This document shows positions 1 to 64,000 of a DNA stretch of 64,000 nt, piece by piece. Every line of letters begins with the position of its first letter. Position 1 is the stretch's first letter. Under the pieces are notes generated by a model. It was given only the letters and a program-made list of their open reading frames with translations. It did no database searches and was not told the origin of the DNA. Both the position numbers and the translations under genes were made by a program. Source of the DNA: Lytechinus pictus (taxonomy: Eukaryota); contig NC_087251.1 of assembly GCF_037042905.1 (NCBI RefSeq), positions 16,618,001 through 16,682,000 of the forward strand. The letters run 5' to 3'.

Positions 1-192
1 CCACCCTAATTTTCATACCCTTTGTTTCAGCGGGCAGTGCTCGCTCAAGCATGAACAGTTTTCCAACTTTTTGAAGTCACTTAAAAGTTGACTTTATTGG
101 TTTTCCATATCTATAAGTTATTTCCCCCAAAATGCTATATTTTTTATTTGGCAGCCATTTCAAAAGTGTATAATTTTTTGGGGGACGCACTG
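1..192. mobile_element. Right end of a Tc1/mariner-like non-autonomous element (truncated by window start)
   Basis: Ends ...GGACGCACTG followed by TA (193-194), i.e. a TA|CAGTG terminus on the minus strand; the other end is not visible. Confidence 0.45.
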
Positions 193-1009
193 TAGATCGA
201 TTTGTAGCCAAAACAAACACACAGCAGGGAGTAAATTTACTTCTCAAATTTGATTAGCATATCTGGCTGTTAGAGGAAAGCTTTCAGCTACACGTATGTT
301 CTGTACAGTCCTATATTGAAAATTACTACACAAGGGAAATTTTGTGTAGCAGTCATAAAATAATGTAGAGCAAATTGTGGCTCTGCTATACCAGGAAAAT
401 AATTTCCCGCACAGGCATAAATTCATTAAAAGATATCATCTTGTTATTTCTTTTCATGAATGAATACATTTACAATGAATTATCAGTGATACTGTATTTC
501 ATATCATGCAGGTAATGACTTTATGAAATAGTGGAGCTCATTTATCATTGTAAAACCTTTAAAACATTAGCCAATAATGATGGTAGGTTTAGGAATGGTC
601 AGTAATTCGATAAAATAAGAATTGGTGATGTTTGTGATAGGATTAGTGATGATAATAGATATGAAAATATTCTCATATTTTCAGTGCATTTAGACCCTTT
701 GGTAATATTTATGCACTTTATTAGAATTGTATAATATGGTGAGTATTGTTATCATCATCTTTATTGTTAATCGCACTAATTTGAATTATGAATCTATAAA
801 TATTACAATTTATATAGTGTTAGTTTTTCCAGTAAAAGGCTTTCTTCAACTCTCTTATTTGCAGTACTACTAGACTTTTATTTGTGCAGATAGTTACAAG
901 TTGTTTGTACAGTTATAGATGATAGGCAAATTAAAAGAAAATTATAGAATTTGTAATGGCAGCAGCATTTCATATTCATATATTGATAACTTATTTCTTT
1001 ATTTTTTAG

Positions 1010-1147
1010 GTAAATCGTGATGTTGTTTTGAGCCGTTCCAAGGAGTATAGTCAGAGCAGACAGCACACATTCTTCAATGCTACAGCTGTGTATGATCTAC
1101 TTACCATTGCACTAACGAGGAGGGCGCAGTATCAAATGCTGTCAGAG
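1010..1147 (+). CDS. TTC7B: TTC7 exon ([10 protein letters not shown]...QYQMLSE)
   Basis: tttag acceptor, GT donor, 138 nt, phase 0/0. Confidence 0.92.
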
Positions 1148-4100
1148 GTGATCAGAGTTTTCTTGCTTTCATGCTTTCATGATAAGTGGATTCTTTACAC
1201 AAAACTAAAATATTATGGTTGTTTTGTCATTTTTGTTAATTTCCATTTCAACTTTGATTGTGTTTGACTAGTAAACAGTGTAAACGTGGCTTTTACAATT
1301 GATGACAGAGTTCCCATTGATTATGAGATTTGTGCAATGCGACCTGGGAGTATGATGTCTGTTGCTGTGTGGTACAAAGTTTATTTGATATTAGTGTTTG
1401 ATACTGTATTTATTTATTTGATATTGTATTTGAAAGTCTTTCATCATAGATCAGTGTCGTTTCATATATCTGAGACTGGAACTTGACAAAGACTTGTGAC
1501 CAAGACAGTCGTATCAATGCTCCAGATACAAATAAAATGAATGACTTAAATTTGAATTTGAAGTTAATTACAGTGAGAAAGTGATAAATAAACTATAACT
1601 TCTATGGATTACATCATTCTGGAGTAGTCTAGCAGTCAATTGCAAATTTGTAATTGATTACAAGATTTATGATTTATTATGGGATGTGAAATATAAAATT
1701 GCGTTTGATTGAAAGTTTCTTGTAATTACCCCTGAGAATAACCTGATTATTATTTGTTGTGATTTAACAGACCCTTGACAGGACTATGAGGTTTTCATTT
1801 GAAGAGTTCCACCTGTGGATGCAGTTTGCTTTATCTCTAATCAGTAGTCAAAAGGTTAGTCCATTTTTTGTTTCAAGGATACATACTAGACAAGCCTGAT
1901 GTTACCTTTTTTCCCATGAGTTTCTGCAATATTTATCACAATAATAGAGAATTATTTTGATTAACCTTGTCTTGTTAAAATCTAACATTGACACACATTT
2001 TTAGTGTAATCATTCCCTCTGCAGTGGAAATATACAGATTTCTTTATAATTTTTTTTCACATGCTTACTATGCTACAGTTCAAATATGAATACAATGATA
2101 ATTTTGATTTTGCAAAAACAGTTTTCTTGTGATATTTTGATCATTTTCTTTGTTTAGTGAGCTTATGCAATTTGATAGGATTAATATATGTAAGATAACA
2201 ATTTTTGCTGGAGATAATCTCAACCCTCTCCCTTGTTGATCGTGGTTATGCAGTTTGATATTATTAGTTACAATGATAATTTCCACTGTTGTATAATTTT
2301 TTTTTTGTGGATCTAGTTTGACAGGGCCCTACAGGTTTTGCGAGGTTGCAGCAACATGCAGCCAGACAATGTAACTGTGTTGCTGCTTGCTGCTAAAGTG
2401 TGTCTACAACATCTCCAACAGGTTATTATATCAATATTGTAAATGGTCTTCTCATCTAAGTTCTTTCTGAATTTATAGCCACAAATAGAAAAGTATGGTT
2501 ATTCAATTTTTTTTTGTGATTTCAAAGTATAGAAAGTGGAATAATGATATAAAAACCTATCACATTGAATACCTTTACATTAAGAAGTTTATTCAAGCAA
2601 AAGTGTGACATTAATTTATGATTGAATACAAAAATAAATAATAATCAGACATAGCTCTCAATATTGTATATTGTGAATTCATTGTAAAATACACTCCTGA
2701 TTATAGATATCACTGATCATTTATAAGATACATGAGGTATAATGGAGACACAAGGATGCTTTCTAATTGGTTATTCCATGAGATACCAAATCTCTCTCTT
2801 TCTCTGTCTATCTATGATCTCTCTCTTAAATTGCCATATTGACTGAATTTAGCAGTTGTGTTGTATTGAATAGTGTAAATCTGTTTGACTTTTCTGATTT
2901 TAGTTGGAAGAAGGATTGGAGTTTGCTAGCAAGGCAGTTGAAGTAGGCAATCAGCCACTATCCCCAAGGTGTTACATGATGAAAGGACTGGCTTATGGCA
3001 TGATGGCACTAGAAGGTACAAATTGGTTTTGAGATTGTTCAACCATTTCCTGTTTAAATAATAATAATACATTGTCTTTCTTGAGCGCTTAATACAAAAT
3101 GTTTCAAAGTGCATTATAAAATATAGAACAAACTGATCGGTGATTTCACAAAAAGATATATGTACAATTTAAAGCATCATCATATGGACAAATATACAAT
3201 AGACATACTACATCAAACTACATGAGTTTTCAATACAAAATAGTACAAATATGTAATTATGTGTATTTCATTCAATTATATTGTTTGGCTCTTCCATTAA
3301 GTATGAAGTCCAACCTCCTATATTAAAGACGCTGCTAAGATTATTTGTCTTGTTTTTCTAGTTTATATAAAAGATTGAAATGTTCTCAATTTATCATGGC
3401 TCCAGCAATTCATGAACTGAAGTAAGAATGGGGGAAAACGCAGTTTTGACTTCGAAAAGGGTTGATTGTATTATGGAATTTTGAAGATGTATCATCATCC
3501 CTGTAATCAGGTTCTGGCTTCCAAGCACACAACCCCCAGCATCCCATTTCTATTCATTCAACATTCGTCTTTTCCCCCTGTAATTTACAGCTACCATACA
3601 AGACAAAAGATGTGAGCTACAGCGTAAATCATTGAGTTGTTTCAAACAAGCCACCTCATTGGATCCCGATGATCACATGGCACAGTTTCAGATGGCTATG
3701 CAGTTAGCTTTATCAAGACAGGTATTATTTATGGTGTTTTAGTTTGAATTTTGTTTACTTATCACCCAAATTGTTCTCAAAGTGTCGAGTTCTGAAGTAT
3801 AAAATGATATTAAGCAAAAATGCACTGTTGTTTAAAGGTGATGAGAAAATTATTCTTACTAAGGCAAGCTAGATGTAGCAATCTTTCAGAAGAAAAGCTG
3901 CAAGTTGACTCGCAAAAATATACTGCTGCAAAATTTGAATTTTTACTCAAGACTGAATGAATGTATTTTTGCAGTCATTAGTATTTCATTTTTCTAGAAG
4001 ACTTCCAGCTTATATACTTATGTATATATTGCACATGTCTTGATGAAATCTTTACTTTGGTTTAGTTTTGCAAATTTCAAATGTTAAACACCTGATTCAA

Positions 4101-7100
4101 TGACAACACAAATTTTATGACTATGCTGAATGAGGCAAAATTTGTGAAAATATGTATATGTCAAATATTACCTTAAGCAATATTATTTCCTCATTTTCTC
4201 ATTTTGATCTCATTCTGATTATTAAACCCAGGTTAAGCTCTTTAGAACTATACAAGAATTTTACACCACACTTCTATAAAATGCCAGTGTAAATCTTACT
4301 TCTTCAGTATCCATCACCGCATACAATGTAACATTTAATTGATTGAAATTTGTTGTATTATTATTACCCCTTTTTCCTAGTTCATAACAAAAATTGTTTG
4401 GGACAACTTTTTTATTACAGAATTAAATTGATTCATACTACTAACTAGGTGAACGAGATGGAAACTAGCACTTCATAAAATTGAGTTATTAAACTTGGGT
4501 AAACCATTGCTTTATGAACATCTTGTCTTTGATTTTAGATCCCGGAAGCATTGCAGAGAGTTCGCCTAGCTCTCCAGTTATGTGCTGATGATCTCCAGTC
4601 TCTTCATCTCCTAGCTCTTCTCCTGTCTTCTCAGAAACAATACACAGAGGCTCTCTCAGTTCTTGAGGCAGCAGTGCATCAGTACCCCGATGATTTCAAG
4701 TAAGAAACTACTTTAGAGTTGTTTTTATGTTTAAGATATTTCCCTTCATTTGTCACTCGTCCTAGGGGCCGTTTCAGAAAGCTGGAATACAGAAAGCCTG
4801 GGCCCAGCCTCACAATGAGTCGTGATTGATTCCAACTCAAATTGAGATCAATCTCAGTTTGAGTCTGACTTTGATTTATCACAAGTCTTTGTAAGATAGG
4901 GCCCTAGATGTGTGCCTCAGTTGCATTAGCTGAAGTTGCGATATGCAGATCTTGATTTGAATGTTATATAGATAAAATAGATTTTCAGGACAAACTTTAT
5001 GTTTTTCTTGAATATCAGTGAAATAATTTGAAATACATTTGATATTTTATTAATATCTCAGGAAAATTAATAGCTCACATTGAGGCAATTAATATTCTAG
5101 TTCATGAAATCATGCACAACTTTATGATTATGAGCAACTTTGTGAAAACAGACCTTTCAGGTTTTTCTTGAATATATTGTTCTCCAGAAATGACCACCAG
5201 ATCTAAAACTGAGATGATTACATCCGTACTTTACAACTTGCTAGTGTGTTGAGAGGCATGCTATGTGCACAATACAAGAGAGGTTTCTCATCATTATTAT
5301 GAGCCACCGGCTCTCCACATTTCATCGTAACTTTCCTATATTTCAATCTTGATATACAGTCCACTGTCCAATGCGATCAAAATGTGATAATTAATACAGA
5401 AGTGAATAATTATCTGAATGGTCATTTTGATGTTGGTCTTTTTCCAGTGTCTTTCTAAATATGCCTAATGTCTTTCTAAACATTCATTTGTATATAGAGT
5501 AAAGGTGAGTGGGGAAAATAACTAATTATAATATTATTTTGTTTTGACAGTCTTCAGTTCACCAAAGCCAAGTTGGAGGAGATACATCTGGGACCGGAGG
5601 AAGCATTGGTTACATGTAAACAGATGTTAGAACATTGGAAGGTTGGCTATGAAGCAGTTCAACACAGGTAAGCCCCCCTTAATACCCCCATGGATCCTCA
5701 AGAGTTCAAAAGAAGAATATGTTATGCTCTTGCTATCTGTTTATTACTTCCATCTAGCTCACTTTTCCCTTTGTCGATCCCTTCCATTTCTTCTTTCATC
5801 GCTATCCAAGCTCTTCCTTCCTGTCTTATTTTGTATTTGTATTGTATTTGTTTTACAGGTGTATCCCCTCACAAGCTTTTGCTTTTAGGGATCACCTCCT
5901 TCTGTTCTCCAAATTTATATATTTATACTCTTGTGTGACAAATGATTTTGAATATCATATATGGAAAAAAAATACATTTTGGTAAAATGTAAGAAAATAA
6001 TTATTTATTTGATTGAATGAAAATTATTAAGGTATGAAGGGCATTGAGAATTGAATCAATTTGAAAATTTAGTTTCAGTCTTCACATAAATTAATGTTAT
6101 TAAAATTTAAATGTCAATTAAGAAAATCTAATATAAGAGACAATGAAAGAAAGGAAAAGAAGGCTTTATCAGTGTTGAAATACAATGGAATGAGGGATAT
6201 TATTTGAAAGGGGTTGAAAAAAAGTGATGTACATGTATGAACAAAAAAAAGAATTATTTGCAGCAAGAAAGTTATTGATTGCTTGCTCATCACATCACTT
6301 TCAAGAATGAGTGAGCTGCTGCTTTTAAAGGATACTTCCTATTACCATCTTAAAATACTGTCTCTTCTTTGTGTGAGTATAGTAGTTCAAGCCGAGGGAC
6401 GGGCCTCATTGAACGAGTCACATCGGACAGAAGGAGCCTGGTTCAGATGCATCTAGCAGAATACAGTGATAGAGACTCAGGTAAGACAGCTTTCAACTGC
6501 TCTGGGTATCGCATTAATAGTGTAGTTGTTCCAGGATGTGTCATATGTATGGCAAAGGTTATAGGGAGCTCATGTGGGACAGGTGTAGAGTCGTCACAAG
6601 TTTTCAAGTTCTTTCATATCATAGAGGATGAATATTTAAGTGACAAGGTTTACCTCAATGGATTGATCTATGATGCGCAAACATTCAAAAGATAATTGAA
6701 GTAAGAAATGCAGAAGGTGAAAATTTTGGGGCCAAACAGTTGATGTTGTCCCATACACATATTTTTGTGTGCAGTGCATGTAACTCGCAGCAAAAGAGAG
6801 ATGATTTTTTTTAATCGTTTTGGCGATTCCAAAATCGTACACTAATTCTTACATGCATTGTAATCATTTCATTAGTGAATTACCATAGCACTCAGAAATT
6901 TGCATTGGCTTGCACAGTAAACTGCAGGCCAACTGATTTTTCACGAGAATTTTTAAGATTATTGCACTATAAATATCTATGATACAATACTGATTCACTT
7001 CTTCCATTTCCATATTGTGGTAACCTAAGTTCGACAAAAATACTGTTATCATAGATACCCCAAACATTCAATTGTGTCAATTAAATCATAAATGTTACAC

Positions 7101-10100
7101 TCGTACTACATCACAATTTAGTATATTTACTCATTACGAACCTTTCTTTATTTCATATCCTTTGAAAAATAAAGCTGAAATATTTCATGCATCTATCTTT
7201 TGCATTGTATGTAAAATAGGTTTCTTTGTGATCTTCTATTTTCCGTCATTTGGAGTATGGATTTCATTATTAATTTTTCCTAATTTTACCAATTGCTTTA
7301 ATTTTGTAAAAAAAGTGACGCTTCTGCTATGCTGAGATAGCATGAAGTGTCTCTCTTGCTTGCTCTTAATTTTTCAAAAATCATTTTACTGCAGGATTTA
7401 AAAAAAAATGATAAATACAAAATGACAATGATGGTTGTTTGTATGTAATATGTTCAAGATGTTTTATTTTTAACCTACTTTTTGAGGTACTTTTATATGA
7501 CTTGAAAAATTGAGTCATTGAAATAGGTTAAAGTTACACCACAGTTCCTATGATTCCTGTCTTATTATTGTTTTTTTCAAATTGATCTCAGAAATGGAAA
7601 GCCAGCAATGACAAAATTTCTTGTAAGCCAAGCCATTTTTATAAGTAACATTTTAGAGTGAAATGTATTATACAAAAAGTACAACGGCATGATTTAAAAA
7701 AAGGAAAATAAAAACCTCTCCTAAGCATAAAAGCAATGTTTGTTTATTTATAAATTTTTATTTTAAAGCATTTAGTAGAACAAGATGGAGACTTCAAAAC
7801 CAGTTTGGCTGATAAGTTTCCTCAAGTAGCCTATCCAAAAGAAATATTTAAAGAAAGATTTCAAAGTAGTCTCATCTTAGTATCTTTGACACTCAAGAAA
7901 TGCACAGTATTTCAAATGGTGTGTAGCAGCCCAAATTAAATACACTATTCATGCAATTCAATTAGTGGAATTAATGTATCCATACTTCTATGCTGATTGT
8001 TTGATGGTATTTACTATAGAAGAAAAATGATGATTTGAAGCATCAGCATCCATTCTATCATAAATCTATCTGTCGTCTTTATATTGTTGACGTTTTCACC
8101 ATCTTGTTTCCGTTCACTTTGTTATTTCTGTTAAACAAATACTTTCATTATCTTATATCAGATTGTCTATATGTGAGGTCAGTCATTAATATGTGATTGC
8201 TATTTTTGATGAATCATGAAAGAGTAACCACAGCTTCATTGGTTAGTGATAGCTTTAAATATATACAAAATATAGGGTTTTACGTACATGAAAATCTCAG
8301 AAAGTTCATTCTCTTTCTATTTGGGGGGGGGGGGGGTTATAACATTTTCATAATTTTTATTGCACATTGTTCATTGAAAAATATTTCATTTGCTAATTAT
8401 CAAAATACAAAGTCTCATTCTGTAGTAGGATGAAACCATATTCAGTGATGTTTCAGAAATGGATTTTCAATTCAAGAACAATGTGTATAACTTCAATGGG
8501 GGCCCAAATAGACTGCTTGGAAATGGGCTCCTAAAAATCATAAATCAATATTTAAAAAAATCATATAATTATAGCATATTCTTTTAATTATTCGATAAAA
8601 TGTTGAAAACATTTACCCTCCAAGTCACCTATCATAATTCAGCCCCTTGAAATTAAGATTGAAATCACAATTGCCTTTCATACAGATAATTTAAGTCATA
8701 AAATGATTTGGAAGTAAATTATATATATTAAAGTCTGACCCATGTGTAAACAAGTTTTTTTTTTTTTAATATGGAAGACATCCTCAAACTTTCATACTTT
8801 TCATATGTGTGTCTCTTCATCTTCTTTCTATCTTTCTCTGTTCATACTCTTTATCATAAAATAACAATATTAAGATGCTAGAAGTGAAAGAGGCAAAAGT
8901 AAGTATGATTTTCCATTATGTGGCATGCTGATGGATCCCTCAGATATGATACAGTATATCACCAAATCAACAACAAAATTCCCCCTTTTTATTTTTTGAT
9001 GAATCATTAATGAATGATAACCAAAACATTGTTTTCTGCACATATTCACTTTATCCAGTGTTTATGTAAAGTTCTCTTTAAAGTTTATGATATCGTAGAA
9101 GTGTATTGGTCACGGAAATACATGACTATCACTTCGCTGCGGATTACTTGATCCCAATTTGACTCATACAATTGCTGTAAAGCCTTTTGGCATGAAATAG
9201 ATATTTTTAAATTCTCCACCGAGGGATGGGGTAGGAATTGTATTCCTCGGATGCAAGTTCAAGAATCATGTTTGGCCTGTGAGCAATATCTAAATACACT
9301 ATAATTTTAAGCTTTTTGGATATGTGCACAATATATAATCAACTATTAATTTGTGATTGCAATTAAAATTAACATGTAATACCGATAAAATCCAAGGGAT
9401 TTACATGTGTCATATCTGAATCGGTTCTGAGTTTGTATACAATACACTCATGGTCAGGCATTCAATTTCATTTGACATTATTTACCATCTTAGAATATTT
9501 TTTTCTTTTCATTTTATATCCATTGTTTCTTTTTTTTTATTACTGAATTGTTTTGTAGCAGTCATCCTTTTTTCTCATGCTTCATTTTGATTTTGTTTCC
9601 ATATATATGATATGAATTTGATATTGTGCAGTAGCATTAGGACTTTTAGAATGTGTGTGTAGTGGGTGAACATTACGTTTGATTTCATGAAATTTGTATA
9701 TTCAAGACTGTTGCCTTATTGATGATTTGTACACCTATCAGGCAATAGATATTGATTGATAAACCATGTCTAAGGGGGCATCACAAAACACTTGCAATCA
9801 ATTAAAAGTCAATTTTAGGGATGTCAATTACCCATAAGTCTTGCAATTAATTACAAATAACTGGTCTGGTTCTCAATGGAATGTATGAACTGGGGGTGTA
9901 ACATAAAGAGATGTTTAATATTAACAATTATTTGTATCTTTTTGTACATAGTTTGCCATGTGCTTAGAGTTCCACTCGATTATAAAATTGATTGCATCCT
10001 TTTATGTTACAGCACCCTGATGTAATATTGTTGAAATCGGTCTATCAATCATAATTTGTCATTGTTATTTGCAAGCGATTGCAAATATTCTTTCAACCAC

Positions 10101-13100
10101 CCCCTATCCTGAAAGTAATAATTCACAGTTGATCTGCACATCCATGACACAGCTGAAAGTCAGTATTTAAATGAAATGCTCATTGATCCTAATTTTGATG
10201 TGCACCTGTCAGTCTGTCACAACACTGTTTGACAGTGCTTATTTGCATAGATGGAAATATTCAAAGGCAGTGTCATCCCTCTTGATTGAGTGTAATTCTT
10301 AACATTTTATCTAAGATTATTTTTACCCCTTTCAGTGTTGTCATCATACTTCCCATCACTTTTAAATCCATAAATTTATTTTTAAGAAGCTTTTGCAGTA
10401 GTAGTATATACTGCAGCAGTGGTAGCCACAAATTATTGGATATAAACATAACCTGCCTTGTGAGCACAATTCGCTTAAAGTACACTCACAAATAAATAAA
10501 TTGAATTAAATTTATTCAATTGTATATTCAGCTATTTGCTTGTACAAGTAATACAAAGTAAATAGAACATAGTCATTACAGCATCAGGCATTTGAAGTGT
10601 ATATTTAATCACTTGTTCATCTGCTTTATCTTATCTTATATTATATTTCAAGTATTTACACATATAGCACAAGTTTATTTGCATTGGCCTATGGGTGTAA
10701 GGGGCTGTGGATTTTGGTTGCTGATTTTTATTTTGTTTCATTTTATTCTTAGTTTTATTTTTCGTTTTTGGCATATGAATATAGGCCTGCTATATTGAGC
10801 AAAATGCATTCAATCATAAACATGACACATATAATGGTTAATTTGTAGATTCCTATATGGTTAGATATGTTAAACATTTATTTTACTATTTTACATCCTA
10901 GCAATTCTTCGTCTGCTTGATCATGTTAGATTTGCAAATGACTTTGGATTATGATAAGCCAATTATTGAGAACATATTCTGTAAATATAACAAATGAACA
11001 AAATATAGTATGCAAAACATGGCTATTGTATTCTAGTATTTATTCTGTATACAAATTTTTTCCTGATCAAATTAATCTTGTTTTAAATACATATTTGGAA
11101 TAATTACACTTAATGTCTTACATTCAATAGGCAATGATCATAATTATACAGGATTCTATAAAGTCAGCTTATATGAGGTTTATTATCAACATTCACAGTT
11201 CACTTTCAGTTATGCAATGTGCATTAGTAAGAATTTCAATATATATATATTAAAAAATACATAGCTATAAATATATTCATAGTTTGATGTAGATTTAGAA
11301 CCACAATGATAGGGGATTATAATAATAGTTTGGCTTCAATACTTTGCAGTGAAGCATGCCCATGTATGATGATTTTTGTTTTGTGTATACCCAGTTACTT
11401 ATTATATGCAGTTAATTTATGTATTTGTATTTAGGGGAGTTAAGGACAATGATATAAATATCAATTAGATATTTTATGTCAGTATTTTGGTCATATTCCC
11501 AATGACTTACATGTAAGTTGTGTTACATGTATATTTCTTGATTTTGTAATAAACCAAGATATGTAGTAAGAGATACTCCTATGATAGCTCAGTAATGCCC
11601 TTTTCACAATTCGTGGTGCGACTGCTTACAACCGTTGCGATCGTGTGCAACATACATTTTGACCAAACGATCGCAAGAGCGATTGTGAAAACCCCTTTAT
11701 GTACAAGGTGTTAATCATACTTCCTTAAGATTAAGATTTAAGAATCAATTTGAAATAACTTGTCATTATTGCTGATTACCGATGAAAAAAGCATTTCATT
11801 TTACCATGTAGGTCATACTTCACTCTTCATTCAATTTGATTGCAATATAGAACTCAAAAGTCCCTGCTTTATGATAATGGGATATCTAAATTATTACATT
11901 ATAGTTCTTATGTGAATATTCATTTCATGAAAGCATTCAGTCAATTACAATTATATTGGAGATTAATATTCACTTTGTGTATTTGAAAGTTACTAGTATT
12001 CTCAAAATCTTTTGCATTTAGAATGTAAAAAGAAATTATCTTTACCTCTTCATTAATGGGTATCGTAAAATTTGCCGCAGAGAAATGTGAAACCTGACCC
12101 CAAACCCAACTAGTATCCTACATGTAAGTCTCATTCTTGCATTATTTTCTACCAAAACAAATTTCACAGCTCTATCCCTAATGTTACATCTTTGGATGAT
12201 AAAAGCAGTTTTCCAAGGGGTAAATGTTAGGTTACACATGTGATGGTGTGTAGAACAATAGGTGATATTAAGTTTGGTGTTTACATTTTGGTGTTGGTGT
12301 TGGGCTAATTTGTACATCTGCATGACACTAAACTTAAAATGTAGCTGATGCTGGGATGAATCTCACTAGGTAATGAGCTACCGAATTAGATTATTTTGGG
12401 GAAGTTTTTGAGCTATGGTGAGCAATCTGAATTGTGCTTCTGACACCTAAACAAGCACCGACACTGAACTTTAAAATCACCCTATCAGCCTTGTAATCAA
12501 TACACCGAGAACATATTGGCTGGTGGTGGCATTATTGGGAAACACTTTCACTTGAGCATGTAACTATAAGGATCCAACACCACCTACCTTACATGGACAT
12601 ACCAAAGCTGTCTGTACAATTTACCAAATCTGAAAACTACATAAAATTCCTGTAGTTACAACATAAGCATTCACTGACCCTGACATCCTCATTAATATCT
12701 CTTCCTAATGGGAATAACAGAATGGACCATTGTGATGATCTGAAAATTGCCATCTTTCTTTTGAACCCATAGGTTCCATTCACAACTCCCTTGCCGCTTC
12801 GAGAGTAGAGCATGCTCTGTCTGAGGTAGCTTCCTCTACTGGTAGTTTCATCCCCAAGACTGGGTCTCAACAACTCTGGATGATCCAGGCTCATATCTGG
12901 CTTGCCATTGGTAAGGACTGAATTGATTCTTGATATAAAGATTGTTCCTTTTGTAGCTCTAAATAAATAAACTAGAATTAGCCAGGTGTCTTATGTTAAA
13001 GATCTCCATTAACAATGAGTGCACAGTTGAAGTGAAATATATCTTAGAGATCCAGTAGGAGGCTGCAGTTTTCTTTGGGAATACAGCCTCTTTAAATGCT

Positions 13101-15140
13101 GCTACATGTAGTTCAGTGGTTTGTTCAATTTTGATGAAATAGAAACTATGGCAATGATTGTTATATACACCTTTTTGTAGAGATTGTATTTTTATGGTAT
13201 TTATATGATACTTAAATACGTATTGAACAGAAGTCTAGTTTTTAACTCATCTTTAAGCTAGGCTTACTGATTTTCCTGAATATTGTGAAGAAAAAAGTGT
13301 AAAACATGGAAATGGTTTAGATCAAGATTACATTTAACCTGAATATCTTTGTTCAAATGACTAAACTCTTTGACTTTTTTACTATCTGTTCCATTCAGCT
13401 GAGCTCTACCTAAGTCTTGAAAGACCTGAGGAAGCCAGAGCTTGTGTGCAGGAAGCATCATCAATCTTTCCTCTCTCACATCAAGTTATGCATACAGTAA
13501 GACAAGTCTCTAATCCGATGTAAAATAAATTCAGTTGTAGCATTTTAGAATTCAACTTCTTCTTTTTTTTTTTACTATTTCTTTTGTTTTTCATTATATG
13601 AACTATATAGAATATTTCAGTTTATGGCAGATTTTGCAATAAGGGAGCATTTTTATGAATCATAGTATGTTACAACAATGGCAATGGCACATGTTCATGG
13701 ATGATTGAGACTTTGTTTCACATTGTAATGAGGAAAAAATTTAGATATTTCATCTATCATATAATGAAATACAGAAGAAATAACGAGTGGGCGACACCAT
13801 TAATCCCCTCATTTGCACACCAACCAGGGTGTGCTCAAAACTGTTTTGTGAAATTAAGCTAAAATTTTAAAGGTCATAATGTCTTCCTTAACATCCGATT
13901 TTGATTAAATTTTCACCTTTATACCTCTTTGATTTGTCTTTTTTCCTTTAAATCAGCTTTTTGCTGGGTGTACATGACCTTAAAAGATAATTCAACATTT
14001 TTCACCTCAGTTTCTTTCATATTTTCCCTTACATTTTCAACAGAGAGGGTGCATTCATGAGCACAATAGAGAGTGGTCAGATGCCAAGCAGTGTTATGAC
14101 AGTGCCCTGGCTATCAATCCTTCACATATCACCAGTCTTCAGAACCTAGGCTGTGTTTACACACAGCAAGGAAACATGCTCATGGCAGAGAGAATACTGA
14201 GAGAAGCAGTCAACATGGATCCCACTTCCCATCAGGCTTGGTATGAACATGGCTTGATTCTATATAGCTTTTAACTGTATCCAAAAAGAAAAACGTACTT
14301 ATGTTCAAAGACAAATTTCTGCTAATACTATTCTGAAGAATCTTAAAATGGAAATACATGATCAGCTTAATGAATGGTTCATATCTGTGTAAATTTTATT
14401 GATTTAAAAATGTGATTAAAGAAAGAATGTTAGAGTTGTACTATCGTTAAATACCATTTAATCACCATACATTTTTAGTTCTGTGTATTTTTTCCCAAAG
14501 TTACATATTCCCTGTAAGTCATATAAATGTATGTAAGATTAAACATTATTTTGATGGAAGAATCATATTGCAATTATCAGAAAACGGTTTGTTGTGATAT
14601 GAGAGTGCAATTGATTTTATTTTTCATGGACAAAATCAATTATTTTTTCTTGAAATTAAAGTTTTTGTGATCATGAATTCTATAGTCTCAGTGGTCAATG
14701 ATGCCTAGCCTTTGATAAAGTCCTATATTACCTGTATACCCAGTCACAAATAATGTTGCTCTTGTTTATGCTATGCAGTGTCAATATCTGAATACTTCCA
14801 ATATTCCATGAAGACGCCTGACCTGTTGACTCCTGTTTCCTCTAGGCTTTGTTCGGGGATCACTATGTTTCGGTAGACACTATGTGAAAATCATTATTGC
14901 CTGCCTGCTCTTATGAAATATCTATGCTCTAGTAGACCACCGTCTGAAACAAGGGGTACCTGATGATTAATTAGGGTTCATTGATAAATCTTGTATAATT
15001 TCCTTTGCAGGATCTCGCTCGGTAATGTTCTTCAAGCTTCGGGTCAGTGTGGAGCAGCAGGAGAATGTATGCTGACTGGTCTCCAGCTGGAGTCCACAAG
15101 CCCTATCCTACCTTTTTCAACCATTCCAAGAACTCTCTAG
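1010..15140 (+). CDS. TTC7B: Tetratricopeptide repeat protein 7 (TTC7A/TTC7B-like, PI4KA complex scaffold), 5'-partial, last 12 exons, about 502 aa in window
   Basis: Exons 1010-1147, 1771-1854, 2317-2421, 2904-3015, 3591-3721, 4539-4699, 5551-5667, 6383-6480, 12773-12910, 13399-13496, 14044-14240, 15011-15140. All are AG/GT bounded and phase-compatible (1509 nt, ending TAG). Peptides [56 protein letters not shown] and the C-terminus [17 protein letters not shown] match vertebrate TTC7B as recalled. Confidence 0.95.
1771..1854 (+). CDS. TTC7B: TTC7 exon ([28 protein letters not shown])
   Basis: aacag acceptor, gttagt donor, 84 nt. Confidence 0.92.
2317..2421 (+). CDS. TTC7B: TTC7 exon ([10 protein letters not shown]...VCLQHLQQ)
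   Basis: tctag acceptor, GT donor, 105 nt. Confidence 0.88.
2904..3015 (+). CDS. TTC7B: TTC7 exon ([10 protein letters not shown]...YGMMALE)
   Basis: tttag acceptor, GT donor, 112 nt, phase 0/1. Confidence 0.88.
3591..3721 (+). CDS. TTC7B: TTC7 exon ([13 protein letters not shown]...QLALSRQ)
   Basis: tacag acceptor, gtatt donor, 131 nt, phase 1/0. Confidence 0.9.
4539..4699 (+). CDS. TTC7B: TTC7 exon ([12 protein letters not shown]...[15 protein letters not shown]...YPDDF)
   Basis: tttag acceptor, gtaaga donor, 161 nt, phase 0/2. Confidence 0.93.
4766..4904. mobile_element. Short palindromic MITE, GGGCC termini, Harbinger-like
   Basis: GGGCCGTTTCAGAAAG ... CTTTGTAAGATAGGGCCC with TAG on both sides (4763-4765, 4905-4907). 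Confidence 0.55.
5551..5667 (+). CDS. TTC7B: TTC7 exon ([10 protein letters not shown]...[17 protein letters not shown])
   Basis: gacag acceptor, gtaagc donor, 117 nt, phase 2/2. Confidence 0.92.
6383..6480 (+). CDS. TTC7B: TTC7 exon ([19 protein letters not shown]...YSDRDS)
   Basis: Tandem TAGTAG acceptor (start 6383 or 6386), gtaaga donor, phase 2/1. Confidence 0.88.
8875..8898 (+). CDS. Candidate 24-nt alternative microexon of TTC7 (DARSERGKS)
   Basis: Long pyrimidine tract (about 8790-8853), AG at 8873-8874, perfect GTAAGT donor at 8899. Phase 1/1 matches the flanking exons and there is no stop. Confidence 0.5.
9890..10019. mobile_element. Short palindromic MITE
   Basis: GGGGTGTAACATAAAAG ... 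CTTTTATGTTACAGCACCC inverted ends. Confidence 0.45.
11597..11695. mobile_element. About 100-bp MITE
   Basis: GCCCTTTTCACAAT ... ATTGTGAAAACCCC inverted ends; internal TTGCGATCGT/ACGATCGCAA inverted pair. Confidence 0.45.
12773..12910 (+). CDS. TTC7B: TTC7 exon ([22 protein letters not shown]...HIWLAI)
   Basis: catag acceptor, gtaagg donor, 138 nt, phase 1/1. Confidence 0.93.
13399..13496 (+). CDS. TTC7B: TTC7 exon ([33 protein letters not shown])
   Basis: ttcag acceptor, gtaaga donor, 98 nt, phase 1/0. Confidence 0.92.
13510..13982. mobile_element. Degenerate foldback MITE, possibly Kolobok-like
   Basis: Internal inverted repeat about 13576-13601 / 13757-13782; right end ...GGGTGTACATGACCT then TAAA resembles the TTAA|AGGGGAAGTCCACCC end at 57123. 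Boundaries approximate. Confidence 0.4.
14044..14240 (+). CDS. TTC7B: TTC7 exon (RGCIHEH...ALAINPSH...[13 protein letters not shown])
   Basis: aacag acceptor, gtatga donor, 197 nt, TPR motifs. Confidence 0.93.
15011..15140 (+). CDS. TTC7B: TTC7 last coding exon (ISLGNVLQ...PFSTIPRTL*)
   Basis: tgcag acceptor, TAG stop 15138-15140; AATAAA candidates downstream (15661, 15696, 16509). Confidence 0.93.
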
Positions 15141-17687
15141 ACCATCTGTCAGTACTATTCTACACTGTCTGTAGCTAATGTCTGTCACTAAAGCGAGACT
15201 TCTTTAATATGAAAGAGTAAAGTGCGTGTTGCTTACACTTTTATCATTCCGATAGCATGATGTATTGCCACACTCACACTTTGGTGATATATCACTCGTT
15301 TCCTTTTGTCATTAAAGGGCAACATAGTATACTTCAACAGACCATGCACTGAGATCATCATTGAAGGTTTGTGTTTTTATAATGGAGACAAGGTTTCAGT
15401 TCACTATAAAGTGAAAATGGAATGTTTGAATGGTAGAATAGAGAGAAATTAAATGACAAATGAAAGAGATGGTGTGGAATCGAAAGGCAAGAACATGATA
15501 GATGAAAAAAAGAGAATATTCTTTTATGAAATTGGATGAAGTCCTTTAGAGGAATGTAAACCATGTGAGATACAGCAGCTTGAAGTACATGACAAAAATC
15601 ATCATTTAAATGTCATTTGTTCCAAATGAATGAAACTTCTGCATGTCGGTCAAAATATGCAATAAAAAAGACTCGCCCAATTTCTGATTACTGAAAATAA
15701 AGTTCAGATTAAAGAAGATTTTCAGAATACTGGCCTTGTTTGCCAGTGCGATATATTAAAAAAAAAATAATAAATGGAACAGGAGGATATTTTGCACTTA
15801 GCAGAGAGTATTTATATTTCTTCTGTTTGATTTCCAGAGCAGATGGTCTATTCTAAGAGAATATGACATGATTGTGCAATATCTGTTGGATGTATATACA
15901 TGTATTTATATTGAGCGCACAGTTGTTTGTGATGTTTTTGTTTTCTGATGTTGGTAAAACGCATTTAATTTTGCTGTGTTTTGAATGCTAACTAAAATTG
16001 TTCTATTTTACAAAAAGAAAAGATCACGATCTGAAAGTACAGGTAGAATTTGATTAAAATTTATTGGTAGATCATATCACAATTATATATATTTTCTATA
16101 GTTTACACAAATACAAACTTAGTTCCTCGTAGTAGATGCCCATACACAAGCATACCCAAAAGTTCCTTCAGTGCAATTTCATTGTATATTTCCTTCAGAA
16201 AATATACATTTATTCTATGGACAGGCTTACATTAATGTTTGCTCATTTAAGAAGGCATTTGTGGTTACTTACATCCATATTTGTAATTTTCTGGAAATAT
16301 TTATATTAACTGTATTTCTGTAATATAAATAGAGAACCTTTTCAAGATTTGCATTTTATATAATTTACACATATAAATTGATCAAAATGTTTTGAATAGA
16401 GAATATGAATAGCTCCACTAGAGCACCTATTTCCTAAATTATGATGAATGAATATAGAACAAGATTTCATACTGAAAATTTACACAATTTAATTAAAGCT
16501 ATTGATTGAATAAAATAAAACAATCACAATTTTACTGAGTTTGGTGTATTTTGTGCTAATAACAGAAGTAAAAGCCCCAAGCTAATAAAAATGTGCATAG
16601 AATGCATGGATAATAAATTAATCTCATTGATTGTATAGTCCAAGATGAATAATGAGAAAATGGAGGAGGAAATTTGGATAGGAAATGAGAGATGAAAGAG
16701 GATTTTAGAAAGAGGGGGAACATGGAAGTATATGTCAGAGAGAAAGATATATATATATACAGGCCCACACACACATACACTCAGAAAGAAGACTGAGGGA
16801 GGGCAGCGGGTAAAAAGGGAGAGAGAAGGTGAGGAAAAGAGAGCAAGAGAGAGAGAGAGGGGGTGAACATTCATATGGGATACATGTACATAACAAACAT
16901 GATGCAAAGCCAGTTTGAAACCATTTACAATATTACCAGAATATACATCATGAATGTGACTGCTTAGTGTAACCTCTTCCAAAACATATTATTGCACAAT
17001 CAATGCACTATCCCTGAACCCTAAAATCCATGCTAAAATCATAGATTCGTACAACAGAAAGGCACACAAAATAAGAATTACAATTCTTAAATTACTACCC
17101 ACCCCACCCTTCTGCCAAAAATGTGCTATTAGAGCAATGAATACATGTAAAAGGCACTTATTTGTCATGATTAAACCTGGATTCCCTAAATATATTGCCT
17201 TTAAAAGTCAAATTGACTATCTGTTTTCAATATACATGATTCCTTGACTACAAAAGCTCTCCATAGCATGAGCAAGATAAAAAACAATGGAATCACCTGA
17301 GTTTTAATGAAAGCAGGCAGTAGAATAACCAATAAATACTGCATCATGATCAAATCTGGCGGCATGACTACATGGAAAGCCAAACAGCGGCCTCCAAAAT
17401 GCATAGGCTCATACAAATAAAGTAAGCATTATGAGTACCTCCATAACAGCCCTTATTTTTGTATTAGCCAGTAAACATGGTCTTGTCTGCTGGTTTTACC
17501 ATGAGGCACCAACGCAAGTATGTCACATTCAAGAGATATATCATGTCCAACTAGACAAGTAAATCCTCAGTTGAAATACTGCCTTCAGTCAGTCACAAGA
17601 CTTTCTTCTTAATTCGAATGTATCTTGTTTTAATCAATAGGTTATGGAAACTGGTTTGTCCCTACGGTGAACCTGTCCCTACATGTA

Positions 17688-17866
17688 CAGTGGTGGTAAA
17701 AAGTTAGTGAACCCCACCAAAATATGCACTCCTTCATGCTGAGTGTTGAAGACATCAACACTACAATATCCGGTGAGCCCAGAGAAACAAACTTTATTAA
17801 ATATCTAAAACATGGCAGAACTTGAACACTTTTAAAATATGTTCATTTTTTGGTGGGTTCACTAAC
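17688..17866. mobile_element. Tc1/mariner-like element left end with internal inverted repeat
   Basis: TA|CAGTGGTGGTAAAAAGTTAGTGAACCCCACCAAAA; inverted copy TTTTGGTGGGTTCACTAAC ends at 17866; true right end not identified. Confidence 0.45.
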
Positions 17867-18720
17867 ATCAAGAGAATCGAATCAAAATCTGTCTTGTCAC
17901 AGTGAATTCAGCACTCAACATTTACATGTAAGTTGAACATATACATGACACAATGACCAATATATTATTTCATATATTACCATATTTCAAGTTTAAGGTT
18001 TTCAGAAAAAAACAATATCCAATTGATAAAATTGTCCCCCCCAAAAAAATCGGCCTCTGATCATTCACATTTCTACCCCTATGATACTAAGTTAGTATTA
18101 TGACAGAACTCTTGCAGGTTTTCATAATAAAATCACTTATGTGGCATTGGTGTGAAATATTTTAATGGGACTCTTGTACCTAAAATATACAAAAGAAATA
18201 AAACTGACTCTAACTGCCCTGAATAATAGGACTCAACACTCTTCATGCATATTTTCACTGCATAGAATACCCACAGGATTTGTAAAGGGAACACTCGATT
18301 CTAGTAAGCTTCACGAATTGATGCAGCATTTACTTTGTTAATATTTCATGCATTACTATTCTCCATCTATATCTACAGGTAAGGTAGATGAATTAATATA
18401 ATCATGAGTATACTGAAAGACAACGCTGCAAAATGTATAATATAAATATGTCTTTGATTCAATAATAAAAATTTAGCCTCAAGAACATTTTGTGCTGGAG
18501 TTTGAAATATGTTTCTTTTTTTTTGTACGAATATATTCAGACTACTCAAATTCGAATAAAACTATCTATAAAGAGCATGGAGAGAATTATTTAAACACTT
18601 TCAAAGAGTATGGGAGCTAGGAAAAGCTCTATTGTCTCTAAGCAGATAAAATATGAATAGCACCAGCCAGATGGTGATGATGCAGATAAAATTCGGTAAT
18701 GTCTGTAAATAGGTGTACAA

Positions 18721-18858
18721 TCACCATGGCAACTGATCAATATTCACATTCCCACCACACAAAATTACTGCCACATTCTTCAAGCTGGGATCAAGCGCCC
18801 TCATCTGGTCTGACAAAACAGCTGCTACCGGGGCTGCCCCTGCTGCTTCCACGACAAG
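18721..18858 (-). CDS. SRR: SRR-like last exon, distal copy 9b (LVVEAAGAAPVAAVLSDQMRALDPSLKNVAVILCGGNVNIDQLPW*)
   Basis: tttgtctaatcag acceptor, 138 nt, TGA stop; 34/45 aa identical to copy 9a. Confidence 0.85.
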   Translation of the reverse strand, partial: LVVEAAGAAPVAAVLSDQMRALDPSLKNVAVILCGGNVNIDQLPW

Positions 18859-21800
18859 CTGATTAGACAAACAGTAAGCAAGACAAAATAGAATGCATCT
18901 ATAAGGTTAGTACTGTGGAAAACTAAGCTTGATCAAATGACAAGCCACTATAATATTAGGGTTAACTGTATTAAAATGAATGGCAAGGGTGTGCAACAAA
19001 AATCCCGAACTTTCATCAATGAGATACAAAATGGTGAAATGCCCTATACTTTATAGACATTTTGTTTGTCCATAGGGCAAAGATTTCCCTGCTTATTATG
19101 AGGAAACCAATATGCATATATAATGAGCTATGACCTCTGATCTTTGAGCTGCAGTCTTGAAATTGAAATTTGTACTGGAGCGTACTTTTAGTTAGTTCTA
19201 CCTATATACACATCAGAAATTAGGAATTCACTATTCATCCGAATTATAGCACAATTATAAATTGGGGAAGAACAGAAAGACGGGTGCAATACCTTCGAGT
19301 CCAGAAATCGTCATCAAGGGCTCAAAAATAGTTTTTGCAATTTCAACTTGAAAAACCTTATAGTTGTAGAACAATCCAATGCATTAATCTTGCATGAACA
19401 AACCAACACTGCAAATGTCTGCAATTCACCCGGCCTGCCAGAACCCTAGGCAGCAAATGTCATTTTTTCTCTTGTTTCTTTTTTAATCAAGTATGACCAA
19501 AACTTCCTGTTATAATGGTAATACATATATATGTATATTTCAATTTAGGCAACTCTAATTTGACATGCTTAAAGACAGTATATCAAATTGAGTTGCTATA
19601 ACAATTATAAAAATAATGATAGTACAGTTAGTGTCATGCATGTATAAAAGACTACACAGCAAAAAAGATTCATGGATTACTGAATATAAACAGCTCTATT
19701 TTCAATTCAGGTGGCGGGTGAACTCCATACATACAAAATTCAAATTCCTTGTTCAAACTATTTATATAGAAACTTCATTGAAATTCAACCAGTAAAATGG
19801 TCAATCGTCATGCGTCTACCAAGTGGTTTGAACCAGAGCCATGAAGACCAACTATCACCATGGTAATTGCTCGATATTCACATTTCCACCACACATGAGA
19901 ACCGCCACGTTTCTAACCCTTGGATCGACAGCTTTCATCTTGTCAGATAAAACTGCTGCTACTGGTCCAGCACTTGCTGCTTCTACTACCAGCTGAGTGG
20001 AAAAATAAGTCATGGATAGCTGGTGCTCTCAAATGTACTTATTCATTAAGAAACCATCAATCTACCAAGATTATGTCAATATTCATTTTTCATACAGTAT
20101 AATTCAAAATTAATTAATATTTACTAATTACAATACAATTCAAAAGATAAAATAATACAAAAAATGAAGGTAGATTCTATGGTTGGCATGTGAAAATGAA
20201 AATGTCTAAACTTATAATTTTTAACAATCCAAACATGAACTATCGAAAAAATGAAGAAACGTTTGAAAACTCGCATTTGAAAGTTCTGTCATGTTAAAAA
20301 GTTTAATAGTACTAGTAGAGAAACATTTTCTGACTTGCAAATGCAAAATAAACATTTCACTGTTTGTACCCTTTAAGATATTTGACAGACATTGTCTTTG
20401 CTTTTTATCAAAATATAAAATAAAGAAATATGCAGTTTTATTGAATTACCTTTAATCTTGTCCATGTAAATTTCATTGCTGAAATGATTTCATCATCTGT
20501 CTACAAAAAGCAGACAAAAATACTAATTGATAATACACCAAAAATCAATGATCAACAAATGAAAATATTTACAATTCATAATGGAATATAATACATCCAT
20601 CATTTTATAAATTATTCAGATGTCAATCCTGATTATCTTCAGCTATCAGAAAAGCTACTAGGGAATTGCTTTGTTTTATATGCAAAAAATCAAAACAAAG
20701 TTATCTTTACTTCCAAAATATTAGATGCTCAGGATAAATTCCAAGCCCACAGCTCGAAACCTCTTTGTCATTACACTGGCTCACTTTGAAATATTGATGT
20801 AATGAATGTTTTAATATTCAAATTTTTTATATCATACATACCACTGTAAATACTTGTTTCTCAACAAGATCTCTGACAATAGGCCAAGTAAGCTGTCCGA
20901 CCTGTTGGGTAGGTGTAGCATCGGCTACTGTATCAAGGGTTTTAGGTGGTCCTACCCACATTCTCTCTCCTATTGTATAACATTTGATTTATAAAAAAAT
21001 ATATTAGTAAGGAAAAAAATGGCAAACTGAATTATAAATACAAGGAAAACAAAAGACTTGTATATCATGATTCAAAATGTGAACAGGTGGGCAGCTATTA
21101 GAAAAAATATCAGTTTGTTCAGAGGAGTTGTTAACAGTTTTTAAATGGTCTTTTCACTCTCTTCAACACAGCGAAGCAATCAAGTCTCAACAGGTCTCAA
21201 AGTTTTGGTCAAGGCAGTTTTATACAATGGGTAACAAATAAACTGAAATAGTTTGGGAAATTATGAAAACTAAAAGCCAGTAAAATGAGAGATAAAAATG
21301 TTTTTAGTACCATTTCATCAATATAACATGAACATGTTTCATCTAAGGAAAATTATTTCCTCTTCTCTTTCTCCTCTTCATCTAACACCTCCTCTCCTTC
21401 TTCTACCTCTACCTTTCCTCGTTCTTCTTCTTCCTCTCCTTCTACAACATTCAACTAGCTCTTCCAACTATTTTGAAAATGTAAGCTAATTTTGTTTTTT
21501 TTTCTGTGGCAGCGGTGGGATGTATTTTTCAAAATAACTTCAAACCTTAATTTGAAAACTGCTTAAAGAAAAATAATGGTCTTTATCTATTAGAAACATT
21601 GTATTGAGCATTATAAAAATGTTGCATAGCATTATTATCATTCATATCCCCCCCAAAAAAAAAATTATTTTGTTTCTTCACAGGACATCTTTAGAAATGT
21701 AAAATTGGTATGAAACAGATAGATACTACTAATGTAGATGTATGGTGTACTTCTCATTTTTGTTGTATCAAACTATGAAATGTTTGGTATGACTTACCTG

Positions 21801-24800
21801 ACTCAAGAGATCTTTGGAGATCTTTTCCTTCTGGTTCAACAGCAAAAACTGAATTATCAAATCAAGATGTATTAAGAATCAAACCATGCTTGATTAAATA
21901 TAAAAATACATAAAATACATATAATTTATCATATCTAAGAAAATCCTTTTTGAGATTACTTAATCCAGCAAATGTATGTCATAATAATTCCTACGCTGAA
22001 AATATATGAGTTCATCTTTATTTTTATTTTCAAATTAGTACCACTTTTCACACAATATTAGAAGGTCAAGAGCGGGGGTGAAATGTGCTCCCTTCCTCAT
22101 CGACAAGGACTTTTGTATTCATTAACAGGTTTTAATAGTAATTTTGGGCAATCCTTTCCCTAGACCCCCTTAAAAAATTTTGGATCTGCTGGTGTGCAGT
22201 TCAATTCTCATTTATATCTTTAATTGTTGACACTGAAAATAATAAGAAATTCACTTGTATTCTTGCAAGTGAAAAAGAAACCAATTCTTGATTTACCTTT
22301 GACATTTGGCTTCATTCCCTTTACTGCTGTAGCGATACCTGCTATGAGGCCGCCACCACTGGTCATGACTAGGACAGCATCGAGGTCTTGTACCTGTTCA
22401 CATATCTCTATACCAATAGTCCCCTGGAATATCAAATGTGAATGACAGTTTTTAAAATAATGGGGGACTAAAATGTGAACATTTCTATTTAAAGCAAGGT
22501 ACACAAAGTGTACTTTGAACCAACAAGGCTTGAGGTTTCAAGATAGTCACAGGTGTAATCGTAGATATGTAATGTTATGACATTCAGGTTTGAGGGGTGG
22601 GGTGTGCATGACAAAAATAGATCAGCCCCCCCCCCCCACACACACACACACTGCTGGAAATTCTGATGTCTTTTCATACCACGCTGATAATGATGCTCAC
22701 AAGTAAAATCAGCAAAATTAGCAAGGACCATATTAAAAAATACAATTCTAAGTTCCCAGATAATACACCCAAGATAATCATGAAAAATAAAAAATATAAC
22801 AGATTACCAGTAATCCTTTTACTTTCTTCCCTATCTTGCTTACCCCTTTAATGTGTAGGTTCAACATAAAGAATGCATATTTTGAGCCAAAAAACTTGGT
22901 ACCGGTACCAAGGAAAATCGTTCCAAGTTTGGGTGGTTGATGATGTCATATCCACTAATAACACTCATCATAACAGCTGTCTCAAAACAAGTTTGAAACA
23001 GATGAGCTCATAAAAAACAACACTCCCATCTTGCTAAAGATGACGGTGGTAAAATAATACAAGGTTAATGAGGCAGGATGGATCAATTGGAGACCAAACC
23101 AGTTTACTAGCAAATAGAGTCACAAAATACCAAATTTGGGAGGACAACAAGATAATTGCCTAATAGTGCACTGCAGAATACTCACAAATAAAGGTTTTTG
23201 GAATTCAATGATTTGAACAACTGAACTTTAAAAACACGATAACAGTTTGTAAGGTCAAGATCACAAAATAACTAACTTATTTTTGGCAACATGAGTGAAA
23301 TTTCTTCAAAGGAATGGTGACTGCTCAAACTGAACATTTATATTGCAATAATCACTTTACTAGCATCATCAACCTGAAAAGGGTCTTGGTTTGGTAATGG
23401 CAGGAATTACTCAAAGGTTTTGATCCAGGTAAAGTCACATGGGGCATGTGCCTCCATATTTTTTCCAAAATAAGCATTGTCGTGCCTCTTTTATTATGGT
23501 GATAACCCTTTTTGCTCATGACATCTTAGGACAACTGTATGCTGTTCAGGGGTGAGAATGATTTTCATTTATTTTTTGTAATTATTATGGAATAATGTTG
23601 GAGATTGAATACACTTTTTATCTGCTTAATTGTCAGGAAATTCTGTACACCTGAACCCACTTTCTGTGCTCCTTAATTTATGAAGTACTAGATCTTCCCA
23701 GGGGCCAGGGTGAAGTATACTAGATCATCTTGATATTTTCGAACTTTTTAAGGCTACTGGATTACAAAAGGTGTGGAGATTATATGGCATAAATATAGTC
23801 CTCGTGAAGTAAGAGGGAGATGAACTCATCCAGATCTTTTTAGAATGGTGAAGATAGGATCTGTCCAAGGCTATCAAGTATAGTTTTGGGATTTCATTAA
23901 GCTTAAATTTACTGAGGCAACCTTGACACAATTTAGTCATGGCAAAGGTTCATCGGCTAATGTAATAACTTGTTAAAGGTTTATTATGGATAACAAAAGA
24001 CTGAGTTGATGAAAATTTAAGTTGATCACTGACCTGACCTGCCATTACATTATAGTCATCATATGCAGGAACAAACGACAGGTTCTTTTCAGAGGCGACA
24101 TGCTCACATGTTTCCTTCCTGTGAAAACGATAACAAATGAAGCAAAAGCAGTTATATTATTGATTAAAACCCTGGATATAGAAGGTCTTTCTATATTCAT
24201 TGACAATCTTTCAGAACTAATATCAAAACGGAACAAGACAATGGTTTAAACATGCAGGCATTGCAAGACTCAGTAATACATAATATCTTACCATTCCTTC
24301 TGAAACAAGTTCTGAGTTAACCTTATAGTCTCAATACATTTCCCCTTGTTTTGCATAGCCAAATCTTAATACAGACCAAATAAAACATTTCGATCTTTGT
24401 AAGTAGTGTCATATCAGCTGTGATGTTCTGAATGACAATCATACAATATTCACCATGAAGCAAAAACCGGGAAGAGGATATCTAATGTATCTTTAATTGT
24501 TCATTACCTTGATTGTTGGGTTGGTTCGCAGAAGACCACATCAGCTCCGTACCACCTGATGGCATCCACCTTGACCGAAGCGGTAGTGTGGGGCACCACA
24601 ACGGTGCATGGTACCCCAACCATCTGGGCAGCACAGGCCAGCCCTGAGCCATGGTTACCTGTACTATGGGTGACCTATAGGTGAAATTACATACAATCCA
24701 GACTATGAACAAAAAATCAAACAATGGAAATATATTATGAAAATTACCCTTTCCCATACAACCTTCAATGTAAATGAAATGCATAATAAATTACCTTGCA

Positions 24801-27800
24801 CATCATTTAATTTCAAGATTTATGGATCGAATGTAAATATTGACTTAGTTTGTTAATTGTATTCGATTAGTTTCCTAATTTTTTAATTGATCAAGAAATA
24901 AAAACAGTTGGATGTTTATGTGTGCAACACTAATTTTTTCTCAATTAATTATTACACATATATAAAAAGCAATCCTGAGAGCCATCAATTCACAATTTAC
25001 TGCCATATTTTCAAATTAGAATGAATGAGTTCTGTATTTTTCAAATGATAAGTTTTTCTTGATCGTAGCCTACATACTCACCACACCATTTGTCTGTGCT
25101 TGATTTTCCTTCAATAAAAGAATCTGCATGTCAAAAGAATACACATAGCAAATTGATTAATTGACAAATATACCTTAATGGAATATCCTGTTGTTTGTGG
25201 ATTGAAATTATCTGTCGTTAAAACCTTTTTTAATTTGCTTTTAAATGATTTTTTGTGAATATCATGATTCCATTTTTATATTCAACAAAGGGAAACAAAT
25301 TTTCCACAAGGGGTCAATCAATGCTCAATTTAAATTCAAATTTCTACTCTTAAAATATCAATATTGTTGGTATCGCTGTTGGAGCTTATCAATTACAAAT
25401 CAATTTTTGGTCCAAAGGCTATCATAAGACTTGCAAGTCATTTCATATTCCTGATTGATTGAATAAGCCTGCTTTTTCACAACAGAAAGTAGAGATTATT
25501 TTATCAAAGTTGCAATAGGCATAGTTAGTGAAAAAAATATGAGTTAGAGTATAGCAAATATGTGGTAAATTTTCTAAACAGTCACAAATAAGCAAAGTGG
25601 GCAAGCAAAAATTTGACCTTTAAAATAGTCGAAAATTAAATCTTGTGAAAAGATTTCACACAATACAGAAAATAATTTCATATTTTACCCTTTTCCCTTT
25701 ATTACCTTACTCCCCCCCCCCCTTCCTACCCTCTGGTACATCAGTGGTTAAAGCTGATCTACCATTTTAAAGTTTGCAATCAATTATAACATCATCTTAA
25801 TCTACTTATTTTATGATGGTGATAATCATTGTCAGCGAGCATCCATTTTGGATTTTAGGAGATTAAAAATTTGAATCTTGGATTTCCCCTTTCTAGGATG
25901 CTGACTCATATCCTGCAACCACTGCCATGGACCAATTGGCAGGTTGTCCTTTTTATCCTCAGGCTATAGTTACATATATTTAGTTTTTGATTTATAAAAC
26001 CAATTATTTTATATAAAAATAATAAAATGTATATCCAGATCATTTGATAAAACCCACTTAGTCCTGTACATATATGTATCCAAGTCATCTCTCAATCACC
26101 ACTATTGAGTAACAAGAAGCAGATCCATATGTAGTACCGGTACTTAGTACTTACAGTTGCTTTGTAATACAAAAACAATGTAAGGAATAAATATCATTAA
26201 CGGAATATGAGCCCCCATACTACATGACTATATCACATATTTCTTTTTTTTTGTATCATGTTTAATCCATTCTACATGTAAACTGTGTATGGTCATTTAT
26301 TTTCTAAAGTTCTATTCTGGATATTCTCTGTATATTGACTTTGTTTCATACTTCAAATTAAGTAGGTCGAAATATCGGTGCATAAGTTTCATTGTAAAAT
26401 AATTGTTTTGCTTTTTTCAAATTGACAATCAAATTTCTTTAAAATTGTCAACTTATAACTCAAACTGTCATATTGATTTTCCCAACCTTACTGACCATTC
26501 TATAAAATATGAAATCTATTTAAAAAAATAGACATATAGGCCTATACAGGTTTTGCAGATAAAAAAAACACACTAACAAAAAAAAAGTCTCATAACCGGC
26601 TAATTTATCACTAGAATCCTCATCAATTTTCCGATATCTTCATATAATCATCATCACCATCACAACCACCATCACAATCATGATTATCAAAAACATCATC
26701 AGTATGATAAAAGTCATGACCATTAACTTTGAACAGTCTTCACTGTCAACACCATTGTTGTCATCACCATTCGTTCATTCATTATCACCGATTACGATTA
26801 TTTATCATAGATCTCTGAGCGTTTCCAGTATATTTCTGGTATACTACTACTAATCATCATCATCATCCCTGACATCATCCCCAAGATCACTCACACGTAT
26901 TGCGAGGTTAGTATTAGTATACTAACCTCGCACCATGAACCGCGTTTGGCAGTGGATTTCTAACTAGTGGGTCGCGCGTGCTGCGATCCCACTTCTGGTG
27001 TCTACAACACACGACTTCTATGGCTTGATTTTTCTGTAATGAACCCTTGAGTGCCCCAAGATCGCCTTCACCAGCACCAAAATCATCATGAATAAAACTC
27101 AACATCATCACCATCTTCCACATCGCATACACAATATTTACAATCATCGTCAACATGCATATATATCGTCATCATCATCATCACACCACCATCATCACTA
27201 CTACCTCGTGATGGTTCGTGTAGGCTCCACTAGACTACCGCTACACAAACGATGAACCAACACCCAAGGTACGGTACATCACCACCACATCCATGACATC
27301 ATCACCATGCATCATCATCAGCATCATCATCACCGCCATGCACCATCACACACCATCATCATTCATCACCCATCATTCATCATCATTACCAACATCATCA
27401 TCACCACCATTCACCAAACATCATCACCATGATCACCATAATTGATGAAGATCATGACAACATCATCATCGAAGATGATGTTGTCATGACATGATCTACA
27501 TCAATTGCCATCTTAACTTCATGATCTTGAATTGGAAGCGGAACATGATTTAACTCCCAATAAATCTCAATCACACTCAGATTCATTCAGATATCTTTCG
27601 ATCAATTAGACAAATAACTAAAAAAAACTCTAGCTTACAGCATTTAAAGCTCCCCGAATCTTGAAAGAGCCTGTTTTCTGAAGATTTTCAGCCTTGAAAA
27701 ACACATTCCTTCCTGTCAATTTGTCAACTGTACCACTAGTGAAAACTGGAGTTGGACTAATATAATTTGCTACTCTTTTCGAAGCACCAAGTATCTTATC

Positions 27801-27809
27801 AAACAACAT
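18721..27809 (-). CDS. SRR: Serine racemase / serine-threonine dehydratase family PLP enzyme (fold type II), 319 aa, 9 coding exons with two alternative copies of exon 9
   Basis: Minus-strand exons 27809-27639, 25123-25082, 24674-24508, 24118-24034, 22423-22297, 21848-21798, 20969-20842, 20500-20450, then 19992-19855 or 18858-18721 (960 nt either way). Motifs: KAENLQKTGSFKIRGA (PLP lysine), THSTGNHG, AGQGT, SGGGL, AVEP, TVAD, CGGNV. Confidence 0.92.
19855..19992 (-). CDS. SRR: SRR-like last exon, proximal copy 9a (LVVEAASAGPVAAVLSDKMKAVDPRVRNVAVLMCGGNVNIEQLPW*)
   Basis: tttttccactcag acceptor, 138 nt, TGA stop. Confidence 0.9.
   Translation of the reverse strand: MVVEAASAGPVAAVLSDKMKAVDPRVRNVAVLMCGGNVNIEQLPW
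20450..20500 (-). CDS. SRR: SRR-like exon 8 (TDDEIISAMKFTWTRLK)
   Basis: tgtag acceptor, gtaatt donor, 51 nt. Confidence 0.9.
20842..20969 (-). CDS. SRR: SRR-like exon 7 (GERMWVGPPKTLDTVAD...TWPIVRDLVEKQVFTV)
   Basis: aatag acceptor, gtatgt donor, 128 nt. Confidence 0.92.
21798..21848 (-). CDS. SRR: SRR-like exon 6 (VFAVEPEGKDLQRSLES)
   Basis: ttcag acceptor, gtaagt donor, 51 nt. Confidence 0.9.
22297..22423 (-). CDS. SRR: SRR-like exon 5 (GTIGIEICEQVQDLDAV...SGGGLIAGIA...PNVK)
   Basis: tccag acceptor, gtaaat donor, 127 nt; lies inside track ORF 22220..22504. Confidence 0.93.
24034..24118 (-). CDS. SRR: SRR-like exon 4 (KETCEHVASE...PAYDDYNVMAGQ)
   Basis: cacag acceptor, gtcagt donor, 85 nt. 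Confidence 0.92.
24508..24674 (-). CDS. SRR: SRR-like exon 3 (VTHSTGNHG...WYGADVVFCEPTQQSR)
   Basis: tatag acceptor, gtaatg donor, 167 nt. Confidence 0.93.
25082..25123 (-). CDS. SRR: SRR-like exon 2 (ILLLKENQAQTNGV)
   Basis: tgcag acceptor, gtgagt donor, 42 nt, phase 0/0; fills the expected gap. Confidence 0.85.
26640..27490. repeat. Degenerate (CAT/CAC)n trinucleotide tract in SRR-like intron 1
   Basis: Dense CATCATCAC repeats, strongest at 27080-27490, interrupted by unique inserts. Confidence 0.85.
27639..27809 (-). CDS. SRR: SRR-like exon 1 (MLFDKILGAS...QKTGSFKIRGALNA)
   Basis: First in-frame ATG after an upstream in-frame TGA; gtaagc donor; 171 nt. Confidence 0.92.
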
Positions 27810-27999
27810 TGTGTTTTCAATCAGTGACAGTCAGTCCCATTTGCACCTTCTTGACTCAAGCATACATTACATGTAGGCAATCTCAATGCTAAACATTGGG
27901 GTATAAAGCTTACTACAGCTGCAGTAAAACTACGACACCAATGACCTTATCATATCCAGACCTAGGTGGTGTCTATATTGTTTACAGGTGATGCGAATG

Positions 28000-28180
28000 A
28001 AGCAGACGCCGGTAGTGAAGAACCATTGCTTCCGGGGTTATTGGGCGGAGTTTACAAGAAGCGAGAAGGTAATTGGTTGGTTATTGACCCTCATTTCCTT
28101 ATGTGGCCAATCAAGCCGCCTATCGGTAAATTCGTGTGAAGTCGAAGAGCTCCTCAGCTCACCGCACTGTGTACTTCGTC
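28000..28180. promoter_or_regulatory. Probable bidirectional promoter shared by the SRR-like (-) and MAPKBP1/WDR62-like (+) genes
   Basis: CpG-rich patch between start codons about 880 bp apart. It has an ETS-type CTTCCGG (28029-28035), a GC box GGGCGGAG (28043-28050), ATTGG (28072-28076) and CCAAT (28107-28111) in opposite orientations. Confidence 0.65.
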
Positions 28181-28689
28181 GATAATTGAGAGAGAGTAAC
28201 ACAATTGCGTTGGCAAAATTTCACAAAAATACTTGAAAAAATGTGAAGATAATCCAACTTTCTGATCGCAACTGAAGAGTATTCCTGGTGTATTCAATAT
28301 AGGAAAAAGAGGTTCTCGGTGAAAATGCGTAGCTATAATTAGCTATCCGAAGATGTCATATGTCTGGAGATCGAGAGTGACCGCTTTCGTGGCATTCTCG
28401 TACGCTAGCGCATCGGCCTAGGTCCTCTCTGAATAGCCGCTACTGTGACTGTGAGCTAAAGCAGTGCTGCCAAGTCTTTTCTGCATTCAGCTGTGTACTG
28501 CATTCCCGGACCATGCCCGAACTGCATTGCCACTTTCAACATGGATTATCGATTGGATCATTACATGTGAATGTTCACAGTTACCAGCCAGAGTTGTACT
28601 TTAAATTTTAGAATGATTTAAAATTCTAATTTCTATCTTCATTGAAATATTTATTTTATTGGCTTTGGGTGTAAACCAAAATAAAAAGA

Positions 28690-28797
28690 ATGAATAATCA
28701 ACGGCCATCTTCGCTCGCGGTTGGAGAAAGGAAAAATCGCATTGTTGTTCGTGGAACAGGAGCAGGAAAAAGAAAAAACAAGACTTTGAGTCAAAAA
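28690..28797 (+). CDS. MAPKBP1: MAPKBP1/WDR62-like exon 1 ([17 protein letters not shown]...[10 protein letters not shown])
   Basis: ATG 28690, gtgaga donor, phase 0; basic N-terminus ending LSQK, like vertebrate LSSK|VTLEK. Confidence 0.75.
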
Positions 28798-31700
28798 GTG
28801 AGATAATCCTCTTTTTTTTAATTCTCATATTCATTGATTAAATTTTAGTCATGTTAAATAATTTAGAATAGTGTACAATAATGTTGATTTGGTCATTCAA
28901 TGAAATGTTAAAAATAAAAGAAGGTCAGAAGGCATGGAAGGTGTCTTGCCTCTAACTTAGCTGGGAGTGGGAGTTTTTTTGTATGATAGATCTACTATTT
29001 TTAAAAATAAGCCATGTTTGGCCCACTGCAAGGCCAAGTTGGTGCCAAACATCTTGAAAATATCAAGTTCCTAATTTGCACATTAAATGATGTTGACCAG
29101 TATTTGTATTTCTTTCAAATTTATACCGAATTAAACCTTTAAATTATTACGTCCTGGACCTGGTATCATTGTGTGATTTATGCAAATCGATGTCTTTGAT
29201 TTGCATATATATATAAATCACATAATATGCACTACCACAGTTACAGTACCAGGTCCAGGATGTAATAATTTAAAGGTTTAATTCTGTATAAATTTGAAGT
29301 GTAATTCAACTTCCCTTTCTTAAAATTTTTTTTCTTAGGTCACCTTGGAAAGAGTACTTGGAATAACCGTTAAGGACAACTGTACGTTGACCTGTGACCC
29401 GAACACAGGTCATGTGGCTTATGTTGCTGGGTGAGTAATAAGGATCAACCTGGGGGCAGTTTCATACAGAGAACTTTACAACTGTTGTAACTTTTTCATT
29501 ATGGCAACTACCATGGTAACAGGGCTCAGCAGCCAATCAAAATCAAGGTTACCATGGTACATGTAGTTGCCATAATGGCAAAGTTACAATAGTTGTATGC
29601 AACTTTGTATGAAATGGGCCCCAGTTGTTATACCTTTCTGAATATAGTGGAAAATACTTTTGGTTGTACAGTGTGTTTTGCTTTTGAAAATTTTAATGTA
29701 GACCTATTTTCTAAATACAACTATTACGTAGTTCTACAAACATATGTAGATGTGACTTTTCTGTATAATATTCATTCTGCGTCTTGATGTCCAGAACATG
29801 TCCTGTTTTGCTCCAATGGTTGGTTGGTTAGATGATTTTTATTTTAAAATCCATTAATTTTGACTATTATCGCCTTCTTTATAATAACCAGAAATATTTT
29901 TCATTGTTTTTTTTTTCATTACCGTATCATTCGTCCACTCATAAAAAATCATTCATGTGTGTAGATTTTTTTTAATTTGGAAATCTTTAAGATTGCTCAC
30001 CAAGTCCGTGTATGCGCTATCCTGACAAACTTGCTTGTGTTACATGTACATGGCAAGTGTTTCTCAGGTATAAAATCCCCTATGTCTTCAAGTGCAGACA
30101 AGGGGGTGCTCATTGTTATCATAGACTTTATACATGTACATGTGACTCTGGCTAAGGCTGAGGCCAAGACCGACACAATGCGGCATCGAGGCTGGTCTGA
30201 CTCTTGACTACATCCCTGTCAATTATCATAAAATAATAAAAGACACTACAAATACTCTAGTCAGTGATTTGTAGAGTATGTAAATGTATGTATCTTGGAT
30301 TGCCAACTTCAGCCTGTAATTCTTACCATGTCCCCACTCGTAACTAGTATTTACTCTAGTGAATACTGTATACAGTAAGCTGGAATTTTTGTGATTTTAT
30401 TTACTAGGTCCAACTCTGCCACAGTTGCCATTCTTGTAAACCAATATTGTGAATGCAAAAATCTGTGACTATAGTATGCTGAAAAGAATAAAACTAGAAT
30501 GATGAAGATATAAAATATTGGCTGATACATGTACATACAGAGGGGGTGGGGCTGGGACGTGGGTGCTTAGAAAATAATTTAACATTCATTCAATTTTAAA
30601 TCATGTACTACAAGGAAACTGCTCTTTTCCATTCATGTTAGTACCAGGGGCCTATTGCGTTTAAAAGTTTTAAAAAATAATTTATTAAACCATTAAAATG
30701 AAAACTTGCATTAATACCATTCAACCATGACTTCAATACAGGAAGTAAAATTCAGGTAAAAATAACATGAGTTTTCTCCAGTAAAAGGTTTGTGCAACAG
30801 GGCACAGGCAGTAAAGTCTTGATGGAACATCAAAATTTGTAAACAAATGACTTCACCAGGAAATGGTCTGGAAACCAGATGTAGCCTGCATCAGAAGGCC
30901 ACAAAAGTTAGAAAACACTACCGAGGCTCATACAAAGTTCACCACACTGACTACAAGTCTATACATGTACCTTCCAATTTTATGTCAGTCTGTACCTCTC
31001 TTATCTGTATTATTATTATTTTCCCCAAATTTTGTGTCAGTCATATCACAGCTGGGTTTGTAGGATTTAGTATGGAAGAAAGAGCAAGGGTAGGGGTAAG
31101 ACCTGCAGATTAACATCCTTTGGTCAGACTCCAAAAAAGAAGATACATACTGGATACATCTGCACATTTGCAAATTTGGTTACAAATAATATAATATTTT
31201 CATAAATTTCTACTGACCCCCCCCCCAAAAAAAAAGATAACTTTAGGACGATTCTTAAAATACAGCAATTCTGTGTTTGGTACATGTAGATCTATGAAGA
31301 ATAGTGTACTGTTATGGATAAAAATCCAACAAATGCACACCCCCCTCCTTTCAGTGTTTAGCTTTGTGACAAAAGTTGATTTAAATTTTAATTGGGGTAT
31401 ATACTTCATATTTCTGCAAGGATGTATTGGAAATGCTTGAATTAGATTCATATCTTGGCCTAAATATTTACTTGGTTCATACAGTATATTTAGGGCCTAC
31501 ACAATTGAATATGATCCAATAATCATGTTGCTGAATTAAGGATAAATTAAAATACTGCACAAGATTTTGTACTACATACTACTTCAAGTATAAAAGCAAG
31601 ACTATCTGACTGCCTGTGGACAGGCACTCATTATGATTTAGGAATGCGTAATAGTAGTTAAGTTGGCTGTGAATCTGCTAGAGACATTTAATCACAGTGA

Positions 31701-34700
31701 CCTGAATGAAATGAAATCATATTTCAGCTTGCACCTTCACGCAGAGCTCACAGCAACACTGTGGGTTCGCATTTCATCCAGTAGAAATACCCAAGACCTC
31801 CAGTCCATGTAGTTTGTTGACATCTGGATGGGGTGTAATATGTTGCCCTTTCAAATTGACCTACAAATGTTGTTTTAATGACCATGCTTCAATTTAATGT
31901 GAAGGATCAGCATTCAGCAATCACTATCAGTATAGGCCTACTGTATCGCTATGATATCTTTTTCTTCTCCTTTGATCCATTTCTCTCTCTGGAATTAGCT
32001 TTCCCTCTCTGTTTCTCTGCCTGTCTCTCCCCCCCCCCCAAAAAAAAAAGATTTCAGCTGCCGAAATATACGAGTCTTTGATGCTGCTAAGTTTTGGGTT
32101 GGTCAAAACTCTAAAGTTCATCATCTACTTCAAAATTTTGGCCCACCAAAACACACATTCACAACATGTTACCTTGGATTTTAGGCTGTTCAAAAACTCT
32201 TTTTATCCTTTCCCACCAGTGACCAGTGTAAGGCTTGCCCTGCTTGGACCTGAACCACCGTTTTGCCAGGCCAAACTTTGGGCCAGCGAAAATGATTTTC
32301 AAGACCTGTCAATTGGTTTCACCATTTTGTTGTACTTCATGGTTTCACATGACAATTTCGGATGACCCAAAGGATCTTGATTAAAAGCATCTCTCTGATC
32401 TGTCTTTCTCCCTGTCCCCTTTCAGCACTACCCCTTCCTACCCCCCCCCCTTCCCCGATATCTGCCAATGCTCACTCATAGCGCACTCCAGCAAAGTGTT
32501 TTGACCCAAAATCTCATGTTTTGCTCCGAAGCAGGTGTGAATTCAAATTACTTGTGGGCTGTTGCGAAATCTTTGAACATGTAATTGAGTTATTACACAT
32601 GTTATTTTGTGTTTTTTATCATATTTTTTTTCTTTATAGAGATTTTGTTCTTTTCTGTTAATTTGTTAGAGACATAACTGACATTTAAAATAAAAAAAGT
32701 TTCATTCAAAACAGTGGACCGTGGACTCATGGATAAAATAGCATAGTTAACCATGGCAACAGGCATCAATTTGGCATGCTGTGGCAGCGCACATCAGCAT
32801 TGGGATATCTTTTTAATATACACAGTAAATAAGTGTAATTTATGCAGGAAATCTGCATAAACCATGGGTTAAAAACTGATGGTTTTCAAAACCACCTTTG
32901 TGAATTCAAGCCTTAGGCTGTTCTTTCTTTAGTGCTTCTTCTTAAACTGCATTTCTATACATGTAAGCCTTCTTATTCATGGTTTCTGACCAGTGGGCTG
33001 AATCTTTATTATGGACTCCTAATGACTCTGGATGTTTGTCCACATGAGCCAAAGAACACTTGAATAAGGAAAATCAATGCAAGGTTCTTTGCTAATCCAA
33101 TGAATATAAGTTTAATTTACTTGAAGGTAACAGAATAACAAATAAGGAAGAAACTTTCTTTTCATACATGACCTTTAAAACAAGAAATGAAAATGTACCT
33201 TGTTGTAGGTACATGTAGGCCCTTTGTAGGACTATTGTAGTTTAGAAGTTTTGCATGGAATGAGGATTTTTAGGTCCTTTCTTGATGTTCAGACAGTTAA
33301 TTGTAAAATTAGTTGAACTCAATTTTTATGTTCAATTTAAGCATGACATGTCATGCCTTCATGTAGGCAACATTAATTTATCAGTAAAAATGTATTTTCA
33401 ACGAGACATCTCTATACAGTTGTAATCATCCACTTGGGTGAATTTGATTTGTTATTCAAAATTTTGAAAAACAAATAAGATCTTCTGTAATAACTACTTA
33501 GATCTATGGGTTTTGCAAGAGAGTCTAACATACATTTATAGGTTCTCTCACTGGTTGGTCTAAAAACTAAATTCTAAGATTTTTGTTGATTCAGGTTATA
33601 AATAGTACATGTAAATGAACAAGTTAACAAGATAAGTTTTGTCAGGTTATGTGTCGTAGGGAGCAATGCTTTCTGATGAAGGCCTACACATGACGACATG
33701 CATGTGTACAACTTGTTTCATTGCAGTGTTTAGTCACAGTTTGTGGTTTTCTAGATTAACTCAGAGCTTCCAAGTCTCCCGGATCCTGCGGGAGAATACT
33801 GGATTTCGATCCAATCTCCCGTTCTCCCGACCCCTTGCCAAAATCTCCCGGATAATTGTGATTTTTAGCTGTTCAATTGTAAAATTCATACAAACGACTG
33901 TTTTACGAGTCTAGCATGTTCAACTCCCTTTACACCCACGTGGAAACTCCTTATCACATTTTCATTTTACCCAGTTACTTTTACCAGTTTTTGTATAATC
34001 GTACATTGATTTCCAATGTAAATGAAGATAATTTTACCGAACGACTGGTGAATTAGTCTAACAAGCAATTTTTTTTTCTGGTTCTGCAATGTGCGTGATG
34101 GAAACACTTTAGCGGCACTCCATGCACATGCCCCCCGACGCGCCCCGGCGCGGCACTGCCTGGTCTCCGGTAGACTGCGCCGCGGCAGGAGGCTATGCGA
34201 GAAGGGAAGTCCGATGCATTTTTCGGAAGCTTTTGTGCGCTTTATTCGAGCTGAAACTGTGGATCAACGATGGGTTACTATTATAATTACACCCTGACTT
34301 TTAGGAATAATTTTATTGACAATCCTGAAGAGCAGAACTTGAAGCAAAGTGGAGATTTTTTTGCCTACTTTTACTTGGGTTGATCGGATTCGAACATTTT
34401 CCCTTTCGTGAGTGAGCTAGCCTGGCGCTGGCTGGCTGTGCGTGCTTGCTACAAAAAGGCAATTTTCACAGGAATCCCTCGGCCCTCAGAGACTTTAAAC
34501 AGGCCACATATAAGTCTTTACAGGGCACACATGAGTATTACAGACCCCCATTGACTCACGTGTTAAATCATAGCTCATCAAAAAATCATCAAAAATCAAT
34601 CCCTCGATAGATTTTGCTTTAATTCTCTGACATTAGCCACAATTAATTGTACATTAAGACCTGATATGTTAATCGGGTACTTGCCCGGCTCAATCAAAAG

Positions 34701-37700
34701 TTAAGTGGCCTGAAATAAGACTAACCATAATTTCGGCCAGTTCATCGCCAGAAAAACCCGAACTGCATTGTGGGTAATAATAATTAAAATTAAATACAAA
34801 AATGCAGTCTAGCCTCCCCAAAGGCCTTTATTATGAAAGAGTATGAACATGACATTGTTTCTATCATTTATATTTTGATATACAAACATTTTGTCCATTT
34901 CTAATGAATTATTTTAATAAATAAAGTCATGTGATCTTTACTTACGCCTGTCCGACATGCTTTGCGCGCGGTTGAATTACTCTCATGTGCCCTATACTGA
35001 GGGTCGAACAAAGAAAAGTTGAATATTTTGGTCTCAAAAGAAAGAGTGGGTTGTCCTGAATAGATTGATACCTTGCATTCAATACCTAATCTGACTAAAC
35101 GCGTTAAAAGAAAAGAAAACGTCTCATTAGACGCCCCTCATTTTAATGTAAAAATACAGTGTTCCATTTATATGATTTGTGCGCTTCCTATAGGCTATGG
35201 TATTGCAGCTACAAGTTATACTTGTTTGATGTCCATCAATGGGCTAAAATATATATTGTGTGGAGTTAAAACTTCTTGTTAGCATGTTCAATTTTGTTCG
35301 AAGTGATTTATTACCTTTTTTATTCGCATAAAAATAAACAAAGTAAATAAAAGAAAATGGATAACAAACAAAGAGTGTAAGCAATTATTGTGCTCATATC
35401 GCCTCTCTTCCTCATTATAACTCACAAGCTGGAGGGGGGGGGTGCTATAGATATATACCATCGACCCCGCCCTGCTTACAAGACAGGAGGATGAGGTGTA
35501 CCCCGACTCAGCTCTCCCCCCCCCCCCTCGCGTAGCTTTCAACGAAGTGAATAGTATTCAAGTGCGCAATCCACATCTGACTGAGACAAGTTTATGTATT
35601 TTAATGTTTTGTTCATCTTTCTTTCTCGGCGTGCTCTAAACACTAAAATTGGGAATCCTTGATGATAATTAGTAGTTATTTATCATTTTTAAATCCTACT
35701 TATTTCATTTCACACACTCAAACCAACCAGATCTGATCTCCTGTTGGCAGTAGAAACTCGCATTTCTGCATGATAAATGATAATAAGCATTGAATATGCA
35801 TTTGAAAGCGTCATTTCATCATAGTAAGCGATAAATGCACTAAATGCCGAGTTATATACCGATCACCTGTTGTCAAACATAACACATTTCATTGTATAAA
35901 ACTGTTTAAAGCATTCCATCACTGATTTCTAGCAGACGACGCTCAGCCTTAGCAACGACTGTGTAGAAGTGTAGTCGCGGTACAGGGCACACATGAGTAT
36001 TACAGACCCCCATTGACTCACGTGTTAAATCATAGCTCATCAAAAAATCATCAAAAATCAATCCCTCGATAGATTTTGCTTTAATTCTCTGACATTAGCC
36101 ACAATTAATTGTACATTACGACCTGATATGTTAATCGGGTACTTGCCCGGCTCAATCAAAAGTTAAGTGGCCTGAAATAAGACTAACCATAATTTCGGCC
36201 AGTTCATCGCCAGAAAAACCCGAACTGCATTGTGGGTAATAATAATTAAAATGAAATACAAAAATGCAGTCTAGCCTCCCCAAAGGCCTTTATTATGAAA
36301 GAGTATGAACATGACATTGTTTCTATCATTTATATTTTGATATACAAACATTTTGTCCATTTTTAATGAATTATTTTAATAAATAAAGTCATGTGATCTT
36401 TACTTACGCCTGTCCGACATGCTTTGCGCGCGGTTGAATTACTCTCATGTGCCCTACAGGGCCAGGCAAGCTCATCTTCCACTACTGCAGCCCTTTCCCC
36501 CTCTGGACAATAAAGGTATTTTCATGTTGAATGCATTCTTTTATGAATCATTTTATGTTCTACTGTATTGCCTGAAGCTTGAACTTATTTTTTTAGTCAA
36601 TGACAGACAATTCATGAAATCTCTCTAATGTGCATTTAATCTATGTGCCAAAAGTTTTGATGGTTTAGACAGCTGTCGGATACTATCAAATGTTGTTTCT
36701 TAATGAGTTTTGCTACCCAAAACTCCCGTCCGTGGGACATTTTGCCGCGCGCTCCCTCACAAAATCATACCTCCGCGAAATCTTCTGGATTCTATCATCC
36801 CAATGTTGGCAGCTCTGTTAACTAGTGTCTCAGAATGTGATGAAATATGTAGAAAACAGGAAGCAACATGCCAAGGTAACCAGTTGATTACAAATACAAG
36901 GTGCTACTAAACTAAGTTTAGCCAAAGTCACAAGCCTAATATTCTTTCTCGGTTTCCAAACTTTCCATAATTTTCACTTTTTCAGGTATGCCAAGTCTAG
37001 TTTTCTACACTGTACATTACAGGTGTATTTAAACATACTTTAGAAATCAATGGAACAGAATTCTTGTCATACAGTACCTGCATGTACATACATGTAGATG
37101 TATACAGAAGTATCAATAATTATGCAAAATATGAGTTGATTTAATAGTTGTTTGTTAATTCATGTCTTGTTCTGACTCATGTCTTGTTCTGACAATCAAA
37201 TTGATGCAGATGCATGTACTCTGGGGAATTCTACCTTAGATGTTGTTTCATTGCTTTGCAATTAACTTACAAAGTTACAGTAGAATTTTTAGTCAATTTA
37301 GAGAATTTTTCTATTCCTTTTACTTTAAATTTGAAAATATTTCTTATTACAGCTTTCAACAATTTGCTCCTTAAATGAAATAAAACGAAACAAAATGAAA
37401 TAACAAAATTTAAACAATCAGCATGATACTACATTGTAGCAATGTATCACGTTTACTCTGACATTGTGAAGTAAGAGAACTTGGTGTGATGAAACCAGAA
37501 TCAATAATCCATTCTTATTCTGCTGCTAGTGTTGAAAAGGAACCTCACCGAGTTCCTTGATTTGTTTGTGTGGACAGAGTGACGTAGGTAGCTCGCCCAG
37601 TCCAGCTTAATGCCCCGACCTGGAGTCAATTTCTTCAGGCATTTCTTTTAATGTCCTCAGTGCTTGGTGCGTCATGAGATCATACCTTATCCCTGTGCTC

Positions 37701-40700
37701 TATAAAGATCGTTTCCCATCTCTTTACGACTATTGGCACTGACCATCTAAGAAGCATCCTCGATTTACTTCTTTGACCTGATTAATTGGCAAGATAATGA
37801 CCTTTCATTACATACAAATTTTAAGTGTATATTATCCAAGAAAAAAAATGAGTTTCTGCATTACAACAATTTTGTTGGTAAAAAAAATGATATAAACTAA
37901 AATTTACCAACATTGCTTTGATCTGATTTATTAATGGCCAGGTAATAACCCTTTCATTGCATGGTCCAAATTTACAGTGTACATTTGCTGGAAGACAATT
38001 AGTTTCTGGGGCGCATCTGGGCTGATGTCATGATTTTGTTTGATGTGGGACCCATTTCATAAAGCTTGTTTTAATAACAAATTTGCAATAACAGTTAAAA
38101 GCTACTGAAATCATTCAGTCTGATTGGTTGAGAGTGTATTTGTTAAAGAAATTGAGCATTTGTTATTATAACGAGTTGCCATCAATGGCAAGTTTGGAGG
38201 GAAATTTTTCTGATTGGTAAACCAGTCAGTCCTATGAACAATTTGTCTGTGAAACAGTGATCTTTTACCATTTTGGGATTTGTAATACAAAGGTTTGCAA
38301 ACAATAATAAGTTTGAATTAATACTTTCTGAGATTAGTGACAAAAAGTCAGTCTCTTAAAAAAAATTTATATGGTTTGACCATTGTCATTTTGAAATATA
38401 GCAAACTTGTACATATATATACATGTTTAATGTAATACTGTCAAGGTCTATTTATCACATACATGTACGTGGAGTCATTTTGTGACATGATTATGTATCT
38501 CCACATTTCATTTGGAAGAAAAACAAAGAAAAGTACAGTACATACAAATTGTTTGTAAATGTATGCTCTTTCATCAAACTATTCTTCATTTCAATAAATC
38601 TTGCTAAAAATACTACTGGGTATTCAAAAAAATGACTTCATCTACATGTTCACCAAGCCAGTGAACAAATCTCTAAAATTTTCACCTAAATCCTGCCAAA
38701 ATTTAATTTGTTATGTTAATTATCCTGCTTTTTACTGACTAGCTTGGCTGTGGCAACAAACAATCTTTCAGCATTGGGAGGGTCATACATGTGTCATACA
38801 TGTTACACCCAACAGTAGTCAAGTCGGGAACCAAGGGAGATAAAGACTTAAAAATAACATGAACCTGTAGCATTTCCTCAAAATTAGATACATGATAGTT
38901 TGGTAGGTCATGTACAAGCGCATGGCTGTGGATTAAATTACTATTTTATTGTTAAGTTCTAGGAGTAATAGCATGAAAACCTGTCTTTTACATACTACAT
39001 GTAGTTCTAAGACAGTTTCTTGATTTATCTGAAGAGTGTTTTGTTTTGTTATAAATATTCATGTGAAATTATTTGGAACAAATTTACATTTCACTTGTGA
39101 ATACAGATAGTGTTGTACACATTTGTACTGTATGAGGATAGATTATAAGTTAAACTATTAAAGTTCTCCTGCTTTCCTATATTTTCTTATATTTGCCCTT
39201 TTTAAATGTTTTGGGTGATTTATGTTACCCTATTAAAACTTAGAAGCTCAGCACTGATCTACTTTTTAATATAGGGTTTATGCAACAAGCTGTGTTCTTT
39301 TGTGCATTGTACTTTGTAGGCCTATACCCATTATCTAATGTAGTCTATTTGTCTGTATATTTCCTGTGGTTGCAGACTGCAAAGTACTACTTCTCATAAT
39401 ATATTACCAGTTGCAGGTGATTATACCACCGCATGGGGCATACTAGTGTCTCTGCCTAATCCGTAGCCCACAAAGAAGGTATACCCCTTTATGTAGTATT
39501 GTACACATACAGACTATTTTTTAATACTGTTGAATAGTCTAATCCCACACTCTTACAAGTATGTTCTGTACAGTACAAGGCATGTTCAAGATAACTTGAG
39601 TGGTTGACTTTCGTACGTTCAGACTTGGGAGTCAGATGAACCTGACATAGTTTTTGTATTTTACTACTTTGACATAAAGTTAAAGATATTGGACATGTAT
39701 GACTACTTTGACTTGAACTTTGAAGATGTTATTTGTAAGATTTTTTTTAGTTCTTGAATGATCATACTGTACATACATGTTTGTAGATACATTTCTAGCG
39801 AAATATATACCCTTTTTTTTCTCATTATTTTAGCGTTTTTGATACCCTAATATTACATTACATACGTAATGTGCCCAATCTTGTAAAAGAGATCCTTTTT
39901 ATATGTTTCTTTGGTCATGCATGATGGTATCCACTCATCAATGGAAGTGGCTTCCCCCGGTATGAAAGTTGTTTTTCTGCATTGTCTCTTACTTTTTTGT
40001 TTTGAACTCAATCAAATGGAAATTCACAAGAGCTACAAATTGCCCTCTATGTAATTTTTGCACCAGTGATTAATGTGAGATCTGATAGAAAACCATATAA
40101 AATCAGAATAGCTTTTAAGGCGGTGCTGCACCATCCCGAGTTTGCTCAATCTCGAGATTTTAGCCCGATCAGCCCTCTTCGCGATTAATCTCGAGATTCA
40201 AGAAACCCCGTCTGCACCATCCCACGAAGAGCGATTCCTGCTCGAGCGAGGCAACAAGCCCGATATTACGAGCATGCGCACTTTCGGATCTTGGAGTTTC
40301 AACGGCCCGCGCTTTTGAATAACTTCCCGCGATATGCAAGCAATGTACTCCTTTCACTAGCACTTTCGCCGAATTCAACCGGTGTTATGCAACAATCCTC
40401 TCAGCTCAGCTCAGCGAGTGAAGAAGTGATGTATTCTTCGTTAAATATGATGGCGGAGTAGGAGGCAACGACAGAGAGAGAGAGAGGGAGAGAAGGAGGA
40501 AAGAAATGCTATTTGCTCACATTTTGTGAAGGAATAAGACAACACTGCTGTCAGTGTTGTTATTGAATATGACCATCGTCAATGAGCGCCTCCCCCTTCG
40601 GTCTGGTCTCTCCCAAAATCCATTCACTGGTGGGACACCATCGTTGCTTATGAACGCTATTCGCATGTATAAAGTTGACTTTCGCACGTGTTTATGTTTT

Positions 40701-43700
40701 GACCAAGGCGGAAGTGGAACGCGAATTGCATTATGGACTGACGTCATGAATAAATTACCCCGAGTCCAATCTCGAGTGCGTCTGCACCGACGAATTAGCG
40801 GGATAATTCGTAAAATAGCGCGCTATTTTGCAAATAAACCCGAGTTGACTTGGGATTGCAATCTCGAGATTAATCCTACGAACTAGCGCGATAATTGCGT
40901 CTGCACCGCCAACTATCTCGAGATTTTTCAGATCGGGATAATTTGCCGGATCAGAAATAGCGCGCTAATTTGAAAACTCGGGATGGTGCAGACGGCCCTT
41001 TAGAGAGAGACATTCCATTATTATGACGGGAAGGACAGTTAATCAGTGGGTCAGAGCCTCTTCATTGTTGACTGTTTTCTTGCTTGAATACTTTACCATA
41101 GAAAGTCAGTTTGCTGGTTTCTAGCTAGTGGTTTCCTAAACCAAGCATTCATTGTGTAATTACATGTACATGCAAGTTACTCTGTAGGCCTACTATATAT
41201 TCTCAATCACTCATATCCCACAATAAATATATAAAATGCTTTGCAGTAGGCCTGTAAAACTGCATACATTGTATATCATAGAGGCCTGTTGGCCGCCCGC
41301 CTGTACACCTTGATTTTCAATTTTCACTGGTGTACACATGATATAAAGAGAAAAGGGGAGGGGCAAAGTGTACTTGTACACAGAGGTGGATTCAGGATTT
41401 AATAAAGTGATAGGACTAGGAAAATCTTTGAATACAGTGTCTCTGAACAATAAAATTCTTCAAAATTTCATGAAGGGAAAAAAATTACACATTGAATGAA
41501 AAGGAACATTGCCAATTTTGAGTGAAAACCTCCATGTCCCCACCCCTTGGAGCCACAATTTACAGTGTATGTACTTAAATGTATTGCTAATTGATTGAAA
41601 AAGAAAGGAAAGGGGGGAATAAAAAGAAAAGAAAACAGAGATCATAGACCTCAATTTCTAACACGGTCAACATTTATTTAAAAGTCATACATGTATACAT
41701 GTAGGTGATATTTCTTGTAAATTTATTAAGAAGAGAAAAGGGATACAAAATAAGAGGAAGACATTTTTTATTAGACCTGTACATCAGAAGAGAATGATTG
41801 GAGAAGACAGTCAGTATCATTATCCCATCATACATCGCAATTTGTCACATCTGATGCCACAAGATGAAATATTCATCCAGATCTCTATTGAGACCATTAT
41901 CTGATTCCTGACATAATGGGCTACATCACCCGGAGGCTTTGAAGTGCGTTCACATCGTAGTGAACAACCTTATTGTGTGACTGACTTTGACATTTCTATG
42001 GATGAAAATTACATGCATGTTTTGCAAGATTGAAATGCCAAATCAACCCAGCATTTTTCTTGATTGATACATTAATTAATAAGTAATTTAATAGAGTTTA
42101 AATACATACCACCAAGCCACTGGTACATACTACGGCACTGTAGGAAATGTGGGGAGGTCCTGTGACCCCATCCATCCCTCCCTCATTGTTTGGATAAGTT
42201 TCATCATGTTTTTTTTATCTGGTATCAACAAATCGATTACAACAAGCAAACACTCCATTCAGGAAGTTGGAAAATGTATAATGAACTTTTGTTCATACTA
42301 TTGATTAAATTTGGGTGCGTTTGTTTTCAGTCATTTAGTTCCTCATCAACAAAAATATATGTGATAAAGAATAGTTACATTTGAATGTACTGTACAAGTA
42401 AATGTATTCAAATAGATAGAAAACATAACTTTCAAATTCTTTTGATTTCTTATCTTAAAAAATCCCGTAATATTTCTTGTATTTTATGTTTAAAAAAAAT
42501 CAGCATTTCAGTGAGAAAAGAATGATCAACAAGAACAATATATCAGCAAGTGTTTGAAAAACCTAAAAAGCGGCTAAAATCCCCCATAACTTGCGAGTCA
42601 AAGAAATATATAATTTGTAATGAAAGTCAGTATTAAAAAGTATCCTATTCTGAAAAAATAATATTTCCAAAATTTTCCAGTGTTACATGTCGTTTCTACC
42701 TCCATGAATTAACTTAAAAATAAGTCTGAATGCACATAAATAATGTTTTGTCTACTGTATGTATACAGATGATAACTGATGTATACCAAAAGATTTAGAT
42801 TTTCTTTGCCAGTGACCAAGACAAACTCCTGTCTGGAAACAACATTAGAACATATAGAAAACATCAATATCGGTTTGAATACATGTGAATGAAGTTGTAA
42901 ACTGTGTGAAAGAAAATTCAGTCTGACACTTTCCCATACTGGTTCAGTTAGAGCATGTACCACACATCATAATTGGTGATGATTCTAGTTGAACTTGAAT
43001 TAAATAGTCCATGGAGGTAGAATGAATAGTCTGATGTTGGTGGATATGTCCGATGTTCATTACTATTGACAGCTTTCTTTGGGGATGATTTCTGTTTCTG
43101 CATGGTATAGCATAGCCAATGGATCATACAATATTTTGCAAAAAAAATTATATTGAAAGTGACTGTGACCTTGAACTTTCAAGTACAGGCCATGATTTGT
43201 ATGTTTTGGTAATTTTATTCTTACATAAATGCAGGGGCATCTGGGCATGTACATATGTACATGCCTGCATGCTCATTAAGATTTGAAATGAAGAAAAATT
43301 AAAAGCCCCACTTCTCCATAAAAGATCATGCTACACAGTGTATATCTACAGAGTGAAATAATTCAACATATTGATCTGTTTCATTCCTCTTATTTTGTCC
43401 CTAACTCTTCCCGTATGACCCCCCAATATAGTAATTTTCTATCTCCCACCATGAAACTCTCCCCTCCCTTGAATTGGGTGCCCCTTAAGAATAGATAGTA
43501 CCCTGATGCAACAGGGAATCAAATTTGGGTACATTCAAGTAACAATATTTTCAGTTAATATACAGTAATGTATAAGCGTAAGAAATAATCAACTATTTGA
43601 TCTTGGATGAATGAAAGGTTTCGCCTGACAGTGGGTGGTTTTGTGTATTAGACCTGCATTTAGTGCTTTCCCTTGAATGGTTTCTGATAATATGTTAGCT

Positions 43701-46700
43701 TGAGACAGGGAGAATTGGGTCAGATATCCGGCAATTAGTACTAACTTTAATGGGTGATTTCTTATTCATGAAACTTCTGGCAGGTCATACATGTTGCATG
43801 CTATTACTTGGGTATTTATGTGTGTTACATGTAAGTGGTATAGCAAGTTACCATGTTGATAAATAGAACAGTATGTAGGCCTATACCATAGAATGTAATG
43901 TATAATTTAGATAAATCACAACATATGGACTTTTTGAAGTTTGTGTAGGCCACAATGATCAAAGTTTGAAATGGCATCTGACAAAGAATTAGAAGTGTGC
44001 ATGTTATTTATGCTACTGTACATATGTACATACAACACTTCAGTATATGATTTATAAGGAAACTTGTTTAGGCATGTAAACTGCAACCACCATCATTGTC
44101 TTTATAGTCGATTTGACAGTCCCATAGGCTCAATACACCAACCTAGAAATGTTCTTTCCGATGAAGTTTTTTTCTTGATTCGTGTTCCTATGGGGTCCTA
44201 GAACAAATTCAGCTTGGTTGCCCAAAGTTGCCGTTTGGGCTATTTTGCTAATTTGCATAAATCCAAAATGGCCGCCAGATGCCATCTAGAAAACCTAACT
44301 TTTGATCCCCTTTCCACAAAAATGATGAGTAATGACTCGTTTTAGGGGTTTAGGTGTGTGTAGAACCGATTTCTGGAACCATTTTTACAATATAAGGTCA
44401 TCTTCAGGTAAAATACAAAATGGCGCCAGATGCCATCTTGAAAAATTGACTTTTGATCCCCTTGCCCCAGAATGACGAGCAATACCTCTGTTTAGGGGTT
44501 TTTGGGTGTGTAGAATCCATTTCTGCTTTCTATTTTGCAATATAATGTTTTTTTCGGGTCAAATCCAAGATGGCCGCCATCTGACGCCATCTTGAAATAT
44601 CAACTTTTGAACCCTTTGCCCCAGAATCATGAATAATAAGTCTATTCGTGAGTCATTTGGTATGTTGATGAAATTCATGATGTAATTTTGCATAAAGGAT
44701 AATCTTCAGATCAAATCCAATATGGCCGCCAACCGCCATCTTGAAAAATTACTTTCCGTGGCTTATACGTGTAAGAGCTAATGCAAAGGGATTTCAGTAT
44801 AAGAATACTCATTTCTTTTATTAATTCTTACGTTTTTGTCCCAGAATCATGAGTAATCCCTCTTTTCGTGAGTTATTTGGTATGTTTGATTCCATTTCTG
44901 TAAATAATTTTACAATATATGATTATCTCCAGGTCAAAATAATCGAACATGGCCGCTAAACGCCATATTAAGAAAAAATATCTATTTCCCGAGACTATCG
45001 AACCTTGAAGAAGTACTCTCCTTAATAAGGTTACTATTATGTATGGGAGCTCATGTAAGGGGATTTCAGTGAGAATGATTCATTTCTTTTGCACTCCATT
45101 TTTAGTTCAAGGTCAAGTCACGTCTAAGATGGTCAGATGGTTGATATATTTCGTCATTAACCGCTTACTTTAGAATGAAACCATTCAAGGTTTGGGCTAT
45201 GATTTCAGGAGTTCTAATCCTTTTTTATTTCTGTCCAACCATACTTTTCCAGTGAAAGGACTTTAAAGTATTATTTGAATTAAAATGTGATTTCTCCGTA
45301 TTTTTTCAAAGAATTAGTTAACTTATTAACTTTCTTTATAATTATCATTGGACTTTTCCTCCTGACAAGAGCAATTGACTTGGTCAGCAGGAGTGCACTA
45401 TTTAGCCTCCTGCAGAAGATAGGCTCCCCCGAGATTGTTCCATGGTCAGGATGGATCTCATTCGTGAAATGTTGTACGGAAACGATGTCGCCCCTGCCTC
45501 TCAAGAGGTGAGAGTACAAGACCAGACATACATAACAGCTGCCTGTCCTGTGCATGTAAGGAGTTTGGATCACCCATCAGCCTGTGAGACAGAAATCCTG
45601 ATCGGTTCAAGACACTAACTGTCCTCCAGATATCTATATCAACAGCACGCACTCGTCTGTTTGTGGTGGACTCCTCACCTACCTTGGATCGACTACATAC
45701 ATGTAGCTCCCTTTCACTGGACAAGTATACAAGCACCGGGATAGTAAAATCTGCCAGTCATGGCCAAGCTCCTGTACGGAAGTAAGTCCTTGAAAACGTA
45801 CGCCGACCAAGAAAAGCGGCTAAACACCTTCCATGTCAGCTGCCTCGGACGTATCATGCACATTAAATGGCAGGACAAAGTGAAAAATACAGACGCCCTT
45901 CAGCGTAAGTGCTGGCATCCCCAGCTTATTCTCGCTCCTTAGTCAAAGGCACCTCAAGTGGTTGGGACATGTTCGCCGCATGAAACCTTGGCGAATCCCT
46001 TCTTGGATTCACCAAGGTAAGGTGAGCTGTGTGATTGGTCTCACCCCCATCGGTAGATCACACCTCCGTTATAGAGACACCTGCAAATGTGACATAAAAC
46101 TTGCCGGCATAGACAAGAACACTTGTGAAGATGTAGATGATAGTCGCCATTCTATGGAGAGCTACTAAGTTCAGGGGTCAAGACGTCAGAAAATAATCGG
46201 AATGCTAAATTGGCAGACCAAAGACCTAGGAGGAAGGCTAGGGTAGCATCTCTATCTTAACCTGTCTCAGCGCCATCCTCCTTCATCTGTACAAATTTGC
46301 TATAGATACTGCCACTCTAGAGTGGAGCTCTACAGTCACTCTCGAAATTGTAAGACCTAGCGCTACACCATCGTGTTTTAAGGGGAACTGATGCCTACCA
46401 ATCATTGGACACATTGATTTAGAAAAAAAATATTGAGAAAACAATTTCAAATTCAAATAAGACTCTAAAGCCTCTTCAGTACAAAAGTATGGATGGACAT
46501 TAAAAACAATACAAATGCACGCGAAATAGATCATAGTCCAAACCTAAAGAGGATTCATCATTCTAAGGTGAGCAGTTAATGTCGAAAACTGACATCTCAA
46601 TTGTGACTTCCCCTTATACTAAAAACTGAGAATTAATACTAGAAATGGGTATTCTTACTGAAATCCCTTTACATAAGCTCTTACACGCATAAGCCTCGGA

Positions 46701-49700
46701 AAGTAATTTTTTCAAGATCGCGGTTGGCGGCCATCTTGGATTTGATCTGAAGATTATCCTTTTAGGCAAAATTACAGCATAAATTGAATCAACATACCAA
46801 ATGACTCATGAATAGAGTTATTATTCAGGATTGTGGGGCAAATTAAGGGTTAAAAAATTGATTTTTCAAGATGGCGTCATATGGCGGCCGTCTTGGATTT
46901 GACCTGAAGATGACATTATATAGCAAAATAGACAGCATAAATGGATTCTACACACCCAAAAACCCCTAAACAAAGGTATTACTCATCATTCTGGGGCAAG
47001 GGGTTCAACTTTAATTTTTCAAGATGGCATCTGGCGGCCATCTTGGATTTGACCTGAAGATGAGCTTATATTGCAAAAACGATTCCAGAAATCGGTTTTA
47101 CACATCTCTAAACCCCTAAAACGAGTCATTACTCATCATTTTGTGGAAAGGGGTTCAAAAGTTAGGTTTTCAAGATGGCATCTGGCGGCCATTTTGGATT
47201 TATGCAAATTAGCAAAATAGCCCAAACGGCAACTTTGGGCAACCAAGCTGAATTTGTTCTAGGACCCCATAGGAACACGAATCAAGAAAAAAACTTCATC
47301 GGAAAGAACATTTCTAGGTTCGGAAAATGTCAAATCGACTATTATATCATTGCTACAAAACACTTATTTTCTACTGAAAACTTTAATGAGACACATTGGA
47401 GAAACAATCTGTTACAATCAACAGAGTGAGAAAAAAAAGGAAAGAAAAAAAAAACATTTTCAGAAAGGAAACAATATCAGAAAAGAAGAATCTCATCTGG
47501 AAACTTGGTGTTTATTTATATTTTTTTAGAATAATGACCAAGTGTTTAGTTGGAGTCATTTCATTGACAAAAGCCAACCCACACAATCATCATTGTGGTT
47601 ATACTAGAGTGATGGAATGCTACGTAAACAGTGAGCATTGTACAGCAGAAGTGTGCTAGTATTCTGTTTGAATAATTCATTGTTACTTATTCAAAGAGTG
47701 CGTTGGAGTGCACTCTTTGAGGTAAATAGACAGAATTTTTTCTTTAAAAAGTCATTTTTTTAACAATAAAAGGTGGCATTCAGGGGGAAACTGAGAAGGT
47801 CAAGTCCATGAAGTGTGGCTGTAGTTTAAATTGTTGTTTTTTTGTTTTGTAGAGGTAATGAGGTGTTTGAAATCATTGAGCAAAAATGCCTCATTACATG
47901 TACATTTTTATACAAATTATCAGACAGCAAATTACCAAGCTCTGTGTATAATTTACATATACATACATGTAGGTATATGCACATATTTTTTCTATTTTGA
48001 AGGAAAATAAGACTTTACACTTTCATAATTATCTATTAAAGATTGATAATGAAAATAACATATTTCATGATTATTGTGTAGAGTCACCTATTCGAAATTG
48101 TAAGTGGTACAGTATACAGTATTATACCACTTGTCATGCTTGTTCTTTTTTTTATCAGACAAACAGCAAAATAAGTTGTGTTCTAGATTTAATGAGATCA
48201 TTGTCTTTGAGATTTCAGCAGAATTTTTTTAAATCAAAGTTTAGGTATAAAATTGAAGTAAGAAATAAAAGATGAAAATATAAACCTACACAAAGTACAC
48301 TGTACATTTCTGCTCTAGTTTGATATAGAACGTTGTTGAAATAATCATGTTAATGTATATATTTTCTGCAGGTGTGTGATCGTGGTCTTTAATCCAAGGA
48401 GAAATAAACAGTTCCATATCTTCAACCAGTCAAAGTAAGTCATTTTGAAAATTCTATTTTTTTTTCCAACTACAGATCTGCTAAAGGATAAGGAAAAGGA
48501 ATGGATTTTTAAATTTGTTCTAATTGTTACAAAAATTTTCCAGTGTCAGATTCAACCAATGCACACTGAATAAAACCAGTTCTAATTGTGTATGATATTT
48601 CCTTCTGTAGTACAAACCTATAATGTTTAATGTACTAGAAAACCAAGGCTTTTTATTTTTCCTTTATACACATAAATCTGCTCTCCTTTAAAATTATGTT
48701 TGAATTAACAACAAAACTGGAAATTTAAAGTTGATCATCGAAGAGTACAATGTATATTTTAATTAAAAAAGATCCATATTCATCAGACTGCATATCTAGC
48801 AGAACAAATCCTCCCTACTAATATCTCTAACATGTAGCTCTTATGAGACATCCTATGTTACGCTCCGATAATTCTTTTCAACCTGTAAACATTGTTGGAG
48901 ACAAGCTTATTATGGGTGATTTCTGTTGCCAGGTTACCTGCTTTTGGAGTAGAAGTGGGTGATTTTTCAACCGTAAAACGTCCCCAAATTGCTCCGTTTT
49001 GCGACGTCATGGCACCTTGTTTGTGCCTTTGAATACAACTCCTGTGAAATAAAGAGGTTTGATCACCGTGATTTGATCAGATTGTTGCAAATTGTTGCCA
49101 AACAGTCTAACGTGGGCTCTTGAATGAAAGCAAACCCACTTGAAATTGGTGAGGTAAGCAAATAAAAATGAACTTGGAAGTCAGCTGTTTACCTTCCAGT
49201 GCTTGCACTCTTGGTATTTAAAGTTTGTGTAGAAAAGAAAGGTATTTGCAAGAAGCCTTTTTATACTTTACAATACATGCAAGAACAAATTTTTGTGTTC
49301 TTCGTAATTGACCTGTGATGCATGAAGTGTAAAAATTGTCAGTTGAGCTCTGAGTGCAAGAAGGATGTTAATTCCCATATCGGAAGTCATATCACTGCAA
49401 AGTTATGAAGAAGTAAAATTCAACAATAACTTTTTTGTAACAATTTTGTATTTTAGCTGCTTACCAGCGAAGTATTTTGCATTAGAAACGCTCAAATGTG
49501 TAATTCTAGTAGTAGGAATTAGGGCTTTATGGTTTTTGGTGGATAAGATATAGGATGTGACCAGTATAGTTCAAGGTCTGAACTTGAATTCAACTGTCTT
49601 GCTACATGTACACGTAGGAGGAGCTAAAATAAACTTCATGTCTAATGTCCATTTACAGTATTTATGATTATGTCTTGAAGCCTGGGAAAAACTTACTAAG

Positions 49701-52700
49701 TTAGTACACCCCCCTGCCCTCTAGCTCTGTGGTATAGTGTCACAGATAAAATTTTCACCACCAAACACTCACAGTCCATGGCGACAACAAATTTCATCGA
49801 GCAAATTGTGAATTTACACTTGGGAATTTCTTGTTGGGTCTTTTTTAATATTGTTATGATTTTATTTCTTGTTAAATTGTTATGATATTTTGCTCTCATA
49901 AATGTTTCAAGAGATGGTATACTCTATCCTGATACATATGCTTCCAGTACAATATAAATATTTTTGAAGGCAAACCAGAAAGCTGCATGATGAAAGGAAA
50001 TTTGGATATAGAATAAAAAGAAAACTTTGATTCAGAAGTTATGACTTCTTTGATTTCAAGGATTATATTGCCTTTATCAGGTAGTTGTTTGGTTAGAAAG
50101 AAAGATATTAAGATGTGGTTGGATAACCAGAAGTTCTGACCCAAATAATCGAATTAGTTATGGTTGGATGGTAAAATGGAAAAGTGAAAATGATCCAAAC
50201 TCAAAGGCTAGACAGAAAAGGGATGAGGAAGCAATATGTAGACAACAATCCATGATTCCTTATCAAACTTTCTGTAAATCAATAAAAGGATAATACCATT
50301 TGTTGACATAACTGTCATCAGATAAGTCATTATGTTACAAAACAATGAAAAGACCTTTGGTTTCGTTCATTAGTTCTTTTGAAAGATATTATAGCATGCT
50401 TTATATACTATACACTTGCAATATGCTGCATACATGTATTTCATTGAAGACAGAATTTGTTGAAGGAAGTTATTCTTCAATGATTTTTTTTTCCAAAAAG
50501 GTTTTTCTTTGGGGGGTGGGGTTTCTGTACTATTAACATTTTTGTACAACCTAAATATATTATTAATAGTGTTGGGCATGTTCCTTCTGCCCCCCCCCAC
50601 CCTCGATATTAGATAAAGAAGCTAAATCATATTAAACGTATAAAACATGATGACTACTGAATGATTATTAAATTTATACCGGTCTTAATGGGAGAAGGAA
50701 AACAGTTGTAGTTTCATTCATTTCTCCCAATCATAGAGGAAATCCTTTATGACATGAACTGACAGTTCTTTTCCACTTCCTAAAATATGAACATGTGGGA
50801 GGAAACAAAGAAATCCATACAAATGTGTCATTCATTTATTAATGGAATTTGACAACATTTTCTCTCTGCCATGTGCTATGCCTGGTCCATTGCCATTGGT
50901 GTCGTTGATGTCTCTTCCTTCCCCCTCTGTAAACCACAAGCATTTGGACACAATTTAACCCCTTACTGTAAAGGATGAAACTCAATATTGTCAGTCTTTA
51001 CGTATTAAAAGAACCCCCCCCCCCTTCAAAAGAAAGAAATATATAAATCATGATAATATTTAATGATAAGTAAATAAATCATATTTACAAATAAAATGGA
51101 AAAAAAATGATAGATAATAAAAGCAAGGTCAAGCTGATGATGAACAATATATTCTAATCATTTTTTTTTTAGTTTTAGTTTTAGTTTTTATTTGGGTTTT
51201 CATGATTTTATGTAACAAATCACTTATAAACAATACAAGTAATTTGAAAAGAAAAAGAAAAAAGCAAACAAAATTAAACTAAAAACAAAAAGCAGCGTAA
51301 TGTACACATTATTAGTTTACATTAGAAAAAGTACAGCTTATCAAAGATAATAAGTGATAAACATGTAATAAAAGCAGCCACTTTGTCTCTTAAAGTATTC
51401 CTCATCCCCTATAGTACAGTAAAGGCAAGAATGTAAATAACAGAGGGATAAAAATCAGGTGATTTACCTATTATTAGAGATTAACAAAATTCCATCCTCA
51501 TAAAGGCATATTAAGATATTCTTCAGTTACAAAAATTAATATTGATAGAATATCTTACAACTTAAATGTCCATTTCCGAAAATGGCTTGTAAGTTTATTA
51601 TTTTTCTTGGCAATACGATATTCAATATCCTTGTTAGAGGTCAAATATGCTTTATAAACATCAAAAGTTGGTGGTTTGTTCTGTAATTTACAAATATAAA
51701 TATAACATTCAAGCAAAAGAAACAAATATGTAAGGAATCTATCACCAATATAACCAAACATCTTTTAGAATTTTGAAACATTCTGTAAATAAGGCTTTTT
51801 GGTTTCCTTAATAATAACTTTCATAATAACTTCATCCCAAATGGGTTTCACAACAGGACATACATGTACAAATCATTTTCTTTACGTACAAAACAGTGAG
51901 TACCTATTTTTGGTATACAAAGAAAATATGCAAAGTACATAGACCTACAATTGATATAGGCCTACATGTACTGTAGTTGTGTAAGCAAGTCAAGTATGAT
52001 ATTTAGTAACCTCCTACCTATTAAACTGTTCTTGGAAAGTGTTAATTGTGCCATGGCCTGAAAGTTATATTTTAATTGATTCTGCAATATATTAGGATGA
52101 AGTGGATAATGCAATTGCAACAGATCCTCACAGTATTCTTTGTTTGGTAGCATAATATGATGTCTGGCTGTGAAGGCCGAATTATTGATTTTTATTATTT
52201 TTACCCCCCCCCCCATAGTGAAAGTGATATTGTGATGATTATAAAAGTTTAGCGTATGCTGTACAGTATGTTTTACGCACAACTTTACGAACGACTGGAA
52301 CATGTTCTTATACATAAGTCAGTTACATAGGGATATATCATATAGCACAAGAAAGGGTCACCAGTCATGCGTAAAGTCATTTGTAACTTTTAATACGAAC
52401 AGCTTTATGAAACGGGCCCCATTTTATTGATAAATACTATGTCAATTCTTCATAGAGTGCACATACATGTATTTTTACCCTGGCTTTAACCTGACGGGCC
52501 ACAAGCATTTCAAGGAATAAATGTTCTTGCCAAGTACATGTACCCACCCATTAATTCACCTTCAAAAGTAGAGTGCAACACAATTATGAATAACTATGCT
52601 GGAGGAAATTAGCCCAATGACTGGGATTCAAACCAATAATCCTCTGTTTGAAAAATGGCAAGGATCATAACCACTTGTCCACAATGCTTCCATAGCAAAT

Positions 52701-55700
52701 AAATCTACCATTTGATCCAAGACCAGATTTTGAAAGTCATTTAAGAGCATGATTTTCATTTACTTTTATATATTTTCGAATTTTAACCAACTCATTATGA
52801 TTTTATAAATCAAATCAATGTAAACATAAATTCTATTACTTATGATATACATTTGAGGCCATAGGGATTTGTTCCCAGGTAACTTTTGTCACACTGTCAC
52901 AGTTCAACTTTAGGGTTCATCCATTTCCCCCCTTTTCAGTTTCTCTGAATTGTTGCTTCGGTTTCCTCTCCAGGTCATTCTCCCTCTCTGTTATATTTTA
53001 TTATCTGATAGTAATATTTCAAACAAGTTTCCATTCAATCTTTATCAGCCCTTATCCAATCTTATCTCCTTTCTCATCATAGCCTTCTAAAAAAAAAGCC
53101 TCAAACCCTCACATGAAGCATTCTTAATAACGACCCAGCCTTCCCGTCCAATTACCTGCTTCCAAAAGAGGCGCATATATTTTCCCCTTTGGCTCTTTTA
53201 CTTTCTAATATTAGTTTCCAGGGGCGCTATGTGAACACCTGGTTGCTAGCTCACTTCTTTGGGATATCCTATCTCTTGGGACACCCTTTCACATGGTAGA
53301 ATGCATCTCATGATTGGTTCTTGCAATCCTTCAGAAATAGATAAATCCAAAAAATTTCAGTATAATAACTTATGACAATTCTGAATTCATAAGAAGAAAT
53401 AAAAAATTAAAAAATGGTTGACCTTTTTTGTGTGTGAAACAAGTATAGGTATTTTGTAATGCACAGATATTCATGCCATACATAATTAACAATACTTGCA
53501 CCTATTTTTTTTCTTTCGCAGGTATGAATTATTTGCATTTTCAATGGTAAACTGATTCATTTGTGAATTGGGCTTTAGGCCTGAAATAATATTTTGAAGT
53601 TCACTGATGATATCAAACCATGTCGAAACTGAAAATGAATAATACACGTACACATTTACCTTTCGGGACGTGATTGAAAAATGTGATATATAGAAAATAA
53701 CTTGAAGTGCAACCATTACTGATTTTATCATTAGAAAAATTATTCTTTTTAAAGACGATTTTTACCTTGGAGCAATATATTCTAGCTGTATGCGATGACT
53801 CACATTAAAAGCGTACAACTACATCTTCAACCCACTTTCACATTCCTCATCCTAGGACCTCAAATAAAAACCAAACTCCTCAAGCAGTCTTTTTTTATTT
53901 GGTATAGTTCCAAATCTCATTTTCCTTTCATATATCTGATCCTCGTTCATCTAATCCTTTGTTTTGATCTTACAGGAAAACCCTGACAGCACTCTCATTT
54001 TCTGGAGATGGACGGTATTTGGTTTCTGGCGAGGTGAGTCACAAGATGATATGAAGTGTACATTACCTGATTAGAAGCGGACAATGTTTTGAAAATCAAA
54101 GTATCTTCTTGATGGCAGACAAAATGGCTAGCTTCACCCAAAAATGTCAGTCAAATATTAGAATCATGGTGTATTAATAATGGATCTGCATGGGGATGCT
54201 GGAAATAATTGCAAGACTTTCCCTTGGATGTCACTCAGTATGTCAGAAAAAAGGGGAAATTCATACATAGAACTGCTGCAGCAGAAAACTGAAAACATTT
54301 TATTTTTCTATCCTTGTTTTATTCTAAAGATGAAGTCCACTGTATTATCAATTTGGTTTTGAAAAGCAGAAAGAGGAAAACAAAATACAGTTTAATGAAT
54401 CATGAATTTCAGTAATAATAAATTGTCCTGATTGTAAAAACATAACATTTTGTTTAAATTGAACTAGTCATTTTTAGCTTAAAAAAGCTATTCAGATTAG
54501 CAAAAATGAAAACCATCTTTAATATCATGTATTTTGCAAATCACACTTAGGTTTTAAAAGTGATTCCTTTTTTATAAGATGAGTACATGCAAGTCCAAGT
54601 CACTACCATACTGAGTCACTTTATTTATGACTCAATGTGAATTGAACCAACAAATACCTTGATGGTAGTCATTCCTGTAACACACATACTGTGGTAGACC
54701 TCTAAATCTCTATTGTCTGTCAATAAAATGCACATACACAATTATTCTTCACTTTGTATGTTGATACATGTACATGATCTGTAAATAGCTCTTTACAAGA
54801 ATAGGTTTTGGTGTTCCAAGGTACTATTTACATAAGAGATCACTGAAATTATATTTATCTTATTTTTATTCTTATTACATACGGTACATGTACAAAGGTT
54901 TATAAACCTTTTTCTTCTTCAAATTAGAAAGGTGTTAGACTGTTAGATGCTTAAAAATGAGTAGAGTTGTAGGCCTACGTTAAGGAAAATTGCAATAAAG
55001 TAATGATAAGGCAAGGCTCGACATTAGCGGTGGCCCGGTGGCCCGGGGCCACCAAAAATTCACCTCGGGCAACCATCATTGATAAAATGTTAAGTTTTGG
55101 TGGCCCGAATCGGGCAACCAATAATTTTCAAAGTAGCGCAATTTTTCTCCCAATTTTGCACGCATTTATCAACTTTCTACAGCTCAAATTGCAAGCCAGT
55201 TCGTCATGCGCCTTTTTTGTTGATCTACACACATATACACACACACACAGTTTGCATATTAGGCCTACAGCTATAGCATACAGTAGCTATTATCCAGCCA
55301 GCCGCGCCGGCCGGCTGGCGTGAGCTTTGCATGAAGCCACTGCATACAGCTGTGCTCTAGATCTAGATCAGCCTATTCAGACTCAGGGAGCTGCGATAAA
55401 AAATGTTGCTGCTGAGAAATCTTCCACAGAACTTTGAAAATCTAAGTCAAAGTCACCTTTTACACCAATGAAATGCAATTCTACAGTCTATATTACGAAA
55501 ATCTGGTGTACCCTGATTATTTGCAAGTATTAAGAAGAGGAATTATGACCTCTCTTTTGACTCAAAAAGACCGATTTCCACATGAATTAATATACATAAA
55601 AACACATGGGCAAGTACATCACAGTCCCACGTGTGCATTTGTATGTATGTTGATACTTGGTTTCTTTCGAAGCTGTGTATTTTCTAGCCTTAAAACAAAC

Positions 55701-58700
55701 AGACAGTTTCTTTCTTTCTTGTTTATAAATGACTTCTTAAACCACTCTTGAGAAAGTAAATACTTTGGGAAGGCATTTCATTGATATGAAATGTGATTTT
55801 TTTTCCAACATTTTGGCAAATATAGGGAAGGACTTTTCTCACACTTTTTTTCCAGATATAGTTTTTGCCGTTTTCTTTTTTTTTTCTTTCATTTTTTTTT
55901 GACAGTGGTTAAACCATTTATACCCCTTCCCATTGAATATGCCTGATAAAAAAATATGTTTCTACTGAAAATAAAATAATACAAACTAAAGGATATAAAA
56001 ATAGAAATGTTCCATTCCTAAAAGGTAAGTGAAAATTATATGCTTGGCTTTTAATTATATTCCAGTCAGAATAGACTGTTGCCACAGCTGTTAAAAATAA
56101 ATGTAATGGCTTCTTAATTTTCCCCTTTTCTCCATTTTTATATTAACTTTGTTTTATTAATTTTTCTTTCATTTTCTTTTCTTTTTTCTCTCTAATTTTT
56201 TTCTTTTCTTTTTTTCTTTTTTTCCCTGTTCTTTTCTTTCTTCATTTTCTTTCTTTTGTTTTATTTCACTAATTTCTTTCATTATTTTTGTTTTCTTTTT
56301 GTTATATACTTTTTGAAAATTATTTTCGTTTGTTTCTCCCTTTTATGCATTGTTCTAATTTTGCAGCATATTTTTCTGTGATTTTCTCCTTCTATAATAT
56401 GCTGCAAAAGAGAAAACAGAAATAAACTGGATTTGGGGCATGCATAATCTAGGTTTTAGGATTCAAAGAGGAAGGAAGGAAAAAACATTGTTTTGTACAT
56501 CTATCTGAGTTTGCTATGCACTATTTATTTACTTTACCATTATCTCTATACAGATATTAAAAAAAAAGTCCACACAACCTGCGAACAATACAATTCATTT
56601 ATTCACTTTCAATCATTTCATTTTTACAACGATAGAAACAATTCTCAATTAGCAAAGTAAAATAACAGCAAACAAGGTTTACATACAAGATGTATAAAGT
56701 GAAAGGAACTTAGTGGTAGTGGCTGCAGAATTAATATTTCAGAAGTTTGTTTTATTCCTTTTTAATGTTTTTCTTTATATTTTTCGGGCCACCAAACTTT
56801 AATATTGGGCCACCAAAAAAAATGATTTGATGGTTTTGGTGGCCCGAATGGGCCACCACCAAAAAAAGTTAATGTGGAGCCTTGGATAAGGACTTCTTTT
56901 CTTTCAGATATTTTCACTTTTAAGTATTAAAAGCAGATTGACTGGTGACACTTTTTCCGGTTTTCCCCATTGTCACTGAAGAAATTTATTGTTGAAAAGT
57001 CAGGCATGCTGAATTTAAAATGTTATATTTCAAGAATGACCTACATGTATTATGCACTTTTTTTCAAAATACACTATTGTGCTTACAGGTAAAAGACACA
57101 TTTATAAGTGCAAATAGTGGGTTTAAAGGGGAAGTCCACCCTGATGTCAAGTTGGTTTATAACAGAAGCAGTCCGGTGGGGGGGGGGGCAGTCAAATGTA
57201 TTGCTGTACACATGCGTGACCAAATTATTTCCGAACACCCCCTAAACAATTTTTTTTCGTGGGCTTTAACTACACATTTTGACCCCTAAGCAAATTGTCG
57301 GCAGAATAATGACCCCGTGGAAAAAGCTTGGGGAAAAAATACCCTAAACACGTTTGGCCAGCCCCGTGATTGGCCATTGACCAGTCTATCAAAACCACTT
57401 TTTTTTAAAAATCAGTGTTTTTGATACCCTTAACAAGTGCACGCGTGGCCCACGTAAAAAACTATAAAAACACCCCTTTAAACGTGTTTTTTGTCACGAA
57501 TGTGTACAGCAATATGTTTGACCCCCCCCCCCCCCCCCCCGGGAAGCAGTACACGGTACCTGGAAATATTTGATTTATAACAGGATTGGTAGAGCATCCC
57601 ATTACTTATTATTACCTGAAATTGCACGATGTGTTATTGGATGACACCCTTTTCCTATATCCTATCAAATTGCCACTTTGCAATACAAATCTAAATCGAC
57701 ACATATAACTCAGATCCTATCAGAGGCAATAACAGGATCGGTGCATGGCCACTGTACGTCGCCTGCTAGGGTACATAATTAGATTTCCACAATCTCTGCA
57801 CAAATCAAATGCCTGCAATTGTTATGCATGCCGGTGCAAGGTGGGATACAAATTGTATCTGATTTATTGTGTTTAAAACAATACAACAAATATAAATACG
57901 AATTTAATCTGCATACTAAGTCAATCAATTAAAATTTTCTGTTGCAAGAAATAGATTATCAATAGATGAATTTGATTTTAGAAATTGCAGTTATATTCAG
58001 GACTTATTATTGCTTTTGGACATACTCTAAATTAACATGCGATCAAGACCCTCCTGGTGCACTTTACATATATTACAATGTACATGTATAAAGCTTCACT
58101 TTAATAGCCAGTATTGTATTTAGAAAATTTCATATCGTTTTATTTTAAAAGGATGTTTCGGGAGGAATAGCAATGCCATCGCACAATTTTCATGAATTGT
58201 GCTTCCATGTACTTGTACTTTTTAAAATTTAAAACCACATTTTGAAATTGACTTTGTTTTCATGACTAAGTAAAAATTTATTTAATGAAAATTTTATAAA
58301 CTCATCAACTGTTAAGCCTAAAAAAATATGAAATGAATGTCCATGTTAACTACAAGTGCCTCATTGTGCACTCTCTTCATCCTTGCATTATTTGTCATCC
58401 TACTCTGCGTATCTCAGACATAAAGGTGTAACGTTAGGAATCCCATCAACTCCTTGCCGCTGCCGCAATCGAAATGCCACATATCTCAATGTCGGCACCC
58501 ACTCCAATCCTCGCTCAAGATTGAGATGGCTATTTTTGGACCCCCTGCCATATATTTGCATCTCAGCGGGCCGACTCTCCTTCTAACAAGTGCTAGCCCT
58601 TTCCTCCAAAGCAGCGAATGCTTTAATGGCTCTCCCGAACGTTGTGACTCATCACCTTGCCTTTGTGTTGTATGCGAGGTGTTAGGGCATCCCCGACACT

Positions 58701-61700
58701 TAGTCAAATTAATGTCTGTTGTTTCATGCATGTGGTAAATGAAACTGATCAATGGTGATTAGGAGTTACCTGTTGCCAAGCTATTTATTACAGGGATGAT
58801 AGACCTTCTGATATTGTACTCGTATTACATACAAACATACATGTTATCATTGTGTGGTTGTGTAATTTCAGTGGAGCCCTCACACTGACTATGATTATTG
58901 ATTTTAGTTCTCCGTGATCTAATTTATTGCAATTAGAATTCATCCTTGAACCTGCAAGGCTCGGCTTGAATTTTTATTTGTGTAGCAAATTTGTTATACT
59001 TTTATAGTCTGTTTAAAAATATTTATTGACAATAACAGAGTCATATCTATAAAGAAAAAAAATGAAAATAAAAATAAGTGCATTGCAGTTTGCACTGTCC
59101 TTTTAATAAGAAATTATAGTTTTTGAAGTTGATATATAAATCTTGATGTAAACATAACATATAAAAGTAAGATTTAATGGATAAAGAATGTGTTGTTTTT
59201 TGGTTTATGAAAATGGAGGTTGGTAAATTTAGGGTTTCTTTTATTATTGAAGAGTTTACATAGCATTGCAAACAAATTTGTGGTGATTCATGTTCACATA
59301 TGAATAATTATAGTCTTGATTTTTTTCAATTAATTATATTGTAATGTTCTTTCTTTTGTTCTCTTTCTCATGTTTTTATAGTGTGGTCACAATCCAGCAG
59401 TGCGGATATGGGATGTTCAAGACAAAACACAAGTTGCTGAATTCCATGGACATAAATATGGCATTTCATGTGTGGTATGTTTAAAGTTCACTTTTAATAT
59501 TCAACTACATGTAAAATGAATGTCGATCAAAAACAAATTAATATGGTATGAACCCCTCTATAAGCATCAACGTGTACAACAGAACATCATGCTATGACAG
59601 CCAAATTTAATGACAAATAATTACTAATTTCTGAATATGAAATTTCAATATCTGATATTTCCTGGTGTATAGATGTTGGTATTGAGTGATCTACAACTGA
59701 TCCTTTAAATACAAATAACTACAATAACTAGGTGGTTTCAGACCGCCTCGAAGTTCGCCAGTTTCAGGTATTCTCTGATCGGGAAATTTACCCCGATCAG
59801 AAAATACCAGGTATTTTGGCGGTGTGAAAGCAAACTACGCGTAATATCCCCGAAAGAAAATACCCGATAAATAGTAGGTACTTGGCGAAATTACGAGAAC
59901 TTTCGCGGGGATTTTTCCAAGGTCGTGGGTATTTTGGCGGTCTGAAAGCAAATTACGGGAACTTTTAGCCCAGCGTGTCGTTGGGTGCGGCGCCGTGCAT
60001 GGGTTGCTGCTGGGCTAGTGATTTTGAATTTCGCGCCTTGCTGCTTATCAGACCATACTGCGCATGCTCGTAACTTCAGGAACTTATCCCGAAGGGTATG
60101 TTTCAGGGCGGTGTGAATGCAGGAATAATTAATGAGTATTTTTCAGCCTAAAAAAGTTCTCGTAATTTAACGGGGATTCTTGTGATCGAGGCGGTTTGAA
60201 ACCACCTACTGATGCTCCAATTTTTGTTTACAGTATATTTTCAGTGTGCAGCAAGCTATTGTAACTTAAATTTTATGATGTATGATGTTTTATTGTATGA
60301 AACTTCAAGGAAAGTGCACAAAGAGCCTTTGGCAAAATGCTTGTGCATGCAAATAAGGTGGTTGCTCTCCAATTGAGGAAGCATTTGAAATACAATATGA
60401 GAAACTTGATTGGAAAGTTGAAGCTCTTAAGGCACTCGCACAGCCTGCAGAATTTGTTCTCACAAACTACACATTTATTTACATGTGTTTCAGCTTTTGA
60501 GTATCCATCTGACAGGGCAGTGGTGGCTCGGGGTGGGGGGGATCCCATTCATTCATAAGGGAAGGTATGGAGCACCTATCTTTGGAACAGAATCTGTGAT
60601 TACTAATTTTGGACCTTACATATTTTTGAAGGAAAATTTTGACCCTCCAGGGCCTCCACTCTACCTTGATGTTTTTTTTTCTTCTATCATTTAATTTCTA
60701 ATTTCTGGGCCCCTATCTGGAGCCCACAATCATGAAATCCTGGATCTACCACTGTATCAGACTATCTACAAACTGCTATACATGTACATTTATCAAGTTT
60801 ACCTGATCATGGCATTGACATTGAACTGATTCCCTTTTTTCTCAATTCATCAATTAAATTTTTATACCATCATGTGTGGTAGCCATGATAGATTGAATTA
60901 TCGATCTACGGGAATAACTGATTCATTCTGAAATTGGGTTTTGTGGTGGGTAAAATAAATAAGTCATGAAAAATACAGGTACAATTATTTATTCTTTCAC
61001 TGGATAAGGAAATGATATACAGGAAGTTATCTTATTATATTAGACAATTCAGAAAAGGATATTTTTTTATCAATTGAATTGTGGAATTCATGGGAAATTC
61101 GTCATGTTTGCATACGATAAAGCTGGTCAAAAAAGATCAGGATATTCATGTTCGATGCTCTGTTAGGTTGCATCCCTTCTGATCTTGTTACAGATTGCAT
61201 TTTATGATACAGTGTTTTGCCTTACAGTTTTCAACTCTGAAATTAATGCGTACTGGCAGTTGTTAATACTTCGGTGCAACTGTGACCATATGACAGCATG
61301 AAATCACTGGTCATGGTCAATGGTGTTTCCTAATACCGATTTATAAGCTCTGATGGTGTTCAGGATGGTCAGCTCCCCCACAGCTCTCAGACAATGTATT
61401 ATAATGGAGTCATTCACACATGAAGAAAAGACATCAAAATTTTAAATCTTGAAATGCCACAGATGAAAGAAAACTAGTACTGGGAAGGGCATTCACAGTT
61501 TTCACACTGGATACCATTTGCAGACATTATGGGGGGAGGGGTATTAAATCACAGAAATTGTTTTAGGGTATACATTTTTTTGTTTTCAATTACCAGTGCT
61601 CAGACTTGCCATGTTCACACATTTTTTTGTCGACACTGCACTTTTCATATAGTCTTTGATAAGTATCACAATTGAATATCATTGAAATATATACAGTATT

Positions 61701-63878
61701 TCAAGCCACCATTTATTATTTTTTTATTTTGTATGATTAGTGGTAACTAAAAAGAGATACATGTGAACTATGTGGAATATGATATTCTGAGCGTGAAAAG
61801 GAATACGTAAGCTTGACTGATCCTTTATTTGACTGACAGGTACAATGTATAGTTGGATCAGCCATGTTTAAACCCTCTAAACCACAAGGATTATCCTGTC
61901 TTAATCCATTCTATACCTCTTTCTAGCAATGATCCTCTTCCCATCTCAACATAAAGTGGGAAAGCTAGGCGGGGGTAATATCCAAATAGCATTTGATCCC
62001 TAATACACAGACAGAGTATTGAAACTGCACAGTATATGTCTACCAATTTGGAAACCATTCTGTTGGATGTAATTGTGTGTTGTGACTAAAAAATGGAATA
62101 CTCATAGACTTGGGATTTCCTTCTTTGTAGTAGTTGGGACTTGGGAGGGGCAATATTGCAGTTTTTATCTCATTAATGATAGATCTAGTGTACATCAGAA
62201 ATTACATTAAGGTTGCCTTTAATACTTTTCTTCCATCCTTAATTTAGGCAATATGCTATAACTCCACTCTTACCCTGTAGATTTCATTTTAGACAGGTCT
62301 TTAATACTACATTTATTTAATGTAACCTGGATAAAAGTAAAAACTTCAGCTATGATTTCAAGGTTGTTGTTTTTTTTACTGAAATAACACTGACTTTATT
62401 TTGAAGATATGTTAGTTTGTATAAATTTGTACTGCTTGCAGTTGAAATTAACACAAGAAATATAAGGAATATTAGTTAAAATGAAAAACTTACATGTACT
62501 TAGATGCTAATACTATTTAGAAAATAAAACAACTTAATAAATCCATATGCAGTAAGATACATATCAACACTGATGCAAGTCTGGCAACAATAATCAACCT
62601 TTTTACCAGAATACAGAAGCCATATGGTGTTCGTTTCCAGTAATCTGAACACATTTTCCGAAGTCAAATCATGTATCCTTGAAAACATCATTACATGCTT
62701 CAATTATCACCCTTGTATGAATGTGCAGAGTAAATTTGTATAGTGCTCATTACAGCTATCAATCATAATAGGTAAAGAATTATTACAATTCTTAATGAGT
62801 AGCCTATCCCTGATTTTATCGTTCAAGCTGAATTATTTGTGTGTACTTGTAAATGTAATTGCTGTTCTTCCTTTTGTCATTTGTCCCTTATTTTCACTGT
62901 TTGCTACATTGGAATCAAATCAAGATTCTCTTTCTCTTTGATGAAAACATAAACATTAAAAACATGAATATGAAGTAGATGTGTCTGTTTGTTCTCTATG
63001 TCCAAATAAATGTTATGTTTTTGCCTGGATGAATTAGCTCTCTTTATTGAAGTTCTAAGTGCTTGAAAGGGCATCTTAGAGCCTGTTCAGACCGGCAGAG
63101 ATAGCGCGATCTAGCGCGCGCTAGATCGCGCTATCTCTGCGGTGTGGAAGGTACAACGTCGTTTCGGTCCGCCCAACAGCGAGCCACGGCGAGCCAAAAA
63201 GGCGTGCCACTGGAGCACCTCTTGGGGGTGGTCCACGAGAGATAGCGCGGTCTAGCGCGCGCTAGATCGCGCTATCTCTGCCGGTGTGAACCCGAGCTAC
63301 GATAGCACGCCGGAAGTCTGCTGTGATCACGTCCACAAACACAGTTAAAATACAAGTCTAGAATCTAGATTAATCAAATTAGAAATACATGCACAATGTA
63401 TACAACGCCATGAAATAAACGTAGGCCGGCTAGCATAATAGGCACAGCGATATCGAGCTCTCAACTAACTAGTACGGGTTCGTAATAGCGCGCGAAATCT
63501 TTGACCGCTCTGACCTCATGACGTCACGCGTCATGGCAACAGGACCTCTCAAAAAAGGGGGTGCTACGATAGACCGCGCTATCTCACTGCGGTGTGAATC
63601 CGGCGAATGCCAATGGGCGGACCGTGGATCGCGCTACGATAGCGCGATCCACGGTCCGCCCACGGTCCCCCCCTTGCGGTGTGAACAGCCTCTAACATAT
63701 ATTACTCGAGTTTTACTAGATTTGTTGACATTCAAATGTATGCATCATTTTATAATTGCAGCGTTTTTCACCGGATATGCAGTATGTGGTATCGATTGGG
63801 GAGCAACATGACATGGTTGTCAATGTGTGGGACTGGAAGAAGAATATCAAGCACTCATCTGGAAAGATTGCAGCCCAG
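28690..63878 (+). CDS. MAPKBP1: MAPKBP1/WDR62-family WD40-repeat JNK scaffold, 3'-partial, first 6 coding exons (177 aa)
   Basis: Exons 28690-28797, 29339-29430, 48372-48434, 53976-54033, 59382-59474, 63762-63878 are phase-compatible. The spliced peptide [15 protein letters not shown]...[29 protein letters not shown]...[31 protein letters not shown]...[12 protein letters not shown]...[14 protein letters not shown] matches the MAPKBP1/WDR62 N-terminus as recalled. Confidence 0.93.
29114..29298. repeat. 185-bp foldback (52-bp arms)
   Basis: Arms 29114-29165 and 29247-29298 are reverse complements with 2 mismatches; the spacer is also partly self-complementary. Confidence 0.85.
29339..29430 (+). 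CDS. MAPKBP1: MAPKBP1/WDR62-like exon 2 ([11 protein letters not shown]...GHVAYVAG)
   Basis: cttag acceptor, gtgagt donor, 92 nt. Confidence 0.93.
29451..29623. mobile_element. Palindromic MITE (GGGCCC-type ends)
   Basis: TGGGGGCAGTTTCATACA ... TGTATGAAATGGGCCCCA; inner arms 29497-29520 / 29548-29577. Related ends occur near 38047 and 52420. Confidence 0.7.
34521..34994. repeat. 474-bp direct repeat, copy 1 (has its own imperfect TIRs)
   Basis: Near-identical to 35983-36456 (3 substitutions seen by eye); ends CAGGGCACACATGAGTA ... TACTCTCATGTGCCCTA. Confidence 0.92.
35983..36456. repeat. 474-bp direct repeat, copy 2
   Basis: Same length and orientation as 34521-34994, offset 1462 bp. Confidence 0.92.
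40118..40999. mobile_element. PIF/Harbinger-like non-autonomous element, 882 bp
   Basis: TIR core CTGCACCATCCCGAGTTT at both ends; AGG...CCT termini; TTA TSD (40115-40117, 41000-41002); subterminal GTCTGCACC and ATCTCGAGAT repeats. Confidence 0.8.
44105..47341. mobile_element. Academ-like non-autonomous DNA transposon with very long TIRs, 3.2 kb
   Basis: Termini TAGTCGATTTGACA / TGTCAAATCGACTA; TTA TSD (44102-44104, 47342-47344); inverted arms about 44105-45300 and 46420-47341 built from repeated modules containing AAGATGGC/GCCATCTT. Superfamily inferred from TAG..CTA ends and the 3-bp TSD. Confidence 0.8.
45345..46400 (+). mobile_element. Degenerate RTE-clade LINE 3' fragment nested in the Academ-like element
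   Basis: Broken reading frames give [21 protein letters not shown] (RT), LTYLGST, LLYGS...[31 protein letters not shown] and LGHVRRM...[16 protein letters not shown], typical of the RTE ORF C-terminus; frameshifts and deletions present. Confidence 0.85.
48372..48434 (+). CDS. MAPKBP1: MAPKBP1/WDR62-like exon 3 ([21 protein letters not shown])
   Basis: tgcag acceptor, gtaagt donor, 63 nt, after an 18.9-kb intron. Confidence 0.92.
51165..51870 (-). mobile_element. 5'-truncated L1/Tx1-like LINE fragment with poly(A) tail
   Basis: Minus-strand [11 protein letters not shown] and YIYICK..KPPTF...[19 protein letters not shown] resemble the ORF2 C-terminus; AATAAA (51187-51192, minus) and A tail; candidate TSD AATCATTTT at 51156-51164 and 51871-51879. 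Confidence 0.7.
52470..52692 (-). mobile_element. Degenerate tRNA-derived SINE
   Basis: Minus strand has A-box-like TGGACAAGTGG and B-box-like GGTTTGAATCCC, followed by a TTGTGTTGCACTC...GGTGAA...ATTCCTTGAAATGC...AAAGCCAGGGTAA body resembling echinoderm SINEs as recalled. Confidence 0.6.
53976..54033 (+). CDS. MAPKBP1: MAPKBP1/WDR62-like exon 4 ([19 protein letters not shown])
   Basis: tacag acceptor, gtgagt donor, 58 nt. Confidence 0.93.
55012..56884. mobile_element. P-element-like non-autonomous DNA transposon, 1.87 kb
   Basis: TIRs CAAGGCTCGACATTA / TAATGTGGAGCCTTG (CANRG terminus); 7-bp TSD GATAAGG (55005-55011, 56885-56891); subterminal GGTGGCCC/GGGCCACC repeats at both ends. Confidence 0.8.
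57173..57542. mobile_element. 370-bp MITE with poly-G/poly-C termini and 8-bp TSD
   Basis: CCGG-G(n)..GTCAAATGTATTGCTGTACACATGCGTGAC is inverted at the right end; GAAGCAGT duplicated at 57165-57172 and 57543-57550. It appears inserted into an older TTAA|AGGGGAAGTCCACCC element end at 57123. Confidence 0.8.
59382..59474 (+). CDS. MAPKBP1: MAPKBP1/WDR62-like exon 5 ([12 protein letters not shown]...HKYGISCV)
   Basis: tatag acceptor, gtatgt donor, 93 nt. Confidence 0.93.
59730..60207. mobile_element. Harbinger-like MITE, 478 bp
   Basis: 22-bp TIRs AGGTGGTTTCAGACCGCCTCGA / TCGAGGCGGTTTGAAACCACCT (1 mismatch); 3-bp TSD ACT (59727-59729, 60208-60210); internal GGCGGTGTGAA repeats. Confidence 0.85.
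63079..63692. mobile_element. GC-rich MITE with multiple internal palindromes, 614 bp
   Basis: TIRs GAGCCTGTTCAGACCG / CGGTGTGAACAGCCTC; flanked by TA on both sides (TTA left, TAA right); repeated CGGTGTGAA and GATAGCGCG motifs. Confidence 0.8.
63762..63878 (+). CDS. MAPKBP1: MAPKBP1/WDR62-like exon 6 ([13 protein letters not shown]...[17 protein letters not shown])
   Basis: tgcag acceptor, gtaaga donor, 117 nt. Confidence 0.92.
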
Positions 63879-64000
63879 GTAAGACACAACGTTAAGATTT
63901 TATTAGCCTTCGGAACTTGGTGATCTGTAAGGAATAAAGACCAAGGTTAAGATGATGAGTCATGTACAATGATTGCCTTCTTTGGAGCTGAAGCATGACT

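What the first reader, a model, noticed from the sequence alone, without database searches (positions are those of the whole stretch)
18721..19992. Serine racemase-like gene has two intact, diverged copies of its last coding exon (swappable C-terminal PLP-contact module)
Seen: two 138-nt exons about 1.1 kb apart (19992-19855 and 18858-18721). Both have a good acceptor, are phase 0 with exon 8, encode 45 aa ending CGGNVNI(E/D)QLPW*, and have no indels. 34/45 residues are identical, 17 of those 34 codons differ synonymously, and most replacements are conservative. I found no copy of exon 8 or earlier exons between them. Known: this segment of fold-type II enzymes carries the E-x-x-(T/S)-A motif and the (S/C)GGN residue that contacts the PLP pyridine nitrogen. 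Inference: an old exon duplication kept under purifying selection gives alternative last exons, two enzyme isoforms (EAASAG vs EAAGAA) and different 3' UTRs. A possible proximal poly(A) signal ATTAAA lies at 19482-19487 on the minus strand.
Basis: partly seen in the sequence, partly recalled or inferred. Interest (0 to 1): 0.8.

Follow-up and report, generated by a model that had tools for sequence, protein, structure and literature searches.

The report
Sea urchin serine racemase alternative last exons
A sea urchin serine racemase-like gene really does carry two old, diverged copies of its last coding exon that are spliced in alternatively to give two full-length enzyme isoforms, but public gene annotation already lists both isoforms, so this is a tidy example of a known kind of event.

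Summary
Exons 9a (19855-19992, minus) and 9b (18721-18858, minus) are 103/138 nt and 34/45 aa identical, with 17 synonymous-only codon differences, no indels and no stops. Of the 35 differences, 26 are at third codon positions. None of 100,000 random placements gave 11 or fewer replacements. Similarity ends at the exon edges.

Exons 1-8 have no second close copy in the window or the 812-Mb genome.

RNA reads and contigs show both GT..AG junctions, 20450->19992 and 20450->18858.

Spliced either way, the window gene translates exactly to two RefSeq proteins named Lytechinus pictus serine racemase-like isoforms X1 and X2. L. variegatus and Strongylocentrotus purpuratus have the same pair.

Both copies keep the residues that align with human E283, S313 and N316. 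The 11 differences are conservative, so a functional difference between isoforms is unproven.

Four literature searches found no paper on it, but automated annotation already holds it. Interest is low to moderate.

The parts
27639..27809 (-). coding exon 1 (ATG at 27809)
   Evidence: splice-aware mapping reproduces P0011/P0003 exactly; tblastn
25082..25123 (-). coding exon 2
24508..24674 (-). coding exon 3 (holds T76 and S81, aligned with human S84 and Q89)
24034..24118 (-). coding exon 4
22297..22423 (-). coding exon 5 (Gly-rich phosphate loop SGGG)
21798..21848 (-). coding exon 6
20842..20969 (-). coding exon 7
   Evidence: junction 20842->20500 seen in all 4 runs
20450..20500 (-). coding exon 8, 17 codons ending ...TRLK, phase 0; a single GT donor at 20449-20448 serves both last exons
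   Evidence: joints
19855..19992 (-). last exon copy 9a (45 codons + TGA), gives RefSeq isoform X2 (P0003)
   Evidence: joint 20450->19992 in X2 contig (depth 6.0), X19 2 reads, X20 3 reads
19230..19854 (-). transcribed 3' UTR after 9a; the lower limit is approximate because coverage stops here in run X1
   Evidence: X1 contigs 19314-19881 (depth 7.9) and 19230-19343; depth 0-0.55 over 18887-19237 in X1; the 3' end is not mapped
19482..19487 (-). ATTAAA, the only canonical poly(A) hexamer between 9a and 9b; use not shown
   Evidence: contigs continue past it
18721..18858 (-). last exon copy 9b (45 codons + TGA), gives RefSeq isoform X1 (P0011); the slower-evolving copy
   Evidence: joint 20450->18858 in X1 (depth 48) and X2 (39.5) contigs, X19 3 reads, X20 2 reads
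17806..18720 (-). transcribed 3' UTR after 9b: to at least 18357 on the same contig as the junction, and through abutting contigs of similar depth to about 17806; ATTAAA at 18161-18166 and AATAAA at 17793-17798
   Evidence: X1 records 5, 3/4 and 2; hexamers

Best explanation
The last coding exon of a single-copy sea urchin serine racemase-like gene was duplicated in tandem before Lytechinus and Strongylocentrotus diverged. Both copies survive as alternative last exons.

The one donor of exon 8 (20450) splices either to the proximal acceptor (19992, exon 9a) or, skipping 9a, to the distal acceptor (18858, exon 9b). Each exon ends in its own stop codon and is followed by its own, unrelated 3' UTR. 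The result is two 319-aa enzymes that differ at 11 of the last 45 residues.

The swapped segment forms a helix (279-288), a short helix (291-295), a strand (302-307) and the C308-G-G-N311 loop. It carries the pyridine-N donor and two residues of the ATP-to-PLP hydrogen-bond relay, all unchanged between copies.

Shown: the duplication, purifying selection, both junctions, and conservation in three species.

Inferred: the choice is made by competition between recognition of 9a as a terminal exon (acceptor plus proximal 3'-end processing) and read-through to 9b. The pay-off is isoform-specific 3' UTR regulation, fine tuning of the enzyme, or both.
For: - Sequence statistics are.
- Homology is confined to the exon plus about 13 nt of acceptor. 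The flanks score like shuffled sequence.
- Exons 1-8 are single copy in the window and the genome.
- Both joints have CT..AC on the plus strand, which is GT..AG on the minus strand. For 8->9b: X1 contig depth 48, X2 39.5, X19 3 reads, X20 2 reads. For 8->9a: X1 none, X2 contig depth 6.0, X19 2 reads, X20 3 reads. In the raw-read runs X19 and X20, depth over the gene (17951-21100) is almost wholly in one read direction, with traces of 0.3 or less the other way in X20. The bins lying wholly inside the introns flanking exon 8 (20057-20290 and 20525-20758) have zero depth in all 4 runs.
- The spliced CDS equals P0003 with 9a and P0011 with 9b.
- X1/X2 isoform pairs differing only in the last 45 aa exist in 3 of 3 camarodont species found.
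- Orthologous exons differ less than paralogous ones: 9a-9a 7/45 and 9b-9b 4/45, against 10-14/45. The 9a clade has support 99/93.
- 3 of 3 variants seen in the RNA runs inside the two exons are synonymous third-position changes.
- E278, C308 and N311 align with human E283, S313 and N316. Their roles are taken from passages of PMC6424897 and PMC6333871.
- The model has mean pLDDT 94.
Against: - Junction support in raw reads is thin: 2-3 reads per run, with about 6% of each run read. Runs X1 and X2 are only guessed to be RNA, although their exon-only coverage and spliced contigs behave like RNA.
- X1 has no contig across 8->9a.
- No 3' ends were mapped. The table of begin/end places is empty, and contigs cannot show ends.
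- The 11 differences are conservative and miss the known catalytic and relay residues, so the two proteins may be functionally equivalent.
- 9a differs more between genera (7/45) than the constant part does (21/274). Fisher p is 0.09, so this is not significant.
- Diadema has only one annotated form. The age beyond camarodonts is therefore unknown.
Confidence: 0.9

Rival explanations
1. Both exons are spliced, but only 9b matters. On this reading 9a is a tolerated, lower-use alternative, effectively splicing and polyadenylation noise that still yields a working enzyme and is drifting slowly.
For: - 9b is closer to every outgroup compared, with 11-21 differences against 15-25 for 9a.
- 9a changed 7/45 between genera against 4/45 for 9b.
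- Contig word depth favours 9b about 6:1 in X1 and X2 (the tool calls depth a poor measure of expression).
Against: - 9a has no stop or indel, although silent sites are near saturation (pS 0.70).
- It keeps E278, C308 and N311.
- Its type-specific residues S281, G283, K294, V296 and V300 are the same in Lytechinus and Strongylocentrotus.
- Both variants seen inside 9a are synonymous.
- In X20 the 9a junction count (3) is not below that of 9b (2).
Confidence: 0.08
2. 9b or 9a is the relic of a deleted tandem paralogue and is not part of this gene.
For: Two homologous terminal exons about 1.1 kb apart could in principle be left by the loss of a second gene copy.
Against: - No trace of exons 1-8 between or beyond the copies, or elsewhere in the genome at high identity.
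- Both copies are spliced to exon 8.
- Both are under purifying selection.
- The same arrangement is annotated in three species.
Confidence: 0.01
3. Assembly artefact: a collapsed or duplicated haplotype placed in tandem.
For: An old S. purpuratus model (P0017) does contain an artefact-like internal repeat.
Against: - The copies differ at 25% of bases and their flanks are unalignable, far beyond allelic divergence.
- Both forms occur in RNA and in three independent assemblies' annotations.
Confidence: 0.01

Closest known systems
RefSeq models 'serine racemase(-like) isoform X1/X2' of Lytechinus pictus (XP_054758798.2, XP_063958159.1), L. variegatus (XP_041469160.1, XP_041469161.1) and Strongylocentrotus purpuratus (XP_030854872.1, XP_030854873.1)
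   Same: This is the same object. The window's gene, spliced to 9b or to 9a, translates letter for letter to the two L. pictus proteins. All pairs are 319 aa and differ only in the last 45 residues.
   Different: These are automated predictions without commentary. The exon-duplication origin, the selection statistics and the junction evidence given here are not part of them. Four literature searches found no paper describing them.
Tandem exon duplications giving mutually exclusive terminal exons (Drosophila pip; 3' variable regions of PGRP-LC), as reviewed in PMC9013439 (passages read)
   Same: Homologous exons in tandem, only one of which ends up in the mature mRNA. Each brings its own 3' end.
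   Different: There are two copies here rather than a cluster. The gene is an enzyme in a deuterostome invertebrate. No competing RNA structure was found: only weak AT-rich inverted repeats, and this cannot be tested without orthologous introns.
Human/rat serine racemase (3L6B, 3HMK) and Anadara broughtonii aspartate racemase (5YBW)
   Same: Fold-type II PLP enzymes. E-values are 2.7e-104 to 5YBW and 9.4e-79 to 3L6B over nearly full length. The Schiff-base Lys, the Gly-rich loop, the pyridine-N donor (Cys as in 5YBW, Ser in human) and the E283/N316 equivalents are all present.
   Different: - No duplicated C-terminal exon is known to me for those genes (recalled, not tested).
- The sea urchin protein has Thr where human has Ser84, and Ser where human has Gln89.
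- It has P-A-Y-D instead of the H-P-N-Q or S-S-S-D loops.
- Its activity is untested.
Ylistrum balloti (scallop) 'probable serine racemase' isoforms X2 and X3
   Same: Same gene family. The two annotated isoforms carry homologous but different sequence over about 35 residues, as mutually exclusive duplicated exons would give.
   Different: The difference lies in an internal segment (residues about 229-262, the equivalent of exon 7), not the last exon. It was seen only at the protein level and X3 also has a 14-aa deletion. I did not follow it up.

Membership tests
Alternative last exons derived from tandem exon duplication | Two adjacent homologous exons of equal length and the same phase | tested here: met
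   138 nt each, phase 0 with exon 8, 75% nt and 76% aa identity, 996 nt apart
Alternative last exons derived from tandem exon duplication | Each exon is spliced to the same upstream donor | tested here: met
   Joints 20450->19992 and 20450->18858 with GT..AG ends in contigs and raw stranded reads; counts are small (2-3 reads per run)
Alternative last exons derived from tandem exon duplication | The exons are not joined to each other in one mRNA | tested here: inconclusive
   No 9a->9b joint among the 15 joints listed; 10 further joints were not shown
Alternative last exons derived from tandem exon duplication | Each exon has its own 3' end / poly(A) site | tested here: inconclusive
   In X1, coverage after 9a stops near 19230 and is zero up to 9b; some coverage of 18887-19237 in X2 and X19; no end peaks reported; hexamers listed
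Alternative last exons derived from tandem exon duplication | Both copies conserved in other species | tested here: met
   Protein pairs in 3 of 3 camarodont species; 9a clade support 99/93. Only one form is annotated in Diadema; its genome could not be searched
Serine/aspartate racemase family (fold-type II PLP enzymes, PF00291) | Schiff-base lysine (human K56) and Gly-rich phosphate loop | tested here: met
   K50 invariant in 33/33 aligned homologues; S177-G-G-G aligned with the human loop
Serine/aspartate racemase family (fold-type II PLP enzymes, PF00291) | Ser or Cys H-bond donor to the PLP pyridine nitrogen (human S313; Cys in 5YBW) | tested here: met
   C308 in both 9a and 9b, aligned with S313; role taken from passages of PMC6424897
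Serine/aspartate racemase family (fold-type II PLP enzymes, PF00291) | Re-face catalytic Ser (human S84) needed for racemisation | tested here: inconclusive
   Thr76 at this position. Thr occurs in 10 of 33 aligned homologues, including all 6 echinoid rows. The hydroxyl is kept; activity is untested
Serine/aspartate racemase family (fold-type II PLP enzymes, PF00291) | ATP-to-PLP relay residues (human T52, N86, Q89, E283, N316) | tested here: inconclusive
   4 of 5 present (T46, N78, E278, N311); Q89 is replaced by S81 in the 4 camarodont rows
Aspartate racemase subgroup | Triple serine loop (S-S-S at human 152-154) | tested here: not met
   P144-A-Y-D aligns there. Not filed as an aspartate racemase, although 5YBW is the best solved match

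The most novel reading that the evidence does not exclude
The two C-terminal modules are not equivalent. They re-house the same contact residues (E278, C308, N311) in different surroundings. The type-specific positions S281G and G283A sit at the start of the helix that follows E278, and L306I and M307L sit in the strand that leads into C308. The two isoforms could therefore differ in nucleotide activation, or in how flux divides between racemisation and beta-elimination. Sea urchins would switch isoforms by tissue or stage through coupled choice of splice site and poly(A) site. That would be a natural, evolution-tested module swap in a serine racemase.
Probability: 0.25. Interest if true: 0.55.

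Novelty: already known. Interest (0 to 1): 0.28.

Why it matters
As it stands this is a clean and well-supported case. An enzyme gene keeps two versions of its C-terminal structural module for at least the time since two sea urchin genera split.

It offers a ready-made natural experiment on the part of serine racemase that links the nucleotide site to the cofactor. The species involved are laboratory models in which isoform-specific perturbation is feasible.

It does not open a new kind of mechanism. Alternative exons born of tandem exon duplication, including terminal ones, are established (PMC9013439, passages read), and the isoforms are already in RefSeq.

Tried and rejected
I used own-genome searches instead.
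- Sequencing-run search: no RNA holder listed on record. X1-X4 are 'RNA?' guesses and X19-X21 are raw RNA runs of the same species label. I laid 4 of the 21 runs listed.
- Flank homology: local alignment of 200 nt upstream and 300 nt downstream scored 13 and 16, against shuffle means of 15.3 and 16.9. No extended duplication is detectable.
- Relic paralogue and assembly artefact: rejected.
- Age beyond camarodonts: the 45-column tree leaves Diadema and 9b unresolved; 22 of 30 inner branches are open. By distance, 9b is 15-16/45 from Diadema and 10-11/45 from the 9a exon of the same or the other genus (Lp9a-Sp9b 14). This hints at a post-Diadema duplication but is weak. No other eukaryote genome could be searched with these tools.
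- Other isoform pairs in the family: Anneissia and Crassostrea virginica X1/X2 differ only at the N-terminus.
- Competing RNA structures: only weak AT-rich inverted repeats, at most 30 nt and 70-93% complementary. Not interpretable without orthologous introns.
- Earlier findings of this scan: nothing by sequence or by place.
- Literature: the search 'serine racemase' + 'sea urchin' listed 3 papers. By title and abstract start, none concerns this gene's structure. 'serine racemase' + 'aspartate racemase' + invertebrates + exon gave 0. racemase + Strongylocentrotus + D-serine gave 1 paper, on an unrelated topic by its title and abstract start. One search gave reviews only. Uda et al. 2016 and 2017 (Amino Acids) are not in the searchable library. 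I saw them only as cited in PMC6424897, so they could hold relevant gene-structure data.
- Structure search and complex prediction were not run. Sequence identity to solved structures made them unnecessary.
Full report
WHAT IS THERE

[quoted passage not shown] The coding exons are 27809-27639, 25123-25082, 24674-24508, 24118-24034, 22423-22297, 21848-21798, 20969-20842 and 20500-20450, followed by a last exon.

The last exon exists twice:
- 9a at 19992-19855
- 9b at 18858-18721

Joined to exons 1-8, 9a gives a protein identical to P0003 and 9b one identical to P0011. The database names these serine racemase-like isoforms X2 and X1 of Lytechinus pictus.

CHECK OF THE OBSERVATION

- 103/138 bases and 34/45 residues identical
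- 17 codons identical, 17 differing only synonymously, 11 replaced
- no indel, and both copies end in TGA

Nei-Gojobori gives pS 0.70, pN 0.117 and dN/dS about 0.06. Of the 35 differences, 26 are at third positions. In 100,000 simulations placing 35 substitutions at random, the mean was 21.7 amino-acid changes and the minimum 12. None reached the observed 11, and about 64% created a stop.

Similarity covers the exon plus about 13 nt of the acceptor region. Upstream and downstream flanks align no better than shuffled sequence. The duplication is therefore old enough for non-coding sequence to have lost all signal, while the coding part was held.

NOT A RELIC, NOT AN ARTEFACT

A sensitive tblastn with the full protein finds every exon once in the window and only the last exon twice. 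Nothing resembling exons 1-8 lies between or beyond the copies.

In the 812-Mb genome, exons 1-8 are single copy at high identity. The only other matches are distant paralogue exons, 38-57% identical, on contigs C17, C2, C11 and C9. The two that cover the last exon (C17 and C2) each do so once.

A base difference of 25% with unalignable flanks is far beyond haplotype divergence.

TRANSCRIPTION AND SPLICING

I laid four runs on window 17600-21100. X1 and X2 are contig sets guessed to be RNA. X19 and X20 are stranded raw RNA-seq, each read to about 6%.

| Junction | X1 | X2 | X19 | X20 |
|---|---|---|---|---|
| 20450->18858 (8->9b) | contig, depth 48 | contig, depth 39.5 | 3 reads, 3 starts | 2 reads, 1 start |
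| 20450->19992 (8->9a) | none | contig, depth 6.0 | 2 reads | 3 reads |
| 20842->20500 (7->8) | depth 48 | depth 35.7 | 6 reads | 12 reads |

- The skipped stretches all begin and end CT..AC on the plus strand, which is GT..AG for a minus-strand gene.
- In the raw-read runs, depth over the gene (17951-21100) is almost wholly in one read direction. X20 has traces of 0.3 or less the other way.
- The bins lying wholly inside the introns flanking exon 8 (20057-20290 and 20525-20758) have zero depth in all four runs. The coverage is therefore mature RNA. X1 and X2 behave as RNA.
- After 9a, contigs cover 19881 down to 19314 and on to 19230. In X1 the depth then falls to zero until 9b.
- After 9b, one contig carries the junction and runs to 18357. 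Abutting contigs of similar depth reach 17806, where a high-copy repeat begins.
Contigs continue past it, so the 9a poly(A) site is not settled.
- No 3'-end peaks were reported.
- Word depth favours 9b about 6:1 in X1 and X2. Junction reads are about even in X19 and X20. These numbers are too small, and contig depth too crude, to claim regulation.

CONSERVATION

The 90%-identity cluster of P0003 holds seven RefSeq proteins. Six are X1/X2 pairs from L. pictus, L. variegatus and Strongylocentrotus purpuratus. The seventh is an older version of the L. pictus record. All are 319 aa, and within each pair they differ only in the last 45 residues.

Differences between L. pictus and S. purpuratus:

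| Comparison | Differences |
|---|---|
| Constant part | 21/274 |
| 9b vs 9b | 4/45 |
| 9a vs 9a | 7/45 |
| 9a vs 9b, within or across species | 10-14/45 |

A tree of the 45-residue segment groups the two 9a exons with support 99/93. The duplication therefore predates the split of the two genera, and each copy has kept its own character since: S281/G283/K294/V296/V300 in 9a against G281/A283/R294/L296/L300 in 9b.

9b is closer to every outgroup examined, so 9a is the more derived copy. The excess change in 9a is not significant (Fisher p 0.09 against the constant part).

Three of three variants seen in the RNA runs inside the two exons are synonymous third-position changes.

Diadema antillarum and D. 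setosum have only one annotated form, with a 9b-like EAAGAAP start. Whether a second exon exists there could not be tested, because no other eukaryote genome is available here.

WHAT THE SWAPPED SEGMENT IS

The best solved relatives are aspartate racemase 5YBW (E 2.7e-104) and human serine racemase 3L6B (E 9.4e-79). In those alignments:
- E278 aligns with human E283
- C308 aligns with S313, and with the pyridine-N cysteine of 5YBW
- N311 aligns with N316
- R272-L273-K274, the last three residues of exon 8, align with the ATP-contacting R277-M278-K279 of the partner subunit

The roles of these residues come from passages of PMC6424897 and PMC6333871.

An AlphaFold model (mean pLDDT 94) puts the exon-9 segment into helix 279-288, short helix 291-295, strand 302-307, the CGGN loop and a short C-terminal turn.

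The 11 differences fall as follows:
- at the start of the first helix (281, 283)
- in the short helix and the loop after it (292, 294, 296, 299-301)
- in the strand (306, 307)
- in the tail (315)

All are conservative. None touches the named contact residues, which are identical in both copies and invariant or nearly so in 33 homologues. Calling this a 'swappable PLP-contact module' is fair as anatomy. But the swap changes context, not contacts.

MECHANISM

Shown: one donor, two acceptors, two stops, two unrelated 3' UTRs.

Inferred from general knowledge of alternative last exons: 9a is used when it is recognised as a terminal exon, through its acceptor plus proximal 3'-end processing. Otherwise transcription reaches 9b, whose acceptor follows a comparably pyrimidine-rich tract, and 9a is skipped with the intron.

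I found no convincing long-range complementary elements of the docking/selector kind.

Purifying selection on both copies cannot tell us what is selected, whether different enzyme properties or different 3' UTR regulation. Each copy must encode a working C-terminus in either case.

COMPARISON WITH WHAT IS KNOWN

Alternative exons born of tandem exon duplication are a well-described class. Mutually exclusive duplicated terminal exons are described for Drosophila pip and PGRP-LC (PMC9013439, passages read).

The present isoform pair is already in RefSeq for this species and two others. Four searches found no paper about it. The invertebrate racemase papers of Uda et al. are not in the searchable library.

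I therefore rate it as already known at the level of annotation. It is a good, undescribed-in-print example of a known kind.

FAMILY MEMBERSHIP

The protein is a clear member of the fold-type II serine/aspartate racemase family. However:
- It has Thr at the position of the catalytic re-face Ser84.
- It has Ser instead of Gln89.
- It has a P-A-Y-D loop rather than the aspartate-racemase S-S-S loop.

The name 'serine racemase' rests on homology alone.

VERDICT

- Observation: confirmed.
- Interpretation: supported.
- Novelty: low.
- Interest: 0.28.

The boldest reading still open is that the two modules tune allostery or reaction partitioning and are switched in a regulated way. I give this about 0.25.

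Noticed in passing
window 24508-24674 (-), exon 3: The constant part of the enzyme has Thr76 where human serine racemase has the re-face base Ser84, and Ser81 where it has Gln89 of the ATP relay. Thr occurs in 10 of 33 aligned homologues, including all 6 echinoid rows. Ser81 occurs only in the 4 camarodont rows. Racemase activity is therefore not a given.
   Followed up: partly
proteins P0024 and P0056 (Ylistrum balloti isoforms X2 and X3), residues about 229-262: Two annotated scallop isoforms of the same family carry homologous but different sequence over about 35 residues (the exon-7 equivalent). This looks like a separate case of mutually exclusive duplicated exons in this gene family.
   Followed up: no
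protein P0017 (old S. purpuratus model XP_011677045.1, 375 aa): It repeats the segment GTIGVEMC...VFTV (residues 156-257) twice in tandem with one difference, and ends in unrelated sequence. This is probably an artefact of an old assembly or model.
   Followed up: no
window 17700-17850: High-copy repeat just beyond the 9b 3' UTR. Contig word depth is in the thousands, reads lie on both strands, and there are many odd joints and loose ends.
   Followed up: no
residue 304 of both exon copies (window about 19903-19905 and 18769-18771, -): Position 304 is Ala in both 9a and 9b of Lytechinus, and Gly in both copies of Strongylocentrotus. The Lytechinus codons differ (GCG and GCA), so this is not a recent conversion tract. 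It may be a parallel change or co-adaptation with the constant part.
   Followed up: partly
window 26600-27500, both strands (intron 1): Low-complexity stretch giving long His/Ser/Thr/Ile-rich open frames on both strands. It looks like a microsatellite-like repeat, not a gene.
   Followed up: no
window 13984-14274 (+): A 96-aa open frame with a TPR-like sequence (…[48 protein letters not shown]…). It may be an exon of a neighbouring gene on the other strand.
   Followed up: no
window 18257-18386: In both X1 and X2, two contig versions of the 9b 3' UTR have roughly equal depth and differ by 3 substitutions and 1 inserted base. This fits two alleles in the sampled animals.
   Followed up: no
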